In this document: positions 1-64,000 of the stretch, in pieces
Position numbering within the stretch: position 1 is the first letter of the stretch
How the letters are laid out: every line of letters begins with the position of its first letter
IMG/VR virus record: IMGVR_UViG_3300037042_006844
Span: 186,001-250,000 of that record
Direction: 5' to 3' (one strand)
Length of the DNA: 64,000 nucleotides
The notes under the pieces: model-generated
Databases searched by the model: none
Seen by the model: only the letters and a program-made list of their open reading frames with translations
What the model was told of the DNA's origin: nothing
Position numbers and translations under genes: made by a program

Positions 1-593
1 CAGTTATCATTCTTGGCGACGATACCACCAATCATTCCAGTCTGGCAATACGAACGCTGTATATTCCACCGTTGCCAAAACCACTGAACACTTTACTGCG
101 ATTTCATTATATAAAACAATGCGATCTGTCGGAGTTTGATTTGATTTATTATATAGATGCCGACTGTGAAGTGGTCGTTCCAATAGGAGACGAAATTTTT
201 CCAGATAAACAGGGGCAATTGTGTGTGGTAAAACACCCTTGGGCAGATAAATGTGGTTACGGTTTGGGACCGGATGATTTTTACGAAAGAAATCCTCTAT
301 CGCAAGCCGCAACGTCCGATCCTCGTAACGGTATTTACTACCAAGGGTGTTTTTTTGGCGGGTATCGTGATGATTTTCTGACTATGGTAGAATTGTTGGA
401 TAAAAATGTCAAGCTGGATTTGAACAACCGAATCATTGCCAAATGGCATGACGAGTCCCACATGAACAAATATTTCATCGACAATCCACCAAAAGAATTG
501 TCGCCATCATATGCTTATCCTGGGTGCGATTCGTATCGTGGTATATTTCCAGCCTACATCAAACACTGGAACAATGCTTGGGACGATAAATAG
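1..593 (+). CDS. Family 6 (ABO/alpha-1,3-Gal-type) glycosyltransferase, 5' partial
   Basis: Frame is open from the window start; YYIDAD (DxD), YYQGCFFGG and WHDESHMNKY motifs are characteristic of GT6. Confidence 0.85.
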   Translation, partial: VIILGDDTTNHSSLAIRTLYIPPLPKPLNTLLRFHYIKQCDLSEFDLIYYIDADCEVVVPIGDEIFPDKQGQLCVVKHPWADKCGYGLGPDDFYERNPLSQAATSDPRNGIYYQGCFFGGYRDDFLTMVELLDKNVKLDLNNRIIAKWHDESHMNKYFIDNPPKELSPSYAYPGCDSYRGIFPAYIKHWNNAWDDK

Positions 594-596
594 CAG

Positions 597-1721
597 TTAT
601 ACAGCAACGTCCATTTTGATTGTTGGATGCGAACCATAATCGATCAGTTTTATGTCGTCATACTTGAAATCAAACAAAGATTTGATTTCGGGATTCAGCC
701 GCAATTCTGGCAGCTTCATTGGCTCACGTAGCAGTTGCTCCTTAACACCATCCATATGGTTAACATAGATATGCAAATCTCCATATGTGTGAGTGAACAC
801 ACCTGGCACCATGTTGACAACGTGGGCAACCATAGCGGTCAGTAAACAATATGATGTTATGTTAAAAGGAACTCCGAGTCCCAAATCACAGCTGCGTTGG
901 TAGAGCAAACAATTCAAACGGCGGTTTGGAATATCCATTACATCAAACAATTCAATCATTTTGGTCTCGGGTTCAGCAATCAAATCGCCACCCTTAGCCA
1001 AATATAATTGAAAACGTTCATCGTAGGTCAATTCTTCTGTATGAAACTGAAACAAACAATGACATGGCGGGAGAGCGCAATGATCAACCCAATAGGGATG
1101 CCATGACGACACAATCATTCTTCTGTCGTCGGGGTTAGTTTTGAGTTTGTCCACGACCTTTTTGAGTTGGTCAACTATCCCTTCCATTGGATGATAAAAC
1201 TTTTGCTCGCCACCGTTTGGGTTTGGGACTTCCCGCTCATAGAAATAGGGAAATGCTCTCCACATTCCTCCATAAGTTCCTTCACCAAGTTCGCCAAACT
1301 GTTTTGCGAAATTCACATCTTCTTTTATCTTTTGAACAAACTCGTCTTGAGTATACGGATTTGCACTACGACATCCAGATAGTCTGGTTCCATAAATACT
1401 TATCCTGCCGCCTGCGGTCTCAAACCACTTTTTGTATTTTGCATACGCCCATTCATCCCAGATTCGAACGTCGTTGTCCACAAAGTATTTGATGTTGGTG
1501 TTGCCGCTGATAAACCAAAGCAATTCGTGGACGATTGCCCGAAAATAAACCTTTTTTGTAGTTAAAATCGGAAATGCCTCCAAATTCACATCAAACTTGG
1601 CTTGAGCACCGAAGACCCCAAGGGTATCAATGCCAGTGCGATTTTTTTTGAGCCGCCCATTTGTTAATACGTTATTCAGCAGCTTAAAATATTCGGCATC
1701 TACGTTATTAATGTTGTTCAT
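597..1721 (-). CDS. thyA: Thymidylate synthase (likely start ATG 1721-1719; ORF track starts at 1730)
   Basis: RTG, FPILTTKK, ELLWF, RRMIVSSW, LPPCH (catalytic Cys), YQRSCD, PFNI, GDLHIY motifs. Confidence 0.95.
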   Translation of the reverse strand: MNNINNVDAEYFKLLNNVLTNGRLKKNRTGIDTLGVFGAQAKFDVNLEAFPILTTKKVYFRAIVHELLWFISGNTNIKYFVDNDVRIWDEWAYAKYKKWFETAGGRISIYGTRLSGCRSANPYTQDEFVQKIKEDVNFAKQFGELGEGTYGGMWRAFPYFYEREVPNPNGGEQKFYHPMEGIVDQLKKVVDKLKTNPDDRRMIVSSWHPYWVDHCALPPCHCLFQFHTEELTYDERFQLYLAKGGDLIAEPETKMIELFDVMDIPNRRLNCLLYQRSCDLGLGVPFNITSYCLLTAMVAHVVNMVPGVFTHTYGDLHIYVNHMDGVKEQLLREPMKLPELRLNPEIKSLFDFKYDDIKLIDYGSHPTIKMDVAV

Positions 1722-1732
1722 AGTTACCATTT

Positions 1733-2959
1733 TTATTGTTTTTTATGACAATTGGTTTTTTGAACACTAGGAACTATAAATTCCTTGCTTGCAACATTCC
1801 AATAGAAACCATTTCTATTTCGTTGCTGCAATCGTTCTTGCTTCGTTATCGGCACAAGATTGAAAGACAAATTCAAAGAAGCATTCAAATCTGCGTCAAG
1901 TTCACATTGACATTTCCCACATTTGAATCTCTTACTTTTACGGTTATCCTTCCGAGTCCAACCACATGACGAACATCTTTGACTTGTATATGTTGGATTT
2001 ATCTTGTTGACAAGGACACCTTGTGCTTCAAGTTTAGAATCCAACACATCAAAGAGTTCTCCGTAATTCCAATGCTTCATGTGGCGAGAAGTATTGGTAA
2101 ATTTTCTTAAATTTTTGATGTTTTCCCTATTTACAATTTTAACACCATCGAGATTAAGTTTATTAACAATATAACGTAAATAATTGCTTCTATGGTTAAC
2201 AACTTTATTGAAATTTTTGCTATTCTTTTTCTTTTTTGCGAGTTTATTACATATGGAAGCATAGGTATGACCATGTGGACATTTATCCAACACTTGTCCG
2301 TTGCTTGTGCTTAATGTAGTTGTCTGACCAATGTCAATGCCCATCACCATTCCTTCACTTTTATTATTAACGTCATTGACATCAAACATAAATGTAGCAT
2401 TATGTTTTGAAATTCTAATGCCTTTCTTGATCGACCCATTTTGCAACATTTTATTGAAATGTTTGTGTTTTTTGAAAGGAATATTTAATTTTATTTTATT
2501 TCCGAGACTGGTTAATAATATCCATCCATCAAAATTTGTATTTTTATCAAAATTGATTTTTACAAATCTTTCGTCCAATTCACATTCAATATTATTAATG
2601 TTTGGTTTAGATATTTTATTTTTATTATAAATTTCTTGGAGTTTTCTTGATTTTTTGAATTTACCTTCTTTTTGTAGTTTCTCGATCATGAACAATCTAC
2701 GTTTTTGTTTAAGTTGTGTTCCACGAACAATGCCACTTGCTTGTTTTCCAGCACATTGTATGATCCTAGCACTCAACCAACTATTATTCTTAATTTGTGA
2801 TGTTAATTCTTTTGGGAGAAGAGATGGGATTTTATCTAAATTCCAAATCAAATCAATAAATTGAACAACGACACTGCGATATTCTCTAATAAAACGATGG
2901 AGAATATCTAATTTGCCTTTGTTTGCAAATTTAAGCGTTGTTTTTGTTGACCGTATCAT
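1733..2959 (-). CDS. tnpB: TnpB RNA-guided endonuclease (IS607-associated)
   Basis: RuvC motifs GIDIG / NRENI / DADLNAS and zinc ribbon TSQRCSSCG...FKCGKC. Confidence 0.9.
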   Translation of the reverse strand: MIRSTKTTLKFANKGKLDILHRFIREYRSVVVQFIDLIWNLDKIPSLLPKELTSQIKNNSWLSARIIQCAGKQASGIVRGTQLKQKRRLFMIEKLQKEGKFKKSRKLQEIYNKNKISKPNINNIECELDERFVKINFDKNTNFDGWILLTSLGNKIKLNIPFKKHKHFNKMLQNGSIKKGIRISKHNATFMFDVNDVNNKSEGMVMGIDIGQTTTLSTSNGQVLDKCPHGHTYASICNKLAKKKKNSKNFNKVVNHRSNYLRYIVNKLNLDGVKIVNRENIKNLRKFTNTSRHMKHWNYGELFDVLDSKLEAQGVLVNKINPTYTSQRCSSCGWTRKDNRKSKRFKCGKCQCELDADLNASLNLSFNLVPITKQERLQQRNRNGFYWNVASKEFIVPSVQKTNCHKKQ

Positions 2960-3521
2960 TTTGCAATTCTTTTATTAGTTGTTCTGTTTTTCGTTTACTT
3001 CTTCTCTGACCATAAATTCTAGCACAAAAAGACGTTATCACATTCACGAAATCTTGAATTAAATCTTCTTTTTCTTCTTTAATATTATTAATATAAATTA
3101 CATCACAATTGAAATGTTTACATGCATATTCAATATATGTTGCACCAAATCTACTTAATCTATCTTTATGTTCAACGACCAATTTAGTTGCAGCACCATC
3201 TTTTAATAATTTGATTAGTTTGGGACGAGAATCATTTAATCCACTTCCTATTTCTTTAATATTTTCATGAGTTTTCCATCCTTTAGCGTTGCAGTAATCA
3301 ATTAATCTATTAGATTGTGATTCTAAATTGTCTTTATTTTCGGATGAACTGACTCTGGCATATGTTATTACATGTTCTTTTTTATTATTTGTCAACTCAT
3401 TTGGAACGATTATAGTTCCAGTTGGTAATTTGTATGCGCCGATGATTTGTCCACGATTGAACATCATCCATGCGGTTCTATACAAAATGCCTTTTTCTTT
3501 TGCCCAGTGACTTAATTTCAT
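2931..3521 (-). CDS. tnpA: IS607 transposase (MerR-like HTH + serine recombinase)
   Basis: YARVSS catalytic motif, EIGSGLN, VEHKDRLSRFG, SFCARIYG. Confidence 0.95.
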   Translation of the reverse strand: MKLSHWAKEKGILYRTAWMMFNRGQIIGAYKLPTGTIIVPNELTNNKKEHVITYARVSSSENKDNLESQSNRLIDYCNAKGWKTHENIKEIGSGLNDSRPKLIKLLKDGAATKLVVEHKDRLSRFGATYIEYACKHFNCDVIYINNIKEEKEDLIQDFVNVITSFCARIYGQRRSKRKTEQLIKELQNDTVNKNNA

Positions 3522-3684
3522 TTTTATTAATGGTTACTATTACATATAATAAATATCAATGAGAAATAGAAAACAACAAAAAATAATAAAAAACAATAAA
3601 ATTATTTATCTATAACTATACATCCTGCTTGATTCGTGATTGCCATACACGACAACACATTTTGATAATAATAATCATTCATAT

Positions 3685-4551
3685 TTATTTTTTATAACTT
3701 TCACAAAATACCAATGCTCTATCCATCACATCACCACAACTCTCTCTGATCACCATCTGAGCAGCACCATCGTAAACGGTTTCTGTGTTGTTGATGATTA
3801 CGAATGTGCAATTTTTGTTGCGGCGATTTACCAATCCTGCTGCTGGCTGCACACTCAACGAACTACCAATTACAATGAGCAGATCAGCTTCATTGATGAC
3901 TCTATATGCAGTGTCGTATGTTTCGTCATTCAAACTTTCATCAAACAAAACGGTTGTGGGTCGCACTTTTCCACCACAATCACATTTGGCGATGTCGGAG
4001 GAATTCAACATATCGTCAAACTGCTCGTATGTGTATTTACGATAGCAACTAATACAATGTGCTTTTGATCCATTACCGTGTAGATCGAGCACGTTGACGC
4101 TTCCCGCTTTTTGATGTAAATTATCAATGTTTTGAGTCACCACCCATTTGATCTTGCCCATCTTTTCCAATTCAACCAAAGCCACATGCGCTTTGTTTGG
4201 TTGTTTGCGTGTTATCCCAGTCAATCTATGTTTATAGAAAGAGTAGAAAAGTTTGGGATTCTCCCTAAACATTTTTTTGCTAAGAATGTCTTGAGGGTTG
4301 TATCCTTGAAACTCTCCGCTTTGGTATATGCCATTATTTGATCGAAAATCTGGAATGCCAGACTCAGTAGATATACCAGCACCGGTGAAGGTCACAATGT
4401 TTGTTGCTTCCAACACCAATTCGTTGAACGTAACGGATTTCAACTTATCTGGCAGAGGCCCGGATGACTCAATGGGATCAGGACGTTGGTTTTTCAACCT
4501 CTCGGCTTTCAATTCATTGAGCGCATTCAAAATGGCATTCTGATCGATCAT
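3685..4551 (-). CDS. Sir2/CobB-family NAD-dependent deacylase
   Basis: TGAGISTESGIPDFRS, TQNIDNLH, LHG, CxxC..CxC zinc site, GSSL. Confidence 0.95.
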   Translation of the reverse strand: MIDQNAILNALNELKAERLKNQRPDPIESSGPLPDKLKSVTFNELVLEATNIVTFTGAGISTESGIPDFRSNNGIYQSGEFQGYNPQDILSKKMFRENPKLFYSFYKHRLTGITRKQPNKAHVALVELEKMGKIKWVVTQNIDNLHQKAGSVNVLDLHGNGSKAHCISCYRKYTYEQFDDMLNSSDIAKCDCGGKVRPTTVLFDESLNDETYDTAYRVINEADLLIVIGSSLSVQPAAGLVNRRNKNCTFVIINNTETVYDGAAQMVIRESCGDVMDRALVFCESYKK

Positions 4552-4919
4552 AGTTTTTCCCAGGCCTGAATTTCTGTTTGGAGAATCGCGATTTCATTTT
4601 GAAGTGAGTCAATCCGACCCTTTTTGGATCGAATTTGATGTTCAACGTTTTTTCGCCGCTGAATGGCGGACATGCGCTGTATAACCTTGACAACCTCTTC
4701 GGCGTTTTGACAACCAAGAATATCATTGGTCCAATCTTCGGCACCATCTTCTGTTTTGTTAGCCATCTCCGGCCAGAGGCTCAATATGCTGGATTCGATT
4801 TGCTTGATTATAGGAGCTATTGTTGTGGTGTTGATGTCACGAATTGCTGCTGCGCAAATTTCGATCTTTTGATAATGATCCAATGTTGTGGGTTTCGTTT
4901 TAGTGTTTGTGTTGTTCAT
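4548..4919 (-). CDS. Hypothetical protein, C-terminal coiled coil
   Basis: ORF in tightly packed minus-strand run, ATGA overlap with sir2. Confidence 0.6.
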   Translation of the reverse strand: MNNTNTKTKPTTLDHYQKIEICAAAIRDINTTTIAPIIKQIESSILSLWPEMANKTEDGAEDWTNDILGCQNAEEVVKVIQRMSAIQRRKNVEHQIRSKKGRIDSLQNEIAILQTEIQAWEKL

Positions 4920-4939
4920 ATTATGTTGTTGTTATGTTA

Positions 4940-5260
4940 TTATTTGAGGCTGTCTAGGTATTCCATCACTCTGTTGCGCAGTTCATGGTCGTGGGCGAAG
5001 CACCGGGGCCAAACCTCGGTCATGTGAAGAAAATAAGGGTTTCTTTCGTCGCCGTGTGCATGGAATTTGATTTCTTGGCTCACTTCGTTGAACGACTTTT
5101 CTGCGATATAACCCGTTTGACCAAACTGTAAAAATGGATGATGTCGAGTAATAACTGTTGCCGGAACCGTTCCGCCGAATGTAAGCTGCTCCCCTTGTGG
5201 TTTAGGACTGTATATGGCGGTTATCGTATCGAAAATTTGCTTGATAGTTTTTGATGTCAT
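4940..5260 (-). CDS. Hypothetical protein
   Basis: ORF in tightly packed minus-strand run. Confidence 0.55.
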   Translation of the reverse strand: MTSKTIKQIFDTITAIYSPKPQGEQLTFGGTVPATVITRHHPFLQFGQTGYIAEKSFNEVSQEIKFHAHGDERNPYFLHMTEVWPRCFAHDHELRNRVMEYLDSLK

Positions 5261-5269
5261 ATTCTATTT

Positions 5270-5455
5270 TTATTCGCCTCTTTTGAAACTGCCTTTCAAA
5301 CTATACAGCAGATTCTTGATTTCGTCAAGACTTCTAACACGATCTCTATATAGCATCTCTGTTTTGATACACTCTTCGTCAACTCTGCGAAGAAGATCGT
5401 TGATCTTCTGCATCGTCACCGTTGGCTTAGTTCGTTCAAACTCATCTATGTTCAT
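5270..5455 (-). CDS. Small hypothetical protein
   Basis: Preceded by TTGACA-N16-TAGCAT-N6-ATG promoter. Confidence 0.6.
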   Translation of the reverse strand: MNIDEFERTKPTVTMQKINDLLRRVDEECIKTEMLYRDRVRSLDEIKNLLYSLKGSFKRGE

Positions 5456-5461
5456 AGGAAT

Positions 5462-5489
5462 ATGCTATCATCCATTGTTGATCTGTCAA
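5462..5489 (-). promoter_or_regulatory. Sigma70-like promoter, 16-bp spacer, leaderless
   Basis: TTGACA (5489-5484) N16 TAGCAT (5467-5462), 6 nt before ATG. Confidence 0.65.
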
Positions 5490-6445
5490 GCTGCTAAAAT
5501 TTCCATGCTTTTTGCCGCTCGACCCAAATCGGGATATGCCCAATCCCCCGCCATGTGATAATCGATTCTACAATGATTTTCTGTAAGATAATCAGTCGGT
5601 CCTCCGTAGTTTGTGGCGATAATTTTTTTGCCATAGTTCACAGCATCATACAAACTCAACCCAAAACCTTCGCCTTTGTGTAAACTCACATAACAGTCAC
5701 CCAAACTATGAATTTCGAGCAGTTCTTTGTTGCTCACATTTTTGCTGATAAGATACACGTTATCGCCATATGGTTTGACCGCATTCTCCACATGCTTGAT
5801 GCTTGCTTGTGAATAGTTACCGTAGTGCAGTTTCAACAACAGTTGAGTGTTTCTGTGAGTTTCGTTGAATCGGCTGTATGTGTCCAGCAGATCAAGTATT
5901 CCTTTTCTATCCACATATTCGGCTATGCAATAGAACGTGAATTTGTTGTTGGGTATGGTTCTACCGCGATAATCACACAAACTCACAGCGTCTCGGGCTG
6001 GCAGTGTTTGTTCAAGAAATATGTGGGGAAAAACCACAATTGGTATTGTTACTCCGCTTGCGGCAAAATAGGTGTGGTTGAACGTGCTGGGAACCCACAA
6101 TTCATCTAATTGGTTAATCTCAGTAACCCAATCGGCAGCAACTCGCTGTGTTTCCCAAGTGCAATAGCCTATCTGCTTGGTGTAATAGTTTTTTTTGACT
6201 TTAGGACGGATCATACTCCATAGGTTTGGGATGGTGTGATAGATTTGCGCATCATATTTGGATAGTGCCGTCATATTACCACAAACTCGTTGGTCAACCA
6301 ACCATTCTCTATCAATTTGTGAATCATCAAACTTCAAAGGAGCAAAACACAGATTGTGACCTTGATTCAAAAAATATAGCATATTGCCTTTGGCGGCAGT
6401 TGCATAACCAGACGTTCCGTATTGGGCAATGTATTCGATGTTCAC
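5486..6445 (-). CDS. GT-B (GT4-like) glycosyltransferase
   Basis: QYGTSGYATAAKG N-terminus, WVPS, RKG, GEGFGL motif; paralog of 44725-46143 and 53103-55733. Confidence 0.85.
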   Translation of the reverse strand: MNIEYIAQYGTSGYATAAKGNMLYFLNQGHNLCFAPLKFDDSQIDREWLVDQRVCGNMTALSKYDAQIYHTIPNLWSMIRPKVKKNYYTKQIGYCTWETQRVAADWVTEINQLDELWVPSTFNHTYFAASGVTIPIVVFPHIFLEQTLPARDAVSLCDYRGRTIPNNKFTFYCIAEYVDRKGILDLLDTYSRFNETHRNTQLLLKLHYGNYSQASIKHVENAVKPYGDNVYLISKNVSNKELLEIHSLGDCYVSLHKGEGFGLSLYDAVNYGKKIIATNYGGPTDYLTENHCRIDYHMAGDWAYPDLGRAAKSMEILAA

Positions 6446-6517
6446 TTCTTTATATAGCTAATTATAATAACGCAACCGAAATAATAAACCGATATGTATT
6501 GTTACACAACAACAATT

Positions 6518-7390
6518 ATGATTATTCTATTCGGATCAAACGGTTATATCGGCGGCGAATTTGCAAAGCAACTGGAAGACGCAAAAATTCCTGCATTTTT
6601 CTGGCCAAATACTCACAAAACAACGTTCCAAGATTTGGAAAAGTGGTATGAAGATGTGGGATATCCATTGATTGGCGGCGTGATCAATGCTGCTGGTTAC
6701 ACTGGCAAACCCAACGTGGACGCTTGTGAAACAGATAGAGAATCCGCTGTTCATGGGAATATTGTTTGGCCCACAATATTGACTGATTGGTGCGCTCTCA
6801 ACACCATTCCACTGGGACATGTCAGCAGTGGTTGTATTTACGCCGGTAAAAAGTCAGACGGTGGTGGGTTTACCGAAACCGACGAACCAAATTTCAGTTG
6901 GCAGCAAAACAATTGCAGTTTTTACAGCGGCACCAAAGCGTTGAGCGAGAAAATCGTGAGCAACTGGGATTCCCATTATATTTGGCGTTTGCGTATTCCG
7001 TTTGACGAGTTCGACGGTCCTCGCAACTATATCAGTAAAATGCTGCGATATCAAAAATTGTTGCAGGCCGAAAACAGCATCAGCCATCGTGCCGAATTTG
7101 TCAAAGCTTGCATCGAAACGATGACCAAAAAAGTGGACTATGGCACATACAATGTCACCAATACTGGTTATATCACCACAGATCGATTGGTAGAAAAGCT
7201 CAAAAAAACCATCGTCAAAAATCGCGATTTCACACTAATCGGTGAGGAAGAGCTTTACAAGAATTTTGCCAAAACACCTCGCAGTAATTGTGTGTTGGAT
7301 AACAGCAAACTACTTGCCACGGGAATAAAAATGCGCACTGTGGATGCCGCGTTGGATCATTGTTTGGCTAACTGGAAGTATTCGGCCTAA
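6518..7390 (+). CDS. NAD(P)-dependent nucleotide-sugar epimerase/reductase (RmlD/UER1-like)
   Basis: GSNGYIG Rossmann motif, GYTGKPNVDACE, SSGCIY, YSGTK (YxxxK). Confidence 0.85.
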   Translation: MIILFGSNGYIGGEFAKQLEDAKIPAFFWPNTHKTTFQDLEKWYEDVGYPLIGGVINAAGYTGKPNVDACETDRESAVHGNIVWPTILTDWCALNTIPLGHVSSGCIYAGKKSDGGGFTETDEPNFSWQQNNCSFYSGTKALSEKIVSNWDSHYIWRLRIPFDEFDGPRNYISKMLRYQKLLQAENSISHRAEFVKACIETMTKKVDYGTYNVTNTGYITTDRLVEKLKKTIVKNRDFTLIGEEELYKNFAKTPRSNCVLDNSKLLATGIKMRTVDAALDHCLANWKYSA

Positions 7391-7653
7391 AACCCGTTTT
7401 GTCGAAGGATACCCACACCAAAACCAAGAATTTGAATTTTGAAGCCCAAATGCACTTTGCTTTTCACCAGACTGATAGTGGTGGGCGCATTGATTGAATA
7501 AATCGCGTTTTCTTCAATATCCATCTGCTCACGAAACTTGCCAGCTTCAACGAACGGAAAAAAGAAGCTTAGACAGTAATAGTCATACCAGCTTTTTTCA
7601 AAGTTGATTTGCAAACAAGGATATCGAAAATACATTGCGGGTTTGTAACTCAT
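7387..7653 (-). CDS. Hypothetical protein
   Basis: ORF with TATTTAA motif 5 nt upstream of ATG. Confidence 0.5.
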   Translation of the reverse strand: MSYKPAMYFRYPCLQINFEKSWYDYYCLSFFFPFVEAGKFREQMDIEENAIYSINAPTTISLVKSKVHLGFKIQILGFGVGILRQNGF

Positions 7654-7665
7654 ATACATTAAATA

Positions 7666-8238
7666 TCAATCCCCCGACGAAAACAACGTGCGTTTAAGTG
7701 CAATTATGCGAGGCTCATGATTTTTGTAAGAAGTCATCGTTGCGGAAACAAATTTGGTGTCAAGCTGTTTGAACGGTTGTTTATGAGATTTGTTGTATCC
7801 ATGCACATAACTTAGCAAACACAGCACTGTTTGTTTATCGGCGGCATGGCTGGTCCATTTTGCAGTTTTGTGCGCATATTTCCAAGCATCAATTTCGGTT
7901 TTCATTCGGTATTTACTCACAAACACACACGATTTGCTGCGACTTAGATTCCACAATACCCGATTCATATTGTAGTAAATCATGGGATGCTCATTGACTA
8001 TATGACCGATTTCGTGAAGTGCTCCAAAATATGTTTTAACCGTGCGGATTTCGGGGTTGATCCAAATCAATTTACTCAACATGTTTGCCGCATTGTCGGT
8101 TTTTCTGAAAACTATTTTGATGTCGTGCTCTTCGCATAACGCACGGATATGATCCATGTATTTCGTTTTAGGGATGTAGCGAAGCCGTTTTTCATGGTCC
8201 CAAGTGTAGTCCGTCTCGATATCGTAGTAGGTCGTCAT
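7666..8238 (-). CDS. Hypothetical protein with HExxH (zincin/ImmA-like) motif
   Basis: ALHEIGH and downstream EIDAW; TTGACA-N16-TATCTT promoter upstream. Confidence 0.6.
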   Translation of the reverse strand: MTTYYDIETDYTWDHEKRLRYIPKTKYMDHIRALCEEHDIKIVFRKTDNAANMLSKLIWINPEIRTVKTYFGALHEIGHIVNEHPMIYYNMNRVLWNLSRSKSCVFVSKYRMKTEIDAWKYAHKTAKWTSHAADKQTVLCLLSYVHGYNKSHKQPFKQLDTKFVSATMTSYKNHEPRIIALKRTLFSSGD

Positions 8239-8277
8239 TCAGACCCAAGATACCATCAGTTGCGAGCTTGTCAACAA

Positions 8278-8934
8278 CTAGACGCATTCTGTGGTGTGCG
8301 GATCGCCCTCGGCATCATCACCCCGACTTTCTACAATTACTTTGCCAATATAACCACCGTCTCCATTACGCATGGCATCGGCACGAACTTTATAAACAAC
8401 TCCGTCTTTACTCACAATACGAAACGTCGCGTGACTGTCACGTTTATCTTTAACCGCAGATTCCCATTCAACTGAAATACGCTCACGATCCGCTTCATGC
8501 AAAACGCTTTTCCAACCATTGTTGAGAAAATCATCCACAGAATATCCAGTTAGTTTGCAGTATTTGTCATTTACCCATGTGCAAGTGCCGTCGTCCCGAG
8601 ACTCAAAAATGGGTTCGTCGCGATTATTATCCAGCAACCAGCGTTGCCGATGCATGATGACAGACGTGGCTTGTGTATTCTCTTCCAATTTTCGTTCGAT
8701 GGTGTTTACTTTGTCTTTGAGACTAGTTCCGTGGTTCGGAGTAATTTCTGAATAGATAGTTTCAATCATGGTGTGTAGTTTGCACACTTTTCCGTATTCA
8801 GATTTGACAGTTTTGAAAATGAACATGAGCAATTTATAAAGAATGCCAATAACTGCACTTGCGGCGATTATTAGCTGGAGAATGGAATATATACTTTTCC
8901 AATCGAACGAACTTAGAATAATATCTGTAATCAT
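8278..8934 (-). CDS. Membrane-anchored PAS-domain protein
   Basis: N-terminal hydrophobic helix, coiled coil, then PAS signature (IFESRDDGTCTWVNDKYCKLTGYS...GWKSVLHEADR). Confidence 0.8.
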   Translation of the reverse strand: MITDIILSSFDWKSIYSILQLIIAASAVIGILYKLLMFIFKTVKSEYGKVCKLHTMIETIYSEITPNHGTSLKDKVNTIERKLEENTQATSVIMHRQRWLLDNNRDEPIFESRDDGTCTWVNDKYCKLTGYSVDDFLNNGWKSVLHEADRERISVEWESAVKDKRDSHATFRIVSKDGVVYKVRADAMRNGDGGYIGKVIVESRGDDAEGDPHTTECV

Positions 8935-9025
8935 GCTCTAATAAATAGCACGATCGCCCTCATTAATAAAAAAACTCTAATCGCTTAGAGTCTTTTCGTG
9001 GGTCGGGGGTGTGTTTATATGGTTT

Positions 9026-9676
9026 CTAGTCCCACAAACTATCAAAATGCTCTGCAAACAACAGTAGTCCTTTTCGTTTGCGATTTTCCAAATCGTCGCA
9101 ACGTTCGATATATTGCTGCCATGCCAGCTTTTCTTCTTGGGTTTTTTCACGGTGCAGCCAACCAAGATAATCTCCATTGTTTTGATGATTTGCTGCTGGG
9201 ATATCGGGTATGGGATTGATTTTTTCGGGATCGTCGATGTATTCAAACGTCCAAATCAATTCATCCAGAATATCATTCCATTCTTTGATTACAGCATCAT
9301 CGTATGAATCGCCGTTCATCGGATGGCATTTCAAATACATAGAATTGGGGATGCCACACCTATCCATGCGGCGATAATGTTTGAGTCGGGGAAGAATGTA
9401 TTTGGTCAATGTGCTATTAAGATTCCAACACTCTTCGTTGCTCACACCATAACGCACCTTTTGATACGACGATTTTGCCCACAAACGAACAGACTCATAG
9501 CGATCTACGGCTCCCCAGCCCAAACAACGAGGAACTCGGTCGCACCACCAATCAATGTATCTGTTGATACGATAATATTCGCTGACGCAGCAACAATTGT
9601 CTGGTGTGGCATCTTTTACAACAGCTGCTTTTTTTGATGGAGAAACAAAATTTAGTTCGAGTTGATGTGCTCTCAT
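9026..9676 (-). CDS. Phage hypothetical protein
   Basis: Long ORF ending KGLLLFAEHFDSLWD; TTGACA-N16-TAGAAT-N6-ATG upstream. Confidence 0.7.
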   Translation of the reverse strand: MRAHQLELNFVSPSKKAAVVKDATPDNCCCVSEYYRINRYIDWWCDRVPRCLGWGAVDRYESVRLWAKSSYQKVRYGVSNEECWNLNSTLTKYILPRLKHYRRMDRCGIPNSMYLKCHPMNGDSYDDAVIKEWNDILDELIWTFEYIDDPEKINPIPDIPAANHQNNGDYLGWLHREKTQEEKLAWQQYIERCDDLENRKRKGLLLFAEHFDSLWD

Positions 9677-9764
9677 GTTATTATTCTAGCAGACATAAAA
9701 AAACTGTCAAGCATAACTCTTGTTTTGCTTTTTGCAAAACCCATGCTACTATTTATACAGAGCT

Positions 9765-9953
9765 ATGGAATCATTCAGTGGCAAAATAAAAGGCATACGT
9801 TTCTTGATTAAAGATGCGAAAACAATTCGAATCTGGAAACCAGATAATATGTCGTTGGAAGAGTTTAGACCCCAATGCGATTTGGTGGTCAAGTATATCA
9901 TTGACGAGGGCTTTTACACTAAAAAAACGTGCAAAGTCGAAATCGTGTTCTAG
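9765..9953 (+). CDS. Small hypothetical protein
   Basis: TATTTAT motif (9750-9756) 8 nt before ATG. Confidence 0.6.
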   Translation: MESFSGKIKGIRFLIKDAKTIRIWKPDNMSLEEFRPQCDLVVKYIIDEGFYTKKTCKVEIVF

Positions 9954-10432
9954 AGATTGTCTTTGCCCACATCTCCAAACTTAAACACTATCTTATTTTT
10001 CATAATCTCCGTCACCGTATTGTATAACTGGGGATTTTTCTTTTTGATGTCTGCTTCCAGTTCTGAAATCATCGGAATAGCTGTGTAGGCACTGGCGTTT
10101 TCCATTAGTATGCGAGTCCGAATAACATAATGGTTGTCTGTTTTGCTCACGTCTTTGGGTCTATAGATTTTTGTTAGTAGTCCAAACGAAGGATCGGGAG
10201 CTTCCATTTTACTGCTCTTTTTTGTTTTTGCGAAATAGTCTAGACCTTGACCATTTTTCAATTCGAAAATCTCCACGGTTTCGTCGTAACGACCTTCATC
10301 ACTAAACAAATACTCCATACAACGCGTTGCTGCTTCTATTAAACGATAATCAGCATCATTATCCGGGTTCGTTTCTAATGTAACTTTACATTTCCAATTC
10401 GCCCCTTCCACAATGTAGATTTCGTGTGCCAT
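9950..10432 (-). CDS. Hypothetical protein, paralog of 19775-20131
   Basis: Shared Y.V...W...V / EA.T...E / T..L..NA pattern. Confidence 0.6.
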   Translation of the reverse strand: MAHEIYIVEGANWKCKVTLETNPDNDADYRLIEAATRCMEYLFSDEGRYDETVEIFELKNGQGLDYFAKTKKSSKMEAPDPSFGLLTKIYRPKDVSKTDNHYVIRTRILMENASAYTAIPMISELEADIKKKNPQLYNTVTEIMKNKIVFKFGDVGKDNL

Positions 10433-10441
10433 ATGTTATTA

Positions 10442-11230
10442 TTAGTATAGTTCAGCGGGTTTTTGGCCTGGATAGAAAATAATATCATTAGGCTCATCGG
10501 ATGGCAATTTACCAGGTTTAGTCAAAAAGTCAAAACTATAGCTGTATTTACCTATGTGCGCCAATCGAACCGTGGTGTCACAGAAAAGGGTGATGTCGCT
10601 TTCAGTGGCACGATGACAAAATGAAAAATCTTCGCCGACATAACAATCATCGATGATCATTGGTAAAAACCAAGGATGCACGTTATATTGTCCACCCCAA
10701 ATTTTAACTGGGCGCATGTTGTATTGCAGTTTGATGTTTTCATACACACTGACATGAGTATACATGAAACCGGTTGCGCTATACTGAGCCTCATACAATG
10801 CTCCGTCTCTTCCAAATTTAATTTCGGAAAAATCTGAATGAAACTGTGTGGTGAGCGCAGGCCAACCTTTCACAGAATATGCTGCTGTGATGAACGGATA
10901 TTTACCAGCACGATTGTGGTTAATCATGCGATAAACGTCTTGTGGACAAAACGCCATATCGCTGTCGATCCAAAACAAATGTTCATATCCTTCATCGATG
11001 GCTTGCTGTGCCATCACACAACGTCCTTGATCAATAGCACTAAATCCATATTTTCTATACACTCGAATGCCGTCTGCTTCCAGCTGTCGCAACGCTTCAT
11101 CACATGCTGGTTCGACAGTCGATCCTACGGGAACCAAAATGATCGTTTTAGTTTTGTCCTCTGGACTCAACTTCCAGTATTCACCTTCGTTGGCGATTTT
11201 TTCTAGTTTTGCTGGTTTATTGAAAATCAT
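10442..11230 (-). CDS. GT-A fold glycosyltransferase-like protein
   Basis: LFWIDSDM (DxD), ATGFM, GEDFSFC, HIG motifs. Confidence 0.8.
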   Translation of the reverse strand: MIFNKPAKLEKIANEGEYWKLSPEDKTKTIILVPVGSTVEPACDEALRQLEADGIRVYRKYGFSAIDQGRCVMAQQAIDEGYEHLFWIDSDMAFCPQDVYRMINHNRAGKYPFITAAYSVKGWPALTTQFHSDFSEIKFGRDGALYEAQYSATGFMYTHVSVYENIKLQYNMRPVKIWGGQYNVHPWFLPMIIDDCYVGEDFSFCHRATESDITLFCDTTVRLAHIGKYSYSFDFLTKPGKLPSDEPNDIIFYPGQKPAELY

Positions 11231-11297
11231 ATTTATACATATCCGGCCCACGAATCTTTTGGGTTTTTTTAATTAAGCACACCCTATTTATAGCCAT

Positions 11298-12053
11298 ATG
11301 ATTGTTACAGCTTGCAATATTTTCGGTAGAGCAAAAGATTTATTGCCGCATTATTTCAAACACTATTCTGGGTTGGGAATTGACAGGTTTTACTTTGGTG
11401 TGCATGGCGAAGAAAATAGTCACATATGGGAAGAGCTTCGTCATTTTGGAAACGGTTTGGATGTGCGCATATCTAAAATGCCAACCGACAAACCGTTTGA
11501 TTGTGGTCTTGATGCCGAATTCAAAACGCAGATTGGAAATTCCATTGATGGTTGGGTTGTGCCAACCGATTTAGATGAATTTCACACCATAGATGGATAT
11601 TCAGATTTTCATCAACTCGCCAAAGATTGCGAATCGGAAAATGCCGACTATGTATTTTCGCATTTTTTAGATCGCATCGCAGAAGATGGAAGTATTCCAC
11701 CGATCATCAATCCAACGATTCCAATATGGGAGCAATTTCCCAGAACGGAGCATATAACGGCGACGGTTTTGGGGGATCGAGTAAACACAAACAAATTGTG
11801 TCTGTCAAAAGCAGGAGTGCCGTTTAGAATTGGACATCATCACGTCGGTCTTGAAAATACAGAGGCGATGTATAAACAATTTTCGAAAGTCGGTGTAACA
11901 CACCATTTCAAATGGTTTGGAGAACTAAAAACGCGCGAGCTTGACAAACTAGCTGCCAATACACCCTATAAATTTTACTATACCAACGATTGGACATTGG
12001 AACATTTGAAACTTATTAATTACGTAGAATCGCACGGAGGAAAATTGATATGA
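11298..12053 (+). CDS. GT-A glycosyltransferase (GT2_4/GT92-like), tandem paralog 1
   Basis: HYSGLGID, WVVPTDLDEF, GHH, HHFKW. Confidence 0.75.
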   Translation: MIVTACNIFGRAKDLLPHYFKHYSGLGIDRFYFGVHGEENSHIWEELRHFGNGLDVRISKMPTDKPFDCGLDAEFKTQIGNSIDGWVVPTDLDEFHTIDGYSDFHQLAKDCESENADYVFSHFLDRIAEDGSIPPIINPTIPIWEQFPRTEHITATVLGDRVNTNKLCLSKAGVPFRIGHHHVGLENTEAMYKQFSKVGVTHHFKWFGELKTRELDKLAANTPYKFYYTNDWTLEHLKLINYVESHGGKLI

Positions 12054-12808
12054 TTGCCACAATTTGTTGTATCTCGGACAGACCAGATGATTTACTTCCT
12101 CACTATTTCCAACACTATGCCAACATGGAAATCGATAGATTCTATTTTGGACTATATGGAGAAGAAAATGGAAAACTATGGGACATTGTTCGGCATTATG
12201 GTCGTGGTTTGGATTTGCAGCTATACAAAATATCAACAGCTTTGTTTTTTGATTCCCCGATGGAGTGCAATTTCAAAAACCAAATTATTAAAGATATTCA
12301 TCAACAAAACCAAAATAATTGGTATGTGCCGACCGATCTAGACGAGTTTGTGACCGTAGATGGCTATTCAACGTTTCCACAATTATCAAATGCTTGTATT
12401 TCTGAAAATGCTGATTTTGTTGCATCGGAATTATTGGATCGTATAACCACAGATGGCACTTTACCGTCCAACATTCTGTCCGATAAAACTATTTGGGACC
12501 AATTCCCCAGAACGGGGAAAATTACCACCGACATTTTGGGCAACAATGTATACATATCCAAGGTTGCATTGGCTAAATCCAGCATCCCAATCAGAAACGG
12601 GCATCACTATCCTGGATATCATGGAACGGAAGGTTCCTACAAACCATTTTCGATGCGTGGCAACACACATCATTTCAAATGGTTTGGAGCACTCTCATCC
12701 AGAGAACTACTCAAATATGACTCTGCTGTGGCAAGCAAATTTGTGTGGGCATGGGAAAATTCCAAACTGAGTGAACATATTGAGGCTCATGGCGGAAAAT
12801 TGTTCTAA
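12050..12808 (+). CDS. GT-A glycosyltransferase (GT2_4/GT92-like), tandem paralog 2
   Basis: Same motifs as upstream gene, ending HGGKL; ATGA overlap. Confidence 0.75.
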   Translation: MIATICCISDRPDDLLPHYFQHYANMEIDRFYFGLYGEENGKLWDIVRHYGRGLDLQLYKISTALFFDSPMECNFKNQIIKDIHQQNQNNWYVPTDLDEFVTVDGYSTFPQLSNACISENADFVASELLDRITTDGTLPSNILSDKTIWDQFPRTGKITTDILGNNVYISKVALAKSSIPIRNGHHYPGYHGTEGSYKPFSMRGNTHHFKWFGALSSRELLKYDSAVASKFVWAWENSKLSEHIEAHGGKLF

Positions 12809-12828
12809 ATTTTACTATTTATAACCAT

Positions 12829-13191
12829 ATGATAGTCACCAGCTTACTTACACTGCACAACCAGCTTAAAATTCATCACTGGCAAACCAAAAGCTATGCC
12901 CAGCATCAAGCATTCGGAGGAACCTATGGTGATCTCACTGATTTAATTGATGAATTTGTGGAATTATTCATGGGCAAGTATGGTCGCATCAAAGCCAAAG
13001 GTGGGTTCACCATTAAACTGGAGAACTACGAAACTCTGGCACCAACCGATCTTGCTGATAAATACATTGCCTATTTAGTTGATGAACTGCCAAAAGAACT
13101 GGATGCTGAGAAAGATACCGATCTTCTCAACATTCGAGATGAAATGCTGGGGCTACTAAACAAGTTGAAATATCTGTTGACTCTGGATTGA
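12829..13191 (+). CDS. Ferritin/Dps-like four-helix protein
   Basis: HWQT..YAQH, D...D.FVE, DLLNIRDEM, YLLTL. Confidence 0.75.
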   Translation: MIVTSLLTLHNQLKIHHWQTKSYAQHQAFGGTYGDLTDLIDEFVELFMGKYGRIKAKGGFTIKLENYETLAPTDLADKYIAYLVDELPKELDAEKDTDLLNIRDEMLGLLNKLKYLLTLD

Positions 13192-13211
13192 TCGTTTATA
13201 TTTATAATCAT

Positions 13212-13610
13212 ATGGAGCAAGACCAAAAATATTGTGTGGTGAAGTTTGTTAAGTTTATCAAAGATCAACTTGGCGTAAAACAACCATTCAAAGTGAAACT
13301 CACCGACACTCGTGACCAAGACCTTAAAACATATGCGTTTTACGACAAAACGAGTGGTGATATGAAAGTTTATACCCGGGGTCGCGGAATGGCAGACGTT
13401 CTGCGCAGTATTGCTCATGAAATGGTGCATCATTTGCAGAATCAGCGTCAACAACTCAACGTGAACCATCCAGACGTGGGTGGAAAGATTGAAGACGAAG
13501 CAAATGCAGTTGCGGGACAGTTAGTAAAGAAATTTGGGTATCAGTTTCCAAAGTTGATTATATACGCCCAACAGTTTGATGTTGACAATACACCAGACGA
13601 TGGTGTATAG
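13212..13610 (+). CDS. Putative metallopeptidase (HExxH)
   Basis: AHEMVHH...EDEANA; TATTTAT-N6-ATG start. Confidence 0.7.
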   Translation: MEQDQKYCVVKFVKFIKDQLGVKQPFKVKLTDTRDQDLKTYAFYDKTSGDMKVYTRGRGMADVLRSIAHEMVHHLQNQRQQLNVNHPDVGGKIEDEANAVAGQLVKKFGYQFPKLIIYAQQFDVDNTPDDGV

Positions 13611-13618
13611 TATCATCA

Positions 13619-13912
13619 ATGAATCCTGTTACGACCACAAAATATCAAGTCAGTGCCGAAAATTTGCAGCGTGTTTTTCAAAAACACAAACTCTGCCCAG
13701 AATACCCTATTGATGCGGAAACGTTTGTGAAAGACATTCACGAAATTACAAACGTGTGCATTATCAACACGCGTAACGTAAGTTTTGTCGAACCATTGGG
13801 TGTATCTGATGTCAATGCATTCGATCTTTTCTGTCCGAGCCACAACGACCCTTTTGCCGCCACATCAAATGAGACCAGAACTACAAGCATATCTACAGCA
13901 GAAATTTCCTAA
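13619..13912 (+). CDS. Hypothetical protein
   Basis: ORF in plus-strand run. Confidence 0.5.
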   Translation: MNPVTTTKYQVSAENLQRVFQKHKLCPEYPIDAETFVKDIHEITNVCIINTRNVSFVEPLGVSDVNAFDLFCPSHNDPFAATSNETRTTSISTAEIS

Positions 13913-14387
13913 ACTTTATACCACCACCCAAGACAAAAACGATTCATTTAGCCAGTGGGGATTTGAATGCGGAGATGGATGGTTTAGGTTATTGTTATGG
14001 TTAAGTCGATATTTGCAAAACTATCTTGATCGTCAAAACAAGATGGCGGAAAAGTATCCAGATAACTATCCCAAAATTGATCAAGTTCGGGTTGAGCAAG
14101 TCAAAGAAAAATTTGGCACACTACGTTTCTACACACAAGGTGGTAACGACCGAACCCAATCTGTAATATCGTTTGCTGAATATATTAGCGGATTTTGCTG
14201 CGAGTATACAGGTAAAACTGAAGATGTGGGTTACAACAAAAAAGGTTGGATCAAAACTGCACATAAAAGTTTTGGCAAAAAAAACGATTTCTATTATGTC
14301 GATGATGAAGAACTTCGCAGCTTGTTAAAAGGGCAGCCAACTGATGTTCAACTAGAATTTAATTTCGCAGAAAATAAGAAGGATTGA
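13869..14387 (+). CDS. Phage hypothetical protein
   Basis: GFECGDGW and QVKEKFGTLRFY motifs, typical of a common phage family. Confidence 0.75.
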   Translation: MRPELQAYLQQKFPKLYTTTQDKNDSFSQWGFECGDGWFRLLLWLSRYLQNYLDRQNKMAEKYPDNYPKIDQVRVEQVKEKFGTLRFYTQGGNDRTQSVISFAEYISGFCCEYTGKTEDVGYNKKGWIKTAHKSFGKKNDFYYVDDEELRSLLKGQPTDVQLEFNFAENKKD

Positions 14388-14404
14388 TATGTATACTATA
14401 AGTT

Positions 14405-15025
14405 ATGTATACATACAAATCCCAACGCTCTCCACATGCTAACGGTGACGAATACGACGAAGAGATTATCATAACAAAGCCTTCCAAAGGGCAAAGCCAG
14501 GTTAATGGTAACGACATCTATTTCTACAGCGATGTTTCTCTCGGAACCGTTTTTGGTCTAAACAAAACAATCAGTGATTTGGAAAAGCAAATGCTTATCA
14601 CCCAAATCAGTTTGGGACTGTCCAAACCTCCACACATCAATCTTTATATCAACAGTGATGGAGGAGAAATTTTCAGTGCTTTCACCACAGTTGACCGCAT
14701 AAAAGCATGTAAAGTGCCAATCCGAACATACGTTGAAGGTATTGCTGCCAGTGCAGCCACTTTGATCAGTGTATGTGGAACCAAACGTTATATTGGTAAA
14801 ACGGGGGTCATGTTGGTGCATCAATTGCGGAGTTGGTGCGGTGGAACCCACGAAAATTTCAAAGATGAAGCAAAAAACCTCGAAATGCTATCAGAAAAAA
14901 TTCAGAGCATTTATTTGGAGCACACCAAATTCTCCAAAGCCGATCTTGAAGAACTTCTCAAACACGACATTTATTTAAGTTCTGACGAATGTCTCAAATA
15001 CGGTTTGGTCGATGAGGTTTTGTAA
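14405..15025 (+). CDS. ClpP-like serine protease
   Basis: LYINSDGG, EGIAASAA (catalytic Ser), MLVHQ (His), YGLVDEV. Confidence 0.9.
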   Translation: MYTYKSQRSPHANGDEYDEEIIITKPSKGQSQVNGNDIYFYSDVSLGTVFGLNKTISDLEKQMLITQISLGLSKPPHINLYINSDGGEIFSAFTTVDRIKACKVPIRTYVEGIAASAATLISVCGTKRYIGKTGVMLVHQLRSWCGGTHENFKDEAKNLEMLSEKIQSIYLEHTKFSKADLEELLKHDIYLSSDECLKYGLVDEVL

Positions 15026-15051
15026 CACACTTGTAACAATAGAAATCATAT

Positions 15052-15903
15052 ATGAAAAAACTATTATTATTATTATCAATCGCATTGTTGGGCATGGCAG
15101 CAGTTGGCATTGCTGCTGAAAACTCAATCAACGTCAAAGGCTCCGACACGATGGTTGTATTGGGACAAAAATGGGCAGAGGTGTATATGTCCACAAACCC
15201 GACAGTTAAAATTCAAATAACTGGCGGCGGGTCTGGAACTGGACTCGCAGCATTGCAAAACAATCAAGTGGACATCGCCAACTCATCGCGAAGCATTAAA
15301 CCAAAAGAAGTCGAGCAGTGCATAAAGACTTTTCACAGAAAGCCTGTGCAATATGTCGTTGCGTTGGATGGTTTGTCCATCTACGTCAATGAAAACAATA
15401 AAATCGACACCATCACGTTTTCAGATTTGCGTGATATTTTCACCGGAAAAATCACAAACTGGAAACAACTGGGCGGCAATGATTGTAATATCGTCGCATA
15501 CAGCAGAGAAAACAGTTCTGGAACATATGAATTCTTCAAAGAGCATGTTCTCAACGGCGCAGATTTTGCAGCCAATGTTCAAACACTAGCTGGCACTGCT
15601 CAAATCATTCAATCTGTGGCAATGGATAAAACCTCCATTGGATACGGTGGTGCCGCATACGCAAAAGGAGTTAAACAACTCAAAGTTGCAAAAACCAAAG
15701 AAGAAGGTTATTTTGCGCCAACGGAAGAAAACGTAATGACTGGCAAATATCCTATTTGGAGGAATTTGTATATTTACGTCAACCCTGATCTGGATAAAGG
15801 TGACGTTCACAAATACATCGATTGGATTAAAAGCGATGCTGGTCAATCCGTCGTAAAAACCGTAGGATATTATCCAATTCCTGCAAATATTCGAACAAAA
15901 TAA
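15052..15903 (+). CDS. pstS: Phosphate ABC transporter substrate-binding protein
   Basis: Signal peptide, KGSDT, GGGSGTG, ANSSR, SRENSSGT, YPIWR. Confidence 0.92.
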   Translation: MKKLLLLLSIALLGMAAVGIAAENSINVKGSDTMVVLGQKWAEVYMSTNPTVKIQITGGGSGTGLAALQNNQVDIANSSRSIKPKEVEQCIKTFHRKPVQYVVALDGLSIYVNENNKIDTITFSDLRDIFTGKITNWKQLGGNDCNIVAYSRENSSGTYEFFKEHVLNGADFAANVQTLAGTAQIIQSVAMDKTSIGYGGAAYAKGVKQLKVAKTKEEGYFAPTEENVMTGKYPIWRNLYIYVNPDLDKGDVHKYIDWIKSDAGQSVVKTVGYYPIPANIRTK

Positions 15904-15926
15904 CGTTTGTTACATTATTCCGTCGC

Positions 15927-15960
15927 GCCCGTGGATTTAGATGTCCACGGGCTTTTATTT
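15927..15960 (+). terminator. Rho-independent terminator after pstS
   Basis: GCCCGTGGA-N8-TCCACGGGC stem followed by TTTTATTT. Confidence 0.8.
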
Positions 15961-16066
15961 ATATAAAATCACGTTGCGTTCTGTGAATGGACTACTTATT
16001 AGCATGGCAAGTGTTTGAAAAAACCCACTTGACACTCTATAAAAAGCATATACACTTAAAGGAGTT

Positions 16067-16717
16067 ATGGAACACAACAACATTGCAAATAAAGCTATCT
16101 GTTTGAACCTCAATGCCAACTGGCAGCCTGTGGGATTCAAAACCGTAAAGGACGCTATCATCGACCTTTGTGGTTGCGATGCCAACGGCACTCCGACCAG
16201 TTTGGCACTTGACATTGACTATGAGGTTGATGCGGATGGAGAACCCATCATGACCGAGCCAAAGACAATGAACCCTGTGGCTTGGAGCGATTGGATTAAA
16301 TTACCAATTCGCAGTTGGGACTTGGTGATCCATAGCCAGACGCTCACGATCCGCGTGCCAACGGTTATCATTGCTACCAATTTTACCAAGATGCCCGTGA
16401 AGCATTTCAGAGGCAAGCCCAGCAAAGAAGGAATCTACAACCGTGATAATGGTATGTGCCAATACACGGGAAAAAAGATTGACCGTCACAATGCTACGGT
16501 TGACCACGTTTTGCCTCGCAGCAGAGGTGGTGCTGATACATGGGAGAATCTTGTGTTGTGCAGCAAAGAAGTCAACGGTAAGAAAGGCAACAAACTCAAC
16601 AGTGAGGCTGGTTTGAAGCCGCTCAAAAAGCCTATTGCTCCACAGCCAATTCCTGTGTATGCTCTGATCAAAGAGGCAAAGCATCTTGATTGGAAACATT
16701 TTTTGATCAAGACTTAG
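16067..16717 (+). CDS. HNH endonuclease (McrA-like)
   Basis: RD...CQYTG, TVDHVLPRSRGG..TWENLV, N..K; TTGACA-N16-TACACT promoter and GGAG SD upstream. Confidence 0.9.
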   Translation: MEHNNIANKAICLNLNANWQPVGFKTVKDAIIDLCGCDANGTPTSLALDIDYEVDADGEPIMTEPKTMNPVAWSDWIKLPIRSWDLVIHSQTLTIRVPTVIIATNFTKMPVKHFRGKPSKEGIYNRDNGMCQYTGKKIDRHNATVDHVLPRSRGGADTWENLVLCSKEVNGKKGNKLNSEAGLKPLKKPIAPQPIPVYALIKEAKHLDWKHFLIKT

Positions 16718-16758
16718 TTTTTTGAAAGTTTCATAGTGGTGGGGGCATATGTAAATAT

Positions 16759-16950
16759 ATGCCTTCACCACGCCACAAACTATTTCAAATTACCCTCGAC
16801 GGAGAAACTGTCGAGCTTTCCCACGAACTCGTAAAATTCTATCTCAAAGAAACACAACGACAGGTTCCTCGTCGTAGTTCTATGGAGAAATTTTTCAACA
16901 ATATGATACGGCATTACGCCGACCGATCATCCTTCAATAAAACAGATTAA
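16759..16950 (+). CDS. Small hypothetical protein
   Basis: ORF preceded by TATGTAA motif variant. Confidence 0.5.
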   Translation: MPSPRHKLFQITLDGETVELSHELVKFYLKETQRQVPRRSSMEKFFNNMIRHYADRSSFNKTD

Positions 16951-17317
16951 ATGGAGCACGTTTCCATTTACCCGCCAGATGTAAATACAAAAAATTGTCG
17001 TCGGTTCGCAATTCTCCCTCAATACCGAACGTGTTGCTTGTTGCCGGAGGAATTGCGCCAGCATTGAAAATGATCGACGTAAACGAACCCGTATCGGCAG
17101 TCAATGGACCCACCAATGTTGTTGGACCTTGAACAAACAGAGCCGATGCACTAACAGCACTTCCAGAGATGTTGAAAGGTGGCAAGTTCTGGCTACCAAT
17201 CAACACACCCGCAGTATCAGTCTGCAAAATCAGCTTCGATCCAGAAATAACCCGCTCCACAAATTTTGTGTTTTGTGGTGTTCTTTGCGGGATTACAATG
17301 TCATATTTTCGTGGCAT
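16934..17317 (-). CDS. Hypothetical, possibly structural/fibre-like protein
   Basis: ISGS/TGSF repeats and GELRTDDNFLY...WKR C-terminal motif; TATTTAT upstream. Confidence 0.55.
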   Translation of the reverse strand: MPRKYDIVIPQRTPQNTKFVERVISGSKLILQTDTAGVLIGSQNLPPFNISGSAVSASALFVQGPTTLVGPLTADTGSFTSIIFNAGAIPPATSNTFGIEGELRTDDNFLYLHLAGKWKRAPFNLFY

Positions 17318-17409
17318 AGTTTATCTAATAAATATAAATATCGTGCCATTGCAACATTCACCTGAAAATAAACACCATTGTTTGTGGGTTTTTCTATTTA
17401 TAGTAGAAT

Positions 17410-17772
17410 ATGAACCCCTACAAACGATACGAACGGAATATCAACCGAATAAACCGTGGAACTCCACGCTTCAAAGGACTTCACGAAGCGGTCGTTAAAT
17501 GGGTTCGCAGCAAAAGGCAATTAAACGAGATTTTTCAAATTGCTCACGCTGAAACCCTTCGCAAAGATTTTGTTGCGTTTCTCATGCATGAATTCCAAAC
17601 TGGAAACATTCGTCCCATTCATGCGGGTCCAAGCACCACCGAATTCAAGCCCCAAGATTGGATGCCAGATATTGCCGACGATCTCGTAAACAGACTCGTT
17701 CAATATTTTGAAACGACTCGTGGACAAACCGAGCGTGACATGTATTCTCCTGTTCCAATCGAACAAAACTAA
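17410..17772 (+). CDS. Hypothetical protein
   Basis: TATTTAT-N8-ATG; LHE/LNE motifs. Confidence 0.6.
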   Translation: MNPYKRYERNINRINRGTPRFKGLHEAVVKWVRSKRQLNEIFQIAHAETLRKDFVAFLMHEFQTGNIRPIHAGPSTTEFKPQDWMPDIADDLVNRLVQYFETTRGQTERDMYSPVPIEQN

Positions 17773-17846
17773 CAACATCATCTAAAATTATAATAGCAAT
17801 ACTTCTTGCTTGATGTATATTTATATGGTAATATACATACAACAAT

Positions 17847-18149
17847 ATGAGTAACTATTATATCAAAGATGACGTAAATCACCAAATCGTTTACTGTTCA
17901 ACTGTTCCAGAAGTGGTTTCGAAACTCGAAGCACTCTGCAAACGGATGATGCAGAAAAGTCGTAAAAACTTCATGATTGAAATGATTAGCCTGGGACATG
18001 GCTATGATGACACCGATGGTGTTAGTTTCACCGAACTAATGGCTGATAAGGTCGAAATCGGCGTGGTGGGCAAAGATGGTCGCCACAAACGCTGCAACAT
18101 TCACGAACACGCTCGCAATGTGAAGTATCGTGATGTAATGGGTGACTAA
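17847..18149 (+). CDS. Hypothetical protein
   Basis: ORF heading plus-strand run. Confidence 0.6.
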   Translation: MSNYYIKDDVNHQIVYCSTVPEVVSKLEALCKRMMQKSRKNFMIEMISLGHGYDDTDGVSFTELMADKVEIGVVGKDGRHKRCNIHEHARNVKYRDVMGD

Positions 18150-18165
18150 AATATAACCGCTGCGT

Positions 18166-19797
18166 ATGGTAGATTTGGATATAAAGTGGTCTGCTCCAAT
18201 TAAGCACGAAGTAGACGGCGAAACCTATTATATACGAGAGTGGAACATACCACTCCAATATAGACCACATTTTTTTGCATGGTGGAAAATCAACAAGTTC
18301 ACCATGAAAGAACGGGGTTTCGCAATAACTAAACGTGAACAAGATTGGATATTGTTAGAATCCAAAACCGATCCCACCCTATTCCACAAAAAAACGTTTG
18401 GTAGCAGCAACGCCGATGGATCGGTCCAAGTAGAACCACTTCCAAACTACAATGTCAAAAATCCAAACGGTCTGCGTCCTTGGCAGGTCAACGCCGTGAG
18501 CAAACTGGTTGCCAGCATTCAAAAATGGGGTGCTGGTGTGGATGGTAGCGATGTGGGTGTGGGCAAGACATACACAGCTTGCGCAGTAGCTAGAGAGCTT
18601 GATATGGACATTCTGGTGGTGTGCCCCAAAGCTGTGAAAGAAAGTTGGAAGCGTGTCATACGAAACCACTTCAAAATGTGGGGTAAGTGCATAGCGATCA
18701 TTAATTATGAAAGCCTCCGTGTTGGTAAAAGCGATAGTTTGATTGCCAGCTACGTCAAGCGGCGGGATACTCGCAGAAAAGAATTCGTTTGGAAAATACC
18801 CAAAACCACTCTGATTGTATGGGACGAAGCTCAAAAGCTAAAAAACGGCAAAACAAAAAATAGCGAGACCTGTTTGGCTGCGCTCAAAGCAGGCTACAAG
18901 ATGCTTTTCTGCTCTGCCACTATGGCAACCAACCCTCTTGAGTTAAGAACCGTAGGACAAGGTATAAAGCTATTCAAGAACAGTCAGCAATACTACGAAT
19001 GGGCTTACAGACACGGCGTTGTCAGAGGTAGATTCGGTATGGAATTTACTGGTGACAAAAAGGCACTTAAAAAACTTCATGAGGATATTTTCATCAACCG
19101 TGGTGTTCGTTTGAGTCGTGACACCATTCCAAACTTCCCAGAAAGCGAAATCATAGCCGAATGCTATGAAGCCGATAAAGAAGATCAAGATAAAATCAAT
19201 GCTGCATATGATGAGATGCGGCTCGAATTGCTGAAAATTGAAAAGCTCGTAAAAAAAGATCAAAAAAACTGCGCGATGGTTGCCATACTACGCGCTCGTC
19301 AACAAGTAGAAATGCTCAAAGTTCCTTTGCTCATCGAAATGGCAGAAGAAGGTATTGAGAGCGGCATGAGTGTGGTGATATTCTGCAATTTTACCGAAAC
19401 GATCAATGCCCTAAGTAATCGTCTCAACACCAAATGTATTGTCAATGGTGTTGTTAGCGATAAAAAGCGTCAGCAAGCCATTGATGATTTTCAAGCCGAT
19501 AAGGAGCGCATCATATTGGTAAACATCGCTGCTGGTGGAGCAGGATTAAGTCTGCATGATTTGAACGGAAACTTTCCACGATTGTCATTGATTAGTCCGT
19601 CCTACTCAGCAGTTTTAATGCGTCAAAGCACAGGTCGTGTTTGGCGTGACAGCGCAAAGACCAAAAGCATACAAAAAATTGTGTTTGCCGCAAATACAGT
19701 TGAAGAGAAAGTGTGCGAAACCGTGAACCAAAAACTAGAAAACTTAGATTTACTGAACGATGGTGATTTGAATTATGTCCAAGAAAACATCAATTAA
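18166..19797 (+). CDS. SF2 (SNF2/DEAD-like) helicase
   Basis: LRPWQ, GVGKT Walker A, WDEAQ Walker B, SAT, GGAGLSL, QSTGRVWR. Confidence 0.9.
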   Translation: MVDLDIKWSAPIKHEVDGETYYIREWNIPLQYRPHFFAWWKINKFTMKERGFAITKREQDWILLESKTDPTLFHKKTFGSSNADGSVQVEPLPNYNVKNPNGLRPWQVNAVSKLVASIQKWGAGVDGSDVGVGKTYTACAVARELDMDILVVCPKAVKESWKRVIRNHFKMWGKCIAIINYESLRVGKSDSLIASYVKRRDTRRKEFVWKIPKTTLIVWDEAQKLKNGKTKNSETCLAALKAGYKMLFCSATMATNPLELRTVGQGIKLFKNSQQYYEWAYRHGVVRGRFGMEFTGDKKALKKLHEDIFINRGVRLSRDTIPNFPESEIIAECYEADKEDQDKINAAYDEMRLELLKIEKLVKKDQKNCAMVAILRARQQVEMLKVPLLIEMAEEGIESGMSVVIFCNFTETINALSNRLNTKCIVNGVVSDKKRQQAIDDFQADKERIILVNIAAGGAGLSLHDLNGNFPRLSLISPSYSAVLMRQSTGRVWRDSAKTKSIQKIVFAANTVEEKVCETVNQKLENLDLLNDGDLNYVQENIN

Positions 19798-20131
19798 TAC
19801 AGGTAATTATAAAGTGTCAACGGGGGATTGGTGGGGATTGGTCGTGGTGAACCATGATATATTCGACGATCCGTATGTGGAAGCCTGCACTCAAGCTATC
19901 GAACGCAAAGTGCTTCGCATGGACTCCGATGATGATTTGAATGTAAACCCAGTTATGGTGTGCCGAAATACAGATAACACTAGCGACAGAGAGCGTTACA
20001 TCAACACCTATAAAATTCTGCTAAACGCTGGTATGCCTAGACGAGCCGAATTGCTACGAAAAGTATTTATGGCAAACATTGAAGTGGATCTGGCAACAGA
20101 GCCACTATCAGCATCATTGAAAAAATTATAA
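19775..20131 (+). CDS. Hypothetical protein, paralog of 9950-10432
   Basis: Shared motif pattern. Confidence 0.6.
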   Translation: MSKKTSINTGNYKVSTGDWWGLVVVNHDIFDDPYVEACTQAIERKVLRMDSDDDLNVNPVMVCRNTDNTSDRERYINTYKILLNAGMPRRAELLRKVFMANIEVDLATEPLSASLKKL

Positions 20132-20132
20132 T

Positions 20133-20894
20133 ATGTCTGACCCAATCCTACCATTCGACATTGCAGAAATCAACAAAAAACTCGCCGAGTTAGAAGCACT
20201 CAAAGCCAAAGTGGAAAAACTTTACACTTTGAGTGATATTGGTGACGAAGTTCGCAAAGAGCTTGATCAATATAAAATTCTCAAAGAACACGGTGTGGAG
20301 ATTCCACATCTTGACCGAGAATTCCGAGAGCAGTTATATCCAAAGCGAGAGAACCACGGACCCAAAACCAAACCATTGATGGCACATGAAGTGCAGGAAG
20401 CATTGGACAAAAGCACATCTGCTCTCAAAGCGGCACGAAGATTGGGTGTGTGTTATCCCACGTTCAAAAAATATGCCAAATTATACGGCATACATGAAAC
20501 TCCAGGATGGCCCATCAAGAAAATGCTCAAAAAAGATTTGAACCGTGGACCCATCGATCCGCACAAAGGAAAATATCCAGTCAGAGACATTGTCAAAGGA
20601 ATGTATCCAGACTTTCCAATACACCGTCTAAAAGACAAATTGATTCGCTCAGGCATCAAAGCTGCACAATGCGAACAATGTGGTTTTTCCGAGCGCAGAC
20701 TGACCGATGGTAAAATTCCACTGTTGCTCAATTTTGAAGACGGCAACAACAAAAACCACAAACTGGAAAACATGCGGTTGTTGTGTTTCAACTGCACATT
20801 TACATCTGGAAAAGGATATATCAACCGTGGACCGAAATTTTTTGATCCCGATACGTTACAAGACAGCAAAAAACTGCTTAGGCAAAGATTCTAG
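20133..20894 (+). CDS. HTH + degenerate HNH-like zinc-binding protein
   Basis: AARRLGVCYPTFKKY HTH; CEQCG...LLLNFEDGNNKNHKLENMRLLCFNC. Confidence 0.7.
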   Translation: MSDPILPFDIAEINKKLAELEALKAKVEKLYTLSDIGDEVRKELDQYKILKEHGVEIPHLDREFREQLYPKRENHGPKTKPLMAHEVQEALDKSTSALKAARRLGVCYPTFKKYAKLYGIHETPGWPIKKMLKKDLNRGPIDPHKGKYPVRDIVKGMYPDFPIHRLKDKLIRSGIKAAQCEQCGFSERRLTDGKIPLLLNFEDGNNKNHKLENMRLLCFNCTFTSGKGYINRGPKFFDPDTLQDSKKLLRQRF

Positions 20895-20901
20895 AAATTA
20901 T

Positions 20902-21414
20902 ATGGGCGATTTCAATCATATACTGGCAAAACACGGCGTATTGACAACATTCAACATCGCTAAAAAAGTTAAACAAAGCGATATCACCAAACTTCGCAAA
21001 GAACTCAAAAAAACTTGCAAAGACGGCGATACAATGACTGAGCAGTTGGAGCAAATGATTTTGTTGCATGTCAACAATACGATTCAATCCGATGAAATAC
21101 CAGGTTTGATTTTCGATGGTGCGTCAACGCAAAAAAACAGCAAACGACCCCCGCACGATCCGTTCAAAAACATACCATTCAAGTTGAGACAGAAAATAGT
21201 TGGTCTCGCTTTAGTGGCGCACGAACTATTACGCAAAGAAAATTTCAACAAAGAGTTGATATTGATTTTTTTGCAAATATTGTTGATGGAGACCAAAATC
21301 ACCAATGCCGATATAAAATCGTTCAACGAAAAATATAAATTAGACTCGTTCAACAATGATAGCTATTTAGAAGAGGACGGTGGGGATGACGAGGGTGACG
21401 AACCAATAGTATAG
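20902..21414 (+). CDS. Hypothetical protein with acidic tail
   Basis: ORF between neighbours; start taken at MGDFNH. Confidence 0.6.
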   Translation: MGDFNHILAKHGVLTTFNIAKKVKQSDITKLRKELKKTCKDGDTMTEQLEQMILLHVNNTIQSDEIPGLIFDGASTQKNSKRPPHDPFKNIPFKLRQKIVGLALVAHELLRKENFNKELILIFLQILLMETKITNADIKSFNEKYKLDSFNNDSYLEEDGGDDEGDEPIV

Positions 21415-21424
21415 AAAGTTTTTT

Positions 21425-22618
21425 ATGGAAATATTCAACATCTCAGACGCAAAACAATTTATGACCGACAAAAAAACTGTATTTGTTACCGGTGTTACCG
21501 GACAAGACGGTAGTCATATGGTTGACTATCTACTCAAAAACACTGACCACATTATTTTTGGTGGTGCCAGACGTTTGAGCATCAAAAATCATGAAAACAT
21601 TCGCCACCTTGAAAATGAACCTCGGTTTCATTTGATCAATTTCGATCTCAGCGATGCCCACAGCATTAGCAAGACAGTTGAGCAGCTTCAGCCCGACTAT
21701 TTCATAAATCTTGCTGCTCAAACGTTTGTGGGATCAAGCTGGGACTTTCCAGCACAAACATGGGAGTGTAATACCACTGGAATAATTCATATCCTTGAAG
21801 CAATTCGCCTACACAAGCCTGCATGTCGATTTTACAATGCTGGCAGCAGTGAAGAATATGGCAACGTTGAGTATTTTCCACAAGACGAGAAGCACCCTGC
21901 CAAACCTCGCAGTCCATATGGAGCCAGCAAAAGTGCTGCCCGACAGTTGGTGAAGGTATATCGCGAAAGCTATAATTTGTATGCTGTGCAAGGGCTATTG
22001 TTCAACCACGAAGGCACTCGCAGAGGCGAAGAGTTTGTGACTCGCAAAATCACCAAAGGCGTTGCTCGTATCAGAGAAGCCATCAGCAAAAATCTCGCAT
22101 TCACACCAATTGAATTGGGCAACGTTTATGCCAAACGAGATTGGAGCGATGCCGAAGATTTTGTGGACGGTATTTGGCGCATGATGAATCAGGAAATGTT
22201 TCGTAAAGACATTCAAAAACATGCGGGAATTGTTCCACCAGAGAACATTCCAAACAAACATATTGTTCCCCATCTCAAAGAATATGTTCTTAGCAGCAAT
22301 GAAACACATACCATCAAAGAGTTTGTTGAATTGGCATTTAGAAGTGCTGATATTGAAGGTGCGTGGCACGGAGATGGTATAAATGAAGAGTTTTCTATCA
22401 CCGTAACCTATGCCAAAATAGAAAGACCGCTATCATCTGTGTTGATTCGTATCAATCCCAAATTTTATCGTCCAGCAGAAGTGGATGTATTGCTGGGCAA
22501 CAGCAATTTGGCTCGAACTGAGTTAGGATGGGCACCAAAAACAAGTTTTGATCATCTTGTGAAAAAAATGGTGGGAACCGACTTGACACAAACAGGAATG
22601 GGAGTATCCTGGTGGTAG
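21425..22618 (+). CDS. gmd: GDP-mannose 4,6-dehydratase
   Basis: TGVTGQDG, NLAAQ, SPYGASK, LFNHE, FVTRKIT, RDW, YRPAEVD. Confidence 0.93.
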   Translation: MEIFNISDAKQFMTDKKTVFVTGVTGQDGSHMVDYLLKNTDHIIFGGARRLSIKNHENIRHLENEPRFHLINFDLSDAHSISKTVEQLQPDYFINLAAQTFVGSSWDFPAQTWECNTTGIIHILEAIRLHKPACRFYNAGSSEEYGNVEYFPQDEKHPAKPRSPYGASKSAARQLVKVYRESYNLYAVQGLLFNHEGTRRGEEFVTRKITKGVARIREAISKNLAFTPIELGNVYAKRDWSDAEDFVDGIWRMMNQEMFRKDIQKHAGIVPPENIPNKHIVPHLKEYVLSSNETHTIKEFVELAFRSADIEGAWHGDGINEEFSITVTYAKIERPLSSVLIRINPKFYRPAEVDVLLGNSNLARTELGWAPKTSFDHLVKKMVGTDLTQTGMGVSWW

Positions 22619-22654
22619 GGTATCGTTATCCAATTACAACAATAATAGTAAGTT

Positions 22655-23317
22655 ATGAAACAGAACTACACAAAAATCGTCTTCGTCATTGATCGAAGCG
22701 GCAGTATGGAGCGCATTAAAAACGACATGAACGGTGGGTTCAAAACGTTTATTGATGCACAAAAATCAGCAAACCTTGGTAAATGTGATGTGAGCGTATA
22801 TCAGTTTGACCACGAACTCGAACCTGTATTTGAACACAAAAACATTATGGACAGTCCTTCTTATGCTCTGGTTCCCCGTGGAGGAACTGCACTGTATGAT
22901 GCAGTTGGAAAGACAATTCTGAAAGTTGGTGCTCAATTAGGTGCAATGGATGAAAATGAACGACCAGACCGTGTGATGATGGTTATTACCACCGATGGAG
23001 AAGAAAACAGCAGCGTCGAGTTTAATGTTAAAAAAATCAAAGAGATGGTAACGCATCAAACAGATGTATATCATTGGCAATTCACATATCTCGGCAGCAA
23101 TCAAGATGCTTGGGAAGTTGGAAAGACCCTTGGTGTTGCATCAGCATCGACACTGACATACGCCAATAATGCCCGTGGAGTAAATAGTAGTTGGACATCA
23201 TTGTCTGAAGCAACTAAAGGTTATCGATCTACGGAGGTGGTATACACCGGATCGTTTGCATATACAAACTCTGATTTGGAAGAGCAATCAGAAGCTCTCA
23301 AAGAACCCCAAAAGTAA
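22655..23317 (+). CDS. von Willebrand factor A domain protein
   Basis: DRSGSM MIDAS, GGTALYDA, ITTDGEENSS. Confidence 0.9.
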   Translation: MKQNYTKIVFVIDRSGSMERIKNDMNGGFKTFIDAQKSANLGKCDVSVYQFDHELEPVFEHKNIMDSPSYALVPRGGTALYDAVGKTILKVGAQLGAMDENERPDRVMMVITTDGEENSSVEFNVKKIKEMVTHQTDVYHWQFTYLGSNQDAWEVGKTLGVASASTLTYANNARGVNSSWTSLSEATKGYRSTEVVYTGSFAYTNSDLEEQSEALKEPQK

Positions 23318-23322
23318 AAAAC

Positions 23323-23592
23323 ATGAATACATTCGAAGGAATAAATCAAACGCCGAAGCGCAATTTTGGAATTGCGGATACTACTGCTGTGGAATGCCCG
23401 GGATGCCAAAACACTGTGTTTCAAAACGGTGTTATATTTCGTAAAGTAAGCAAGCTGCTTGCTGGAACCGACAAAGACGCACTGGTGCCAATCACCATTC
23501 CGTATTGTGTAAATTGCCTGGAACCACTGCAAGAATTGCTTCCGTCCGAACTACGCAAACAAAGGTCAATCACGTTTGTCGATCCTGCGTAG
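23323..23592 (+). CDS. Small zinc-ribbon protein
   Basis: CPGC...CVNC. Confidence 0.7.
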   Translation: MNTFEGINQTPKRNFGIADTTAVECPGCQNTVFQNGVIFRKVSKLLAGTDKDALVPITIPYCVNCLEPLQELLPSELRKQRSITFVDPA

Positions 23593-23606
23593 AACGCAGC
23601 ATGTTG

Positions 23607-23977
23607 CTATCCATGCAACATTGTTTTATTTGATGCAACTGGGAGTTCTTCACGAACTCCCATTTTTGTTTTTAGGAACTGCAAAGCTGCTCGGGGACTC
23701 ATACGCCCACAATTAAACCCAATGATGCCATATTGCTGGCAAAACTCCTCCAAAGCTTGTATATCGGGGTGACTGTGTTGAATGACTGTTGGAGCTTCAG
23801 TCGATTCTGGTTCTTCCAAACGCTTCTTACGGTTAAGCATGGCTTGATAAGGATCAAAATCGGTAGCATTTTGATTTTTACGAATCGGCATTTGAGCAGA
23901 TGTCATGGCACCCATTTGTGCCATCATTCCAAACGCCGAACTATCCATTGAGGGCCACTGTTCCATTCCGTTCATAC
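23607..23977 (-). CDS. Hypothetical protein
   Basis: ORF downstream of lysozyme fusion, likely start MNGMEQ. Confidence 0.55.
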
Positions 23978-23979
23978 AT

Positions 23980-25572
23980 TTATTCGACTGCGTAGTTGAA
24001 TCCAAAAAATTCACTTTGGTTTTTTGCGAATTGCGCGAATGCCAGAGCGTTTGTTTTCATTCTACGTTGAATTTGTTCTGGACCGCTTTTTGCGTTTTGA
24101 TGATTCAGATATTCTCTTGCCGCCGCGCCCCAATTGCCAGTGTTAATTAGTTTGATGGTTTTTGGTCCCAAATCCCCTCTGTAGAGTGCGTTAATCACAG
24201 CATTTTTAACATATAGCGGCAATGACGAGAAATTGTCAATTTTATTGGCTGCCAGTTTTTCTTTGATTTTGACATCCACGTTGAACAGTTTTTCAACTTG
24301 TTCATCGGTCAGCGATTGCTTACCACTCAGCACAGCATCATAATCAGCCGATTTTCCAAACAAAGCAGCAAAAAGCTGACGATCTTGGCTGGTATCTGTT
24401 AAATAATGTCCTATTCCAATTGTTGGCAATCCACTGGAATCTTTATAGACTCGATTTCTTTTGCCTTCCCAATGTCCAATGTAATCACTGGTTTTTTGAC
24501 GCAGCAATGAGTCTCCACTGGTGTTGGCAGATCGGTTAGCCGTTCGCGGCACAGTATATGACACACGTTTCAATGCATCTGCTGGTGCCGCATGAGATGG
24601 ACTTTTCATCGTCTGCATTGCCAGGGCCCCTGTAGTGACCCAGTTTTTCCATCCTTCAACCAAATCATTTTCTCGCAAATGCTGCGTGGTCATTCCTGTG
24701 ACTTGGGTGATCAAACTCCGAACGCATTCAAAATTTCCATTTTCCAAACAAGTTTCCATCTGCTTTTCTTGGTCGGATGTGGCTTTTTGATAAAATATGC
24801 TCATCTCATGGAAACCAATGGCACCTTCGTAATCCAATTCATTTAAGCCTCCAGTAGATAACTGAGACCATTCCAATTGGAGACGTAATGCTGTTGCCAA
24901 TGTTTGATTCTCACGCAGCCCACGCAACCTTTGCAATTCCTTTGCATAGCCAGCTGGCAATTGCGACATTTTAACATGCGCCGTTTGAACAAACTCTTTT
25001 TCTTTGTCCGTTAGATCACTATCTTTTTTTGAGGTGAGTTTCGGCGAAAAACTCCCCATCAACGTGAATTTGCTTGAAGCTTCGCTGCCCAACATGCCCA
25101 TTTGAATATAAGTGACATCTTTAGGAAACGTAGCAAGGTATTCTTTCAGTGCTGAATACTGATCTGGAGTAATGGATGTATTCCAAATACCCACAAAATA
25201 GTATTTCTTGTTTTGCAAAGTGGCGATCCACGCACGACCACTCAAACAAGTTTTTCGCATAAAAGTCATGTTGTCTTGATCAGCATACTTTTCTTTGCGA
25301 ATGGCTTGCAATTCTTTGCTTCTGGCGTAAACAGTTTCATTGTGATCGGAACCTTGACCACCTTTGAGTATCAACTTGTTGGTGCCATCAACATAAACCA
25401 AAAATGCGTATCCGTTTTCTTCTGTGGCTTTGAACACTCTGGCATATTCGCCAGTTCCACGTTCAAAGACTTTCAGCGAAAATCCCCGAGCAGACGGTGG
25501 TGTCCCCAGCATGTCGCCAGGGCCACCAACCGTATACTCAGTATTACCAATTTTTAACGGATATGCCTTCAA
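23980..25572 (-). CDS. Multi-domain protein with C-terminal T4-type lysozyme (GH24)
   Basis: WEGKRNRVYKDSSGLPTIGIGHYL catalytic E-D-T motif in the C-terminal third. Confidence 0.8.
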   Translation of the reverse strand: MKAYPLKIGNTEYTVGGPGDMLGTPPSARGFSLKVFERGTGEYARVFKATEENGYAFLVYVDGTNKLILKGGQGSDHNETVYARSKELQAIRKEKYADQDNMTFMRKTCLSGRAWIATLQNKKYYFVGIWNTSITPDQYSALKEYLATFPKDVTYIQMGMLGSEASSKFTLMGSFSPKLTSKKDSDLTDKEKEFVQTAHVKMSQLPAGYAKELQRLRGLRENQTLATALRLQLEWSQLSTGGLNELDYEGAIGFHEMSIFYQKATSDQEKQMETCLENGNFECVRSLITQVTGMTTQHLRENDLVEGWKNWVTTGALAMQTMKSPSHAAPADALKRVSYTVPRTANRSANTSGDSLLRQKTSDYIGHWEGKRNRVYKDSSGLPTIGIGHYLTDTSQDRQLFAALFGKSADYDAVLSGKQSLTDEQVEKLFNVDVKIKEKLAANKIDNFSSLPLYVKNAVINALYRGDLGPKTIKLINTGNWGAAAREYLNHQNAKSGPEQIQRRMKTNALAFAQFAKNQSEFFGFNYAVE

Positions 25573-25584
25573 GAAATCGTTTGG

Positions 25585-26808
25585 TTACTTTTTCTTTTTG
25601 AACCTGTTAACAATCATGGCGAGCTTTGCTTGTTTTGCTGACTTGCCACCTTTTTTGCCACCTGAAGTTTTCTTTTCAGATTGCTTGTTAAGCTTGCCTT
25701 TGTTTTTAGGATCAAATGCTTTTTGCATCCACTTTTTCTTGGTCTTACCAATGGCTTCTGATTGCTCATAGGTGATTTCACCAATTGATTCTTCATCCGA
25801 ACCTTCATCGCCACCGTTTGTTGGCATTGGCGCACCTGTGGTCGGCATTGTTTGGTCGCCGCCAGTTCCGATTTCGCTGTCGGCTGGAGGAAGTTGATCA
25901 TCGGTTTCTGTTTCACCATCCGCTGGGAGTTCGCCACCTTGCAATTGTTGAGTCAAAAGGTCCATCAACTTTTGAGCGGTTTCACGGTCCAAAGTAAGAG
26001 TGACTTCACCTTCGCCCCCACCTTCAGGAGCTTCTTCTGGTTCTGGACCTTCTTCACCCTCTGGACCCTCGGGGGTTTCTGGTGCTTCTCCAGCATCAGA
26101 ATCTTCTGGGGTTTCTGGGGTTTCCATTTCTGGTGCTTGTTCGGCACCTTCTTGCTCTGCCAATTGTTGGCGAGCAAGTTTTTTGATAAGTTCTGTTAAT
26201 CTTGCTTGTTTCATAGAGTATTCCTTGGTTTCTGCATATCCGACAAAATCGTATCCACTACCGAAAGTTCCCAGACCTTCTGGGCTTGCTTCGGTAGGAG
26301 ATGGACCGTCGAAAACTTGTATTGGATTGCGATCCACACCGTTTCCGATGCTACCTTCCCGCATCCGTTTTAAGATATTTTCAATTCGCTTTTTGCGACG
26401 TTCTTGAAGCTCAATGTCAACAGTTTTGTTGATAATTGGATCACTGTTACGACCATCTGTGTGTCCGTCTGGCGTATGCCCCATTGTTCCCACGATGTTG
26501 TTCCCAGGTGTGGCTGTCACACTGTGCCCCAAACGGGCTGGATCGTTAAAACCTTGATCTGGGTCGCCGAACCCACTGCTGCATGATGGTTGAAATTCTT
26601 TTGCCAATCCAGCTTTGATAAGCTTGGTGTAATATTCTGGGTCTTCGGTCAAATGATCCATCGCGATTTCTTTGGCGATTTCTGGATCATTGGAATGTTC
26701 CATTTCAATTTGGACACCCAAACTCAACTGGTTTGGATTAACTTTATCTGAAGGGGTGTTGTCGCCAGAACCTCCTTTCAATTTGTTATTGGTTAAATTG
26801 TTGATCAT
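25585..26808 (-). CDS. DUF5661-like domain + acidic low-complexity protein
   Basis: LGVQIEMEH...AKEIAMDHL.EDPEYYTKL; long E/P/G-rich tract; basic C-terminus. Confidence 0.7.
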   Translation of the reverse strand: MINNLTNNKLKGGSGDNTPSDKVNPNQLSLGVQIEMEHSNDPEIAKEIAMDHLTEDPEYYTKLIKAGLAKEFQPSCSSGFGDPDQGFNDPARLGHSVTATPGNNIVGTMGHTPDGHTDGRNSDPIINKTVDIELQERRKKRIENILKRMREGSIGNGVDRNPIQVFDGPSPTEASPEGLGTFGSGYDFVGYAETKEYSMKQARLTELIKKLARQQLAEQEGAEQAPEMETPETPEDSDAGEAPETPEGPEGEEGPEPEEAPEGGGEGEVTLTLDRETAQKLMDLLTQQLQGGELPADGETETDDQLPPADSEIGTGGDQTMPTTGAPMPTNGGDEGSDEESIGEITYEQSEAIGKTKKKWMQKAFDPKNKGKLNKQSEKKTSGGKKGGKSAKQAKLAMIVNRFKKKK

Positions 26809-27011
26809 GACTTTTTGAGTCCTTGCTGAAACTTCTCAAATCCTTTGCCGCTATTATAACCATAATCGATCATCCAACGGCGACCATGCATTGCTGGATC
26901 GCCCACCGTTGGATCGTGCAGCTTTCCGTCTCCAACATAGCTCCATTGAGCAGGTAAGTTTGACGGCTTGCGATACTGTGGCTTTTGAGTGCTAACAAAA
27001 TTGTTACTCAT
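26805..27011 (-). CDS. Small hypothetical protein
   Basis: Overlapping start/stop with neighbours. Confidence 0.6.
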   Translation of the reverse strand: MSNNFVSTQKPQYRKPSNLPAQWSYVGDGKLHDPTVGDPAMHGRRWMIDYGYNSGKGFEKFQQGLKKS

Positions 27012-27522
27012 ATGTGTTATAATACTCGTGGCGATTCATTGCGTATTTGCGAGCCTTGAGAGTCGCAAAAATTTCCATGAGATTTTCAGCCTTCTCGTCT
27101 GGGAGCACACCGAGCATATGTAGCTTGCTGTAATACTTGGGGTCTTTTTTGAGATTTTTGACCACGTTGGTTCTTGCCACTTGACGATCTTTAAGCACCA
27201 ATTTTTTCATTTCATAATCAATTCCCATGATAACTTCATCTGGCGTGACTTTGTTTTTGATCTGTTCAACGTCGCGAATATAGTTCCAAGGGTCTTGACC
27301 AGTATATGGTCCGAATGGAGCAATCGCTTGCATAGATTGCTTATCGGTAGCCGTAATCTTACTTTTATCAGTAAGAGTTCCGAACTTATTTGGATCTTGC
27401 GAAACATCTGGGCTGCTAAAAGTGCCTAAACCGGATGCTCCTGACACAGCACCCCCTTGACCATAAGGAAGTCCTTGCATTATTCTATCGCCCATATCAC
27501 CCAGTTCATTTAGCTTTGGCAT
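27004..27522 (-). CDS. Divergent DUF5661-like protein
   Basis: MGIDYEM...NLKKDPKYYSKL resembles N-terminus of 25585-26808. Confidence 0.6.
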   Translation of the reverse strand: MPKLNELGDMGDRIMQGLPYGQGGAVSGASGLGTFSSPDVSQDPNKFGTLTDKSKITATDKQSMQAIAPFGPYTGQDPWNYIRDVEQIKNKVTPDEVIMGIDYEMKKLVLKDRQVARTNVVKNLKKDPKYYSKLHMLGVLPDEKAENLMEIFATLKARKYAMNRHEYYNTYE

Positions 27523-27581
27523 AAATATAAATATAAGACGCAGATTGAAATTGTGTGTAAATCGTGCAGATTACAAACGAA

Positions 27582-28265
27582 TCATTTCTCACACGAATGC
27601 AAAATGGTGGTCTCGAAACGATATTTTTTATCAAAATGACCCAAATGATCATTTTTAGAAATCGCATCTGCAAAAAATTGGCTTGGACAGTAACATTTAT
27701 GATGATCAAACAAACTGTAATATGCTATATCGGCTGCGCAGGTTATACGGTTTAACGCTTCGATTGTAGCATCGTATGCGATATTGCGAATTGCAATACA
27801 GTGCGATCCGGTGCCCCATTTGAACCTATACACGTTTTGGTCCACAATATCTCGGCGCAGCCAGTGCGTTGACAAATAGTGATTTCCAAGCTGCAAAAAC
27901 TCCCAATCGGTCGGAACCTTTGTGACAAACTCCGCCACTTTTTTTGTAAAATCGGGACAAAACTCGACATCATCTTCGCAGATGAGTATTTGATTAAACT
28001 TGTTCAGCCTAGCGTCTATGATGCAATGTAAATGTCCCAACAAAAGACTCAATTCGGAATCGGTGACACAAGTCATCTGAGTAAACAGAGCTTTGTTGAT
28101 GGAACTGCGAAATTCAAAATCGATGTTATGATTTTTGAAATGCTCGGTGATATACATTTGCCGGTCAACAAAATTGCTACATGTTATAACATAAACTTTA
28201 TCAAATATAGTATTAATCGATGTGAAATCGTTTGAGATCATATTGTAGAATAATTTTAATGTCAC
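27582..28265 (-). CDS. GT25-like glycosyltransferase
   Basis: FDKVYVI, R, ILICEDD, W..LQLG. Confidence 0.8.
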   Translation of the reverse strand: MTLKLFYNMISNDFTSINTIFDKVYVITCSNFVDRQMYITEHFKNHNIDFEFRSSINKALFTQMTCVTDSELSLLLGHLHCIIDARLNKFNQILICEDDVEFCPDFTKKVAEFVTKVPTDWEFLQLGNHYLSTHWLRRDIVDQNVYRFKWGTGSHCIAIRNIAYDATIEALNRITCAADIAYYSLFDHHKCYCPSQFFADAISKNDHLGHFDKKYRFETTILHSCEK

Positions 28266-29665
28266 ACATTGTGATGTTTTATAGCAATATGTTTTGCACC
28301 ATAAACAGAATATCCCTGTTTGTTTGCTTCAATGGAAAACCAAGTTCCGTCTGACCAGCAATTTTGTTTACCACCACATCCATCGAGATATTCCGCGTCA
28401 ACGAATTTGTAACGCAATGTATCAAACACTCTGGTTTTAATCAAACAGTGCGTATCGGCTCTATCAATTTTCACCAATCCGGTTTCTGACGGATAATATT
28501 GGAACCTTTTTTGACAATCGCCCTCAAAAACCACCGAGCCACAATCATGATATCCCCATTTTTCATGCGTCAACGCGGGAATTACAATATCTTTATCGCA
28601 AGCAATCAAAAAATTGAGTGTGTTTGTGGGAATGGTTTCGAAATCGGAATCCACCCACCAGACATAATCGTTATTTTTAGCATACCGATTAACAATGAAA
28701 TTTCTGGTTTCTACCAGACCTTTGATCCTCCGGGGAAATTTATCAGTATCGTATCGATGTAAATCGTGACCCAAATGATATCCAAAATCCAGTTTTAGAA
28801 CCTCGACGCTGGCAAATGGATGGTCAGATTTGGCAAACTGTTGGCAAACCGAATATGTATTATCAATACTATCGCCCTCCGCCAATACAATCGTAATTAG
28901 TTTTTTATCATAATCCAATGACCATAGCTGATTGAACAGATTTGGTAAAAACTTCGCGGTGTTTTTTGCGGGAATTCCTATCAATATTTTATGTGATTGC
29001 GGGGGTGTGCAGTTCCATGTTTTATGCCATTTATGCACCGCATATGCGAGTGGGCACGTTTGTTTGAAATTTTCCTGACTGCGATTCGGCTCATTCCAAG
29101 AATATGGATAAAAATATTCCGGTGTAAAAAACCAATGATCGGAGCGAGTGTAATACTGTTTTGCAATATCACTGAAAAATTCAGGCCCACTTATTTTATG
29201 TATGTAATCTTGTCGATATTGCCCAGCCAGACGACGATACTCGATATTGATCGGCAAACGTTCGATAGCATCCGTTAGCAATTCGCACTCGGGACTAGCT
29301 GCAAAAAAACCAATAGCAACCTCGCCATTGTTTTGAATTCCGCCAAGAAATTCGAACTCTAAAAAACTATCTGGCATTCGCTTCAAACATTCAAAATCGG
29401 CATCGATATATATTCCTCCGTAACGATGAATAATATTGTATCTGGCTAAATCAGCTTTGTATGTTGGATGAAGCTGATTACTATGATATTCTTCGAGCAG
29501 CTCATCGGGAATGATTTTGTGCTGATCGATCATGACATCGTCCCAAACGACGATTTTGTAATCCGAATACATTGCCGCCCATTCAGATATATTCCTCTGG
29601 TATTTTTCTGGCATTTTGGCATTCCCTACCCAAATAAAATTTATGCTTTTTGGAATTTTTTGCAT
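28262..29665 (-). CDS. Two-domain glycosyltransferase (GT32-like + Anp1/GT62-like)
   Basis: IPKSINFIW, ADLARY...GGIYIDAD, GP, YAVH.W; second domain EGDS.D, RN, WVDSD. Confidence 0.8.
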   Translation of the reverse strand: MQKIPKSINFIWVGNAKMPEKYQRNISEWAAMYSDYKIVVWDDVMIDQHKIIPDELLEEYHSNQLHPTYKADLARYNIIHRYGGIYIDADFECLKRMPDSFLEFEFLGGIQNNGEVAIGFFAASPECELLTDAIERLPINIEYRRLAGQYRQDYIHKISGPEFFSDIAKQYYTRSDHWFFTPEYFYPYSWNEPNRSQENFKQTCPLAYAVHKWHKTWNCTPPQSHKILIGIPAKNTAKFLPNLFNQLWSLDYDKKLITIVLAEGDSIDNTYSVCQQFAKSDHPFASVEVLKLDFGYHLGHDLHRYDTDKFPRRIKGLVETRNFIVNRYAKNNDYVWWVDSDFETIPTNTLNFLIACDKDIVIPALTHEKWGYHDCGSVVFEGDCQKRFQYYPSETGLVKIDRADTHCLIKTRVFDTLRYKFVDAEYLDGCGGKQNCWSDGTWFSIEANKQGYSVYGAKHIAIKHHNV

Positions 29666-29669
29666 AAAT

Positions 29670-30389
29670 TCAACCGATTAAACTTTTGAACATCACATCT
29701 GGATTATCAACGCCGGATTTACAATCGTGTCGATACGACTGCTGCCGACAAATGATTTCGTTGGGAATATAACTTTTCATGAAAGGCTCAGAGTCGGATT
29801 TGAACAAATCCAGTTTCAATGCGTGTGTAAAATATCCAAACACGAAATCGACTGGCGCCTGGTCGGTTCTAAATTTGTTTATCAACCGCGTTAACGTTTT
29901 CTTACCTTGAATCGCCACTATATGTGATGCATACGCGTATTCGCATAACGATACATATTCATCAATCGGCTCAAATTTCCACGAACTTGTTTTGCTTCCG
30001 TGATGACCGATATTCAACAATTCCCATTCGTTTGGGACGTGCTTCATAAATACATCAAATTTCGTTTCATAGTCGTTTTCAAATATAATGTCGTCTTCCA
30101 AAATTAATAGTTTATCAATTCCTCTGTAAACACACTCTGCAAAAATACTAAGATAGCATAATTTAAGACTTGTGGCACCAGGATGCAACCATGCGACAGG
30201 GTCCCAATACAGAATAAACCCTTCACATGGCTTTCCTTCAAAATACTCTTTTGGCGGAGCAATTCTCAGATTGTATTTAATCCCCAAACTATCAAGATAG
30301 TCAGTGATGCGTTTCTGGCGACCCGTATTCTCAACCGTGCTGATAACAAAGACGTGATCGAAATATTGATTGATGATGTTAGATTTCAT
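29670..30389 (-). CDS. GT25-like glycosyltransferase
   Basis: FDHVFVI, LILEDD, WELLNIG. Confidence 0.8.
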   Translation of the reverse strand: MKSNIINQYFDHVFVISTVENTGRQKRITDYLDSLGIKYNLRIAPPKEYFEGKPCEGFILYWDPVAWLHPGATSLKLCYLSIFAECVYRGIDKLLILEDDIIFENDYETKFDVFMKHVPNEWELLNIGHHGSKTSSWKFEPIDEYVSLCEYAYASHIVAIQGKKTLTRLINKFRTDQAPVDFVFGYFTHALKLDLFKSDSEPFMKSYIPNEIICRQQSYRHDCKSGVDNPDVMFKSLIG

Positions 30390-30438
30390 ATTTTTGGAGG
30401 AAGGAAACCTCTTCGGCTTTAGCCTAGGGGTAGTTGAC
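30390..30438 (+). mobile_element. 49-bp collapsed IS200/IS605 scar (left end fused to right end through one hairpin)
   Basis: TTCAT|ATTTTTGGAGGAAGGAAACCTCTTCGGCTTTAGCCTAGGGGTAGTTGAC matches 5' half of LE and 3' half of RE of 51357-52681. Confidence 0.85.
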
Positions 30439-31105
30439 TGTATAGATTGCTTTTGAAATTGACGTATGTATCTTTTACATAGGATAGCTCATCTGCGCAT
30501 TTTCTATAACTCAATTGATATGCTATGTGTTCTTCTGGTATGTATGATGTCATTTCAGTTCGTTTGTATAACTCATTGAATGTATAGTCGATTGAAAGAT
30601 GCCAATTCCAGTGGTTCAGCATGTGTTTGAAAGGAACATATGCTGTGTTTCTGATCATCATGAAATGTGTGGTGTGATGCCAGTTCAAAGGTTTCGAAAC
30701 CAAATCGCTGATTTTTTCTTTTATTGTGTCAGTGTCGTGCATCGGATGATACCCAAGATTTAATATGTCCCAATCAGATGGAACTTTATTGTAAAACCTC
30801 TTAAACTTCTCTTGCCAATCTCTCAACAAAAAACAATCATCTTCAATGATCCCAACTCGTTTAATGCCACTGATTCGACACGATTCGGTTATGGACAGAT
30901 ATGCCGAAATCAGACTGATGGATGGCCTGGACTCTCGTTGTGGGGGGCTATGAAGAATTCGGTTTGGATCGATAATTTCAAAAAACGGCGCGATGTGGAA
31001 CTCAAATTTGACACCACGAGAATCCAAATGGCTTCGGATATAATCCACTCTATTCGAGTCGATGGTTGTTATGACAAAAACTTTTTCACAAATATCGTTT
31101 AACAT
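30419..31105 (-). CDS. GT25-like glycosyltransferase (C-terminal SQLPLG* encoded by IS right end)
   Basis: KVFVIT, IIEDDC, WDILNLG; close paralog of 62982-63647. Confidence 0.8.
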   Translation of the reverse strand: MLNDICEKVFVITTIDSNRVDYIRSHLDSRGVKFEFHIAPFFEIIDPNRILHSPPQRESRPSISLISAYLSITESCRISGIKRVGIIEDDCFLLRDWQEKFKRFYNKVPSDWDILNLGYHPMHDTDTIKEKISDLVSKPLNWHHTTHFMMIRNTAYVPFKHMLNHWNWHLSIDYTFNELYKRTEMTSYIPEEHIAYQLSYRKCADELSYVKDTYVNFKSNLYSQLPLG

Positions 31106-31143
31106 AAATTCCGGCCACTATATATGTATATCGAAATAGTCGC

Positions 31144-32061
31144 ATGGAAGTCACAATTTTCACTTATAATAATGGTTCTGGTATTGTAGCAGACATACTC
31201 CTTTTGCAAAACCTGTTTATCAATAATGTAACAAAAACCGCAAAAGTCATATTCACCGATGCTTGTGGTTGGGAGGCTCAAAGCGGCGATCTCGGCGTTT
31301 GGGTCCAAAATCCCAGATATGACCAATTGTTCCGTTTCAAAAAAAATATCTGGTTCATCAATGAAGAGTGGGTCACCGACTATGATCTGAGCCATATCAA
31401 CGATTTTGATTATGTGGTATGCAAAAGTAAATTTGGCAAAAATTTACTTACGCCATATAGGCAGGATGTTTTATACATTCCATTTTTAAGTTATGATTGT
31501 TATGACCCCACTATAATCCGAACTGATAGGTTTCTACATCTGAATGGAAAAGCCATTCAGAAAAATACAGAATTGGTTATGCAGCAAACGGTGCCATTAA
31601 CAGTGTTGGACGTAACATCGAGGTTCGAGAAAATACCAAACAATATCAATTATATCACGGCCTTTTTGAACCGCAACCAAGTTAAATCGTTGCTCAATAC
31701 CCACGCCGTCCATCTATGCCCTAGTATGTATGAAAGCTGGGGGCACTATTTGTTTGAAGGGCTATCAACTGGTGCGGAAATCATATGCAGCGATATAGCA
31801 GCATTTTCAGAGCATTTGGACCCAAATTTGGTGCATATGCTTCCCGCAGTCGAAGGAAAAAATTTGGATTATTGGTTTGACTCCGACAACGCTACAAACC
31901 ATTTTTCTTTGCGCAAAAGCTACTACATCGATCCACAACTGTTTGCAGATTATATAAACAATTTCAAACCCAAAGGAAACCATCACGCTCGTCGCCAGTT
32001 ATATTTGGATATCATGTCCCGAAGTGAAAAACTGTTGATTGAGTTTTTCCTTAACTTGTAA
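31144..32061 (+). CDS. GT-B glycosyltransferase
   Basis: GKAIQKNT, HLCPSMYESWGHYLFE. Confidence 0.75.
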   Translation: MEVTIFTYNNGSGIVADILLLQNLFINNVTKTAKVIFTDACGWEAQSGDLGVWVQNPRYDQLFRFKKNIWFINEEWVTDYDLSHINDFDYVVCKSKFGKNLLTPYRQDVLYIPFLSYDCYDPTIIRTDRFLHLNGKAIQKNTELVMQQTVPLTVLDVTSRFEKIPNNINYITAFLNRNQVKSLLNTHAVHLCPSMYESWGHYLFEGLSTGAEIICSDIAAFSEHLDPNLVHMLPAVEGKNLDYWFDSDNATNHFSLRKSYYIDPQLFADYINNFKPKGNHHARRQLYLDIMSRSEKLLIEFFLNL

Positions 32062-32800
32062 CAAACCTGTAGTTCAATCTGTCGTTGAAATTCTGTGGTG
32101 TGTATTTTGCAAAATTGTGTGTATCATAGAGCGATTGATTGTAGGATGCCCCCTCAACGCCAATATGGTTCAGTCTCGACAATTTTGGCGTGACTGTTTT
32201 GAAATCGTTTTTGATGTAATCCATGATTGTGTCCCCAACACAACCTTGATGATTCCATTTGCTCACGCACTCCCTCCACATTTTTGCGGTGCATAAATAA
32301 CCCCATGTGGCAAAATACGACATTTCTGGAAATGCAGCCGAACCATAATTGTTTTTGATTTCCAAAATTTCTTTTCCATCATCATTCGTAGGTGGCTCAA
32401 TCAAATTGTCTTTGTTGAGATACGTGAAAATAGTTTTATTGTCATAATACGAAGAATTGATATAGAATTGAGTAATGTCGTTTATGTCATTGCTGAATAT
32501 GCAATCATCCTCTATATAAATGGCGTGATCCAACCGTAACCGCTCAAAACTGTAATACATGGTTACATATTGGTTGAGTAACAATCCATATTTGAACTGG
32601 TTGATCAACACCCGAACGTTTGGATATTTACGCAGTGCTATGATCGGATCTAAATCCACAAACTCTGGCTCCACCAAAAACACAAAATCGATTTTGTCAA
32701 AATCTCGCTGACCCAAACAAGATTTTACATACTGGTTGAAATACCCAACTCTGTGTGGTTGCCCAAGATAAACTGGTGTGACAATTGTTGTTCTGCTCAT
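32051..32800 (-). CDS. GT-A glycosyltransferase-like protein
   Basis: IYIEDD, TWG, SRLNHIG motifs. Confidence 0.7.
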   Translation of the reverse strand: MSRTTIVTPVYLGQPHRVGYFNQYVKSCLGQRDFDKIDFVFLVEPEFVDLDPIIALRKYPNVRVLINQFKYGLLLNQYVTMYYSFERLRLDHAIYIEDDCIFSNDINDITQFYINSSYYDNKTIFTYLNKDNLIEPPTNDDGKEILEIKNNYGSAAFPEMSYFATWGYLCTAKMWRECVSKWNHQGCVGDTIMDYIKNDFKTVTPKLSRLNHIGVEGASYNQSLYDTHNFAKYTPQNFNDRLNYRFVTS

Positions 32801-33402
32801 AAATCATCGGGTGTGCTATAATTCCAAATCAAAGGCCAAAGTCGCTCAAACACGCAACATGCTGTAAGTGTCTCTCTGTTATCGACTATTTTGGTGTATT
32901 GATTAAATATTGTTTGTGCGTGTATCCACCAATCTAGGCTTTTACTGACGATAAACTTTCGAGGAACAATATACTGAGAACCCGCACTGAACACGAACTG
33001 CGTTGTGGTATTGTAACCCCAATTACCAAACAGTTTATAGCAAACTTCAAGCATGGGGAGGGACTCTCCGGCACCAGGCCCGCCAGTAAAATCTTTTGTA
33101 ACTGGTCCCCAATTACTTCCCAGCCACACCACTTGATCTGGGTCTGGGTTTTTTCTTATTAAATCCAAAACATCCCAACAATGATCGAACGGGTCTGCTT
33201 GTAAGAAGACGGTTTGTGTATCTAAAGAATTGTAATTGTTTACTATGTGATGCAGCACTGTGCCAGTGTCTCGTCCGAAATTGGGCACGGATGTAAACTT
33301 TTGTTTTATATCTGGTAGTCCTTTGTTGTATATCTGAACACCACATGGTAACGAATCTACCCAATCAATATTTTCTCGGTATCTGGTTATGATCACCGTC
33401 AT
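32797..33402 (-). CDS. DUF3431-like (GT-associated) protein
   Basis: RYRENIDW, IYNKG, PNFGR, HIVNNY, FLQADPFDH, GSQYIV, FERLW. Confidence 0.75.
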   Translation of the reverse strand: MTVIITRYRENIDWVDSLPCGVQIYNKGLPDIKQKFTSVPNFGRDTGTVLHHIVNNYNSLDTQTVFLQADPFDHCWDVLDLIRKNPDPDQVVWLGSNWGPVTKDFTGGPGAGESLPMLEVCYKLFGNWGYNTTTQFVFSAGSQYIVPRKFIVSKSLDWWIHAQTIFNQYTKIVDNRETLTACCVFERLWPLIWNYSTPDDL

Positions 33403-34580
33403 CACAATTTGACCCATCCTTTTTTGATAACATCTACCACATATTTGCGATCTTCTTCAGTGACCCACCAACCGACCGGTATGCACACCAACTTACCAAC
33501 AATGTCGTCCAAACTCGGCAAATGCACACTATATTCAGCCACGCATGTATGTTTGTCGTTTCTTTCATGAACTTGACTCACCATAATATTGTGGGCTTTC
33601 ATATGGTTCATAAATCCCAACTTGTCATGCACCAATATGCTGTAAATCCACGCTGCTGATTGGCAATTGCCGTTCTGATTTACCAAAGTAAGGTTTGGAA
33701 TATTGGCGAGATGTGTGTCGTAAAATGCCGCATTCTTTTTGTGAATTGCAATACTGGCATCAATATTTTTAAGGTTCTCAATACCGATTGCGGCATTAAC
33801 ATCGTTCATGTGAAATTTGAATCCCCATTCTGAAATGTTGGTTTCACATCGAAAATCTTTACGGTCACTGGAACGGTCAATACCATACCAACGTAGCAGC
33901 TTGCCTCGTTCGTGATACCAGTCTGTGGGGCATATCAAAGCACCACCGTCCACGCTCGTCAAATGCTTGATTGCTTGAAAACTGAACACATTAAAATTGT
34001 GATATTCTTTACCTCCGACTTTGAGACCATCGTGAAATTTGCTGCCGAAAGCGTGAGCGCAATCTTCAATAACCATCGGAACAAAGCCAAAACGGTTTTT
34101 TGTTTTGCGTTTGATTTCCTCAATTCGATCAAGGTCGATTGGATAACCGCCCCAATGCACCACCAATATCACTTTTGTATTTTTGGTGATTTTACGTTCC
34201 AAATCATCCAAATCCATGTTAATGGTTTTTGGATCAACATCGACCCATTTGATTCGCAGTCCATTGGCTAGGATTGGCCAATTGGTTGCAGTGCAAGTCA
34301 TGGGTGTGGACAGAATTTCGCTATTTTCATCCAGCCCAGGCCACTCCAAATTTGGTTTTTTCAACAAATGTAAAGCCAGATGCAATGCAGAAGTGGCACT
34401 ATTGGTGGTCAGTAGATGCTTGCAGCCAATATATCGTTTGAGTTTTGTTTCAAACTCATCGACTTTCGGACCCTGACCGATAAAACCTGAATGCAGGACT
34501 TCGTTGACTGCTGCACTTACGGTGCTAGCCATTCTAACTTTGAAAAGCGGCAACATATCTTTGTGGGTAGCTTTCGACAT
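33402..34580 (-). CDS. DegT/DnrJ/EryC1/StrS PLP-dependent sugar aminotransferase
   Basis: GPKVDEFE, NSATSALHLAL, IEDCAHAFG, FSFQAIKHLT..DGG. Confidence 0.93.
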   Translation of the reverse strand: MSKATHKDMLPLFKVRMASTVSAAVNEVLHSGFIGQGPKVDEFETKLKRYIGCKHLLTTNSATSALHLALHLLKKPNLEWPGLDENSEILSTPMTCTATNWPILANGLRIKWVDVDPKTINMDLDDLERKITKNTKVILVVHWGGYPIDLDRIEEIKRKTKNRFGFVPMVIEDCAHAFGSKFHDGLKVGGKEYHNFNVFSFQAIKHLTSVDGGALICPTDWYHERGKLLRWYGIDRSSDRKDFRCETNISEWGFKFHMNDVNAAIGIENLKNIDASIAIHKKNAAFYDTHLANIPNLTLVNQNGNCQSAAWIYSILVHDKLGFMNHMKAHNIMVSQVHERNDKHTCVAEYSVHLPSLDDIVGKLVCIPVGWWVTEEDRKYVVDVIKKGWVKL

Positions 34581-34583
34581 AGC

Positions 34584-35477
34584 TCAGTAAATGATAAAAG
34601 GTTGTTGCCTAATTCTATTCATAAAATCCAGTTTGTCAACACTCATCTTGACCGCACTACAATCATTCAGACCGCCATAAATGTGTATTGATGAATCATC
34701 CACAGTCACACTCATGGGAAATATCACTTCGTATTTTACTGCTTTGCGATGAACAGTGTTACGCCAATTCCACAAACTATTCAATACATAATTGCTACTG
34801 TGATCACGATCCGCAACCAACAGTGGATTGGCACAATACCCCAACGGTGTAATATCAGCATTGAGCCGCATCACGCCCACAAAATATTTGTATAACAACT
34901 GACCTTGCTGCACGTAGCTATGATACAACAAAAACTTTTCTCCGCAGACATCGAATATGTTCGTGCTCAAACCCGGATTGCCGTATTTTTCAATCCACGG
35001 TTTCCAGTTGAGTTTCTTACTAAATATTTCTTGTTCATTCGAGTCAAAAATAATGTAGGGATCGATGTGATAAATGATGTGGTCTTTATGAAATTGCCAA
35101 TGTTTTTCAAAATAGCTGCGTTGAGTAACAAAATGATAAAACTTTTTTTCCTCTAAATTGTATTTTTTATACACCACGCCACACAATTTGGCATAATCGT
35201 TTACATCCCATTTGCTGACACTGACGCTGATGGTGTTGTCATCAATCCAACGAGCGTCTTCGTAATTGTAATGGAACTCGTCATCGGCGTAATTTTGAAG
35301 AATGACGTTTCCGTTTTGATCCACGATGTCATTGACGTGAAAATCTGGTGTCAGTTTATATTCTTTACGGAATATGGTTTTGCCGTTTAGATGGGCGCAG
35401 TTGTAATAATTCGTGGTTCCATCGAATTGTTTTAACAACTCGACCCGTAGCTCTTTGAATTGAAAAATTGGGTTCAT
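34584..35477 (-). CDS. Beta-propeller glycoside hydrolase/phosphorylase-like protein
   Basis: EDAR, EKHW, VIFPMS...IYGG.ND resemble GH130-like folds. Confidence 0.55.
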   Translation of the reverse strand: MNPIFQFKELRVELLKQFDGTTNYYNCAHLNGKTIFRKEYKLTPDFHVNDIVDQNGNVILQNYADDEFHYNYEDARWIDDNTISVSVSKWDVNDYAKLCGVVYKKYNLEEKKFYHFVTQRSYFEKHWQFHKDHIIYHIDPYIIFDSNEQEIFSKKLNWKPWIEKYGNPGLSTNIFDVCGEKFLLYHSYVQQGQLLYKYFVGVMRLNADITPLGYCANPLLVADRDHSSNYVLNSLWNWRNTVHRKAVKYEVIFPMSVTVDDSSIHIYGGLNDCSAVKMSVDKLDFMNRIRQQPFIIY

Positions 35478-35480
35478 AAT

Positions 35481-35948
35481 CTACCGATATTCAAACAACG
35501 TTGCTTCAGAATCGGAGCACTCACGAATTATGGTTTGGTCGGGGTTTTTGATTTTGTGGGACGAAAAACCAAGGTCCGCCGATGAATAAAATCGTCGTCC
35601 GTCAAGTTGAAACGATTCTTCGCCAATAAGCTGATTGATATGCACCCAAAACCCTGCTTTGCTGCTGATGAGAAAATACTGAATCCCGTGCTGTCTCTTT
35701 TCGAGGTTCATTGCTTTGACTATATTGCCCACGTTTGAAAAATCGTCGAGGTTCAGATAGCAAAAATCAAATGGATATTGGGATAGTTTAGTAATATCAC
35801 TTTCAACGTTGATTGTGCCAAACAACTGTTTCCACATTTGAGACGAAATGGTTCCTGTTGTATTGACCTCCAACATCGACATGTTGGCTATTTGCGGCAG
35901 GTTCACAAACCGCTTGTAAACATCAAAATAAAATCTAGGGCTGTTCAT
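35481..35948 (-). CDS. Hypothetical protein
   Basis: ORF in operon. Confidence 0.55.
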   Translation of the reverse strand: MNSPRFYFDVYKRFVNLPQIANMSMLEVNTTGTISSQMWKQLFGTINVESDITKLSQYPFDFCYLNLDDFSNVGNIVKAMNLEKRQHGIQYFLISSKAGFWVHINQLIGEESFQLDGRRFYSSADLGFSSHKIKNPDQTIIRECSDSEATLFEYR

Positions 35949-36615
35949 GGTTTTTGTAACACATTGTTAATGACGGATAGTTTTCGATAACGAAAAAATT
36001 GTATAGCTTTTTCAGTTCCGGGGTTTCCAGAACTGGCGCAATCGGCTTGCAGTTGTAGTTGATCATCCAAGGAATATTGTCACGGCTTTTGCTACCACCC
36101 TCAAACAAAATGACTCCGTCGTCTTTGAGTTTCGAGTGATATTTTTTCAACAGATACTCTATCTTATCACCAGTATTGCTGATGTCAATATGCAATATAT
36201 CGATGCTTTTATCGACGAATTCAATATTAAGATTCATGACATCGCCTCTGTGTAGATAGACATGTTTCTCCATGCCAAATCGTTCTAATTTTTCTCGGAT
36301 ATCTTCATAACTGGCACGAGCATATGGATATTCTTCAAACATGTCAATTGCGATTATTTTGCCTTTTTTGTTTTCTACACATCCTTTTGCAAAACTAAGC
36401 AACGAATACCCATCTAAAATACCCATTTCAACGATCAAATCGGGCTTTTTATTGAGCACCCAATTGTAAAACTTTACCCAATAATTATGTTTTTTGTATG
36501 ACGAGCGCAATCCTCCCAGAAATAAAACGAATGATGCGCCAAACACTTGGGCGGCAGATTGTGCAAATTCTTTGTAGTCAAAAATTAAATCTAAAATTTT
36601 TTGTGCGTCCAGCAT
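35935..36615 (-). CDS. Class I SAM-dependent methyltransferase (Methyltransf_24-like)
   Basis: IVEMGILDGYS, IIAID, IDILHID, LKDDGVILF. Confidence 0.85.
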   Translation of the reverse strand: MLDAQKILDLIFDYKEFAQSAAQVFGASFVLFLGGLRSSYKKHNYWVKFYNWVLNKKPDLIVEMGILDGYSLLSFAKGCVENKKGKIIAIDMFEEYPYARASYEDIREKLERFGMEKHVYLHRGDVMNLNIEFVDKSIDILHIDISNTGDKIEYLLKKYHSKLKDDGVILFEGGSKSRDNIPWMINYNCKPIAPVLETPELKKLYNFFVIENYPSLTMCYKNHEQP

Positions 36616-36626
36616 AGTCTACTGAA

Positions 36627-36669
36627 TACATAGTTATTATATAGGTTACATAGTTATTATATAGGTTAC
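36627..36669. repeat. Perfect 20-bp tandem duplication
   Basis: TACATAGTTATTATATAGGT x2 plus TAC. Confidence 0.9.
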
Positions 36670-37784
36670 TCAGTAACCATATGATACCGCTTCGTAAATT
36701 TTCCAGTAAACTTGATGAAGCGTCCGTAGTTATACTTATGCCGCATATAAAAATACCCGAAGTAACTAAAGCAGACGCGCATTGCATTTTTCAGCGATTT
36801 TCTATGCTTTTCGTATTCTTCTCTGCCCAATAGTGCAATATATTTGCTTTTTACGGCTCGCAGCATACCAAAATGAATAGTATGGGTTGACATGTGATAC
36901 ATATACTGACCAAAATGTGGTGCGTTCTGCATTTCCTCGTTGTATGTCTGTTTATTTTCATCGTGATGATAATCAATGTTCGAAAAAAGCGATCCGTTGA
37001 AATAATGCATATATTTCAACTCGCCACTCATATTTCTATAAAAACTGTTTATTTCACCACTGCCCTCTGGACCCCAATAATCATAGTTTTGCTCATCATA
37101 GGTGGAAAATTTGATGCTTGGATTCATCCAGCAATTGAAACTGAAAAATTCGAATGTGTCGAATCCTATTGGTTCCTGAAATCGCAATTTAGTTCCTTCG
37201 GGTCGGGTGTAAACAATATCACGATTCCAATTCACATAATCGAATCCGATCCAATCATATTTTGATAATATTGATTTGCGGATGAAAAACACACTTTCTT
37301 TTCCTGGCATGTTGATCGATCCCACAAAAATGCTTAATTTACCAAACAACTGAGCAAAATTATTGGGATTGCGAGGTGCCACCACACATACTAAATCCTC
37401 AGTCTGTAGTCTATTAAACATTTCGTCGAACATCGATTGTGCGAATATATATGCATCTTCTTCATATATGACCATTTCAGGTTCTTGTATTGTGTGAAAC
37501 AGCAAATCAATGCACTGTCCATGTGCCAACCACACGTTCGATGTGTTTTCAATCACAACGATTTTTGCGAAATATTTTTCATAATCGGCTATGATTTTGT
37601 ATGTGTTGTTGGTCAACTTTTGGAAATTTTCGTCACTGATATACTCTCTCGAAATATTGAGGCATACATAGATATTGTAACCGGGGCACAATGTTTTGAA
37701 TTTATCAAACGAGGCAATCAATGTTATGGGATTGCCGATTGAAACAAGTCCTACTGCTCTATTAGATGGTGTTGAGTTACTCAT
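36666..37784 (-). CDS. GT-A-like glycosyltransferase (paralog set A)
   Basis: HGQCID, YEEDAY, FDTFEFFS, H..NGSL shared with 39949-41112. Confidence 0.65.
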   Translation of the reverse strand: MSNSTPSNRAVGLVSIGNPITLIASFDKFKTLCPGYNIYVCLNISREYISDENFQKLTNNTYKIIADYEKYFAKIVVIENTSNVWLAHGQCIDLLFHTIQEPEMVIYEEDAYIFAQSMFDEMFNRLQTEDLVCVVAPRNPNNFAQLFGKLSIFVGSINMPGKESVFFIRKSILSKYDWIGFDYVNWNRDIVYTRPEGTKLRFQEPIGFDTFEFFSFNCWMNPSIKFSTYDEQNYDYWGPEGSGEINSFYRNMSGELKYMHYFNGSLFSNIDYHHDENKQTYNEEMQNAPHFGQYMYHMSTHTIHFGMLRAVKSKYIALLGREEYEKHRKSLKNAMRVCFSYFGYFYMRHKYNYGRFIKFTGKFTKRYHMVTE

Positions 37785-38803
37785 AATAAATGTGTTCGGT
37801 GATATTGTTTTGTCAATGCAAGGTGCGATTGATAAAATTTAACATCGATGTTATGCTCCGTCAATACCTCATCAATGTTGTTCATAAACACCGAATATTC
37901 TGGGTGTTTTGCACAGACTTTCTCTAAAATTATTTGGAACCACGATAGCAATCTAAGTCCTTCAGACGGATTGGTTTGCAATTGCGATATGTATGGATAC
38001 TGCGGGGATTTATCGATCATTTTGATCGTGTCTCCGAAATTGCGCATATGATAGTATTTCGCCCCATTGAACATTTCATCATCGACCCGCGTGTCGTTTG
38101 AATTATTATAACAATACAACATATTCCGCTCGTTGACCAGAACGCTGCGACGATAGTCATACATTTCTTTGACCCTCACGCTCGGCAATAACGATGCTAC
38201 ATTACGAGAAAACAACTCCATACTTTCCACTGTCGCAACATCACAATTTTTATCTGGCGCGGCACTGTATTTCGTATAAAAATCATAGCTGCATCCAAAT
38301 AATGTCGCCGCAAAACGAGTTTTTGCCCCTCGATTGGAGATTGGTCGCATGATCGGAATTCGATACATCAAATTCTTCGAATCAGTCATGTCCGCGTTTT
38401 GCCAATTCACAAACAAAACGTGGGTGGGGTGAACACGGGTTCCCGAATCCAAATTACCCACGATATCGTAATTGTTCAAATCAGAAAAAATGTCTGTGAA
38501 AACGGAACGATCATAGATTACACAATCGCTATCCATTACAACAAACTTGTCCCCAGGTGACAACGTGGCTATACCACGCTCAATATTTTCTTGATGAATG
38601 ATACTGCCACAGTCTTTCAAAATCCGAACAGTTTTTCCGTCGATCACAAACTCGCACTCATCCAAACCCATTCGAGTTGGGCAGATGAGCACTTGATCGG
38701 CATCTATTCTATGAATATTATCCATCACGTATTCAAACAACAGCCTACCCAGCAATTTGTTGGTGCGGTTATATTTGATGAATGGAATAATAACTGTGTT
38801 CAT
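37781..38803 (-). CDS. GT-A-like glycosyltransferase (paralog set A)
   Basis: HQENIE, VMDSDC, ESMELFS. Confidence 0.65.
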   Translation of the reverse strand: MNTVIIPFIKYNRTNKLLGRLLFEYVMDNIHRIDADQVLICPTRMGLDECEFVIDGKTVRILKDCGSIIHQENIERGIATLSPGDKFVVMDSDCVIYDRSVFTDIFSDLNNYDIVGNLDSGTRVHPTHVLFVNWQNADMTDSKNLMYRIPIMRPISNRGAKTRFAATLFGCSYDFYTKYSAAPDKNCDVATVESMELFSRNVASLLPSVRVKEMYDYRRSVLVNERNMLYCYNNSNDTRVDDEMFNGAKYYHMRNFGDTIKMIDKSPQYPYISQLQTNPSEGLRLLSWFQIILEKVCAKHPEYSVFMNNIDEVLTEHNIDVKFYQSHLALTKQYHRTHLL

Positions 38804-39702
38804 AACGTGGCGGCTAAAATTTTGCTTGAAGCATCTAGCCATTTATCATAAAATGCAACGTTGCAATTACGGCACAACTCGTAGAACCGAGTGTATGCCG
38901 TGTTTTGTCTTGCCAGTTTGTTGTGCAACGCCATAGTTAGATAGTCATAAGTGATACCCGTCATATGCTCCCACCATATATCGGGCATACGATTCAGCAA
39001 CAATAACTGTTTGCCGTCATCAACCACATGCTCCATGATTTGCGTGGAAACGTAATCAAAATGATCATACACCACATCTTCAATGCCGTCAATTACACAA
39101 ATTGTTTTTTTGTTGGCAATCGTCATTGGAGCACTAAGCGCAAAATCTTTGGTGCCGTCAAACGGAGGAAAAAACTTCACTGCTTTATTATATGACACCC
39201 CGCAAGATTGTCGCGTCGCAAGATTTGGCATGGCTGAAAAATTTCGATCTGTTTTTTTCAAATTCGACATTCGACATCCCCAAAAACTAGGCCATAGTCG
39301 CACATCCATGATGCGCTGCCCAGCAGTATAATTTCCAAACAGCACATATTCTTGGTTTAACATGATGTCCACAATTCGGTCCCAGTCACCTATGAAATCT
39401 GGCTCGAAACTGAAAATGTAATCCGCATTGCTATTATCTATGGCGAGGTTCATTGCTATGCTTCGCCAGTCATGAATTCCGTTACTTTCATGGCGGCAGA
39501 TCGTAATGTCACATTTACCAACAAGATCGTTCGTGATAAAATCGATGTGGCTGTTTTCACTCTGAGTCAACACATGATATCGAGCGACATCGAAAATGTA
39601 ATGGATTTTATTGAATCTGGAATGATACCGATGAATAAAATCCCGTATCATGGGACTATCAAATTCGGCAGCAGCAATTATAACAACATCTACTTTATTC
39701 AT
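38800..39702 (-). CDS. GT-A-like glycosyltransferase (paralog set A)
   Basis: DWR, FEPDF, LWPSFW, YDHFDYVS, WEHMTG. Confidence 0.65.
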   Translation of the reverse strand: MNKVDVVIIAAAEFDSPMIRDFIHRYHSRFNKIHYIFDVARYHVLTQSENSHIDFITNDLVGKCDITICRHESNGIHDWRSIAMNLAIDNSNADYIFSFEPDFIGDWDRIVDIMLNQEYVLFGNYTAGQRIMDVRLWPSFWGCRMSNLKKTDRNFSAMPNLATRQSCGVSYNKAVKFFPPFDGTKDFALSAPMTIANKKTICVIDGIEDVVYDHFDYVSTQIMEHVVDDGKQLLLLNRMPDIWWEHMTGITYDYLTMALHNKLARQNTAYTRFYELCRNCNVAFYDKWLDASSKILAATL

Positions 39703-39976
39703 AATCTTTGGAGGAAGGAAACCACGACGGCTTTAGCCTCGTGGAGGAATTCCGACCAATATAATAAGTTTTTTGACATCTTCAGTATTCTGTGATATAG
39801 TTATGTTTGAAGATTGATTTCTTCAAACATCTGCCTCACGTTAGAAATAATGTCTGGACAGCAGGCCACAGTCAATTGGCCAAACGGAAACCTCACGGTT
39901 TCCAATGAATGTAAATCTTTGAACATAAGTTTGGAGTCTTTCAAGCACCTATCCCTTTAGGGTAGGTGTGGTTGAC
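39703..39976 (+). mobile_element. Non-autonomous IS200/IS605 element (LE + promoter + omega-RNA + RE, no ORF)
   Basis: TTCAT target, LE GGAGGAAGGAAA-hairpin-GAGGAATTCCGACC, RE CAAG-hairpin-GTTGAC. Confidence 0.85.
39773..39801 (+). promoter_or_regulatory. Sigma70 promoter inside the ORF-less element
   Basis: TTGACA-N17-TGaTATAGT (extended -10). Confidence 0.75.
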
Positions 39977-39996
39977 ACCAACCGTTTACAAACCGT
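39803..39996 (+). ncRNA. Putative stand-alone TnpB omega-RNA (scaffold to 39976, guide about 39977-39996)
   Basis: Four hairpins; CAGGCCACAGTCAATTGGCCAA is covariant with CAGGTGACTGTCAACTCACCAA at the tnpB 3' end; GTCAA loop complementary to terminal TTGAC. Confidence 0.7.
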
Positions 39997-41112
39997 TCCA
40001 TAGATATCCTCATCCAATCCCTTTGTCAACGACCAAATTCCAAATTTGTCCAGCACAGCCTGCATGTCATTTTCAGCCTCAAAAATGCCAATGATCTCGT
40101 CCAATCTTCCTTCGTAGTTGCCGAAAAATTCAAACTCCTCTGGTTTTTTAAGAGCATACAACATTTGTCGCATTAGCAACAAACGGCGATACATTTCAAC
40201 TATTTCCCGATATCCGTAATCGAATTGTCGGACGTGCCGCATATACGCAACATAGCTGGAATTTTCATCCCACACGCCATCGGTTGGTTTCCACAGTCTG
40301 TTGCCCAACATGCTGGACAACGATCCAACGTGGAAATCCAGAGACGTATCCAAAATTTGTGGTATAAGCGCGTTATCTTCCAGTCTGCTATGATACAACT
40401 CATGTAGCATTTTAACACGTTTCACTTCTGGATTTTGATACAACTCCATAGAAAATCCAACCATTGTATCACCATTACAATCCTCTGTCAATACAGTCTC
40501 GGAATCTCCCAGTTTCAACGTCGTTCCCACAGGCCATGCTCTGGCACAAAAATTACGGCTTGAATTGAAAAAATGCTTTTTCTTGGTCAATAAAAGCGTG
40601 GGCCAGAAATTGAGTGTATATTCCTCTTTTCTCAGTTTGGCATTAAGATAAAAATCAGGCTTACTATAAACATATTGTCGAATGAGTTCTGCCATATATG
40701 GAGTGCAAGAGCCTCTTGGGCACCCCAAAACGTCATAGTTCTCATCAAAATACTCTTTGATTTCGATTTCAAGCAATGCGGGATTCAGCACATAGTCGTC
40801 CTCCTCCATCAACAAAATATTTTCTTTGATGTCGGGTTCAAACCTAGTTAACAAACTGTCAATATTATGACCATGCTGTCCAAGCGCATAGTTGTAATGG
40901 TTCTGCACATTTGGTAGTCGATTTAGCTGCCGCCCAATGTAATTTTTAATAAACAAAAACTCCATTGGATTAAGCTTGCCCATGCAGTCAATCGCAATAT
41001 AGGTGTTGTTGACCAGATGGCTATATTTGCTATAGTTTTGTAGCCAGAACTGCATTATCAATGGCTCACCGGTTGCAGGAAGCAATAGTGAAATTTCTCT
41101 GTTGGTGCTCAT
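39949..41112 (-). CDS. GT-A-like glycosyltransferase (paralog set A; C-terminal STTPTLKG* from IS right end)
   Basis: HGHNID, MEEDDY, FWPT, GDTMVGFS, HVGSL. Confidence 0.7.
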   Translation of the reverse strand: MSTNREISLLLPATGEPLIMQFWLQNYSKYSHLVNNTYIAIDCMGKLNPMEFLFIKNYIGRQLNRLPNVQNHYNYALGQHGHNIDSLLTRFEPDIKENILLMEEDDYVLNPALLEIEIKEYFDENYDVLGCPRGSCTPYMAELIRQYVYSKPDFYLNAKLRKEEYTLNFWPTLLLTKKKHFFNSSRNFCARAWPVGTTLKLGDSETVLTEDCNGDTMVGFSMELYQNPEVKRVKMLHELYHSRLEDNALIPQILDTSLDFHVGSLSSMLGNRLWKPTDGVWDENSSYVAYMRHVRQFDYGYREIVEMYRRLLLMRQMLYALKKPEEFEFFGNYEGRLDEIIGIFEAENDMQAVLDKFGIWSLTKGLDEDIYGTVCKRLVSTTPTLKG

Positions 41113-42104
41113 ATAAGATTTGCTAGAAATGATTTTATCGACATAAACTCATCGTCGAAATTACTAATGGTGTTAAACTTTTTTACAACGTAATTACTAA
41201 TTTCGTCGTAATTTTCCGTCATATCTCGGATCATACCCTCTACTTCGGTAATGGTTTTCCCATTTACATCAATGATGGTTTTGCCGTCCTCAAACATCAA
41301 AGATGCTGTATTTCCAATCCACCCATTCCAATCCACTCCCATATGACTGCTATCAGTGATAACAGGTTTGCCACAAGCAAAAGCGTTGTGCATGTTGTGT
41401 CCGTAACCTTCGTCCACGATTTTGCAATGAAACAAAAATCCTAAATTGGTGATATGCTGGCTCATTTCATCCTCGCCGTTTGGAATGAACCCGTCGCGGT
41501 TTCCCGCGCCATGAGCATAGAACTTGTAATCTGGCATGTTTTTTTCAAGTCCAAAAAACAATTCTGGCATCTGCATAAAATGTTGTAAATTCCCAATACT
41601 TTTACGATCACAGTCCAATTTTTGTTTGAATTTGGTGGTGTCAAACTCCTGATGATAAAACACTTTGTTTTTGCATGGATACTGCACATAGCAGGGCCAT
41701 GAGCTTGACAATATATTTTCGAACTTAACGGGCTGTGCCCAAAGAGGAATATTATTACCAATTTGAAAAATTAACTTGGCTTTGAGATTGTATTGCTTGA
41801 TCAGAGTTTGCCACGAAATATAGTTCTCCAACAATGTGCATACTATGATGTCATAATGATTGTTTTTTAGTTTCTCATACGTCCCCGGTTTTAGATCAGG
41901 AAGGTATTTGTGAAAATATGCATTATTGAACTCTGGAATGACTGTGTATGTGCCTACCATTGGTGCATAAGAACTATACACCGACCCATCGTAATACCAA
42001 TCCCAACCAAACGGTATGTCGAGGTTATGCCCCAATCGCTCTCTAAACAGCATATAGATGGATCGGAGCAATGAGATATGGTGGTAATCTGCTAAAACAT
42101 TCAT
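41109..42104 (-). CDS. GT-B glycosyltransferase (paralog set B)
   Basis: DYHH.SL, FYHQEFD, EGYGH, AFACGKPVI. Confidence 0.75.
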   Translation of the reverse strand: MNVLADYHHISLLRSIYMLFRERLGHNLDIPFGWDWYYDGSVYSSYAPMVGTYTVIPEFNNAYFHKYLPDLKPGTYEKLKNNHYDIIVCTLLENYISWQTLIKQYNLKAKLIFQIGNNIPLWAQPVKFENILSSSWPCYVQYPCKNKVFYHQEFDTTKFKQKLDCDRKSIGNLQHFMQMPELFFGLEKNMPDYKFYAHGAGNRDGFIPNGEDEMSQHITNLGFLFHCKIVDEGYGHNMHNAFACGKPVITDSSHMGVDWNGWIGNTASLMFEDGKTIIDVNGKTITEVEGMIRDMTENYDEISNYVVKKFNTISNFDDEFMSIKSFLANLI

Positions 42105-43258
42105 ATTAGTCTTTCAATAAATACACGAACCTTTTGGTATTCGGCATCAAAATCAACAACTTCTTTGAATTTATTCCGCGCGTTTTCCTGTAACACAGGA
42201 TAGTTATCGGCGCACCATTTGAGTCGATCCACGAGCGCATCGTAGTTATATCGGCTCCAATCCACGAATGCGGGCTTGTCATGATAGTTCTCAGTGTCCA
42301 ACAGCAATTGTGATGTGAACCATTCTTCTGGATTACCGCCACTGCACATGTGGGTGCTGTCTGTGATTAAAATTGACCCCACAGCATACGTTTGATGCAC
42401 ATTGTAGCCATAACCATCCCCAACAGGTTTAACGTGGTATATGAACCCAGATTCATTCATAACTCTGGCTATATCATAATCCGTTTTCAATTCACCATCT
42501 CGGTTGGCAACGCCATATGCTTTAACCGTCCAATCTGGCAATCTGCGTTCAAGCTCATATAAACCGCCAAGAGTATTGCAACCATGCCGAATGTTGCTGA
42601 TACTTTTGATGTCTTTGATACTATTGTCATTTTTGAAAATGTTTAGATCAAACTCGGGGTGGAAAAACACCATGTTACATTTTTTGCCACTGCGGCGATT
42701 CTGAAACACTTTGTGCATTCCTTTATACAAATCTCGCTTGGAAAACTTTTTGTAAAGAGAATTCATTGTCCAGCCATGCATATCTTCCCCAGAAATGAAC
42801 GTGTATGTGGTCGAATTCAAAAAATTGGGAACATTGATAGGAATGTGTCCCCAGTTGTTTCCTGCCTCAAAAATGAATTTGGCTTGCGGCTGATGATCTT
42901 TCAACAGCTTCATATACACCGGAATGTGTGCTGGAACCGTTGAAATGATGATGTCAAACTTGGTCTTGCAAAACGTATTGAAATCGATGCCCTTGTATGG
43001 AAGTTTGCCGTCATTGGTGTCCACCAAAATCGTTCCGTCTTGACGATCAGTTATCTTTTGTAAACTATCGTCAACAAACATGTTGATCAAAAATTGCTGT
43101 GCCACAGCATCTTTGTTGGCATCCACAACGCCCCAATAACCTTGTTTGTAATAATCAAGTCCCCAAGGAACATACAATTCGCCACCCATTCGTCGTTCGA
43201 ACAGATGGCACATTGAATTTACTAGGTCTCGATGATGAAAATCACAAAATATTTTCAT
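42101..43258 (-). CDS. GT-B glycosyltransferase (paralog set B)
   Basis: DFHH, FFHPEFD, DGYGY. Confidence 0.75.
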   Translation of the reverse strand: MKIFCDFHHRDLVNSMCHLFERRMGGELYVPWGLDYYKQGYWGVVDANKDAVAQQFLINMFVDDSLQKITDRQDGTILVDTNDGKLPYKGIDFNTFCKTKFDIIISTVPAHIPVYMKLLKDHQPQAKFIFEAGNNWGHIPINVPNFLNSTTYTFISGEDMHGWTMNSLYKKFSKRDLYKGMHKVFQNRRSGKKCNMVFFHPEFDLNIFKNDNSIKDIKSISNIRHGCNTLGGLYELERRLPDWTVKAYGVANRDGELKTDYDIARVMNESGFIYHVKPVGDGYGYNVHQTYAVGSILITDSTHMCSGGNPEEWFTSQLLLDTENYHDKPAFVDWSRYNYDALVDRLKWCADNYPVLQENARNKFKEVVDFDAEYQKVRVFIERLI

Positions 43259-44292
43259 AGAGTATCCAAAAACGATTTCCATTGGGGTTTGATAACATCT
43301 ACCCCAAAAAGCTCGACCGCCGCTTTCTTTCCATTTTCACTGATGCGCTTGCGCAAAGGCACATTGACCATAACTTCGCGAATGCACTCTTTGAGTTCTT
43401 TGATGTTGTTGCAGCAAAACCCAGTTTCTCCGTGCTTAATGAGACTATTCACTTCGTATGGAAATTTGCCAACTTTGCCCGCCAACTCATCCCCCAACGC
43501 GATTACTGGAATGCCGCTCATCCACGCCTCAATGAAATTGAGAGTGTAGGATGCAGGCCATGTTCCGCTGTAAAAATACGCTTTGTTTTTACTCAACTCA
43601 ATCAATTGTGATGCGTAATCAATTTCACCATAACTCATCGGTGCTTCAGCGTTTCCCGGTCCAAACAATTTGAAATTGTAATCCTTGGCAACATTGCGAA
43701 TCAAATCATAACGGCAATGATCTCCTCTACCAATAACGTTTTGCCCAAACGACATCACATAGTTTTGATCTCCGACATATGGTAGATAATCGGATTCATA
43801 CTTGGCAAAACGAATGATGGTATCCTCGCCGACATAATGCGCAAGACTGCGTTCTTTTGGACTATACCGAATGATTTTCAAGCCTTGCTCTCGATATCGC
43901 AACATTTTTGCTTCGACATCTGGGGTTGACTGACCAATCGTTCTCCAAATAACAGTTTTGTGTTTGATCCGTTCCCAGTTTTGCTCAATGAAACGTGGCA
44001 AATGCATGATCATGATAATATCAAACGCATCAATCATGGCATCTGTGAGCAGATTGTTGTATTGCTCGGGCTTTACATCTGGATTATTACTATTGACATG
44101 ACACATCTCATAGAACTTCTGAAGATAGTCAGACTTGTCGGGAATGTCTAGTGGTGGTCTACGATTCACCACAGGAGTTCTTGGACGATGATATGCGTCA
44201 TTTGTAAACACATCATAACCCAATTCGTTGAGAACACGAAGTTCGTCGTATTCCAAAACACAGTGACATGACAGATATAGGAGTTTTTTCAT
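43255..44292 (-). CDS. GT-B glycosyltransferase
   Basis: YTLNFIEAWMSGIPVI, HGETGF. Confidence 0.8.
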   Translation of the reverse strand: MKKLLYLSCHCVLEYDELRVLNELGYDVFTNDAYHRPRTPVVNRRPPLDIPDKSDYLQKFYEMCHVNSNNPDVKPEQYNNLLTDAMIDAFDIIMIMHLPRFIEQNWERIKHKTVIWRTIGQSTPDVEAKMLRYREQGLKIIRYSPKERSLAHYVGEDTIIRFAKYESDYLPYVGDQNYVMSFGQNVIGRGDHCRYDLIRNVAKDYNFKLFGPGNAEAPMSYGEIDYASQLIELSKNKAYFYSGTWPASYTLNFIEAWMSGIPVIALGDELAGKVGKFPYEVNSLIKHGETGFCCNNIKELKECIREVMVNVPLRKRISENGKKAAVELFGVDVIKPQWKSFLDTL

Positions 44293-44293
44293 T

Positions 44294-44719
44294 TTATAAA
44301 CAAGAAAGGCTGGGATGTTCACACACTTGGAAAAAGCACAGTCCCAATTGGCGGGTGTCGTTTTCTGGCATGTATGCATCCGTTTCAACCGTCAGTGAAG
44401 TTGTAGCGTTGCAATTAACAATAAAAGTGTATGGTTTGTTTGGTGTCAATTTTTGTTTGAAGTCAACTTTTCCATTATATATATGCACCTCACGACCAAT
44501 GGGACACACAACTCTGAATCGAATCGCAGAAATGTTTTCGAATTCGATCACCGTCTTTGGATGCGCCCATCGAAACTTGTTTCCGTCGATATCTTTCTCA
44601 ACTTCGTGCCAATTGCCGCCGATCAACGTCAGTGTGCTGGCACTATTAAAAGCTTTCATCGAGAATATGCCCTTGATTCGATTCCAAAACGATTGATTGA
44701 TTATAATTGCGTCATCCAT
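44294..44719 (-). CDS. Small beta-sandwich protein, paralog of 46158-46601
   Basis: W..E...FRW.HP...P.GREV...DTR.LGL.F. Confidence 0.7.
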   Translation of the reverse strand: MDDAIIINQSFWNRIKGIFSMKAFNSASTLTLIGGNWHEVEKDIDGNKFRWAHPKTVIEFENISAIRFRVVCPIGREVHIYNGKVDFKQKLTPNKPYTFIVNCNATTSLTVETDAYMPENDTRQLGLCFFQVCEHPSLSCL

Positions 44720-44724
44720 AAAAT

Positions 44725-46143
44725 TTATTTAACTTTTTGTTCCATCAACATATATGCGTGTTCCAAATCAGGATATGCCCATTCTTGGTCACTGGTATAA
44801 TTCGAACTGAACGATTCCATACCTTGAATACTACCCAAAGTATATTTCACCAAACCAGGATGGCTGATTCCAAGAAAATCGATCTGCCCACTATATCCAG
44901 TGGCAATCACGTCTTTTTTCAGTTTATACGCTTCAAAAATCGTCAAACCGAATCCTTCACTTTTTGTCAAACTAACATAACAATCGCCAAAACCGTGCAA
45001 GCTCAACATTTCACGTTCGTTTAGATTCATCAACAATAGATGAATACTCTTTCCCAGCTTGTTTGTCAATAGTTTAATTTTATTGACGATGTAGTTGATG
45101 TTCGTTATTGTATAATCTTTGTAATGCACTTTAAGCAACAATTGAGTATTTGGATACTTGTCGTTTAGTTTATCAAATACTTTGACCAATTCTTCGATAC
45201 TCTTGCGTGCAGTCAACTCTCCAATGCTGTAAAACGTGTATTTTGTTTTGCTTATTTCTGTTCCGAAACAATCGGTGATGTTGATCGATCTTTTGTCGGG
45301 CAGTCGTTGATCAAACCATACGTGCGGCACCACTCGAATGTTGTTTTTGATTCCGCAGTTTTTGAACACCGTTTTGTTGTAAGTTGAAGGAACCCATACT
45401 TCTGGTAAAAGGTTGATGTAGTCCGCCCATTTAGCAGGTAATTTGCTGCTTTCCCAAGCACAATACCCCACCACACGTTTGTATTTGCTGCATTCATAGG
45501 TCCGAATGTATTCTGGCCACAGATCGGGTGTAGAATGAATAGTGATTTGGTCTTTACCTGGCAACAAACGATTGATTGCGCTCTCTGCAAGTGCGTTGAT
45601 ATAGTTAGTGGTATCAAGTTTGCTGCTGTCAAATTTCAGCGGATGCCAACTAACGGGAACACCCTTGGTGACATATTCGGCAACATAGCCTTTTGCAGCG
45701 GTTGCATAGCCGGAGGTTCCATATTGCCCAACATAATACACGCTGTCAATCGTATCCAATTCGATGCTGGATCGATTGAACAGCTTGATCATCGATATCT
45801 TTTTGAGCGTTTCTTTACGTGGAAAATCGTATTTTGGATAGACAACGATATTGCAAAATATTTTCTCTTTTTCAAAAACATTGAGTGTGCGATTTACAAT
45901 GAATTTGAGAAACTTACTTTCTTCAAAACTGCTATTGACGAACACAAACGTTTTACCCAGCTTTTTGATAAGTTCATTGTAAATGCCGATACCATTTAAC
46001 GCCTCCATGTCATCAATCAAATAAATCTCGACATCTTTTTCAGATTGCAGATTCTCAAGCAAATTTTTGTCTTTGGAGATCAATACCAAAGAAGTCATTC
46101 GCTCTCTAAGAAAATCAATTTGATTTTGATTGAAACGTTCCAT
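44725..46143 (-). CDS. GT-B (GT4-like) glycosyltransferase with N-terminal extension
   Basis: QYGTSGYATAAKG, WVPS, RK, SEGFGL. Confidence 0.85.
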   Translation of the reverse strand: MERFNQNQIDFLRERMTSLVLISKDKNLLENLQSEKDVEIYLIDDMEALNGIGIYNELIKKLGKTFVFVNSSFEESKFLKFIVNRTLNVFEKEKIFCNIVVYPKYDFPRKETLKKISMIKLFNRSSIELDTIDSVYYVGQYGTSGYATAAKGYVAEYVTKGVPVSWHPLKFDSSKLDTTNYINALAESAINRLLPGKDQITIHSTPDLWPEYIRTYECSKYKRVVGYCAWESSKLPAKWADYINLLPEVWVPSTYNKTVFKNCGIKNNIRVVPHVWFDQRLPDKRSINITDCFGTEISKTKYTFYSIGELTARKSIEELVKVFDKLNDKYPNTQLLLKVHYKDYTITNINYIVNKIKLLTNKLGKSIHLLLMNLNEREMLSLHGFGDCYVSLTKSEGFGLTIFEAYKLKKDVIATGYSGQIDFLGISHPGLVKYTLGSIQGMESFSSNYTSDQEWAYPDLEHAYMLMEQKVK

Positions 46144-46157
46144 TGCGTATTGTTATA

Positions 46158-46601
46158 CTAGTTCAAAACCATGCACGGTGTTGTGGTGATATAAACGAAC
46201 TGCAATCCAAGGGAGCGAGTGTCACTCTCTGGGTTGAAAGGTTCGGTTCGAAATACCACTTCTTCAGCATCATTCACACTCAACACAATATCATAGAACT
46301 CACCCGGTTCCAATTTAACAGTATGGTTTACTTCCTTGGTGGTGATGTTGACCTCTCTTCCCAGAGGGTCCATGATGCGCACCGCCAGTGTTTCCAAATT
46401 TTGAATGTTTAACTTGGCTACAGGATGTGACCAACGAAATGGAGCATCAACAGCTTGTTCCAAACCAAACCAAGTATCGGGGTTGCGTTCCAGCTTTCGT
46501 TCATTTTTAATGAACGAGATTTTACGAAAAAGCCGCTTCACTTGTGCCATAGGCTTGAGGTAGAACGGTTGTCTAATTATAATAGTTTTGGTGTTCTGCA
46601 T
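46158..46601 (-). CDS. Small beta-sandwich protein, paralog of 44294-44719
   Basis: WFGLE...FRWSHP...PLGREV...DTRSLGLQF. Confidence 0.7.
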   Translation of the reverse strand: MQNTKTIIIRQPFYLKPMAQVKRLFRKISFIKNERKLERNPDTWFGLEQAVDAPFRWSHPVAKLNIQNLETLAVRIMDPLGREVNITTKEVNHTVKLEPGEFYDIVLSVNDAEEVVFRTEPFNPESDTRSLGLQFVYITTTPCMVLN

Positions 46602-46698
46602 AGCAAATATCTTCTATCCTACCATAACTAGGCGACAATGCAAGAGTGTTGTTAATTATATTTTAGTCGAACGCAGTTCTGTTGATATTTAAGATTAT

Positions 46699-48075
46699 AT
46701 GGTAAAACTGATTGTTTTCGATTTGGATGGTGTGCTGGTGTCCACTAAAAAGTTACATTACGATGCTTTCAACAAAGCATTGGCTGAGATCGACCCCAAA
46801 TACGTTATTACAGTCGAGGAGCATTTGTCTAAATATGATGGTCTGAGCACACGAAAAAAGCTGGATCTTCTTTCCAAAGAAAAAGGATTGAGCTATATGC
46901 TGCATCAAAACGTGTGGCTCATGAAGCAATCATATACTACTCAACTGCTGACAGAGCTTAAACCAGACAGTCGTATCATAGAGGTTCTTCAACTGCTTAA
47001 AAAACACAGATACACCATTGCAGTGGCAAGCAATAGCATCCGTGAGACCGTCAAAATCACATTGTTGCGACTTGGGTTTTTGGAATACATCGATTTCTTT
47101 CTCAGCAATGAGGATGTGAAATATCCAAAACCAAGTCCAGAGATTTATCTTCGGTCCATGATTCAAGCGGGGTCCAGCCCAAAAGAGACCCTCATTATAG
47201 AAGATAGTGTTATTGGTCGTAACGCTGCCAATGATAGCGGAGGACATCTAATGGGAGTGAACGATCCGTCCGAAGTGACATATGATGCCATCAAAAACTT
47301 TATAGAAAGTATCGATACTAGTAATAGTAAACAACCAAAATGGCAAGGAGGAAAAATGAATGTTTTGATACCAATGGCAGGAGCAGGAAGCAGATTTGAA
47401 AAAGCGGGATATACATTTCCAAAACCGTTAATTGACGTTCGGGGCAAGCCAATGATTCAGTTGGTCGTGGAAAATCTGAACGTTGATGCTCGATACATTT
47501 TTATAGTTAGAAAAGACCACTATGAAAAATACAATCTCCAAGAAACGTTGTCCAATTTCTGTCCCAACAACACAATCATTCAAGTCGATCATCTCACAGA
47601 AGGAGCGGCTTGCACTACGCTGCTCGCCAAACAGTTTATTGATAATGAAGAGCCATTGATTATCGCCAATAGTGATCAATTTGTTGAATGGAACAGCGAC
47701 GAGTTTATGTATGCTTGTGGTGCCGGTGATTTGGACGGCAATATACTTTCGTTTGAGTCCACACATCCAAAGTGGAGTTATGCGCGGCTTAACGACTGCG
47801 GGTATGTAACCGAAATTGCCGAAAAGAAACCCATAAGCAATGTCGCCACAGTAGGTATTTATTATTGGCGACGGGGCAGTGATTATGTAAAATATGCCGA
47901 GCAAATGATATCAAAAAACGTTCGTGTCGACAATGAGTTCTATGTGGCACCCGTCTACAATGAAGCCATTGAAGCTGGCAAAAAAATCAAAGTGTTCAAC
48001 ATTGAAAAAATGTGGGGACTTGGAACTCCAGAAGACCTCTCTCATTTTTTAGAAAATTACAAAAATAGTTATTGA
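46699..48075 (+). CDS. HAD phosphatase fused to nucleotidyltransferase (GlmU/RmlA-like)
   Basis: FDLDGVL, KPSP, IEDS; then IPMAGAGSRF, PKPLI, EKKPIS, LGTPEDL. Confidence 0.9.
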   Translation: MVKLIVFDLDGVLVSTKKLHYDAFNKALAEIDPKYVITVEEHLSKYDGLSTRKKLDLLSKEKGLSYMLHQNVWLMKQSYTTQLLTELKPDSRIIEVLQLLKKHRYTIAVASNSIRETVKITLLRLGFLEYIDFFLSNEDVKYPKPSPEIYLRSMIQAGSSPKETLIIEDSVIGRNAANDSGGHLMGVNDPSEVTYDAIKNFIESIDTSNSKQPKWQGGKMNVLIPMAGAGSRFEKAGYTFPKPLIDVRGKPMIQLVVENLNVDARYIFIVRKDHYEKYNLQETLSNFCPNNTIIQVDHLTEGAACTTLLAKQFIDNEEPLIIANSDQFVEWNSDEFMYACGAGDLDGNILSFESTHPKWSYARLNDCGYVTEIAEKKPISNVATVGIYYWRRGSDYVKYAEQMISKNVRVDNEFYVAPVYNEAIEAGKKIKVFNIEKMWGLGTPEDLSHFLENYKNSY

Positions 48076-48076
48076 T

Positions 48077-48400
48077 ATGCATGTTTTCGATCTCAAAAGT
48101 TTTGTGGGCGGATGGTTTGTTGGAAATTTCGATCCGTCCATAATTAACACTAAAAATGTTGAAATCGCCATTAAACACTATGTGGCGGGGCAAAATGAAA
48201 CGTCACATTATCATGCAATCGCAGACGAAATTACTGTGATTGTTAGTGGTGCCGCCAAAATGAACGGACTAACATATCATACTGGCGATGTGATTCATAT
48301 TCAACCAGGAGAGTCTACAGATTTTGTTCCGTTGACAGATACAACCACATGTGTAGTAAAAATGCCGTCGGTAATAGGTGATAAATATACAAAGAACTGA
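48077..48400 (+). CDS. Cupin-fold protein
   Basis: GWFVGNF, HYH...E.T...G cupin motif. Confidence 0.8.
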   Translation: MHVFDLKSFVGGWFVGNFDPSIINTKNVEIAIKHYVAGQNETSHYHAIADEITVIVSGAAKMNGLTYHTGDVIHIQPGESTDFVPLTDTTTCVVKMPSVIGDKYTKN

Positions 48401-48402
48401 TT

Positions 48403-49077
48403 ATGTTTATTATACCATGCAAATATGCTGCGGGAAATTCACATCACAAACATCCCGTGTCACGCATCGTTCCATTGGTTGAATCCATTGCCAAATTTCA
48501 TCCCAATGAAAAAGTAATGGTGGCGGATTCAAACTCACCAGACCTGTCATATGTTGAAACAATACAGCACAGCAATCCGAATGTAGTAATGCGTTACAAC
48601 AACAACCATTTTATAGACTCGGCGGTGTGGACTGGATTTTTTGATTTTCCAGATGAAAAGTTTTTCTATGTCATACACGACAACGTCGAAATACATAAAA
48701 GCTTGGAGCCGTTCAGACAATTTGAATTCACATCGTTTATGACGTTTCCCCTTCATTACGGAGACGAAAGTTTGCGGCTCCACGCACAGAGTGTAATTGC
48801 AAAAACCAAATTCAAATACAATGAGCAGGTTCCTGGTTTAGCCGGGATACAGTTTTTATGCAATCGCTCAGTTTTGCAAAAACTATATGAAAGAGGTTTG
48901 CACTTAAACACACCCGACAACAAAATAGAAAGCGATAATAGCGAACGCATATGGGCAATATGTCTGGCGGACATTGGGATCGACATCACCAAATCGTCTA
49001 TCTACGGTCCAATGACTGCGTTCAATCCTCCTTTCAAATCTGAATACCTCACAAAATATTTATCATCCAGGCCATGA
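48403..49077 (+). CDS. Putative glycosyltransferase
   Basis: VADSNS, VIHD, ERIW. Confidence 0.55.
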   Translation: MFIIPCKYAAGNSHHKHPVSRIVPLVESIAKFHPNEKVMVADSNSPDLSYVETIQHSNPNVVMRYNNNHFIDSAVWTGFFDFPDEKFFYVIHDNVEIHKSLEPFRQFEFTSFMTFPLHYGDESLRLHAQSVIAKTKFKYNEQVPGLAGIQFLCNRSVLQKLYERGLHLNTPDNKIESDNSERIWAICLADIGIDITKSSIYGPMTAFNPPFKSEYLTKYLSSRP

Positions 49078-49892
49078 AAATAAGATTTTACATCGTCACT
49101 TACAAAAATCCAACGGTTTTGAACGATTGGATTTTGGCATCACTATACAATTCGGAGTATGACCGAGAGAACGTTGAAATTTATATCATAAATAACCATA
49201 GCCAATTTTTCATTGAGGACAAATATAAGCCTATGGTCACAGTGCTGCACAACACGTTGCGACCAGATTTCTCAACTGGGCATTTAGCTAGAAACCATAA
49301 TCACGCCATCATCAATGGGTTTGAAACTCTACAACCAGGCCATGAAAAATGTGACGCAGTGATTTCGTGCCAAAACGACACCAAAGTTTTGCCAAACTGG
49401 GAAGAAACTGTCAAAACACTGCTAAAAACATACACATACGCTTCGTTTGGCACTGGGGATCAATTTCAAATCTTTACGCCAGAAGGCATACGAACCACTG
49501 GGATATATGATGAACGATTCTGTAACATTGGGTATCAAGAAGCAGATTACTTCTTGCGAAGCTATATCTACAATCGAGACAAATCCAGTATAAATGATCA
49601 CGCTCATGCCAGATTGTGGAACACGTCTGATCTATGTCCAATCGAAAATACTGTGGCGGGTTGGTGGAGAGAAGGGGAATCGAGGGACATTCATGGCGCG
49701 TCATATCATTTTCATGAATATTCTCGCACAGTATTTATACGTAAATGGGGGATTCCATCTGAAGGGTGGATCATCGACGAACTTGACAAGGCTCCAAACC
49801 CATCTCTTATACCAAATTTCGTTACGTATCCATACTTTGAACAATACGTAGACAAACTTCGTGAGAAAAACTATGTATACGGACCAGCATGA
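49074..49892 (+). CDS. GT2-like glycosyltransferase
   Basis: IVTYK, QNDT, GIYDERF, EADYFLR. Confidence 0.75.
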   Translation: MKIRFYIVTYKNPTVLNDWILASLYNSEYDRENVEIYIINNHSQFFIEDKYKPMVTVLHNTLRPDFSTGHLARNHNHAIINGFETLQPGHEKCDAVISCQNDTKVLPNWEETVKTLLKTYTYASFGTGDQFQIFTPEGIRTTGIYDERFCNIGYQEADYFLRSYIYNRDKSSINDHAHARLWNTSDLCPIENTVAGWWREGESRDIHGASYHFHEYSRTVFIRKWGIPSEGWIIDELDKAPNPSLIPNFVTYPYFEQYVDKLREKNYVYGPA

Positions 49893-50344
49893 AATTCATT
49901 AGTCATAGAGGTAATATCGACGGTAGAAACAAACAAACTGAGAATCACCCAGATCAGATTCTCAAAGCAATTTCGCTTGGCTATGATGTTGAAATCGATA
50001 TTTGGGATGTTGACTGTAAACTGTGGTTGGGGCATGATGGTCCAGAATACGAAACTAACGTGACATTTTTATTAGAACATCATCAAAAGTTGTTGATCCA
50101 TTGCAAAAATGATGCTGCGTTGTTCAAACTGCATAGTGTTTCGGAACTAAACATTTTTACTCATGCCGACGATCCATTTACAATTTCCAGCAAAAACAAC
50201 CTTTTAATTCACCCGCACACAAAAACAGCACGTAGATGCGGAATTTTGATCATGCCTGAGATGTCCACCTATACTGTGGATGAAATTTTGCAATTTGATG
50301 GAATAGTCAGTGATAACATAGATTTTTATGAAAATCATTTATGA
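49889..50344 (+). CDS. Glycerophosphodiester phosphodiesterase-like (PLC-like) protein
   Basis: ISHRGN, EN, VEID, LGHD, HCKN, GIVSD. Confidence 0.8.
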   Translation: MKFISHRGNIDGRNKQTENHPDQILKAISLGYDVEIDIWDVDCKLWLGHDGPEYETNVTFLLEHHQKLLIHCKNDAALFKLHSVSELNIFTHADDPFTISSKNNLLIHPHTKTARRCGILIMPEMSTYTVDEILQFDGIVSDNIDFYENHL

Positions 50345-50396
50345 CTTAAAAATTGCCTATAGCACATCGATGAATTAACTGGTTTTAATGACATGT

Positions 50397-51356
50397 TCAT
50401 GGTTTAATAAAAGTGTCGTGAATGTTATGGTAATTTATTCTACCAGAAAAAACTTGATCAAACGGAACATATATATACAATAACGCGTGTCTAACATAGA
50501 CTGTATTTTGATCCATCGCGTGCAGTGCGCAATTCAAATTAAGCTTTCTTTCTGCATTGGAGTCATTTACAAAATTTTTCATGAACGCATATACTATAGG
50601 ATGGTCATTTTTGTTTAATCTATCAAACTCTTTATATAGATCATAATTGTGTTTGAGACAATTTTCAAAAAATAATTTCATCGTTGTTGGTGATCCAATG
50701 TGATAATAATCACCGCCGTAGAGATGCCCCGTGCGTGCAAGAAAAAAATTTAGGTGTATGATTCGTTTTTGTATTTGTTTTAGCGGCGAAATTATAAAAT
50801 TGTTTATGTCCCTGAATTCATGTTCGTTTATTTCGGTCCCATAGCACATCAATAAATCTGGCCGGGTGTGGATCACCAAATCAGCATCATCATTTACCAA
50901 GTCCACCATTTTTTCATACTTCACAAGCTGTCGGCTGGTCCAATAATCAAAATCAATAACTCTATCTTTTAATTCGACATTTTTAATATTGCGCAGACAG
51001 TCTTCGTATTGATCAAACTGCTCTTTTTTTAATGCATCTACATCGGCCAATACTATTTTTTTGAAATCGATGTGCCGTTTGAACTCATCGAGCCATTCGT
51101 TGAAATCATCCAGTGTATATTCTTTGTATAATTCTGGAAAGTATGTTTTGCCATACTTCAAAATGGCTGGCTTAAAATTAATCTCTGGGTATGTGTATAA
51201 AACATGTTCAAATTCTATTTTGTCGTAGTTGGTGTTTGCCTCCTTATTTATATAGTCAATGTCCATTTTATCAAAAAAATTTTTGAAATACGTGGCAGTG
51301 GCACTGCCACGCAAATGACCTTTATATATAACTTGAATCTTTAATACGTTTTTCAT
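50397..51356 (-). CDS. Putative glycosyltransferase-like protein
   Basis: GHLR and TRPDL motifs; located in glycosylation island. Confidence 0.5.
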   Translation of the reverse strand: MKNVLKIQVIYKGHLRGSATATYFKNFFDKMDIDYINKEANTNYDKIEFEHVLYTYPEINFKPAILKYGKTYFPELYKEYTLDDFNEWLDEFKRHIDFKKIVLADVDALKKEQFDQYEDCLRNIKNVELKDRVIDFDYWTSRQLVKYEKMVDLVNDDADLVIHTRPDLLMCYGTEINEHEFRDINNFIISPLKQIQKRIIHLNFFLARTGHLYGGDYYHIGSPTTMKLFFENCLKHNYDLYKEFDRLNKNDHPIVYAFMKNFVNDSNAERKLNLNCALHAMDQNTVYVRHALLYIYVPFDQVFSGRINYHNIHDTFIKP

Positions 51357-51418
51357 AATCTTGGAGGAAGGAAACCCCTTCGGCTTTAGCCAAGGGGAGG
51401 AATTCCGACCATTTAACT

Positions 51419-51447
51419 ATCTTAACACAACCACCTCAATTTGTCAA
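51419..51447 (-). promoter_or_regulatory. Outward-facing promoter in element left end
   Basis: TTGACA-N17-TGtTAAGAT pointing to gene 50397-51356. Confidence 0.65.
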
Positions 51448-51509
51448 CCACAAAAATATTTTAACTTTTTTGATGTTTTGTTATTTTCATTACTATTTAT
51501 ATCGTAGTA

Positions 51510-52670
51510 ATGATAACATACAATGTCAAATTAAAGTTTGCTAAACAAGATGATTACAATAATCTTCTTGAATCGCTCAAACTAAATCAATTGGCTTGGA
51601 ATATCATAAGTGAAGAACGATTCTCAATGACGGGTGGAAGATTGAAGCTTCTTCACGACAAGTGTTATTATAAAGTAAAAGAAGCAATTCCTACAATTCC
51701 TTCTCAATTTATCATTAAAGCAGAACAAGATGTAATTGCTACATATAAAACTATCAAGTCAAATAAACATAAACTTGATTCTCCTGCAATAAAAAAGAAT
51801 CTATCAATACAACTAGATAAACGCATATACAAGTGGATAGATAAAACTAATATCAAAATAACAACATTAGATAAACAAGCAATCGCTTCGTTTGATGTGT
51901 ATGATAAATTAAACCAATTTGACTTCAATAAGTTAAAAGATCCAAAACTATTTTTCAAAAATGGAGATTTTTACCTAAGTCTAATATTTGATACGAATGT
52001 TCCTTTTGTAGATAACAATAAAATCATAGGAATTGATGTTGGATTAAAAAGACTTGTATCAACAAGTGAAGGTATCATAATTAAAGGCAATGAATTCAAT
52101 GGACATAAACGTAAAATTCGTTGGAACAAAAGAAAACTTCAATCCAAGAAAAAATCACATTCCGCAAGAACAAAACATAAAAAACTTAAAAGGCGTGAAT
52201 CAAACTTTAGCAGAAATTATATACACAATGTTACAAAGAATGTAATTGTAAATACAAGTGCAAATACACTCGTAGTAGAAGATTTGAGCAAAATCAAAAG
52301 CAAAAATAAAGGTAGAAGATTTAATAATAGATTGAGTCAACTTCCATTTTTTGCGTTTAGATCCATATTAACATACAAGGCACAACTTTATGGGAAAAAA
52401 GTTGAAACAGTTAACCCTGCCTATACAAGCCAAATAGACCATAGAGGTTTAGCTGGTGGAAAAAGAAAGGGATGTAGATATTATGGATTGGATAAAGTAA
52501 TATTAGATTCGGATGTAAATGCCGCAATCAATATTGCAAATAGATATGTAAACAATTTAAGTTTGCATAAACACTCTGTTTCGTGCTGCAAAGCACTTGA
52601 TGGACAGGTGACTGTCAACTCACCAATCGTCGGAAGTTTCTTCCGGCAAGCCCCTATGGCTTTAGCCTAG
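51510..52670 (+). CDS. tnpB: TnpB RNA-guided endonuclease lacking canonical zinc-ribbon cysteines
   Basis: GIDVG / VVEDL / DSDVNAA RuvC triad; YKAQ, VNPAYTSQ. Confidence 0.92.
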   Translation: MITYNVKLKFAKQDDYNNLLESLKLNQLAWNIISEERFSMTGGRLKLLHDKCYYKVKEAIPTIPSQFIIKAEQDVIATYKTIKSNKHKLDSPAIKKNLSIQLDKRIYKWIDKTNIKITTLDKQAIASFDVYDKLNQFDFNKLKDPKLFFKNGDFYLSLIFDTNVPFVDNNKIIGIDVGLKRLVSTSEGIIIKGNEFNGHKRKIRWNKRKLQSKKKSHSARTKHKKLKRRESNFSRNYIHNVTKNVIVNTSANTLVVEDLSKIKSKNKGRRFNNRLSQLPFFAFRSILTYKAQLYGKKVETVNPAYTSQIDHRGLAGGKRKGCRYYGLDKVILDSDVNAAINIANRYVNNLSLHKHSVSCCKALDGQVTVNSPIVGSFFRQAPMALA

Positions 52671-52701
52671 GGGTTGTTGACAACGATTTCGCCAGAACAT
52701 T
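52560..52701 (+). ncRNA. Cis omega-RNA overlapping tnpB 3' end; guide about 52682-52701 (5' boundary approximate)
   Basis: GGTGA-CTGTCAAC-TCACC, CGGAAG-TTT-CTTCCG and RE hairpins; GTCAA/TTGAC pseudoknot. Confidence 0.7.
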
Positions 52702-53106
52702 AGTTTCCGCATTCATTCTTCCTTTGTTTTGATCGAACATCGTAAACAACTTATGAAATTGGTCGTCTTTGTTGATAACTACCCAAGTATTGGTTTGCTC
52801 ATCCATGCACATGACCACGGCATCCAGTTTGATTTTGGCAAGCTTTTTGTCCAAAATTTCAATAATAGTATCAGAAGCGACTTTCAATGGAATCGTTTCA
52901 GTCTCGGTTTTGACGTTTATCACAACCAAATTTTCGTATAGAGTTTCGAGGTCAATATTGGCGCGTTGCCATTGTTGTTCTGTATCTGAATAAAACACCA
53001 CTGTATTATCATCAATCCTCACAACATCGGTTTTATTGATATGCCGCAATGTGCTCATTGGCACGGAATACATTTTGTTGTTGTAGTATATCTCTTTCAT
53101 GCTCAT
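52654..53106 (-). CDS. Hypothetical protein (C-terminal STTPRLKP* from IS right end)
   Basis: ORF in operon with ATGA overlap to upstream gene. Confidence 0.6.
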   Translation of the reverse strand: MSMKEIYYNNKMYSVPMSTLRHINKTDVVRIDDNTVVFYSDTEQQWQRANIDLETLYENLVVINVKTETETIPLKVASDTIIEILDKKLAKIKLDAVVMCMDEQTNTWVVINKDDQFHKLFTMFDQNKGRMNAETNVLAKSLSTTPRLKP

Positions 53107-55733
53107 AGGCTTTTGTAGATTTTCGAATTGACCAGACTTTCTAGGAAATACTCAATCTCGACTTTGTAACGAATTGTTTTGAGATACAAATGCGCAGACC
53201 GAATCAACTCCAAATTTTGGATTTTTTGCTCTAAATCATTTTGATTTTCAATGTAAAGTGGATATGACTCTCCCAAATATTCTTCCACGGCTGGAAGCCG
53301 GTTGATAAACAATGGGGTGCCACGGGCAATGCACTCGATGATGCCGTTGTTGGCACTGCTGTCATACAAATCGAGATACACCAAATTCTCGGACAAAATC
53401 TGGTCGTATTCTTCATTTGGCAAAAAATCCAGCACTTGCACAGAGTTTCGTTGCTCAATCGAAACCGTTTGATTGTTCACGACCTCTTCGATCTTCTCCA
53501 ACCGCATGATCGTTTCTTTGCATTTATTGTTGGGAAGCAATCGAATTTTTTGATAACCTTGGGGTTGCACAGTATATAGTGCATTTAGCTTTCGCAGCCA
53601 CCAGCCGATTGATATCAATTTTTTGTTCGGGTTGCTGGCAAATTTATCAAAATCAAACTGCACCGCTGGTATTTCAGTTGGATGCAATAAAGATTCAACT
53701 TGAACAAACGGCAAATATTGTCTTATGAATCGGGCATGATATTCGCTTAGTGTGAACAGCCCTTTGCATTTGCGCAGACTATCCAGAAAATAAGGGTCGT
53801 GTAGGATAATATTGCAAAACGCACTATTGTCACTGAACCAGGGAGACATGTTCGGTGGGTTGTGGAGAAAACCCACCCAGCTTTTGTTGTATGGAATCAA
53901 TTTTTGAAGAACAGATTCGTTCTTTCTCCAACTAAAATTGTTCTCTAAAAACCCGTCACAATATACACCATTGTCGGAATTTAATGCCGACATCTCATTC
54001 AACACATAATTCCAACCTGAACGATGTGAGTAGAAACTGAGTTGGCGACCCAGATTGAGTTTTTTTGGATATTTTTGAAGTGCTACTGTTTCTTTGAACT
54101 TCAAAACTACATCGCCGTATTCGCCTTTGGTCAACACGTTGCTTTTCTCGACGATGAATCCGGTTTCATTCAACACGTCCGCTTCGAAATTTCTGTCTTT
54201 GAGAATTAGTTTGCTGGTATTATTACGAATGCCATTGACAAACAAATCAACTATTTTGATGCCATACAAACTGGTTGGGGCACGATTGATCAGATCCCCA
54301 CTGAACACATCTGTTTGAAACTGTATATTTTTAGTGTGTTTGCCGATGATTTTGATGGAATACTGACCTCGTTTCAACTCAAAATTATGAACCGTGCCAT
54401 CGACTGTGAATTTCAAATCACAATCTTTCATCGACTCGATCAACATTTCTAGTTTGTAAACTTCTCCTCCGACGATTAGTTCGGATGTGCCATTACTCCA
54501 AACCCCCGAACTGAGGTTTTCTTGGTGCCATCCATTTTTGAAATAGATGGGAAACAACGAGCTTTCTTCGGTGAGATCGGTATGGGGCTGATAACTGTCG
54601 AGATGTGTGAAATACACGCTGCTGCGAATACTGTCATAATATGCTGCTTTGAAAACATTGCTTAAATCGTCATATGATGGATCAATACCTTTGGTGCGGG
54701 GATCGCAAACGGCATCTGTTACAATGTTGTCTGTGATTTTGATTACACTATAATCTACCTCGTATAATTTTTTATATCCAGTGAGATAGTCCACCATACC
54801 ACCGTGAAGTGGAGTGATGATTCCTTTGTTTTTCTCTTTTGCGGTATAACACGGAATGCTGAAGCCTTCTCCTCGACTGACGTTTACATACACGTCGCAA
54901 TTGTCATATAAACTCTGCATCCGATCAAAACTCAATGCATCCGTTATCAACGCTATCGGAGCGTATGCAAAATTGGCGTGCTTGTTTTTGATTTTATTGA
55001 CGATCAGGTTTTGAATCGTTTTGTCAAAACCCTTCAAATTAAATTTGTTGTCCGTCAGTTTGAGAACCAACAACGTTTCATCATCAAACTCGAACGTGCT
55101 CAAATAATTGTCGATCAAAAAAGATGTGTTTTTTCGACCAGCCAACGTGGTTACGTTCAGAAATTTGATGCGTTTTTCAAAACGACGATAATTTACGGCA
55201 ACAGGTGAGAAAATTTTGGCACAATTCAGCGTGTCGATTAAATTGATGCTTTCGTATGGAATGCTGGGCACCGTATGGGGGTCAACCACAATTTCTTTTT
55301 TGACACCTGATTTAATAAATACTTCTTTGGTCCATTGAGACGGAACACTAACAATATTCACAATACTATCATTAATAGCTTTTACCCATTTTTCTGGCAA
55401 TGGATCAAAATCCCACACGGTTCTGCCAATGATTTTTCGGTCTCCAAACAGATCGGAGTAGTTTTCAAAAATTTTACCCCACATATTGGGGGTGATATGA
55501 ACTACTATTTCCGCATCTTTTAGTTTTTCGGATCGCCCAAAAAGGGGAAGTTTGCGTAGGTTGCTATGGAAATACTTTGCGAACTCCGTGTTGTTTTTGG
55601 TGGTAGCGCCGGATACTGGAACAAAATAAACATCTACACCTTGCTGCAAAAGGCTATACATATAACCCTTTGCAGCATTGGCATATCCGCTAGAACCGTC
55701 TGCACCAAAATATACAACTTGTTTAGAACTCAT
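53103..55733 (-). CDS. Three-domain protein: GT4-like + beta-sandwich + second GT-B-like domain
   Basis: GSSGYANAAKG...GEGFSIP; GWHQE...W; HRSGW, HPTE, IGWWLR, SANNGIIEC. Confidence 0.75.
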   Translation of the reverse strand: MSSKQVVYFGADGSSGYANAAKGYMYSLLQQGVDVYFVPVSGATTKNNTEFAKYFHSNLRKLPLFGRSEKLKDAEIVVHITPNMWGKIFENYSDLFGDRKIIGRTVWDFDPLPEKWVKAINDSIVNIVSVPSQWTKEVFIKSGVKKEIVVDPHTVPSIPYESINLIDTLNCAKIFSPVAVNYRRFEKRIKFLNVTTLAGRKNTSFLIDNYLSTFEFDDETLLVLKLTDNKFNLKGFDKTIQNLIVNKIKNKHANFAYAPIALITDALSFDRMQSLYDNCDVYVNVSRGEGFSIPCYTAKEKNKGIITPLHGGMVDYLTGYKKLYEVDYSVIKITDNIVTDAVCDPRTKGIDPSYDDLSNVFKAAYYDSIRSSVYFTHLDSYQPHTDLTEESSLFPIYFKNGWHQENLSSGVWSNGTSELIVGGEVYKLEMLIESMKDCDLKFTVDGTVHNFELKRGQYSIKIIGKHTKNIQFQTDVFSGDLINRAPTSLYGIKIVDLFVNGIRNNTSKLILKDRNFEADVLNETGFIVEKSNVLTKGEYGDVVLKFKETVALQKYPKKLNLGRQLSFYSHRSGWNYVLNEMSALNSDNGVYCDGFLENNFSWRKNESVLQKLIPYNKSWVGFLHNPPNMSPWFSDNSAFCNIILHDPYFLDSLRKCKGLFTLSEYHARFIRQYLPFVQVESLLHPTEIPAVQFDFDKFASNPNKKLISIGWWLRKLNALYTVQPQGYQKIRLLPNNKCKETIMRLEKIEEVVNNQTVSIEQRNSVQVLDFLPNEEYDQILSENLVYLDLYDSSANNGIIECIARGTPLFINRLPAVEEYLGESYPLYIENQNDLEQKIQNLELIRSAHLYLKTIRYKVEIEYFLESLVNSKIYKSL

Positions 55734-55739
55734 TTGTGA

Positions 55740-55787
55740 ATGAATTACCCACCCGCTAAAGCAGGTGGGTTTTCTGCTCCCTAAAAG
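55740..55787 (-). mobile_element. About 48-bp collapsed IS200/IS605 scar of a related subfamily (target TTTAT)
   Basis: Minus strand TATTTAT|CTTTTAGGGAGCAGAAAA-CCCACCTGCTTTAGCGGGTGGG-TAATTCAT; right boundary could extend to TTCAC at 55736. Confidence 0.7.
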
Positions 55788-55827
55788 ATAAATAGTGCTG
55801 TAACCAGTTTAGTGATTTATTATACAA

Positions 55828-56787
55828 TCACTTCGATGTGGTTTTGATGATTTTGGCTATACAAGCCATGAATGTGATTTCTTTGTCAACCACCATCGAA
55901 TTTTGATATAAACTTTCAGATATGTCGATGATCACACTAATGTCATTTCCGTTGCTGTATTCAGATACCTTGTTGTAGAGTTCAGAATACAACTCATCAA
56001 ACATTTTGATTCCCGCATCGTTAACCAGTTGGCGAACTTCATTGAAAACTTTTTTATTGGTTTTTGCTTCCCGCAACAACTGCACCAATTTTTGTTTTAG
56101 ATCATGCCCAGCACTTTGGGTCTTGATCAACTCCAAAACTCCATTCGTAGAGCTTTGCTGCATGAAATTTACAATCTTTCGAATATCTGGATAGAAATCT
56201 TTGACAACAGTTGCCACGGTTGGCATGTCGTATTTGATCTTTTCTGCATCTAGGATTTTGATTGCGTATTTCGCCACATCTTTCATTGTGGGAGGCTCCA
56301 GCTTAAACACTTGGAGACGACTCCGCAATGGGTCAATCATCTTTTCATAATAATTGCAGGTTAGAATAAACCGTGTGGTTTTGCTGTATGTTTCCGTCAG
56401 ATTACGCAACGATGCCTGAGATGCTGCCGACATATAATCAGCCTCATCCAAAATCACAATCTTCAAATCGTGAAACCCCATCGATGCAGCGAATGGCTTG
56501 ATTCTATCGCGAACAAAATCCACGCCCGTATTGTCGGATGCGTTTACATACATCGTATCACACGGAATATTTTTGGCCAGAATTTTTGCCAGAGTGGTCT
56601 TGCCTGTGCCAGGGGAGCCATGAAACAAAAGGTGTGGAACCTCTTTTTTAGAGATGAAACTCGTGATAATCGTCCGAAGTTGGTCATTGCAAATGTAATT
56701 ATCTGTCGTCTCTGGGCGGTATTTCTCGACCCAAAGACCATGATCGTTCACAACCGTCCGAGTGATGGTTTGTTCAAAAAAACTCAT
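55828..56787 (-). CDS. Clamp loader AAA+ subunit (gp44/RFC small-like)
   Basis: WVEKYRP, GSPGTGKTT, NASD, LDEAD, FILTCN, RSR. Confidence 0.95.
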   Translation of the reverse strand: MSFFEQTITRTVVNDHGLWVEKYRPETTDNYICNDQLRTIITSFISKKEVPHLLFHGSPGTGKTTLAKILAKNIPCDTMYVNASDNTGVDFVRDRIKPFAASMGFHDLKIVILDEADYMSAASQASLRNLTETYSKTTRFILTCNYYEKMIDPLRSRLQVFKLEPPTMKDVAKYAIKILDAEKIKYDMPTVATVVKDFYPDIRKIVNFMQQSSTNGVLELIKTQSAGHDLKQKLVQLLREAKTNKKVFNEVRQLVNDAGIKMFDELYSELYNKVSEYSNGNDISVIIDISESLYQNSMVVDKEITFMACIAKIIKTTSK

Positions 56788-56792
56788 AAATA

Positions 56793-57569
56793 TTAGTCGA
56801 TGTTTTTGATTTCAACCAAGAAATAGCTTCCACTGAACGTGTCAGTATCTACTTCGATGTTTGACAACCCAGCATCGCTGACTTTCCAAACTGCATTATC
56901 ACACTCACTGTTGCTGGTGATGATTTCTTTCAAATACTTTGCATTGAAATGCATCGTCTTGCCCAGCTTATCCTTGCCACCAGTTGGTTTGATTTCGACG
57001 TTGATTCGATTGCTGTTGACACTGCTGTATCCCAGCGTCATTTTGATCTTTCCTTTTTTATCGGTTGTGAGAGTCAAAACATCATTGTCGCTCAAAGCAT
57101 TTTTTGCCTTGATAAATGTTGCTGTAAACTCTTTGGTCAACGGAATTTCCAAATTGAAATTGGGAAGCTTTTTGAGAGGAGGAACGACTGGAATGACGCT
57201 AAGATCGGCGGTGCAATACTGAACATCTGTTTCGCCACTCACAACTGTCATGGATGTGATTTTCTCGACACTTTCCGTATTGCCGTCCAAATCTTGTGTT
57301 TCAACTTTAATTTTGTTTGGAGTAATTTCAACATCGTCGCCAAGAACCGTGAGCATTTTCTTGAGCTTGCTGGTATCATTGACACCAATTTCCAAATCTT
57401 CAAGACCAGCGTTGTCTTTCAGAGTAACAAAACTAAGAACACCACGATCATCGCTCATAGAGCTTGTTTTGATGTTTTTATCTTTTGCTGAAACGGTCCA
57501 TTTGACGCTTTCAATGGTGCCGTTGAGGGAGTATTTATCGATAAACGAATTGAGTGTAGCTTTCTTCAT
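56793..57569 (-). CDS. Putative sliding clamp (gp45-like)
   Basis: 258 aa two-lobed pattern, located between DNA polymerase and clamp loader. Confidence 0.7.
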   Translation of the reverse strand: MKKATLNSFIDKYSLNGTIESVKWTVSAKDKNIKTSSMSDDRGVLSFVTLKDNAGLEDLEIGVNDTSKLKKMLTVLGDDVEITPNKIKVETQDLDGNTESVEKITSMTVVSGETDVQYCTADLSVIPVVPPLKKLPNFNLEIPLTKEFTATFIKAKNALSDNDVLTLTTDKKGKIKMTLGYSSVNSNRINVEIKPTGGKDKLGKTMHFNAKYLKEIITSNSECDNAVWKVSDAGLSNIEVDTDTFSGSYFLVEIKNID

Positions 57570-57602
57570 ATTTGACTATTCTACCGTATTGTTGTGTGGA
57601 TG

Positions 57603-58010
57603 TCAACTGAATTGAAAAAATTCAGATGTGTGTGTATTTATTGTGACTTTCTCGCTGATACATGGTGTGCCGTCCGATAGGAACAGATCAGTGGGAGAGA
57701 TATAAAAATTGTTGATGGCATAATCTGCATATGCCACAGTGCGCATTTGATAGTAAACCATGACGTTGCTTTCGTCATTGGTGCGAAACTCAATGTAATA
57801 CACTTTCGGATCGCTCAATCGAAACAGTTGCGAACGGGGGATGTAAAGGTTTTGTTGGTTAAGTTGAGTTTTTGTGAATTCAACGTATGGTCCACGTTGC
57901 CCAATTACGACGCGTTCGTATTTGTCCGCTATAAGGGTGCCAGATTTTGTGTATAGATTGATTTTACACCCATCTTCAAAAATATTCAATAACTCGCTAT
58001 CTTTTTTCAT
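57603..58010 (-). CDS. Hypothetical protein
   Basis: YERVVIGQRGPYVEF, YYQMRTVAYADY. Confidence 0.7.
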   Translation of the reverse strand: MKKDSELLNIFEDGCKINLYTKSGTLIADKYERVVIGQRGPYVEFTKTQLNQQNLYIPRSQLFRLSDPKVYYIEFRTNDESNVMVYYQMRTVAYADYAINNFYISPTDLFLSDGTPCISEKVTINTHTSEFFQFS

Positions 58011-58074
58011 AGTTTTGGAGGAAGGAAACCTCTTCGGCTTTAGCCAAGAGGAGGAATTCCGACCACTTCTTAAT

Positions 58075-58103
58075 ATCCTATACTAGGGTCAACCGAAAGT
58101 CAA
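58075..58103 (-). promoter_or_regulatory. Outward-facing promoter in element left end
   Basis: TTGACT-N17-TAGGAT pointing to gene 57603-58010. Confidence 0.55.
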
Positions 58104-58149
58104 TACGAAAGTGAATGCTCCCAAGGTCTAAAGACCTTGGGCGTCTGTG

Positions 58150-58290
58150 TTAAGTTGCCTTAACAAAAGAGTCCATTCCGACTCTCAAAATGTTTCGTGC
58201 TGCGTTAAGGTCTCGTCCAATGTTAAGATTACAAATAGGACATTTGTGCTGTCTCTCCGACAACTCCTTCTTAACTATGGTTCCGCACCC
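58150..58290 (-). pseudogene. tnpB: C-terminal remnant of a third TnpB, followed by its own right end (hairpin 58120-58141, TTCAC ending 58111)
   Basis: Translates as GCGTIVKKELSERQHKCPICNLNIGRDLNAARNILRVGMDSFVKAT*. Confidence 0.85.
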
Positions 58291-58323
58291 CTACGTCTTT
58301 AGCGTAGGTGTGGTTGACATATG

Positions 58324-61041
58324 TTAAAATCCGAAAAATTCATTCACTGTATTTTGATTCGCCGTAGGGAATTGCCATTTCAAAATTGAATAGAAATCTA
58401 AAAGTTTATTTTCTAATTCGGCCTCAAACATATGATGTCTATCCACATTTTTAGTAATAAAATCAAGAATTTGATCTGGATCAGTTCCATCTGCTTTGAG
58501 TGCGATACACTCAATTCCAAACTGGTTTTGTTTCAAATAGACATATTTGATTTTCTGTCCATGAAAAATTGGATGCACCATTTTGCCGATACCCGAATGT
58601 TGCAACAAATCGTTGTATGCTAATGCCGCTTTGGCTTGTGCTGTTGCTCCTTTGATAAATTTGAAACAATGGCGAGTTTTTGGATTGAAATCCGTTTTCT
58701 TGTCTTTGCTTTTGAACTTAACACTGGTATTCTTGGCAATATCAATAATACTCGCATTTGGAAGGTCGTTCAGCAATGCCAGAATTTTGACATCAATCTC
58801 TTCCTTGGGAGTTTTGCGAAGAATATCTTGCAGAAACGTTTCCATGAATTTGCGGAAATAAATTGGGAATGAGCTTTTAACTACGTCAATACCTTTGACT
58901 TCCAGTTTAGCAATATGATTTCCATTTTCATCAAAAACGAATTCTGAACGATTGTCGTTTGTGACTTCCATCGTTTTGACATCGATGCCGCCCACGTTAA
59001 TGATGAATTGTGCGTAACGCTTTTTGCTCAACCAAAAACTGGTCTTGGCAATAACTTCTTGCTTGGCATCGAAACGGTGTTTTTCAATATTGAACATCCG
59101 CACTGCCATAACATCATAAAACTTGTTCACGAACGTCTGGACTTCTGTGGTGACTTTGAGAATTGCCTCGGTCATCAACTTTTCATCGCTCTCATCGATT
59201 TCTGGCATGTTTTTCCGAATGATCGGCAGAGCACTGGCGAAACAAGAATCCGTGTCAGTATAGATCACCCAATTACCCTCGGTTTCGTTCAACGATTTTT
59301 TGAAATACTCGTTGATCGCTTTACCAGTTGTTTTGATAATATCCTGACCAGTTATTGTTACAGCACTCGCATTATCCTTGTCATAAAAACGAAAGATAGC
59401 CAGACCCAATACACCATATATGGAATTGAGAAGCACTTTCTGCACCTTTTGGCGTTGTTCATAAAATTCATACTGCTCCCAATCTTTTGCCTTCGCATAC
59501 TTCTTGGCAAGTGATCGCATTTCTTTACGCTCATCGAACCATTTTACAAGAATGCTTGGCAGCACACCCGGAACATCTTTTTGATACAAAACACCGTTGC
59601 TGGAAATACTCAACTTACTTTGGTCCAACAGTTCTTTCATTTGTGCATGTGAATAGAACGTCGAACCCATATGATATGTGGAAATTTTGTTTTGAGCAAA
59701 CATGCGAGCATTGTAACTATACAATTTCTGCTCAATATAACGATCAAGTGTAGTTTCCGTCTTGGCTTTATCACTAAGATTTTCCCAATCGTCGGTTAAC
59801 TCTTGCTTGCGTTCTGGAACGTGAATATCGTCGTATTCAACACGGTCAATTACTGCTACTTTTGTTTCAGGACTGAGGTTAAGACTAATGACGATATTCG
59901 GATACATTGATGTGAGGTCCAAATCAAACACCCATTCATAACGACCAGGAACAGGTTCTTTTACATAAGCTCCCTCAAATCCTTCTTCATCAGAATTCTT
60001 CTGGTTTTCATATTCTTCTCGCCCATCCACGGGTTTGTTTTTGGCGACTTGATTGTTCCTTCGCAGATACATCAATATTGCGCCCTCAATGAACCGTGAG
60101 CTACGATCATAGCACTCGTATGGAACGTGCCCTTTATGACAAATAGCTCGGACTAGATCGATAAACTTGAGTTTTTTATCGATTGCTACCATGATCTCTA
60201 CGTCATTCAAATTGTATTCAACATATTTTTTGATGTCCTCTTTGTAAAGAGTATCGAGACTGCCACGATAAGTAATCTTTTCCATGCCCACTTGTTTTTT
60301 ACCAATCGCGTTCAACGAATAGCTCGCCTCTTTTTTGATATTGAGCTTTTCGTAAACCTTCATGTAGTCCAAATGGGTAACGCCAGCAATTACCAATTTC
60401 TGGCTCCAATCGTTGATATAAACAATGCCGATTGGACTCAATCGTTTGGCATTCTCATACCCCACCACAGATTTGAGGCGACGATAGATGTAAGGCATGT
60501 CGAATTGATCGCTGTTCCATCCAGTTACAATCGTGGGCTGAATTTCTTCCCATTTGGATAGAAAGTGCATCAACATACTTTCTTCATTGCGAAAGCTTTT
60601 GATTTCTTTGTCGGGGCTGTCAAAGTCCGCCATCAAACCATTGCGGTCCAAAATGAATGCGGTATATTTCTTGGCAGCACTATCATATACAGCCAAAGCT
60701 GTGATTGTTTTGTCAGCCTCTCCGTCCGCAGCGATTCCACCTTCGATGTCGATTTCGATGTCCAAAAATAATACGCGATGACCTTCAGAAAGTTCGTCGC
60801 TATCTTCATAAGCATCAATCAGAATACGAGTATCAATTGGAACGTCACTTTCAAACAAAGAAGGATCGCGAGGATTGAAACTGAACACTTTCTCCAGATC
60901 GTCCCCGAACATACTTTTGTATTTACCGCCCGAACGCTTTCTATAAGCGTATGGGCGAAAAACAAAATTGGTATATCCAAGTTTGTCGTCCCACAGATGG
61001 CAGGTGTTTGTTTTACGCTCGAAGTAGATGTTTTGAAACAT
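58324..61041 (-). CDS. Family B DNA polymerase
   Basis: Exo FLDIE, GWN...FD, YNLND; pol DLTSMYP, KVLLNSIYG, YTDTDS, KKRY. Confidence 0.97.
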   Translation of the reverse strand: MFQNIYFERKTNTCHLWDDKLGYTNFVFRPYAYRKRSGGKYKSMFGDDLEKVFSFNPRDPSLFESDVPIDTRILIDAYEDSDELSEGHRVLFLDIEIDIEGGIAADGEADKTITALAVYDSAAKKYTAFILDRNGLMADFDSPDKEIKSFRNEESMLMHFLSKWEEIQPTIVTGWNSDQFDMPYIYRRLKSVVGYENAKRLSPIGIVYINDWSQKLVIAGVTHLDYMKVYEKLNIKKEASYSLNAIGKKQVGMEKITYRGSLDTLYKEDIKKYVEYNLNDVEIMVAIDKKLKFIDLVRAICHKGHVPYECYDRSSRFIEGAILMYLRRNNQVAKNKPVDGREEYENQKNSDEEGFEGAYVKEPVPGRYEWVFDLDLTSMYPNIVISLNLSPETKVAVIDRVEYDDIHVPERKQELTDDWENLSDKAKTETTLDRYIEQKLYSYNARMFAQNKISTYHMGSTFYSHAQMKELLDQSKLSISSNGVLYQKDVPGVLPSILVKWFDERKEMRSLAKKYAKAKDWEQYEFYEQRQKVQKVLLNSIYGVLGLAIFRFYDKDNASAVTITGQDIIKTTGKAINEYFKKSLNETEGNWVIYTDTDSCFASALPIIRKNMPEIDESDEKLMTEAILKVTTEVQTFVNKFYDVMAVRMFNIEKHRFDAKQEVIAKTSFWLSKKRYAQFIINVGGIDVKTMEVTNDNRSEFVFDENGNHIAKLEVKGIDVVKSSFPIYFRKFMETFLQDILRKTPKEEIDVKILALLNDLPNASIIDIAKNTSVKFKSKDKKTDFNPKTRHCFKFIKGATAQAKAALAYNDLLQHSGIGKMVHPIFHGQKIKYVYLKQNQFGIECIALKADGTDPDQILDFITKNVDRHHMFEAELENKLLDFYSILKWQFPTANQNTVNEFFGF

Positions 61042-61050
61042 AGGCTGTCA

Positions 61051-61281
61051 TTAGGATACACCCAACTTGGCAACAAGTCCATCGAAAAGTGGAAGATGTT
61101 CTTCTATTACTTTAGGTCGAGCATTTGCTAACCGTTCCATCAACTTTTTATGATTAATGGAAGGAAACACAGACGGGTCTAGTTCGACTCCAACCAATAC
61201 AGGAGGTTCGATTTTATTGATACAATACCACAATATCGCTAGTTCGTCTTCGTTTAATTCGTTTAATTGCTCTCGTCTCAT
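61051..61281 (-). CDS. Small hypothetical protein
   Basis: ATGA overlap with upstream gene. Confidence 0.6.
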   Translation of the reverse strand: MRREQLNELNEDELAILWYCINKIEPPVLVGVELDPSVFPSINHKKLMERLANARPKVIEEHLPLFDGLVAKLGVS

Positions 61282-62027
61282 TGGTGTAACTTGAGACCAA
61301 AAATGTTGGTCCCGTAGTTCACAAATAATACATTAGAGAGCTTGGTTTGTAAAGCTTTAATTTCAGCAACGTGCGCTTCTCTTTCTACGTCTTCAACTTC
61401 TTTGATGCTAAAACTATTACCTAAATTGCGAACCATGGAGTCTTTTGGACTAAGAGTAGCTTGCGGTGTGATGACCAGATAGTCATTTGGTTTGAGTTCT
61501 TTTTTCTTTTTGCTTTTATTGTCAAGAACTGTCACTTTACCATCCACCAAATATACATGCGTGAACTTATCTCCTGCTTTGATAAATAGTGTAGCCTTAT
61601 CAAATACAATTGTGCTCATACTGGTTGCGATGACTGACTGTTTGGTAGACTCACTGGCACAGTATAGTTCACCTTGAAACGAAAAATTGAATTGCGAGTC
61701 TTTGATTTTCAACACCTCTGGTAGTTTGAAATCGTTGGCGTATTCTGTTGGAGTGACGTTGAAAAACGCAGAACTGTTTTCTTTTTGATACACAACTATT
61801 TTATAAGGCAGTGCGTATGTAGCTGTGGAGTTGGTCGTTGTGACCACCGACAGATTGTTGTTGAGCGTATATGTATTTCCAATAATAGTAGGCACCACCA
61901 CCAATTTGTTGCTTACAACGTCACCAAGCTCAATTTTCTCGGTGGTGTCGTAAAGGAACAGATCGTTCGCGGTAACAGTGTTTACCAGCACAAACATTGA
62001 TATCAATAATGCGGTTAATTTTTTCAT
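61278..62027 (-). CDS. Secreted beta-rich protein (FecR-like?)
   Basis: Signal peptide MKKLTALLIS...TA; THVYLVDGKVTV...ELKPN; TATTTAT-N6-ATG. Confidence 0.6.
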   Translation of the reverse strand: MKKLTALLISMFVLVNTVTANDLFLYDTTEKIELGDVVSNKLVVVPTIIGNTYTLNNNLSVVTTTNSTATYALPYKIVVYQKENSSAFFNVTPTEYANDFKLPEVLKIKDSQFNFSFQGELYCASESTKQSVIATSMSTIVFDKATLFIKAGDKFTHVYLVDGKVTVLDNKSKKKKELKPNDYLVITPQATLSPKDSMVRNLGNSFSIKEVEDVEREAHVAEIKALQTKLSNVLFVNYGTNIFGLKLHQ

Positions 62028-62084
62028 ATACTAATAAATAGTTCTTTTAATTGACAGTTGCTGTTTATACTGTAGCATGATGCT

Positions 62085-63005
62085 ATGTCGGATCAAGAAC
62101 AAAAAATACAAAAGCGGGGTCGAGTGAGTTTCAGTCAATATTCAACTTTTCTGAAATGCCCCCATAAATGGTATTTGGATTACGTCAAAAACTTACGAGT
62201 TCGTGATGATAATGTAAATACTGCGTTTGGCACTGCGATGCACCATGTATTTCAAACTTATCTGACCGCTTTATACAAAGAGAATGCGGTCACAGCCGAT
62301 GCTTTGGATTTGAAAGCCATGTTCATGACCAAATTCAAAGAAGAAGTTGCAAAAATTCGTGCAGCAGGAGTTGTTTTAAGTGAAGACGAGTTCACCGAAT
62401 TTTGCTATGATGGCGATGATATTATTACTACATTCAGCAAAACCAGCAATCGTATCAAACATTTTCCTTCCAAAAAATATGAACTGGTTGGTATAGAATT
62501 GCCATTGGAAATTCCAATCAAAAACAACGTCAATTTCATTGGTTTTGTCGATGTGGTTCTGAAAGAAATCAACAAAGAGCAATATCGTATTATCGACATC
62601 AAAACCAGCAGCAATGGTTGGAATAAATACCAGAAGGCAGATGAAAGTAAATATTCTCAACTACATCTCTACAAAAGCGTTTATAGCAAAAAATTCGGTG
62701 TTCCTTTGAGCGCAATCGATGTGGAGTTTTTTATTGTTAAGCGCAAACTATATGAATCTGCCACTTATCCACAAAGCAGAATTGATGTATTTGTTCCTGC
62801 GCATGGACCTGCTGCCATTAAAGAAAGCATCAACAATTTCATTGAATTTTTGGATCACGGATTTCATCCAGACGGCACTTACAATGAGACCAGCGACTAT
62901 CCGAAAATCCCAGGCAACGCAAAAAAGAATTGCAAGTATTGCGCCCACTACAAAAAAGCGTGTGATGCTAAAGCAACGAAACTACAACCCGTATTGAAAA
63001 AGTAA
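62085..63005 (+). CDS. PD-(D/E)XK nuclease (RecB/AddB/Cas4-like)
   Basis: SFSQ...CP, GTAMH, GFVD, IIDIKT, QLHLY, CKYC......C; TTGACA-N16-TAGCAT-N6-ATG promoter. Confidence 0.9.
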   Translation: MSDQEQKIQKRGRVSFSQYSTFLKCPHKWYLDYVKNLRVRDDNVNTAFGTAMHHVFQTYLTALYKENAVTADALDLKAMFMTKFKEEVAKIRAAGVVLSEDEFTEFCYDGDDIITTFSKTSNRIKHFPSKKYELVGIELPLEIPIKNNVNFIGFVDVVLKEINKEQYRIIDIKTSSNGWNKYQKADESKYSQLHLYKSVYSKKFGVPLSAIDVEFFIVKRKLYESATYPQSRIDVFVPAHGPAAIKESINNFIEFLDHGFHPDGTYNETSDYPKIPGNAKKNCKYCAHYKKACDAKATKLQPVLKK

Positions 63006-63647
63006 ACTGGGGAATCTACTGGGGTCTTCAGGAATCTCGTAGTATGGCGATTGTCTCACCGACAGTTGATACGCAAAATGTTTGACTGGCGCAAAACAAT
63101 TGAACTCTGGATTTTGATAGAGTTCAATTGTTATATGATCTATTGCTTTGTTATAGACCGAGTTATGCACCGCATCAATGATGGGCTGAAAACTTCTTTT
63201 TTTGAAAACCATGCAGTGTGTTGTGAAATAATCGGTTGACGGTCTTATTACATATTCATTGACAGGTATTCGGACTCCCGTGGCAAGTTGACTTGGATGA
63301 TATCCTAAATTAAGAATATCCCATTCATTTGGTAGATTTGCTAAAAACAGACTTAACGATTCCTCCCAGTTCTTCGCAAAAAAACAATCGTCTTCGATCA
63401 CAGCAACACTTTCATAACCACTAATTCGTGCGTTTTCTAAAATTGATACATACGCCGACACAAGGCTGATGTTTGGTTTATGAAATCCTCCTGACACAGA
63501 AATGCTTGAATCTATGAATGAGGTCTCTGGTGCAATGACGTATTCAAATTTGATTCCATTACTTTTGAGATGATTATCGATATACCCAAACCGTTTCGAA
63601 GCAACAGTGGTAATAACGAATATTTTGTCTACAATATTGTGCAACAC
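62982..63647 (-). CDS. GT25-like glycosyltransferase
   Basis: KIFVIT, VIEDDC, WDILNLGYHP; paralog of 30419-31105. Confidence 0.8.
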   Translation of the reverse strand: MLHNIVDKIFVITTVASKRFGYIDNHLKSNGIKFEYVIAPETSFIDSSISVSGGFHKPNISLVSAYVSILENARISGYESVAVIEDDCFFAKNWEESLSLFLANLPNEWDILNLGYHPSQLATGVRIPVNEYVIRPSTDYFTTHCMVFKKRSFQPIIDAVHNSVYNKAIDHITIELYQNPEFNCFAPVKHFAYQLSVRQSPYYEIPEDPSRFPSLLFQYGL

Positions 63648-63720
63648 ATTAATACATATGGTGCCAAAATAAAAATAAGCGGTCGCAGCATATTCGCATA
63701 TGTATATATGTTAATATGTT

Positions 63721-63951
63721 ATGGAACCATTTGTTACAACAGTAAAATTAGACGACGAACTTTACACACAGTTCAAAGAAATCAACGTAAGAGGCAAAAT
63801 CTCTTTTCAGGATTTTGTCAACAAGTGCCTTCAGAAATATATTGACGACGTTGAATTTCGCAACGAAATCAGCGAAGGTGTGTGTCACAAGCTGAGTCAC
63901 AATCAGCCTTTCCAACTTTCAAATCCACATAAAGACAAAAATGAGCGATAA
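63721..63951 (+). CDS. Small ribbon-helix-helix-like DNA-binding protein
   Basis: TTVKLDDELYTQFK...SFQDFVNKCLQKY. Confidence 0.6.
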   Translation: MEPFVTTVKLDDELYTQFKEINVRGKISFQDFVNKCLQKYIDDVEFRNEISEGVCHKLSHNQPFQLSNPHKDKNER

Positions 63952-64000
63952 ACGTAAAATTCTATTAGCGTCGGACGATCTGCGAATGCACAGTGGCATT
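63941..64000 (+). CDS. Probable GT-B glycosyltransferase, 3' partial
   Basis: MSDKRKILLASDDLRMHSGI N-terminus. Confidence 0.55.
   Translation, partial: MSDKRKILLASDDLRMHSGI

What the first reader, a model, noticed from the sequence alone, without database searches (positions are those of the whole stretch)
39703..39996. Protein-free, self-promoted omega-RNA gene: a candidate trans-acting guide for the TnpB 12 kb away
Seen: a 274-bp element with no ORF but a near-consensus promoter (TTGACA-N17-TGaTATAGT, 39773-39801), a perfect 11-bp hairpin (ATGTTTGAAGA/TCTTCAAACAT, 39803-39830), a GGCCA-CAGTCAAT-TGGCC hairpin covarying with GGTGA-CTGTCAAC-TCACC in the tnpB 3' end, a GGAAACC/GGTTTCC hairpin and the terminal hairpin; the GTCAA loop can pair with the terminal TTGAC. 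Established: TnpB omega-RNAs derive from the right end, use the 3' flank as guide and form this pseudoknot. Inference: structure is conserved while sequence has diverged, so this looks like a maintained guide cassette (guide about ACCAACCGTTTACAAACCGT) rather than debris. One TnpB could then carry several guides, a dispersed mini-array that cuts element-free alleles in co-infecting relatives and drives this glycosyltransferase haplotype.
Basis: partly seen in the sequence, partly recalled or inferred. Interest (0 to 1): 0.85.

Follow-up and report, generated by a model that had tools for sequence, protein, structure and literature searches.

The report
Protein-less IS605 mini-transposon with guide RNA
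The 274-bp stretch is a miniature, gene-less copy of an IS200/IS605-type jumping element in a jumbo phage that still carries a complete TnpB guide-RNA module, which is a kind of element already described in bacteria and therefore a good but not new example.

Summary

It is more than an omega-RNA gene. It is a complete non-autonomous IS200/IS605-family element (PATE-like).
- Its left end is about 90% identical to the left end of the tnpB element at 51357-52681, and it has a matching right end.
- It sits directly after TTCAT.
- Orthologous loci in three other assemblies lack it, and two of them show the ATGA stop/start overlap that removing it predicts.
- An autonomous relative (L024) has the same ends plus a Y1 TnpA.
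- The window holds four family copies: 50 nt, 274 nt, 308 nt and 1325 nt.

A covariance model built only from full-length elements hits 39817-39976 over its whole length (70 bits, E about 7e-15). The model's structure is strongly covariation-supported.

- The scaffold resembles TnpB clades encoded elsewhere in the phage more than the copy 12 kb away.
- The other protein-less copies have lost the scaffold.
- Across contigs there is a continuum of 5' deletions.

Standalone omega-RNAs acting in trans, and PATEs that encode omega-RNAs, are already published. Verdict: a new member of a known kind. The trans-guide function is plausible but untested, and the "mini-array driving a haplotype" idea is unsupported.

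The parts
39698..39702 (+). TTCAT target/TAM. It is the reverse complement of ATGAA, the start codon plus two bases of minus-strand gene 38800-39702.
   Evidence: TTCAT precedes every one of the 21 distinct family elements. All 4 window copies sit at a TTCAT that is a gene start; only 11 of the 147 plus-strand TTCAT sites are gene starts.
39703..39976 (+). The whole non-autonomous IS200/IS605-family mini-element (PATE-like), 274 bp.
   Evidence: Both ends are shared with the tnpB element at 51357-52681. The element is absent from orthologous loci L049, L050 and L051. Removing it restores the upstream protein's ...CKRLV C-terminus seen in L049 and the ATGA stop/start overlap seen in L050 and L051.
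39703..39758 (+). Left end (LE), with its subterminal hairpin at 39722-39744 (CCACGA...TCGTGG around a GGCTTTAGCC core).
   Evidence: About 90% identical to the LE at 51357, with compensatory stem changes (CCCCTT/AAGGGG versus CCACGA/TCGTGG). The same LE stem occurs in the full element L025 and the mini L030.
39773..39801 (+). Inward sigma-70-like promoter, TTGACA-17-TGaTATAGT.
   Evidence: Scores 11/12 plus TG, and such sites are rare in the window. A homologous weaker site occurs in mini L030. It occupies the place where full elements carry a conserved outward promoter. Function is untested.
39803..39830 (+). Perfect 11-bp hairpin at the deletion junction. Its 3' arm contains the family-conserved CAAAC motif that opens the omega-RNA scaffold.
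   Evidence: Fold and covariance-model alignment. Its role is unknown.
39817..39976 (+). Omega-RNA scaffold: P1 39831-39861, P2 with the GTCAA loop 39864-39881, an extra inserted hairpin 39886-39903, P3 39917-39936, the RE hairpin 39945-39969, and the terminal TTGAC 39972-39976.
   Evidence: Model R1, built only from 11 full-length elements, gives 70 bits, E = 7e-15, covering model positions 1-136. The scaffold keeps 38 of the 41 positions that are invariant in 12 full elements. No conserved structure lies further upstream in full elements.
39977..39996 (+). Right flank, the predicted guide segment ACCAACCGTTTACAAACCGT. It is antisense to the last codons of gene 39977-41112.
   Evidence: The boundary is fixed by the empty-site comparison. 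The sequence is unique in the window at up to 3 mismatches.
39949..39976 (-). Eight extra codons (STTPTLKG) and a TAG stop added to the upstream ORF by the right end.
   Evidence: The same kind of tail is seen at the 30390 and 51357 copies.
51357..52681 (+). Full-length TnpB-only family member. It contains tnpB 51510-52670, omega-RNA 52561-52681, and an outward promoter on the minus strand at 51447-51419.
   Evidence: Pfam OrfB_IS605 plus Cas12f1-like_TNB. The RuvC D/E/D residues are present and the protein matches ISDra2 TnpB structures. Model score 119.8 bits. Promoter.
30390..30438 (+). Ultra-mini element of about 50 nt: the left half of the LE fused to the right half of the RE through the shared hairpin loop. 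No omega-RNA.
   Evidence: Similar 50-nt elements lie at other sites in L001, L007, L012 and L021.
58011..58318 (+). Second protein-less mini-element (308 bp), with family LE and RE but no recognisable omega-RNA scaffold.
   Evidence: It is not hit by R1 apart from the LE hairpin. It is nonetheless structured, z = -4.2.

Best explanation
Window 39703-39976 is a PATE-like, non-autonomous member of an IS200/IS605-family lineage that populates jumbo-phage genomes.

**How it arose.** An internal deletion removed the whole tnpB reading frame. What remains is the left end, a promoter region, the complete roughly 135-nt omega-RNA scaffold and the right end. The element inserted strand-specifically just 3' of TTCAT, with no target duplication, at an ATGA stop/start junction between two glycosyltransferase-cluster genes.

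**Shown.** Its identity as a transposon, its boundaries, its target site and the structural integrity of the scaffold.

**Inferred mechanism.**
1. The inward TTGACA-17-TATAGT promoter transcribes the scaffold and about 16-20 nt of right flank.
2. A compatible TnpB encoded elsewhere in the same phage binds this RNA in trans. Clade B/C copies at contig positions of about 267-271 kb are more likely partners than the clade A copy at 51510-52670.
3. The complex cuts TTCAT followed by ACCAACCGTTT... in genomes that lack the element. Such genomes arise after TnpA-mediated excision, or enter the cell with a co-infecting element-free phage.
4. Recombinational repair from an element-bearing copy restores or spreads the element.

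This is the standard IS605 'peel-and-paste plus cut-and-copy' retention mechanism applied to a protein-less passenger.

**Probabilities.** About 0.9 that it is such a mini-transposon. About 0.4-0.5 that its omega-RNA is still expressed and used.
For: **Shared ends**
- The LE and RE are shared with the full element.
- TTCAT precedes all 21 distinct copies.
- The autonomous relative L024 has the same ends plus a Y1 TnpA (PF01797, 9e-36) and a TnpB.

**Empty sites**
- L050 and L051 have the predicted ATGA overlap. L049 has neither the element nor TTCAT.

**Omega-RNA structure of the family**
- 94.9% of cells are paired, against 32-41% when partners are slid. 22 of 32 pairs change on both sides.

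**Scaffold in this element**
- The full-length model match scores 70 bits.
- 38 of 41 family-invariant positions are kept, while identity to any sampled full element at variable columns is only 36-64%.
- All covarying structure in full elements lies within the retained 136 nt.
- The fold has z = -5.9.

**Promoter**
- 11/12 plus TG.
- Sigma-70-type promoters appear to be used by the family: a conserved outward TTGACA-17-TAnnnT occurs in 12 of 12 full elements.

**Partner enzyme and self-targeting**
- TnpB has RuvC D/E/D.
- The guide is unique in the window, and the resident copy is flanked by TTGAC rather than the TAM, so it is not self-targeted.

**Literature**
- PATEs encode omega-RNAs that TnpB would act on in trans (PMC10055086).
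- Standalone omega-RNAs function in trans (PMC10691335).
Against: - There are no expression, binding or cleavage data.
- Model scores of protein-less copies (46-70 bits) are well below those of full elements (108-148). Truncated copies form a continuum of 5' deletions, as expected for decay.
- P1 is register-shifted with a bulge, and a 21-nt hairpin is inserted after P2. Either change could impair TnpB binding.
- The sibling copies at 30390 and 58011 persist without a scaffold, so the scaffold is not needed for persistence.
- No Y1 TnpA was found in the window or in this phage contig by a close-relative search.
- The compensatory changes may have arisen in an unsampled full-length parent rather than in the mini lineage.
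- The host is unknown and only 5 of 64 genes have Shine-Dalgarno sites, so use of sigma-70 promoters is inferred, not shown.
Confidence: 0.6

Rival explanations
1. Inert relic. The element is a decaying internal-deletion derivative. Its omega-RNA scaffold is intact only because it adjoins the right end that any surviving copy must keep, or because it was inherited from a recent unsampled full-length parent. It is neither transcribed nor used by TnpB.
For: - Truncated and protein-less copies form a continuum, with falling model scores.
- Neighbouring copies at 30390 and 58011 have lost the scaffold.
- The scaffold has a shifted P1 and a 21-nt insertion.
- No cognate TnpA was detected in this phage.
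Against: - It keeps 38 of 41 invariant positions despite 36-64% identity at variable columns.
- Every stem remains able to pair.
- The deletion stops exactly at the 5' edge of the covarying structure.
- A near-consensus inward promoter sits 16 nt upstream, while the family's usual outward promoter has been lost at the same spot.
Confidence: 0.3
2. Domesticated guide cassette. The phage keeps dispersed protein-less guides as a mini-array, so that one TnpB cuts competing element-free phages and drives linked glycosyltransferase alleles. On this view the phage benefits, not only the transposon.
For: - The same phage genome carries several tnpB copies and several elements.
- Homing-type marker exclusion is known for phage free-standing homing endonucleases (PMC13565253).
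- The elements cluster in a glycosyltransferase region.
Against: - Only one of the three protein-less window copies has a scaffold.
- The guide is dictated by the insertion site, not selected.
- Sampled relatives either lack the TAM (L049) or match the guide at only about half of its positions (L050, by eye), so no natural target is in hand.
- The element keeps both transposon ends, as a mobile parasite would.
Confidence: 0.06
3. Cis-regulatory insertion. The element matters mainly through its effect on the neighbouring genes, not as a guide RNA. It uncouples two translationally coupled genes, adds an 8-residue tail, and its inward promoter makes an antisense RNA against the 3' end of 39977-41112.
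For: - The insertion lies exactly in an ATGA junction and adds a tail.
- The plus-strand promoter faces against the minus-strand operon.
- Full elements carry a conserved outward promoter aimed at the flanking gene, so the family does interact with host-gene expression.
Against: - This copy has lost the outward promoter.
- Nothing indicates selection for such effects.
- The effects follow passively from any insertion at this target site.
Confidence: 0.04

Closest known systems
PATEs and standalone omega-RNAs of IS200/IS605 (OMEGA) systems. Sources: Geobacillus stearothermophilus PATEs in Meers et al. 2023, PMC10055086; standalone omega-RNAs summarised in Altae-Tran et al. 2023, PMC10691335.
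   Same: - A protein-less element bounded by IS605-type LE and RE hairpins.
- It carries an omega-RNA whose guide is the right flank.
- It depends on TnpA and TnpB supplied in trans by other copies in the same genome.
   Different: - It resides in a jumbo-phage genome, in a lineage seen here only in viral contigs.
- It has its own near-consensus inward promoter where relatives have an outward one.
- The scaffold carries an extra hairpin and a shifted P1.
- No cognate TnpA was found in this genome.
ISDra2-type TnpB and its omega-RNA (PDB 8bf8, 8exa, 8h1j).
   Same: - RuvC D/E/D nuclease with the OrfB_IS605 and TNB domains.
- The omega-RNA overlaps the tnpB 3' end and the RE.
- A five-base TAM equals the transposon target site.
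- A predicted pseudoknot lies between an internal loop and the bases just before the guide.
   Different: - Only distant sequence similarity (E about 7e-7 over the RuvC core).
- The TAM is TTCAT, not TTGAT.
- No C4 zinc-finger cysteines.
- The omega-RNA family is not in Rfam.
Free-standing homing endonuclease genes of T4-like phages (Seg, Mob).
   Same: - They insert between conserved phage genes.
- They spread by cleavage of element-free genomes during co-infection followed by recombinational repair (PMC13565253).
   Different: - Here recognition would be RNA-guided.
- This particular copy does not encode the nuclease.
- Homing in phage co-infection is inferred here, not shown.
MITEs and other miniature derivatives of insertion sequences.
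   Same: An internal-deletion derivative that keeps only the ends, occurs in multiple copies, and comes in graded sizes (50, 274 and 308 nt in this window).
   Different: - It has no terminal inverted repeats and makes no target-site duplication.
- Its ends are asymmetric hairpins typical of the single-strand transposition of IS200/IS605.

Membership tests
IS200/IS605-family transposable element (non-autonomous, PATE-like) | Asymmetric left and right ends with subterminal hairpins, and no terminal inverted repeats. | tested here: met
   LE hairpin at 39722-39744 and RE hairpin at 39945-39969. Both are shared with the copy at 51357-52681 and with more than 20 elements in other contigs, and their stems covary.
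IS200/IS605-family transposable element (non-autonomous, PATE-like) | Oriented insertion 3' of a short conserved target, without target-site duplication. | tested here: met
   TTCAT lies immediately 5' of all 21 distinct copies. Removing 39703-39976 recreates an uninterrupted junction like the one in L050 and L051, with no duplicated bases beyond a 1-nt A/A ambiguity.
IS200/IS605-family transposable element (non-autonomous, PATE-like) | The same ends are associated with a Y1 (HUH) TnpA transposase in autonomous copies. | tested here: met
   The L024 element (1722 bp) has the same LE and RE, plus L024:170-577(-) matching Y1_Tnp PF01797 at 9e-36, plus TnpB. Relatives are L035-L038.
IS200/IS605-family transposable element (non-autonomous, PATE-like) | No protein-coding gene between the ends. 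| tested here: met
   The ORFs inside the element are short (33-48 aa); a 107-aa listed ORF only overlaps its first 93 nt. tblastn finds no TnpB remnant.
IS200/IS605-family transposable element (non-autonomous, PATE-like) | Presence/absence polymorphism (mobility). | tested here: met
   The element is absent from orthologous loci L049 (83% protein identity), L050 (60%) and L051 (54%). Polymorphism within one population was not tested.
IS200/IS605-family transposable element (non-autonomous, PATE-like) | A cognate TnpA is available in the same genome. | tested here: not met
   No Y1_Tnp among 20 small window ORFs. The close-relative scan found none in contig 3300037042_006844. Only about a quarter of the contig was read directly, so absence is not proven.
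TnpB omega-RNA | Lies at the 3' end of the element, on the tnpB strand, overlaps the RE, and has the flank as guide. | tested here: met
   The scaffold at 39817-39976 abuts the flank at 39977 onward, in the same orientation as tnpB in full elements.
TnpB omega-RNA | A family-specific secondary structure supported by covariation, and present in this copy. | tested here: met
   For the family: 94.9% of cells paired and 22 of 32 pairs with double changes. For this copy: 70 bits over the whole model and all stems formed in its own fold. In the fixed alignment it pairs at 27 of 32 positions because P1 is register-shifted.
TnpB omega-RNA | A pseudoknot between an internal loop and the nucleotides preceding the guide. 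| tested here: inconclusive
   GTCAAY and GTTGAC are complementary in 17 of 17 sequences. Five of the six pairs never vary, and the sixth shows CG 9, UG 7, UA 1. The terminal TTGAC is probably also the TnpA cleavage motif, which would explain its conservation without a pseudoknot.
TnpB omega-RNA | Transcribed, bound by TnpB, and directs TAM-dependent DNA cleavage. | not testable with these tools
   Only a promoter-like site is available as evidence.
TnpB RNA-guided nuclease (protein 51510-52670, the proposed partner) | OrfB_IS605/TNB domains with the RuvC catalytic D, E, D. | tested here: met
   Pfam hits at 1e-12 and 2.5e-12. The motifs GIDVG, VVEDL and DSDVNAAINI are present. It matches ISDra2 TnpB structures.
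TnpB RNA-guided nuclease (protein 51510-52670, the proposed partner) | C4 zinc finger between RuvC-II and RuvC-III. | tested here: not met
   That segment holds a single cysteine, and none in the clade B copy L025 (read from the DNA shown). Loss of the zinc finger is known in some TnpB branches (PMC10691335).
TnpB RNA-guided nuclease (protein 51510-52670, the proposed partner) | Its own omega-RNA matches the mini-element's scaffold (cognate pair). | tested here: inconclusive
   The scaffold's pairwise similarity to this copy's omega-RNA ranks 13th of 16, below all clade B/C copies, and identity at variable columns is 0.36 against 0.59-0.64 for the closest copies, E12, E18, E19 and the L019 fragment. 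TnpB clades share only 36-57% identity. Cross-recognition cannot be computed.

The most novel reading that the evidence does not exclude
A phage-restricted IS605 lineage uses protein-less, self-promoted omega-RNA elements as extra guides for RNA-guided homing or exclusion between co-infecting jumbo phages. In this copy the family's outward promoter has been converted into an inward one specifically to express the guide. The element would then be maintained by selection as a trans-acting guide rather than surviving as debris.
Probability: 0.15. Interest if true: 0.7.

Novelty: new member of a known kind. Interest (0 to 1): 0.4.

Why it matters
If the RNA is made and used, this would be a clean natural case of a protein-less guide cassette serving a TnpB in trans inside a virus. 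It would extend the transposon 'cut-and-copy' retention model to phage co-infection, where free-standing homing endonucleases are already known to bias inheritance.

The family also offers a compact experimental set:
- one TAM (TTCAT);
- three TnpB clades in one genome;
- a graded series of elements from 1722 bp, which includes TnpA, down to 50 nt.

Such a set could define which omega-RNA parts and which end sequences are needed for guidance and for mobility. As it stands, the finding is a well-documented example of something already described in bacteria.

Tried and rejected
- **Rfam.** No family reaches its gathering score anywhere in the window. Permissive scans of 39600-40100 and 52300-52800 give only sub-threshold noise.
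- **GenBank phage collection.** blastn of 39650-40050 finds nothing.
- **First LE pattern scan.** It had a spacer one base too long and found only L001. The corrected scan is.
- **Giant-virus origin.** One related contig is labelled GVMAG, so I considered this. I rejected it for this window because the PolB looks most like Uroviricota clusters and an endolysin-like gene is present.
- **Genome-contig scan with the LE pattern.** It gave one hit (L052) that has no LE hairpin and no TTCAT, so it is probably chance.
- **Metagenome-contig scan with this copy's exact LE hairpin.** It returned only L025-like full elements and no further minis.
- **Y1 TnpA in the window.** I looked among 20 small ORFs and found none.
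- **L019 as a partner.** I tested whether L019, which has one of the most similar scaffolds in the same contig, has an intact tnpB. Only the last 110 or so codons remain.
- **Extra conserved RNA structure upstream of the 136-nt scaffold in full elements.** None was found.
- **mini_58k as a second guide cassette.** It does not match the model.

Full report
**What is there**

Window 39703-39976 lies between two minus-strand ORFs, 38800-39702 and 39949-41112, and holds no credible ORF of its own.
- TTGACA-17-TATAGT with an upstream TG lies at 39773-39801 and scores 11/12. Only six sites this good occur in the window on both strands, against about 2.5 in randomised sequence.
- As RNA, 39803-39976 folds into six hairpins at -61.7 kcal/mol with z = -5.9. 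They are the perfect 11-bp hairpin, P1, the GGCCA/TGGCC hairpin with a CAGTCAAT loop, the GGAAACC/GGTTTCC hairpin, P3 and the terminal hairpin.

**It is a whole mini-transposon, not only an RNA gene**

- The first 56 nt are about 90% identical to the sequence that begins right after TTCAT at 51357, upstream of tnpB. The differences in the hairpin stem are compensatory.
- The last 35 or so nt match the sequence that ends at 52681, just after tnpB.
- Pattern and repeat searches find four such elements in the window, all on the plus strand and all directly after TTCAT: 30390-30438 (about 50 nt), 39703-39976 (274 nt), 51357-52681 (1325 nt, with tnpB) and 58011-58318 (308 nt).
- In each case TTCAT is the reverse complement of the ATGAA start of a minus-strand gene. 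Only 11 of the 147 plus-strand TTCAT sites in the window are gene starts. This fits survival only of insertions that do not break a reading frame.

**The family**

The window is positions 186001-250000 of a 303.6-kb viral contig. Its PolB looks most like tailed-phage clusters.

Scans of viral contigs with the LE and RE motifs returned about 80 loci. They include:
- full elements of 1309-1338 bp;
- a 1722-bp element (L024) that adds a divergent Y1 HUH transposase (PF01797, 9e-36);
- several protein-less minis;
- 50-nt LE/RE hybrid hairpins at five different sites.

This places the family in IS200/IS605. The LE motif gave no convincing hit in 185,579 prokaryotic species genomes.

No Y1 transposase was found in the window or in this contig by a close-relative search. 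A separate IS607-type pair, a serine recombinase plus a TnpB, lies at 1733-3521.

**Proof of insertion and of the boundaries**

Orthologues of the 38800-39702 protein occur in three other assemblies.
- In L050 and L051 the upstream gene overlaps the orthologue by ATGA, with nothing in between.
- In L049 (83% identity) the junction has a two-base spacer between the upstream stop and the start codon, and no TTCAT.

Deleting 39703-39976 from the window recreates ...CKRLV-stop inside gtATGAat, which is that same arrangement. The element therefore starts right after TTCAT and ends with GTTGAC.

With the element in place, the upstream ORF reads eight codons into the right end and stops at a TAG in the hairpin. 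The copies at 30390 and 51357 do the same.

**The omega-RNA**

I aligned the last 136 or so nt of 11 full-length elements. RNAalifold gave P1 with an inner hairpin, P2 and the RE hairpin, and 16 of the 29 pairs show compensatory changes.

A covariance model built from these sequences alone (R1) gave these results:
- 39817-39976 scores 70 bits, E = 7e-15, over model positions 1-136.
- The tnpB copy's own 3' end scores 120 bits.
- The element at 58011 and the 50-nt element are not hit.

On a 17-sequence alignment, with the pseudoknot added to the structure:
- 94.9% of cells are paired, against 32-41% when partners are slid;
- 22 of 32 pairs change on both sides;
- no shuffle reaches the observed values.

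The pseudoknot (loop GTCAAY with terminal GTTGAC) pairs in every sequence, but only one of its pairs varies (CG 9, UG 7, UA 1). It is consistent with the data but not proven, and the terminal TTGAC is probably also the transposase cleavage motif.

Extending the alignment to 270 nt shows no further covarying structure upstream. The mini-element therefore retains the entire conserved scaffold and nothing recognisable of tnpB.

It keeps 38 of the 41 positions that are invariant in 12 full elements, while being only 36-64% identical to any of them at variable columns.

Relative to the family it has a register-shifted P1 with a bulged A and a 21-nt hairpin inserted after P2.

**Which TnpB?**

TnpB 51510-52670 has the RuvC D, E and D residues and distantly matches ISDra2 TnpB structures. 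It lacks the C4 zinc-finger cysteines.

The family's TnpBs fall into three clades that share 36-57% identity. The window copy is clade A.

The mini-element's scaffold is closest to those of E12, E18 and E19 (clades B and C) and to the L019 fragment. At variable columns, identity to those copies is 0.59-0.64, against 0.36 for the window's own copy.

The same phage contig encodes a clade B copy (L031, at about 267 kb), a clade C copy (L033, at about 270.5 kb), and a truncated copy with a very similar scaffold (L019, at about 145 kb, with only the last 110 or so codons left).

**Maintained or decaying?**

The evidence points both ways.

For maintenance:
- an intact scaffold with compensated stems;
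- invariant positions retained;
- a deletion that stops exactly at the 5' edge of the structure;
- a near-consensus inward promoter.

That promoter is notable. Every one of the 12 full elements has a conserved outward promoter on the other strand: TTGACA, a 17-nt spacer (18 in one), then TAnnnT, ending 62-65 nt from the LE tip (51447-51419 in the window). This copy has lost the outward promoter and has the inward one at the same place. A related mini (L030) has a weaker inward version.

For decay:
- Protein-less copies score 46-70 bits, against 108-148 for full elements.
- Copies with only C-terminal tnpB remnants bridge the two groups.
- The two other protein-less copies in the window have no scaffold.
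- The compensatory changes could have arisen in an unsampled full-length parent.

I put the chance that the RNA is still made and used at roughly 0.4-0.5.

**Comparison with what is known**

- Meers et al. describe protein-less PATEs with IS605 ends in Geobacillus. [quoted passage not shown]
- Altae-Tran et al. summarise that standalone, mobilised omega-RNAs occur alongside effector loci and function in trans (PMC10691335).

This element is a new member of it, in a jumbo phage.

The 'dispersed mini-array' and 'haplotype drive' extensions have no support from the sequence. The guide is dictated by the insertion site, only one of the three protein-less copies could supply a guide, and no natural target was found among the sampled relatives.

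**Verdict**

- Novelty: a new member of a known kind.
- Interest is moderate, mainly as a tidy experimental system and for the phage setting.

Noticed in passing
window 51447-51419 (minus strand); the same position in L003, L007, L008, L016, L024, L025, L026, L028, L031, L032: All 12 full-length family elements carry an outward-facing sigma-70-like promoter in the left end: TTGACA, a 17-nt spacer (18 in one), then TAnnnT, with the -10 ending 62-65 nt from the LE tip. It points at the flanking gene whose ATG abuts the element, so it may compensate for the polar effect of the insertion. The copy at 39703 has lost it.
   Followed up: partly
window 30390-30438; also L001:9303-9353, L007:611-660, L012:3346-3395, L021:8120-8169: These are elements of about 50 nt, made of the 5' half of the LE fused to the 3' half of the RE through the shared GGCTTTAGCC hairpin core. 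Each follows TTCAT at a different site in a different contig. They are either minimal mobile units or recurrent LE x RE recombination scars.
   Followed up: partly
window 58011-58318: This is a second protein-less mini-element, lying 5 nt downstream of the PolB stop codon. It has family LE and RE, a weak outward promoter and strong predicted structure (z = -4.2), but it does not match the omega-RNA model. It keeps a TGTTTCGTGCTGC fragment resembling the 5' half of P1 in the tnpB copy.
   Followed up: partly
window 1733-3521 (minus strand): A separate IS607-type unit lies here: a serine recombinase (2931-3521, Pfam Resolvase) overlapping a 408-aa TnpB (1733-2959, Cas12f1-like_TNB). It sits next to a Sir2-family gene (3685-4551) and a thymidylate synthase (597-1730).
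   Followed up: no
window-wide, for example upstream of the starts at 11298, 12829, 13212, 17410, 27522(-) and 51510: Only 5 of 64 long ORFs have a Shine-Dalgarno-like motif. Twelve of the 64 have TATTTAT within 35 nt upstream of the ATG, out of 38 such sites in 128 kb of both strands. This is probably a phage-specific promoter motif, and it also precedes tnpB.
   Followed up: partly
window 39949-39976, 52654-52681 and 30419-30438 (minus strand): The right end supplies an in-frame TAG to the upstream gene at three insertions. The added tails are STTPTLKG, STTPRLKP and SQLPLG.
   Followed up: yes
window 51510-52670 and the homologues in L025, L031 and others: This TnpB lineage lacks the C4 zinc-finger cysteines between RuvC-II and RuvC-III but keeps the catalytic D, E and D. 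Three clades sharing 36-57% identity coexist, at least two of them within one phage genome.
   Followed up: partly
L019:2239-2266 (minus strand; the same contig as the window, at about 143 kb): A family left end is followed after about 95 nt by unrelated GC-rich sequence rather than by tnpB. The family copies in this part of the contig lie on the opposite strand to those at 216-271 kb.
   Followed up: no
L084:9404-9507 and L056:5759-5860: A GC-rich sub-lineage of minis of about 150 nt has a divergent LE, a GGCAG/CTGCC P2 stem with the GTCAAC loop, and a family RE. It is another protein-less copy that keeps the P2-to-RE part of the scaffold.
   Followed up: no

What the first reader, a model, noticed from the sequence alone, without database searches (positions are those of the whole stretch)
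58011..58318. Nested element: inverted tnpB tail and second right end inside a start-codon element
Seen: missed by the ORF track, 58290-58150 (minus) encodes the zinc ribbon and RuvC-III of a third TnpB, followed by GACG-CCCAAGGTC-TTTA-GACCTTGGG-AGCATTCAC; GACG/TCAC obeys the IS608 pairing rule. What is retained is about the region that normally encodes the omega-RNA scaffold, oriented with the DNA polymerase operon. Its guide would be TTTCGTATTGACTTTCGGTT, which overlaps the -35 box of the outer element's outward promoter. Inference: either an IS-in-IS relic or a second orphan guide aimed at another element family (transposon-versus-transposon conflict).
Basis: partly seen in the sequence, partly recalled or inferred. 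Interest (0 to 1): 0.65.

Follow-up and report, generated by a model that had tools for sequence, protein, structure and literature searches.

The report
Nested transposon remnant keeping guide-RNA module
Between the DNA polymerase gene and the next gene of a 304-kb phage sits a small gene-less transposon that holds, upside down, the last ~180 bases of a second related transposon, the part that normally makes its guide RNA; it is most likely a recent relic, not a working weapon.

Summary
Window 58011-58318 is a 308-bp insertion. Six related phages have only 6 bp between the polB stop and the next gene's ATG.

The outer shell is a gene-less copy of the window's "A" family of TnpB elements. It has a left end after TTCAT and a right-end hairpin ending TTGAC.

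Inside it, inverted, 58111-58287 is the last 45-46 codons plus the complete right end of a different "B" family. That family is present in 6 metagenome contigs and about 20 viral contigs. All of them end in GGGAGCATTCAC followed by unrelated flanks. Full-length B proteins are 370 aa.

The right-end junction is precise, so this was a real insertion. The other junction is an illegitimate deletion at a 3-6-nt microhomology. That deletion also removed the outer right end's invariant CAAG.

The retained piece keeps all three conserved scaffold hairpins; two show compensatory changes in relatives.

An intact B paralog, 72% identical to the tail, lies elsewhere in the same phage contig. Trans use is therefore not excluded. 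However, the 20-nt "guide" has no target beyond itself.

A and B are sister families with homologous ends, not unrelated rivals.

Verdict: an IS-in-IS relic that preserves an orphan guide-RNA module. This is a known kind of object and of modest interest.

The parts
58006..58010 (+). Target motif TTCAT next to the outer element's left end. CAT is the reverse complement of the ATG of the 135-aa gene at 57603-58010 (-).
   Evidence: All 4 A-family left ends in the window and all 28 IMG/VR loci follow TTCAT. The empty site in relatives reads TTTTAA-attgtt-ATGAAAAA.
58011..58110 (+). Left end of the outer, gene-less A-family element. It includes the subterminal hairpin at 58029-58051.
   Evidence: 92% identical over 66 nt to the left end of the full A element at 51349-51414. 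Its interior aligns with A left ends in other phages.
58075..58103 (-). Promoter-like site TTGACT-17-TAGGAT pointing out of the left end towards the 135-aa gene.
   Evidence: Consensus scan. The TGTCAA/TTGACA hexamer recurs at about the same place in most A left ends that have an interior. This is a consensus match only; function was not tested.
58091..58110 (-). Flank directly 3' of the inner right end. This is the position that would be the 20-nt guide of an omega-RNA.
   Evidence: The boundary is fixed by 6 independent copies whose sequence diverges immediately after TCAC. The only match in the window is itself.
58111..58149 (-). Inner B-family right end: cleavage motif TCAC 58114-58111, spacer, hairpin 58141-58120, and GACG 58145-58142.
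   Evidence: Identical in L012-L017. The hairpin stems covary in L018-L026 and L212-L228, while AGCATTCAC is invariant.
58150..58290 (-). Last 46 codons plus the stop of a B-family tnpB: the second half of the zinc ribbon and RuvC-III. There is no start codon, and TAG lies just upstream. B-derived DNA is certain up to 58287.
   Evidence: 85% aa identity to the 370-aa L013 protein over the tail; 87%.
58149..58186 (-). Two internal scaffold hairpins: 58186-58167 (near-invariant GAGTC/GACTC stem) and 58164-58149 (GTTAAG/CTTAAC stem, which spans the stop codon).
   Evidence: RNAalifold on 15 and 18 family members. The second hairpin has 4-9 sequences per pair with both sides changed and the pair kept. 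Both also form in the single-sequence fold.
58285..58289 (-). GGTGC, predicted to pair with GCATT at 58118-58114 and so close the whole scaffold. It also lies exactly at the truncation point.
   Evidence: Only one-sided (wobble) changes are seen, so this helix is a hypothesis.
58285..58318 (+). Right-end hairpin of the outer A-family element, ending TTGAC. It is joined to the B tail within GCA(C/T)CC at 58285-58290.
   Evidence: Direct-repeat family D2. Twelve A right ends in other viral loci and two full ones in the window read CAAG-hairpin-T(G/T)GTTGAC. Here CAAG is replaced by TCCG from the B tail.
58319..58326 (-). 5-nt spacer and the TAA stop of the family-B DNA polymerase gene (58324-61041).

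Best explanation
Window 58111-58287 is the 3'-terminal ~177 nt of a B-family IS200/IS605-type, TnpB-only transposon: the last 45-46 codons plus a complete right end. It lies inverted inside a gene-less A-family element. That outer element had inserted after TTCAT at the start codon of the gene downstream of polB.

Proposed steps:
1. Shown: the whole 308 bp is an insertion relative to related phages.
2. Shown from the exact right-end boundary, with the mechanism inferred: the B element entered the interior of the A left end by normal single-strand transposition, or by guide-RNA-directed homing.
3. Inferred: an illegitimate deletion across a 3-6-nt microhomology followed. It removed B's left end, about 88% of tnpB, the rest of A's interior, and the invariant CAAG 5' of A's right-end hairpin. 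By the IS608 rule this should leave the composite unable to be cut at that end.

What survives is the segment that in intact family members encodes the omega-RNA scaffold, with all three conserved hairpins intact. It cannot make protein. It is probably transcribed passively as part of the polB operon read-through.

It is most likely a young, immobile relic. Any guide activity would need a B-type TnpB supplied in trans.
For: - Insertion: six relatives with PolB 68-71% identical have a 6-nt spacer where this phage has 313 bp.
- Outer shell is A family: the left end is 92% identical to the full element's. The right-end hairpin plus TGGTTGAC is as in the 39943-39976 copy.
- Inner piece is B family: Pfam hit E 2.3e-7. 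The RE is exact in 6 metagenome contigs with divergent flanks. Full-length 370-aa proteins are in L013 and L017. Nucleotide identity is 90-93% to the closest copies.
- Illegitimate second junction: B consensus GGATGC meets A consensus GCACC within 58285-58290, and CAAG is lost.
- Scaffold integrity.
- Recent origin: the tail matches consensus at all 24 invariant columns of the family alignment and differs from full-length L021 at only 2 of 46 residues. Its nucleotide differences from relatives look mostly synonymous by eye.
- No target for the guide.
- No second copy of the composite in IMG/VR.
- Role of GR in cleavage-site recognition: PMC3201880.
Against: - Recency and selection on the RNA cannot be told apart. 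The scaffold carries no stem-breaking change.
- Two independent LE-less tail-only copies (the window and L012) begin within about 12 nt of each other, at the 5' strand of the predicted closing helix. That could mean the whole guide-RNA module is being preserved.
- An intact B-family TnpB with the same invariant scaffold elements lies in the same phage contig (L212).
- The pre-insertion A sequence could not be recovered, so B's target motif at the insertion point is unverified.
- Transcription is inferred only from strand and the absence of a predicted terminator.
Confidence: 0.72

Rival explanations
1. Working orphan omega-RNA. The retained scaffold is cut out of the polB-operon transcript and loaded in trans by the intact B-family TnpB encoded elsewhere in the phage (L212:4334-5488). 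The resulting nuclease would be aimed at TAM + TTTCGTATTGACTTTCGGTT. That sequence is an A-family left end of this subtype lacking the B insertion, for example in a co-infecting relative.
For: - An intact paralog with RuvC D/E/D motifs is in the same contig, 72% aa identical to the tail.
- The near-invariant scaffold segments (the GAGTC/GACTC hairpin and AGCATTCAC) are identical between the two. Differences sit in stems and are compensatory.
- The retained length of 180 nt lies within the 79-466 nt known for processed omega-RNAs, and TnpB can process them from longer mRNA (PMC10278001).
- Gene-less elements carrying omega-RNAs for use in trans have already been proposed (PMC10055086).
- Two tail-only copies start at nearly the same point.
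Against: - There is no target in the window, in the 304-kb contig (exact 16-mer), or above my rough chance estimate in IMG/VR.
- The left-end subtype that would be the target exists nowhere else in IMG/VR.
- The guide is simply whatever flanked the insertion, as for any copy.
- Gene-less B minis keep only ~85-95 nt, so 180 nt is not a required unit.
- The locus is absent from all six relatives, so there is no sign of conservation.
Confidence: 0.15
2. The composite was assembled elsewhere. The B insertion and the deletion happened in another genome, and the finished A-shell/B-core chimera then transposed to the polB site as a unit.
For: - The outer left end and right-end hairpin are both present, and the element sits at a canonical TTCAT site.
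- This left-end interior differs from the other six A copies in the contig, which could mean a foreign origin.
Against: - The CAAG guide tetranucleotide of the outer right end is gone. By the IS608 rule this should block cleavage (PMC3201880), so the deletion more likely followed arrival.
- No second copy of the chimera or of its left-end subtype exists in IMG/VR.
Confidence: 0.1
3. Co-opted RNA structure. The stacked hairpins between polB and the next gene serve the phage as a processing or stability element or an attenuator, and the transposon origin is incidental.
For: - The 202-nt minus-strand RNA folds well: -62.5 kcal/mol, z -3.4.
- It lies inside an essential replication operon.
Against: - No terminator-like site is predicted on the coding strand.
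- Relatives manage with a 6-nt spacer.
- The structure is fully explained by family-wide omega-RNA conservation.
Confidence: 0.03

Closest known systems
IS200/IS605-family TnpB-only elements and their omega-RNAs (e.g. ISDra2, 'Typical' TnpB clade with RuvC-III DRDxN)
   Same: - TnpB C-terminus with zinc ribbon and an RDxN motif.
- Scaffold overlapping the 3' end of tnpB.
- Subterminal hairpin 9 nt from the boundary.
- Guide taken from the flank.
- 5-nt target motif next to the left end in intact family members.
   Different: - Only the last 46 codons and the right end remain.
- There is no left end and no adjacent nuclease gene.
- The B family (>=77% aa) was found only in viral and metagenome contigs. 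The best match in 185,579 species genomes is 44-46%.
PATE-like gene-less IS200/IS605 derivatives carrying omega-RNAs used in trans (Meers et al., PMC10055086)
   Same: - A protein-less piece that keeps the guide-RNA region.
- A related TnpB elsewhere in the genome.
- The outer A shell and the 39703-39976 copy are PATE-like.
   Different: - The inner piece has no left end of its own, so it is a truncation rather than a mobile mini-element.
- The outer shell has lost the CAAG 5' of its right-end hairpin.
IS608 end recognition by TnpA (guide tetranucleotide 5' of each hairpin pairs with the cleavage site; PMC3201880)
   Same: - Same geometry: four bases 5' of the hairpin foot, and the cleavage motif ending 9 nt 3' of it (IS608: 10 nt).
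- Position 4 covaries across relatives: GAAT/TCAA versus GA(A/C/T)G/TCAC.
   Different: - No tnpA gene was seen, but the window was not searched for one.
- The other three positions do not vary, so the rule is only partly testable.
- The left-end guide/target relation did not resolve cleanly.
TldR, nuclease-dead TnpB-derived repressors whose guides target promoters (PMC10705468)
   Same: The would-be guide overlaps a -35-like hexamer.
   Different: - The overlap is with the guide's own DNA copy. That copy is preceded by TTCAC (the element's own end), not by a target motif.
- No dead TnpB is involved: both B proteins keep catalytic motifs.
- The resemblance is superficial.

Membership tests
IS200/IS605 TnpB element (right end / omega-RNA module) | Homology to the TnpB C-terminus (zinc ribbon + RuvC-III) | tested here: met
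   PF07282 E 2.3e-7; 85-87% aa to 370-aa family members.
IS200/IS605 TnpB element (right end / omega-RNA module) | Subterminal hairpin within ~10 nt of a sharply defined 3' boundary | tested here: met
   Hairpin 58141-58120 and boundary at 58111. Flanks diverge immediately after TCAC in 6 exact copies and about 20 relatives.
IS200/IS605 TnpB element (right end / omega-RNA module) | Conserved RNA secondary structure supported by compensatory changes | tested here: met
   Two of three hairpins have 4-9 sequences per pair with both sides changed and the pair kept. The third is nearly invariant. The long-range closing helix is unproven.
IS200/IS605 TnpB element (complete, autonomous or TnpA-mobilisable) | Own left end with hairpin, preceded by the target motif | tested here: not met
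   No B-type left end (…CAGAAAACCC-hairpin-ATGAATG) lies near the tail. The tail abuts the outer A right-end hairpin instead.
IS200/IS605 TnpB element (complete, autonomous or TnpA-mobilisable) | Full-length tnpB open reading frame | tested here: not met
   46 of ~370 codons, no start, TAG immediately upstream.
Functional omega-RNA | Discrete transcript bound by a cognate TnpB | not testable with these tools
   Needs RNA-seq or RIP. An intact paralog exists in the same contig (L212).
Functional omega-RNA | Guide with a TAM-flanked target | tested here: not met
   No second match in the window at <=3 mismatches. In IMG/VR the 16-mer gives 60 loci, about my rough chance estimate, and no match extends further. 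It occurs once in the phage's own contig. The whole contig could not be scanned with mismatches.
PATE / gene-less A-family element (outer shell) | A-type left end after TTCAT and A-type right-end hairpin ending TTGAC | tested here: met
PATE / gene-less A-family element (outer shell) | Invariant CAAG guide tetranucleotide 5' of the right-end hairpin | tested here: not met
   TCCG is present instead of CAAG. CAAG is present in all 14 other full A right ends examined (12 in other loci, 2 in the window).

The most novel reading that the evidence does not exclude
The phage keeps a protein-less B-type guide-RNA module inside its replication operon. The module is loaded in trans by the intact B-family TnpB encoded elsewhere in the genome (L212). 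It directs cleavage, or binding at the -35 region, of A-family left ends of this subtype. That would be one phage-borne TnpB family policing or homing into a sister family in co-infecting phages.
Probability: 0.1. Interest if true: 0.6.

Novelty: new member of a known kind. Interest (0 to 1): 0.33.

Why it matters
On its own this is a decayed nested transposon, which is an ordinary object. It matters for three smaller reasons.

- It gives a clean worked example of how TnpB elements decay down to their guide-RNA module, with one precise junction and one microhomology junction.
- It defines, by comparison, the ends, target motifs and scaffold of a TnpB family that so far appears only in large phages.
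- With an intact paralog in the same genome, it offers a cheap test of whether orphan omega-RNAs are used in trans.

The more interesting biology is the surrounding system. Two sister TnpB families populate jumbo-phage genomes, and the A family inserts at start codons and carries an outward promoter-like site.

Tried and rejected
- Near-identical DNA search of the locus against named phages found no match.
- Rfam, at gathering thresholds and at permissive thresholds on 57900-58450, found nothing relevant.
- The exact 22-nt hairpin in 185,579 species genomes gave zero matches. A profile scan of the same collection found only 44-46% relatives, so no host-borne cognate was identified.
- The first protein-pattern scan of IMG/VR suggested there was no B-type TnpB in the phage's own contig. 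This was wrong. A later scan with the near-invariant 20-nt scaffold string found the L212 paralog, whose zinc-finger motifs differ from the patterns used.
- I tried to recover the pre-insertion A left end, to read B's target motif at the insertion point. The 24-mer is unique to this locus. Alignment to other A left ends gives only ATATT/AATAT at that position, against the expected TTTAT. This is inconclusive.
- An exact-protein look-up of the downstream gene found no other contig, so no close relative is available to date the events.
- I considered reading the 58318-58285 hairpin as B's own left end, which would make a B mini-element on the minus strand. I rejected this: the hairpin plus TGGTTGAC matches A right ends in the plus orientation and does not resemble B left ends.
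- L012's flanking genes are unrelated to this phage, so it is an independent tail-only copy.
- I did not run the count of structure pairs, because it needs a long typed structure string. The pair counts reported come from fold_alignment.

Full report
**Context**

The window is contig positions ~186,001-250,000 of IMGVR_UViG_3300037042_006844, a 303,564-bp phage contig. Its family-B DNA polymerase is closest, among named phages, to that of Microcystis phage Mel-JY01 at 39.5% aa identity.

The finding lies between the stop of polB (58324-61041, minus) and the ATG of a 135-aa gene (57603-58010, minus). Sliding-clamp-like and clamp-loader-like genes follow on the same strand.

**The region is an insertion**

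Six IMG/VR phages have PolB 68-71% identical and the same gene order. In all of them the polB stop and the next ATG are 6 nt apart (TTTTAA-attgtt-ATGAAAAA). Here they are 313 nt apart.

**Outer shell (A family)**

The window holds a full TnpB element at about 51357-52681. Its tnpB is 51510-52670 and matches Pfam OrfB_IS605 and the Cas12f1-like TNB domain.

- Left end: the left end of that element recurs at 39696, 30382 and 58003. Each time it abuts TTCAT, the reverse complement of an ATGAA start codon. The same left-end pattern occurs in 28 IMG/VR loci, always after TTCAT, and seven times in this contig.
- Right end: A right ends read CAAG, hairpin, T(G/T)GTTGAC in all 14 other full right ends examined, 12 in other loci and 2 in the window.
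- This copy: 58011-58110 is an A left end, 92% identical over the first 66 nt to the full element's. 58285-58318 is an A right-end hairpin ending TGGTTGAC.
- Promoter-like site: the left-end interior carries a minus-strand TTGACT-17-TAGGAT match. Its -35-like hexamer recurs at about the same place in most A left ends that have an interior. This is a consensus match, not evidence of function.

**Inner piece (B family)**

- Tail: minus-strand 58290-58153 is an open 46-codon stretch ending in TAA. It has a TAG just upstream and no start codon. It matches the last 27 positions of PF07282 at E 2.3e-7.
- No source in the window: neither intact TnpB in the window is the source. The A protein is 27% identical to full-length B, and the 1733-2959 protein is 31% identical over 130 aa.
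- Copies elsewhere: the 22-nt hairpin that follows the tail is unique in IMG/VR to this locus and absent from 185,579 species genomes. It occurs exactly in six metagenome contigs. In every one it is preceded by the same tail sequence and followed by AGCATTCAC and then unrelated DNA. This fixes the right-end boundary at 58111 and the would-be guide at 58110-58091.
- What those copies are: L013 and L017 carry full 370-aa TnpBs with HTH, OrfB_IS605 and TNB domains. L014-L016 are gene-less minis with their own left ends. L012 is a second tail-only copy in an unrelated context.
- Viral relatives: IMG/VR holds further full-length relatives at 77-83% aa.

**Scaffold conservation**

Across 15 to 18 family members three hairpins are conserved upstream of an invariant AGCATTCAC.

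| Hairpin | Window coordinates | Behaviour in relatives |
|---|---|---|
| GAGTC/GACTC | 58186-58167 | nearly invariant |
| second hairpin | 58164-58149 | 4-9 sequences per pair with both sides changed and the pair kept |
| terminal hairpin | 58141-58120 | 6-9 such sequences in its variable pairs |

The window copy is intact in all three, and they also form in its own minimum-energy fold.

RNAalifold also pairs GGTGC at 58289-58285 with GCATT at 58118-58114, which would close the scaffold. Only wobble changes support that helix, so I treat it as a hypothesis.

Published omega-RNA scaffolds span 79-466 nt and have a 3' hairpin within 10 nt of the guide (PMC10278001). The retained ~180 nt fit that range. 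Gene-less B minis keep only ~85-95 nt, so 180 nt is not a required unit.

**The two junctions differ in kind**

- Right-end junction: the TCAC|TTTCG junction is exact, as expected of transposition into the A left-end interior, 7 nt upstream of the -35-like hexamer.
- Second junction: it lies inside the zinc-finger codons. B consensus GGATGC meets A consensus GCACC within 58285-58290, a 3-6-nt microhomology.
- What that event removed: B's left end, about 88% of tnpB, the rest of A's interior, and A's CAAG, which now reads TCCG.
- Likely consequence: in IS608 the four bases 5' of each hairpin guide cleavage, and deleting the right one abolishes robust complex formation (PMC3201880). The composite is therefore probably immobile. 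This is an inference.
- Consistent with that: no second copy of the chimera or of its left-end subtype exists in IMG/VR.

**A and B are sister families**

B left ends have the layout …TTTAT or TTACAT | ~16-19 nt | hairpin | ATGAATG… They align base for base with A left ends, …TTCAT | aatcttggaggaaggaaa | hairpin | aggaattcc… Some hairpins are identical between the two families. The right-end architecture is also shared.

**Is there a cognate nuclease?**

A first protein-pattern scan found only the tail in the phage's own contig. A scan with the near-invariant 20-nt scaffold string then found a second B-type scaffold in the same contig, outside the window (L212).

- It belongs to an intact element with a 384-aa ORF at L212:4334-5488.
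- Its left end follows TTTACAT, and its right end finishes GGGGAGCATTCAC at L212:4322.
- It is 72% aa and 73% nt identical to the tail, against 90-93% nt for the tail's closest relatives elsewhere. It is a paralog, not the parent.
- It shares every near-invariant scaffold element, so trans use cannot be excluded.

**Targets**

- The 20-mer has no other match in the window at up to 3 mismatches.
- Its first 16 nt occur in 60 IMG/VR loci, against my rough estimate of about 40 expected by chance. They occur once in the phage's own contig, and no match extends beyond 16 nt.
- Two related contigs, L072 and L099, have TTCAT directly upstream of the 16-mer. My rough estimate is that about 0.2 such cases would arise by chance, so I regard this as coincidence.

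**Age**

The tail matches the family consensus at all 24 invariant columns of the alignment and differs from full-length L021 at only 2 of 46 residues. Its nucleotide differences from relatives look mostly synonymous by eye. The truncation is therefore recent relative to the family's divergence. This also means the intact stems cannot separate selection from youth.

**Verdict**

- The IS-in-IS relic reading is well supported.
- A working orphan guide is possible, since a paralogous nuclease is present and the scaffold is intact, but it lacks any target or conservation evidence.
- I rate it a new member of a known kind, of modest interest.

Noticed in passing
L212:4322-5575 (same phage contig, outside the window): An intact B-family TnpB element. 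The ORF is 384 aa at 4334-5488 on the minus strand of the locus and keeps GIDVG, VEDI and RDLNAARNI. Its left end follows TTTACAT. Its right end overlaps the last codons of a convergent 336-aa gene.
   Followed up: partly
window 51357-52681, 39703-39976, 30390-30438, 58011-58318; L105-L131: The A-family TnpB elements always sit directly after TTCAT, the reverse complement of an ATGAA start codon. Most left ends with an interior carry a TTGACA-like hexamer on the strand pointing out of the left end. The family occurs in many large viral contigs, with at least 7 copies in this one.
   Followed up: partly
window 30390-30438; L105, L110, L113, L115, L118: Solo hairpins that look like left-end/right-end fusions: the left arm and 5' context of the left end joined to the right arm plus GTTGAC of the right end. 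This suggests recombination or excision scars between the two end hairpins.
   Followed up: no
window 39703-39976: A gene-less A-family mini-element. It keeps the left end and ~150 nt of right-end-proximal sequence with hairpins resembling the 3' end of the full element. It is a PATE-like candidate orphan guide-RNA locus of the A family.
   Followed up: no
window 51510-52670: The A-family TnpB lacks the zinc-ribbon cysteine pairs (it reads …GKRKGCRYYGLDKVILDSDVNAAINI…) but keeps a RuvC-III-like aspartate.
   Followed up: no
L003 and L004, ~9100-14550: Two of the six related phages have about 5.4 kb extra between the 135-aa gene homolog and the clamp-like gene, compared with the other four.
   Followed up: no
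L072 and L099 (IMGVR_UViG_3300028413_000005, IMGVR_UViG_3300028373_000003): TTCAT is followed by an exact 16-nt match to the would-be guide. By my rough estimate about 0.2 such cases would arise by chance among the ~25 distinct 16-mer hits. The surrounding genes were not examined.
   Followed up: no
L012:56-250 (metagenome contig OCZT010203521.1): An independent tail-only B copy, 93% nt identical to the window's. It starts ~12 nt further upstream, abuts the stop of an unrelated gene, and is followed by AGGAGG-ATATG of the next gene. It has the same orientation as its neighbours, as in the window.
   Followed up: partly
L013:130-170: A full-length B-family element whose left-end hairpin (CCACGATGGC-TTTA-GCCTCGTGG) is nearly identical to the A-family left-end hairpin at window 39722-39745. 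This suggests both families are served by the same or very similar transposase.
   Followed up: no
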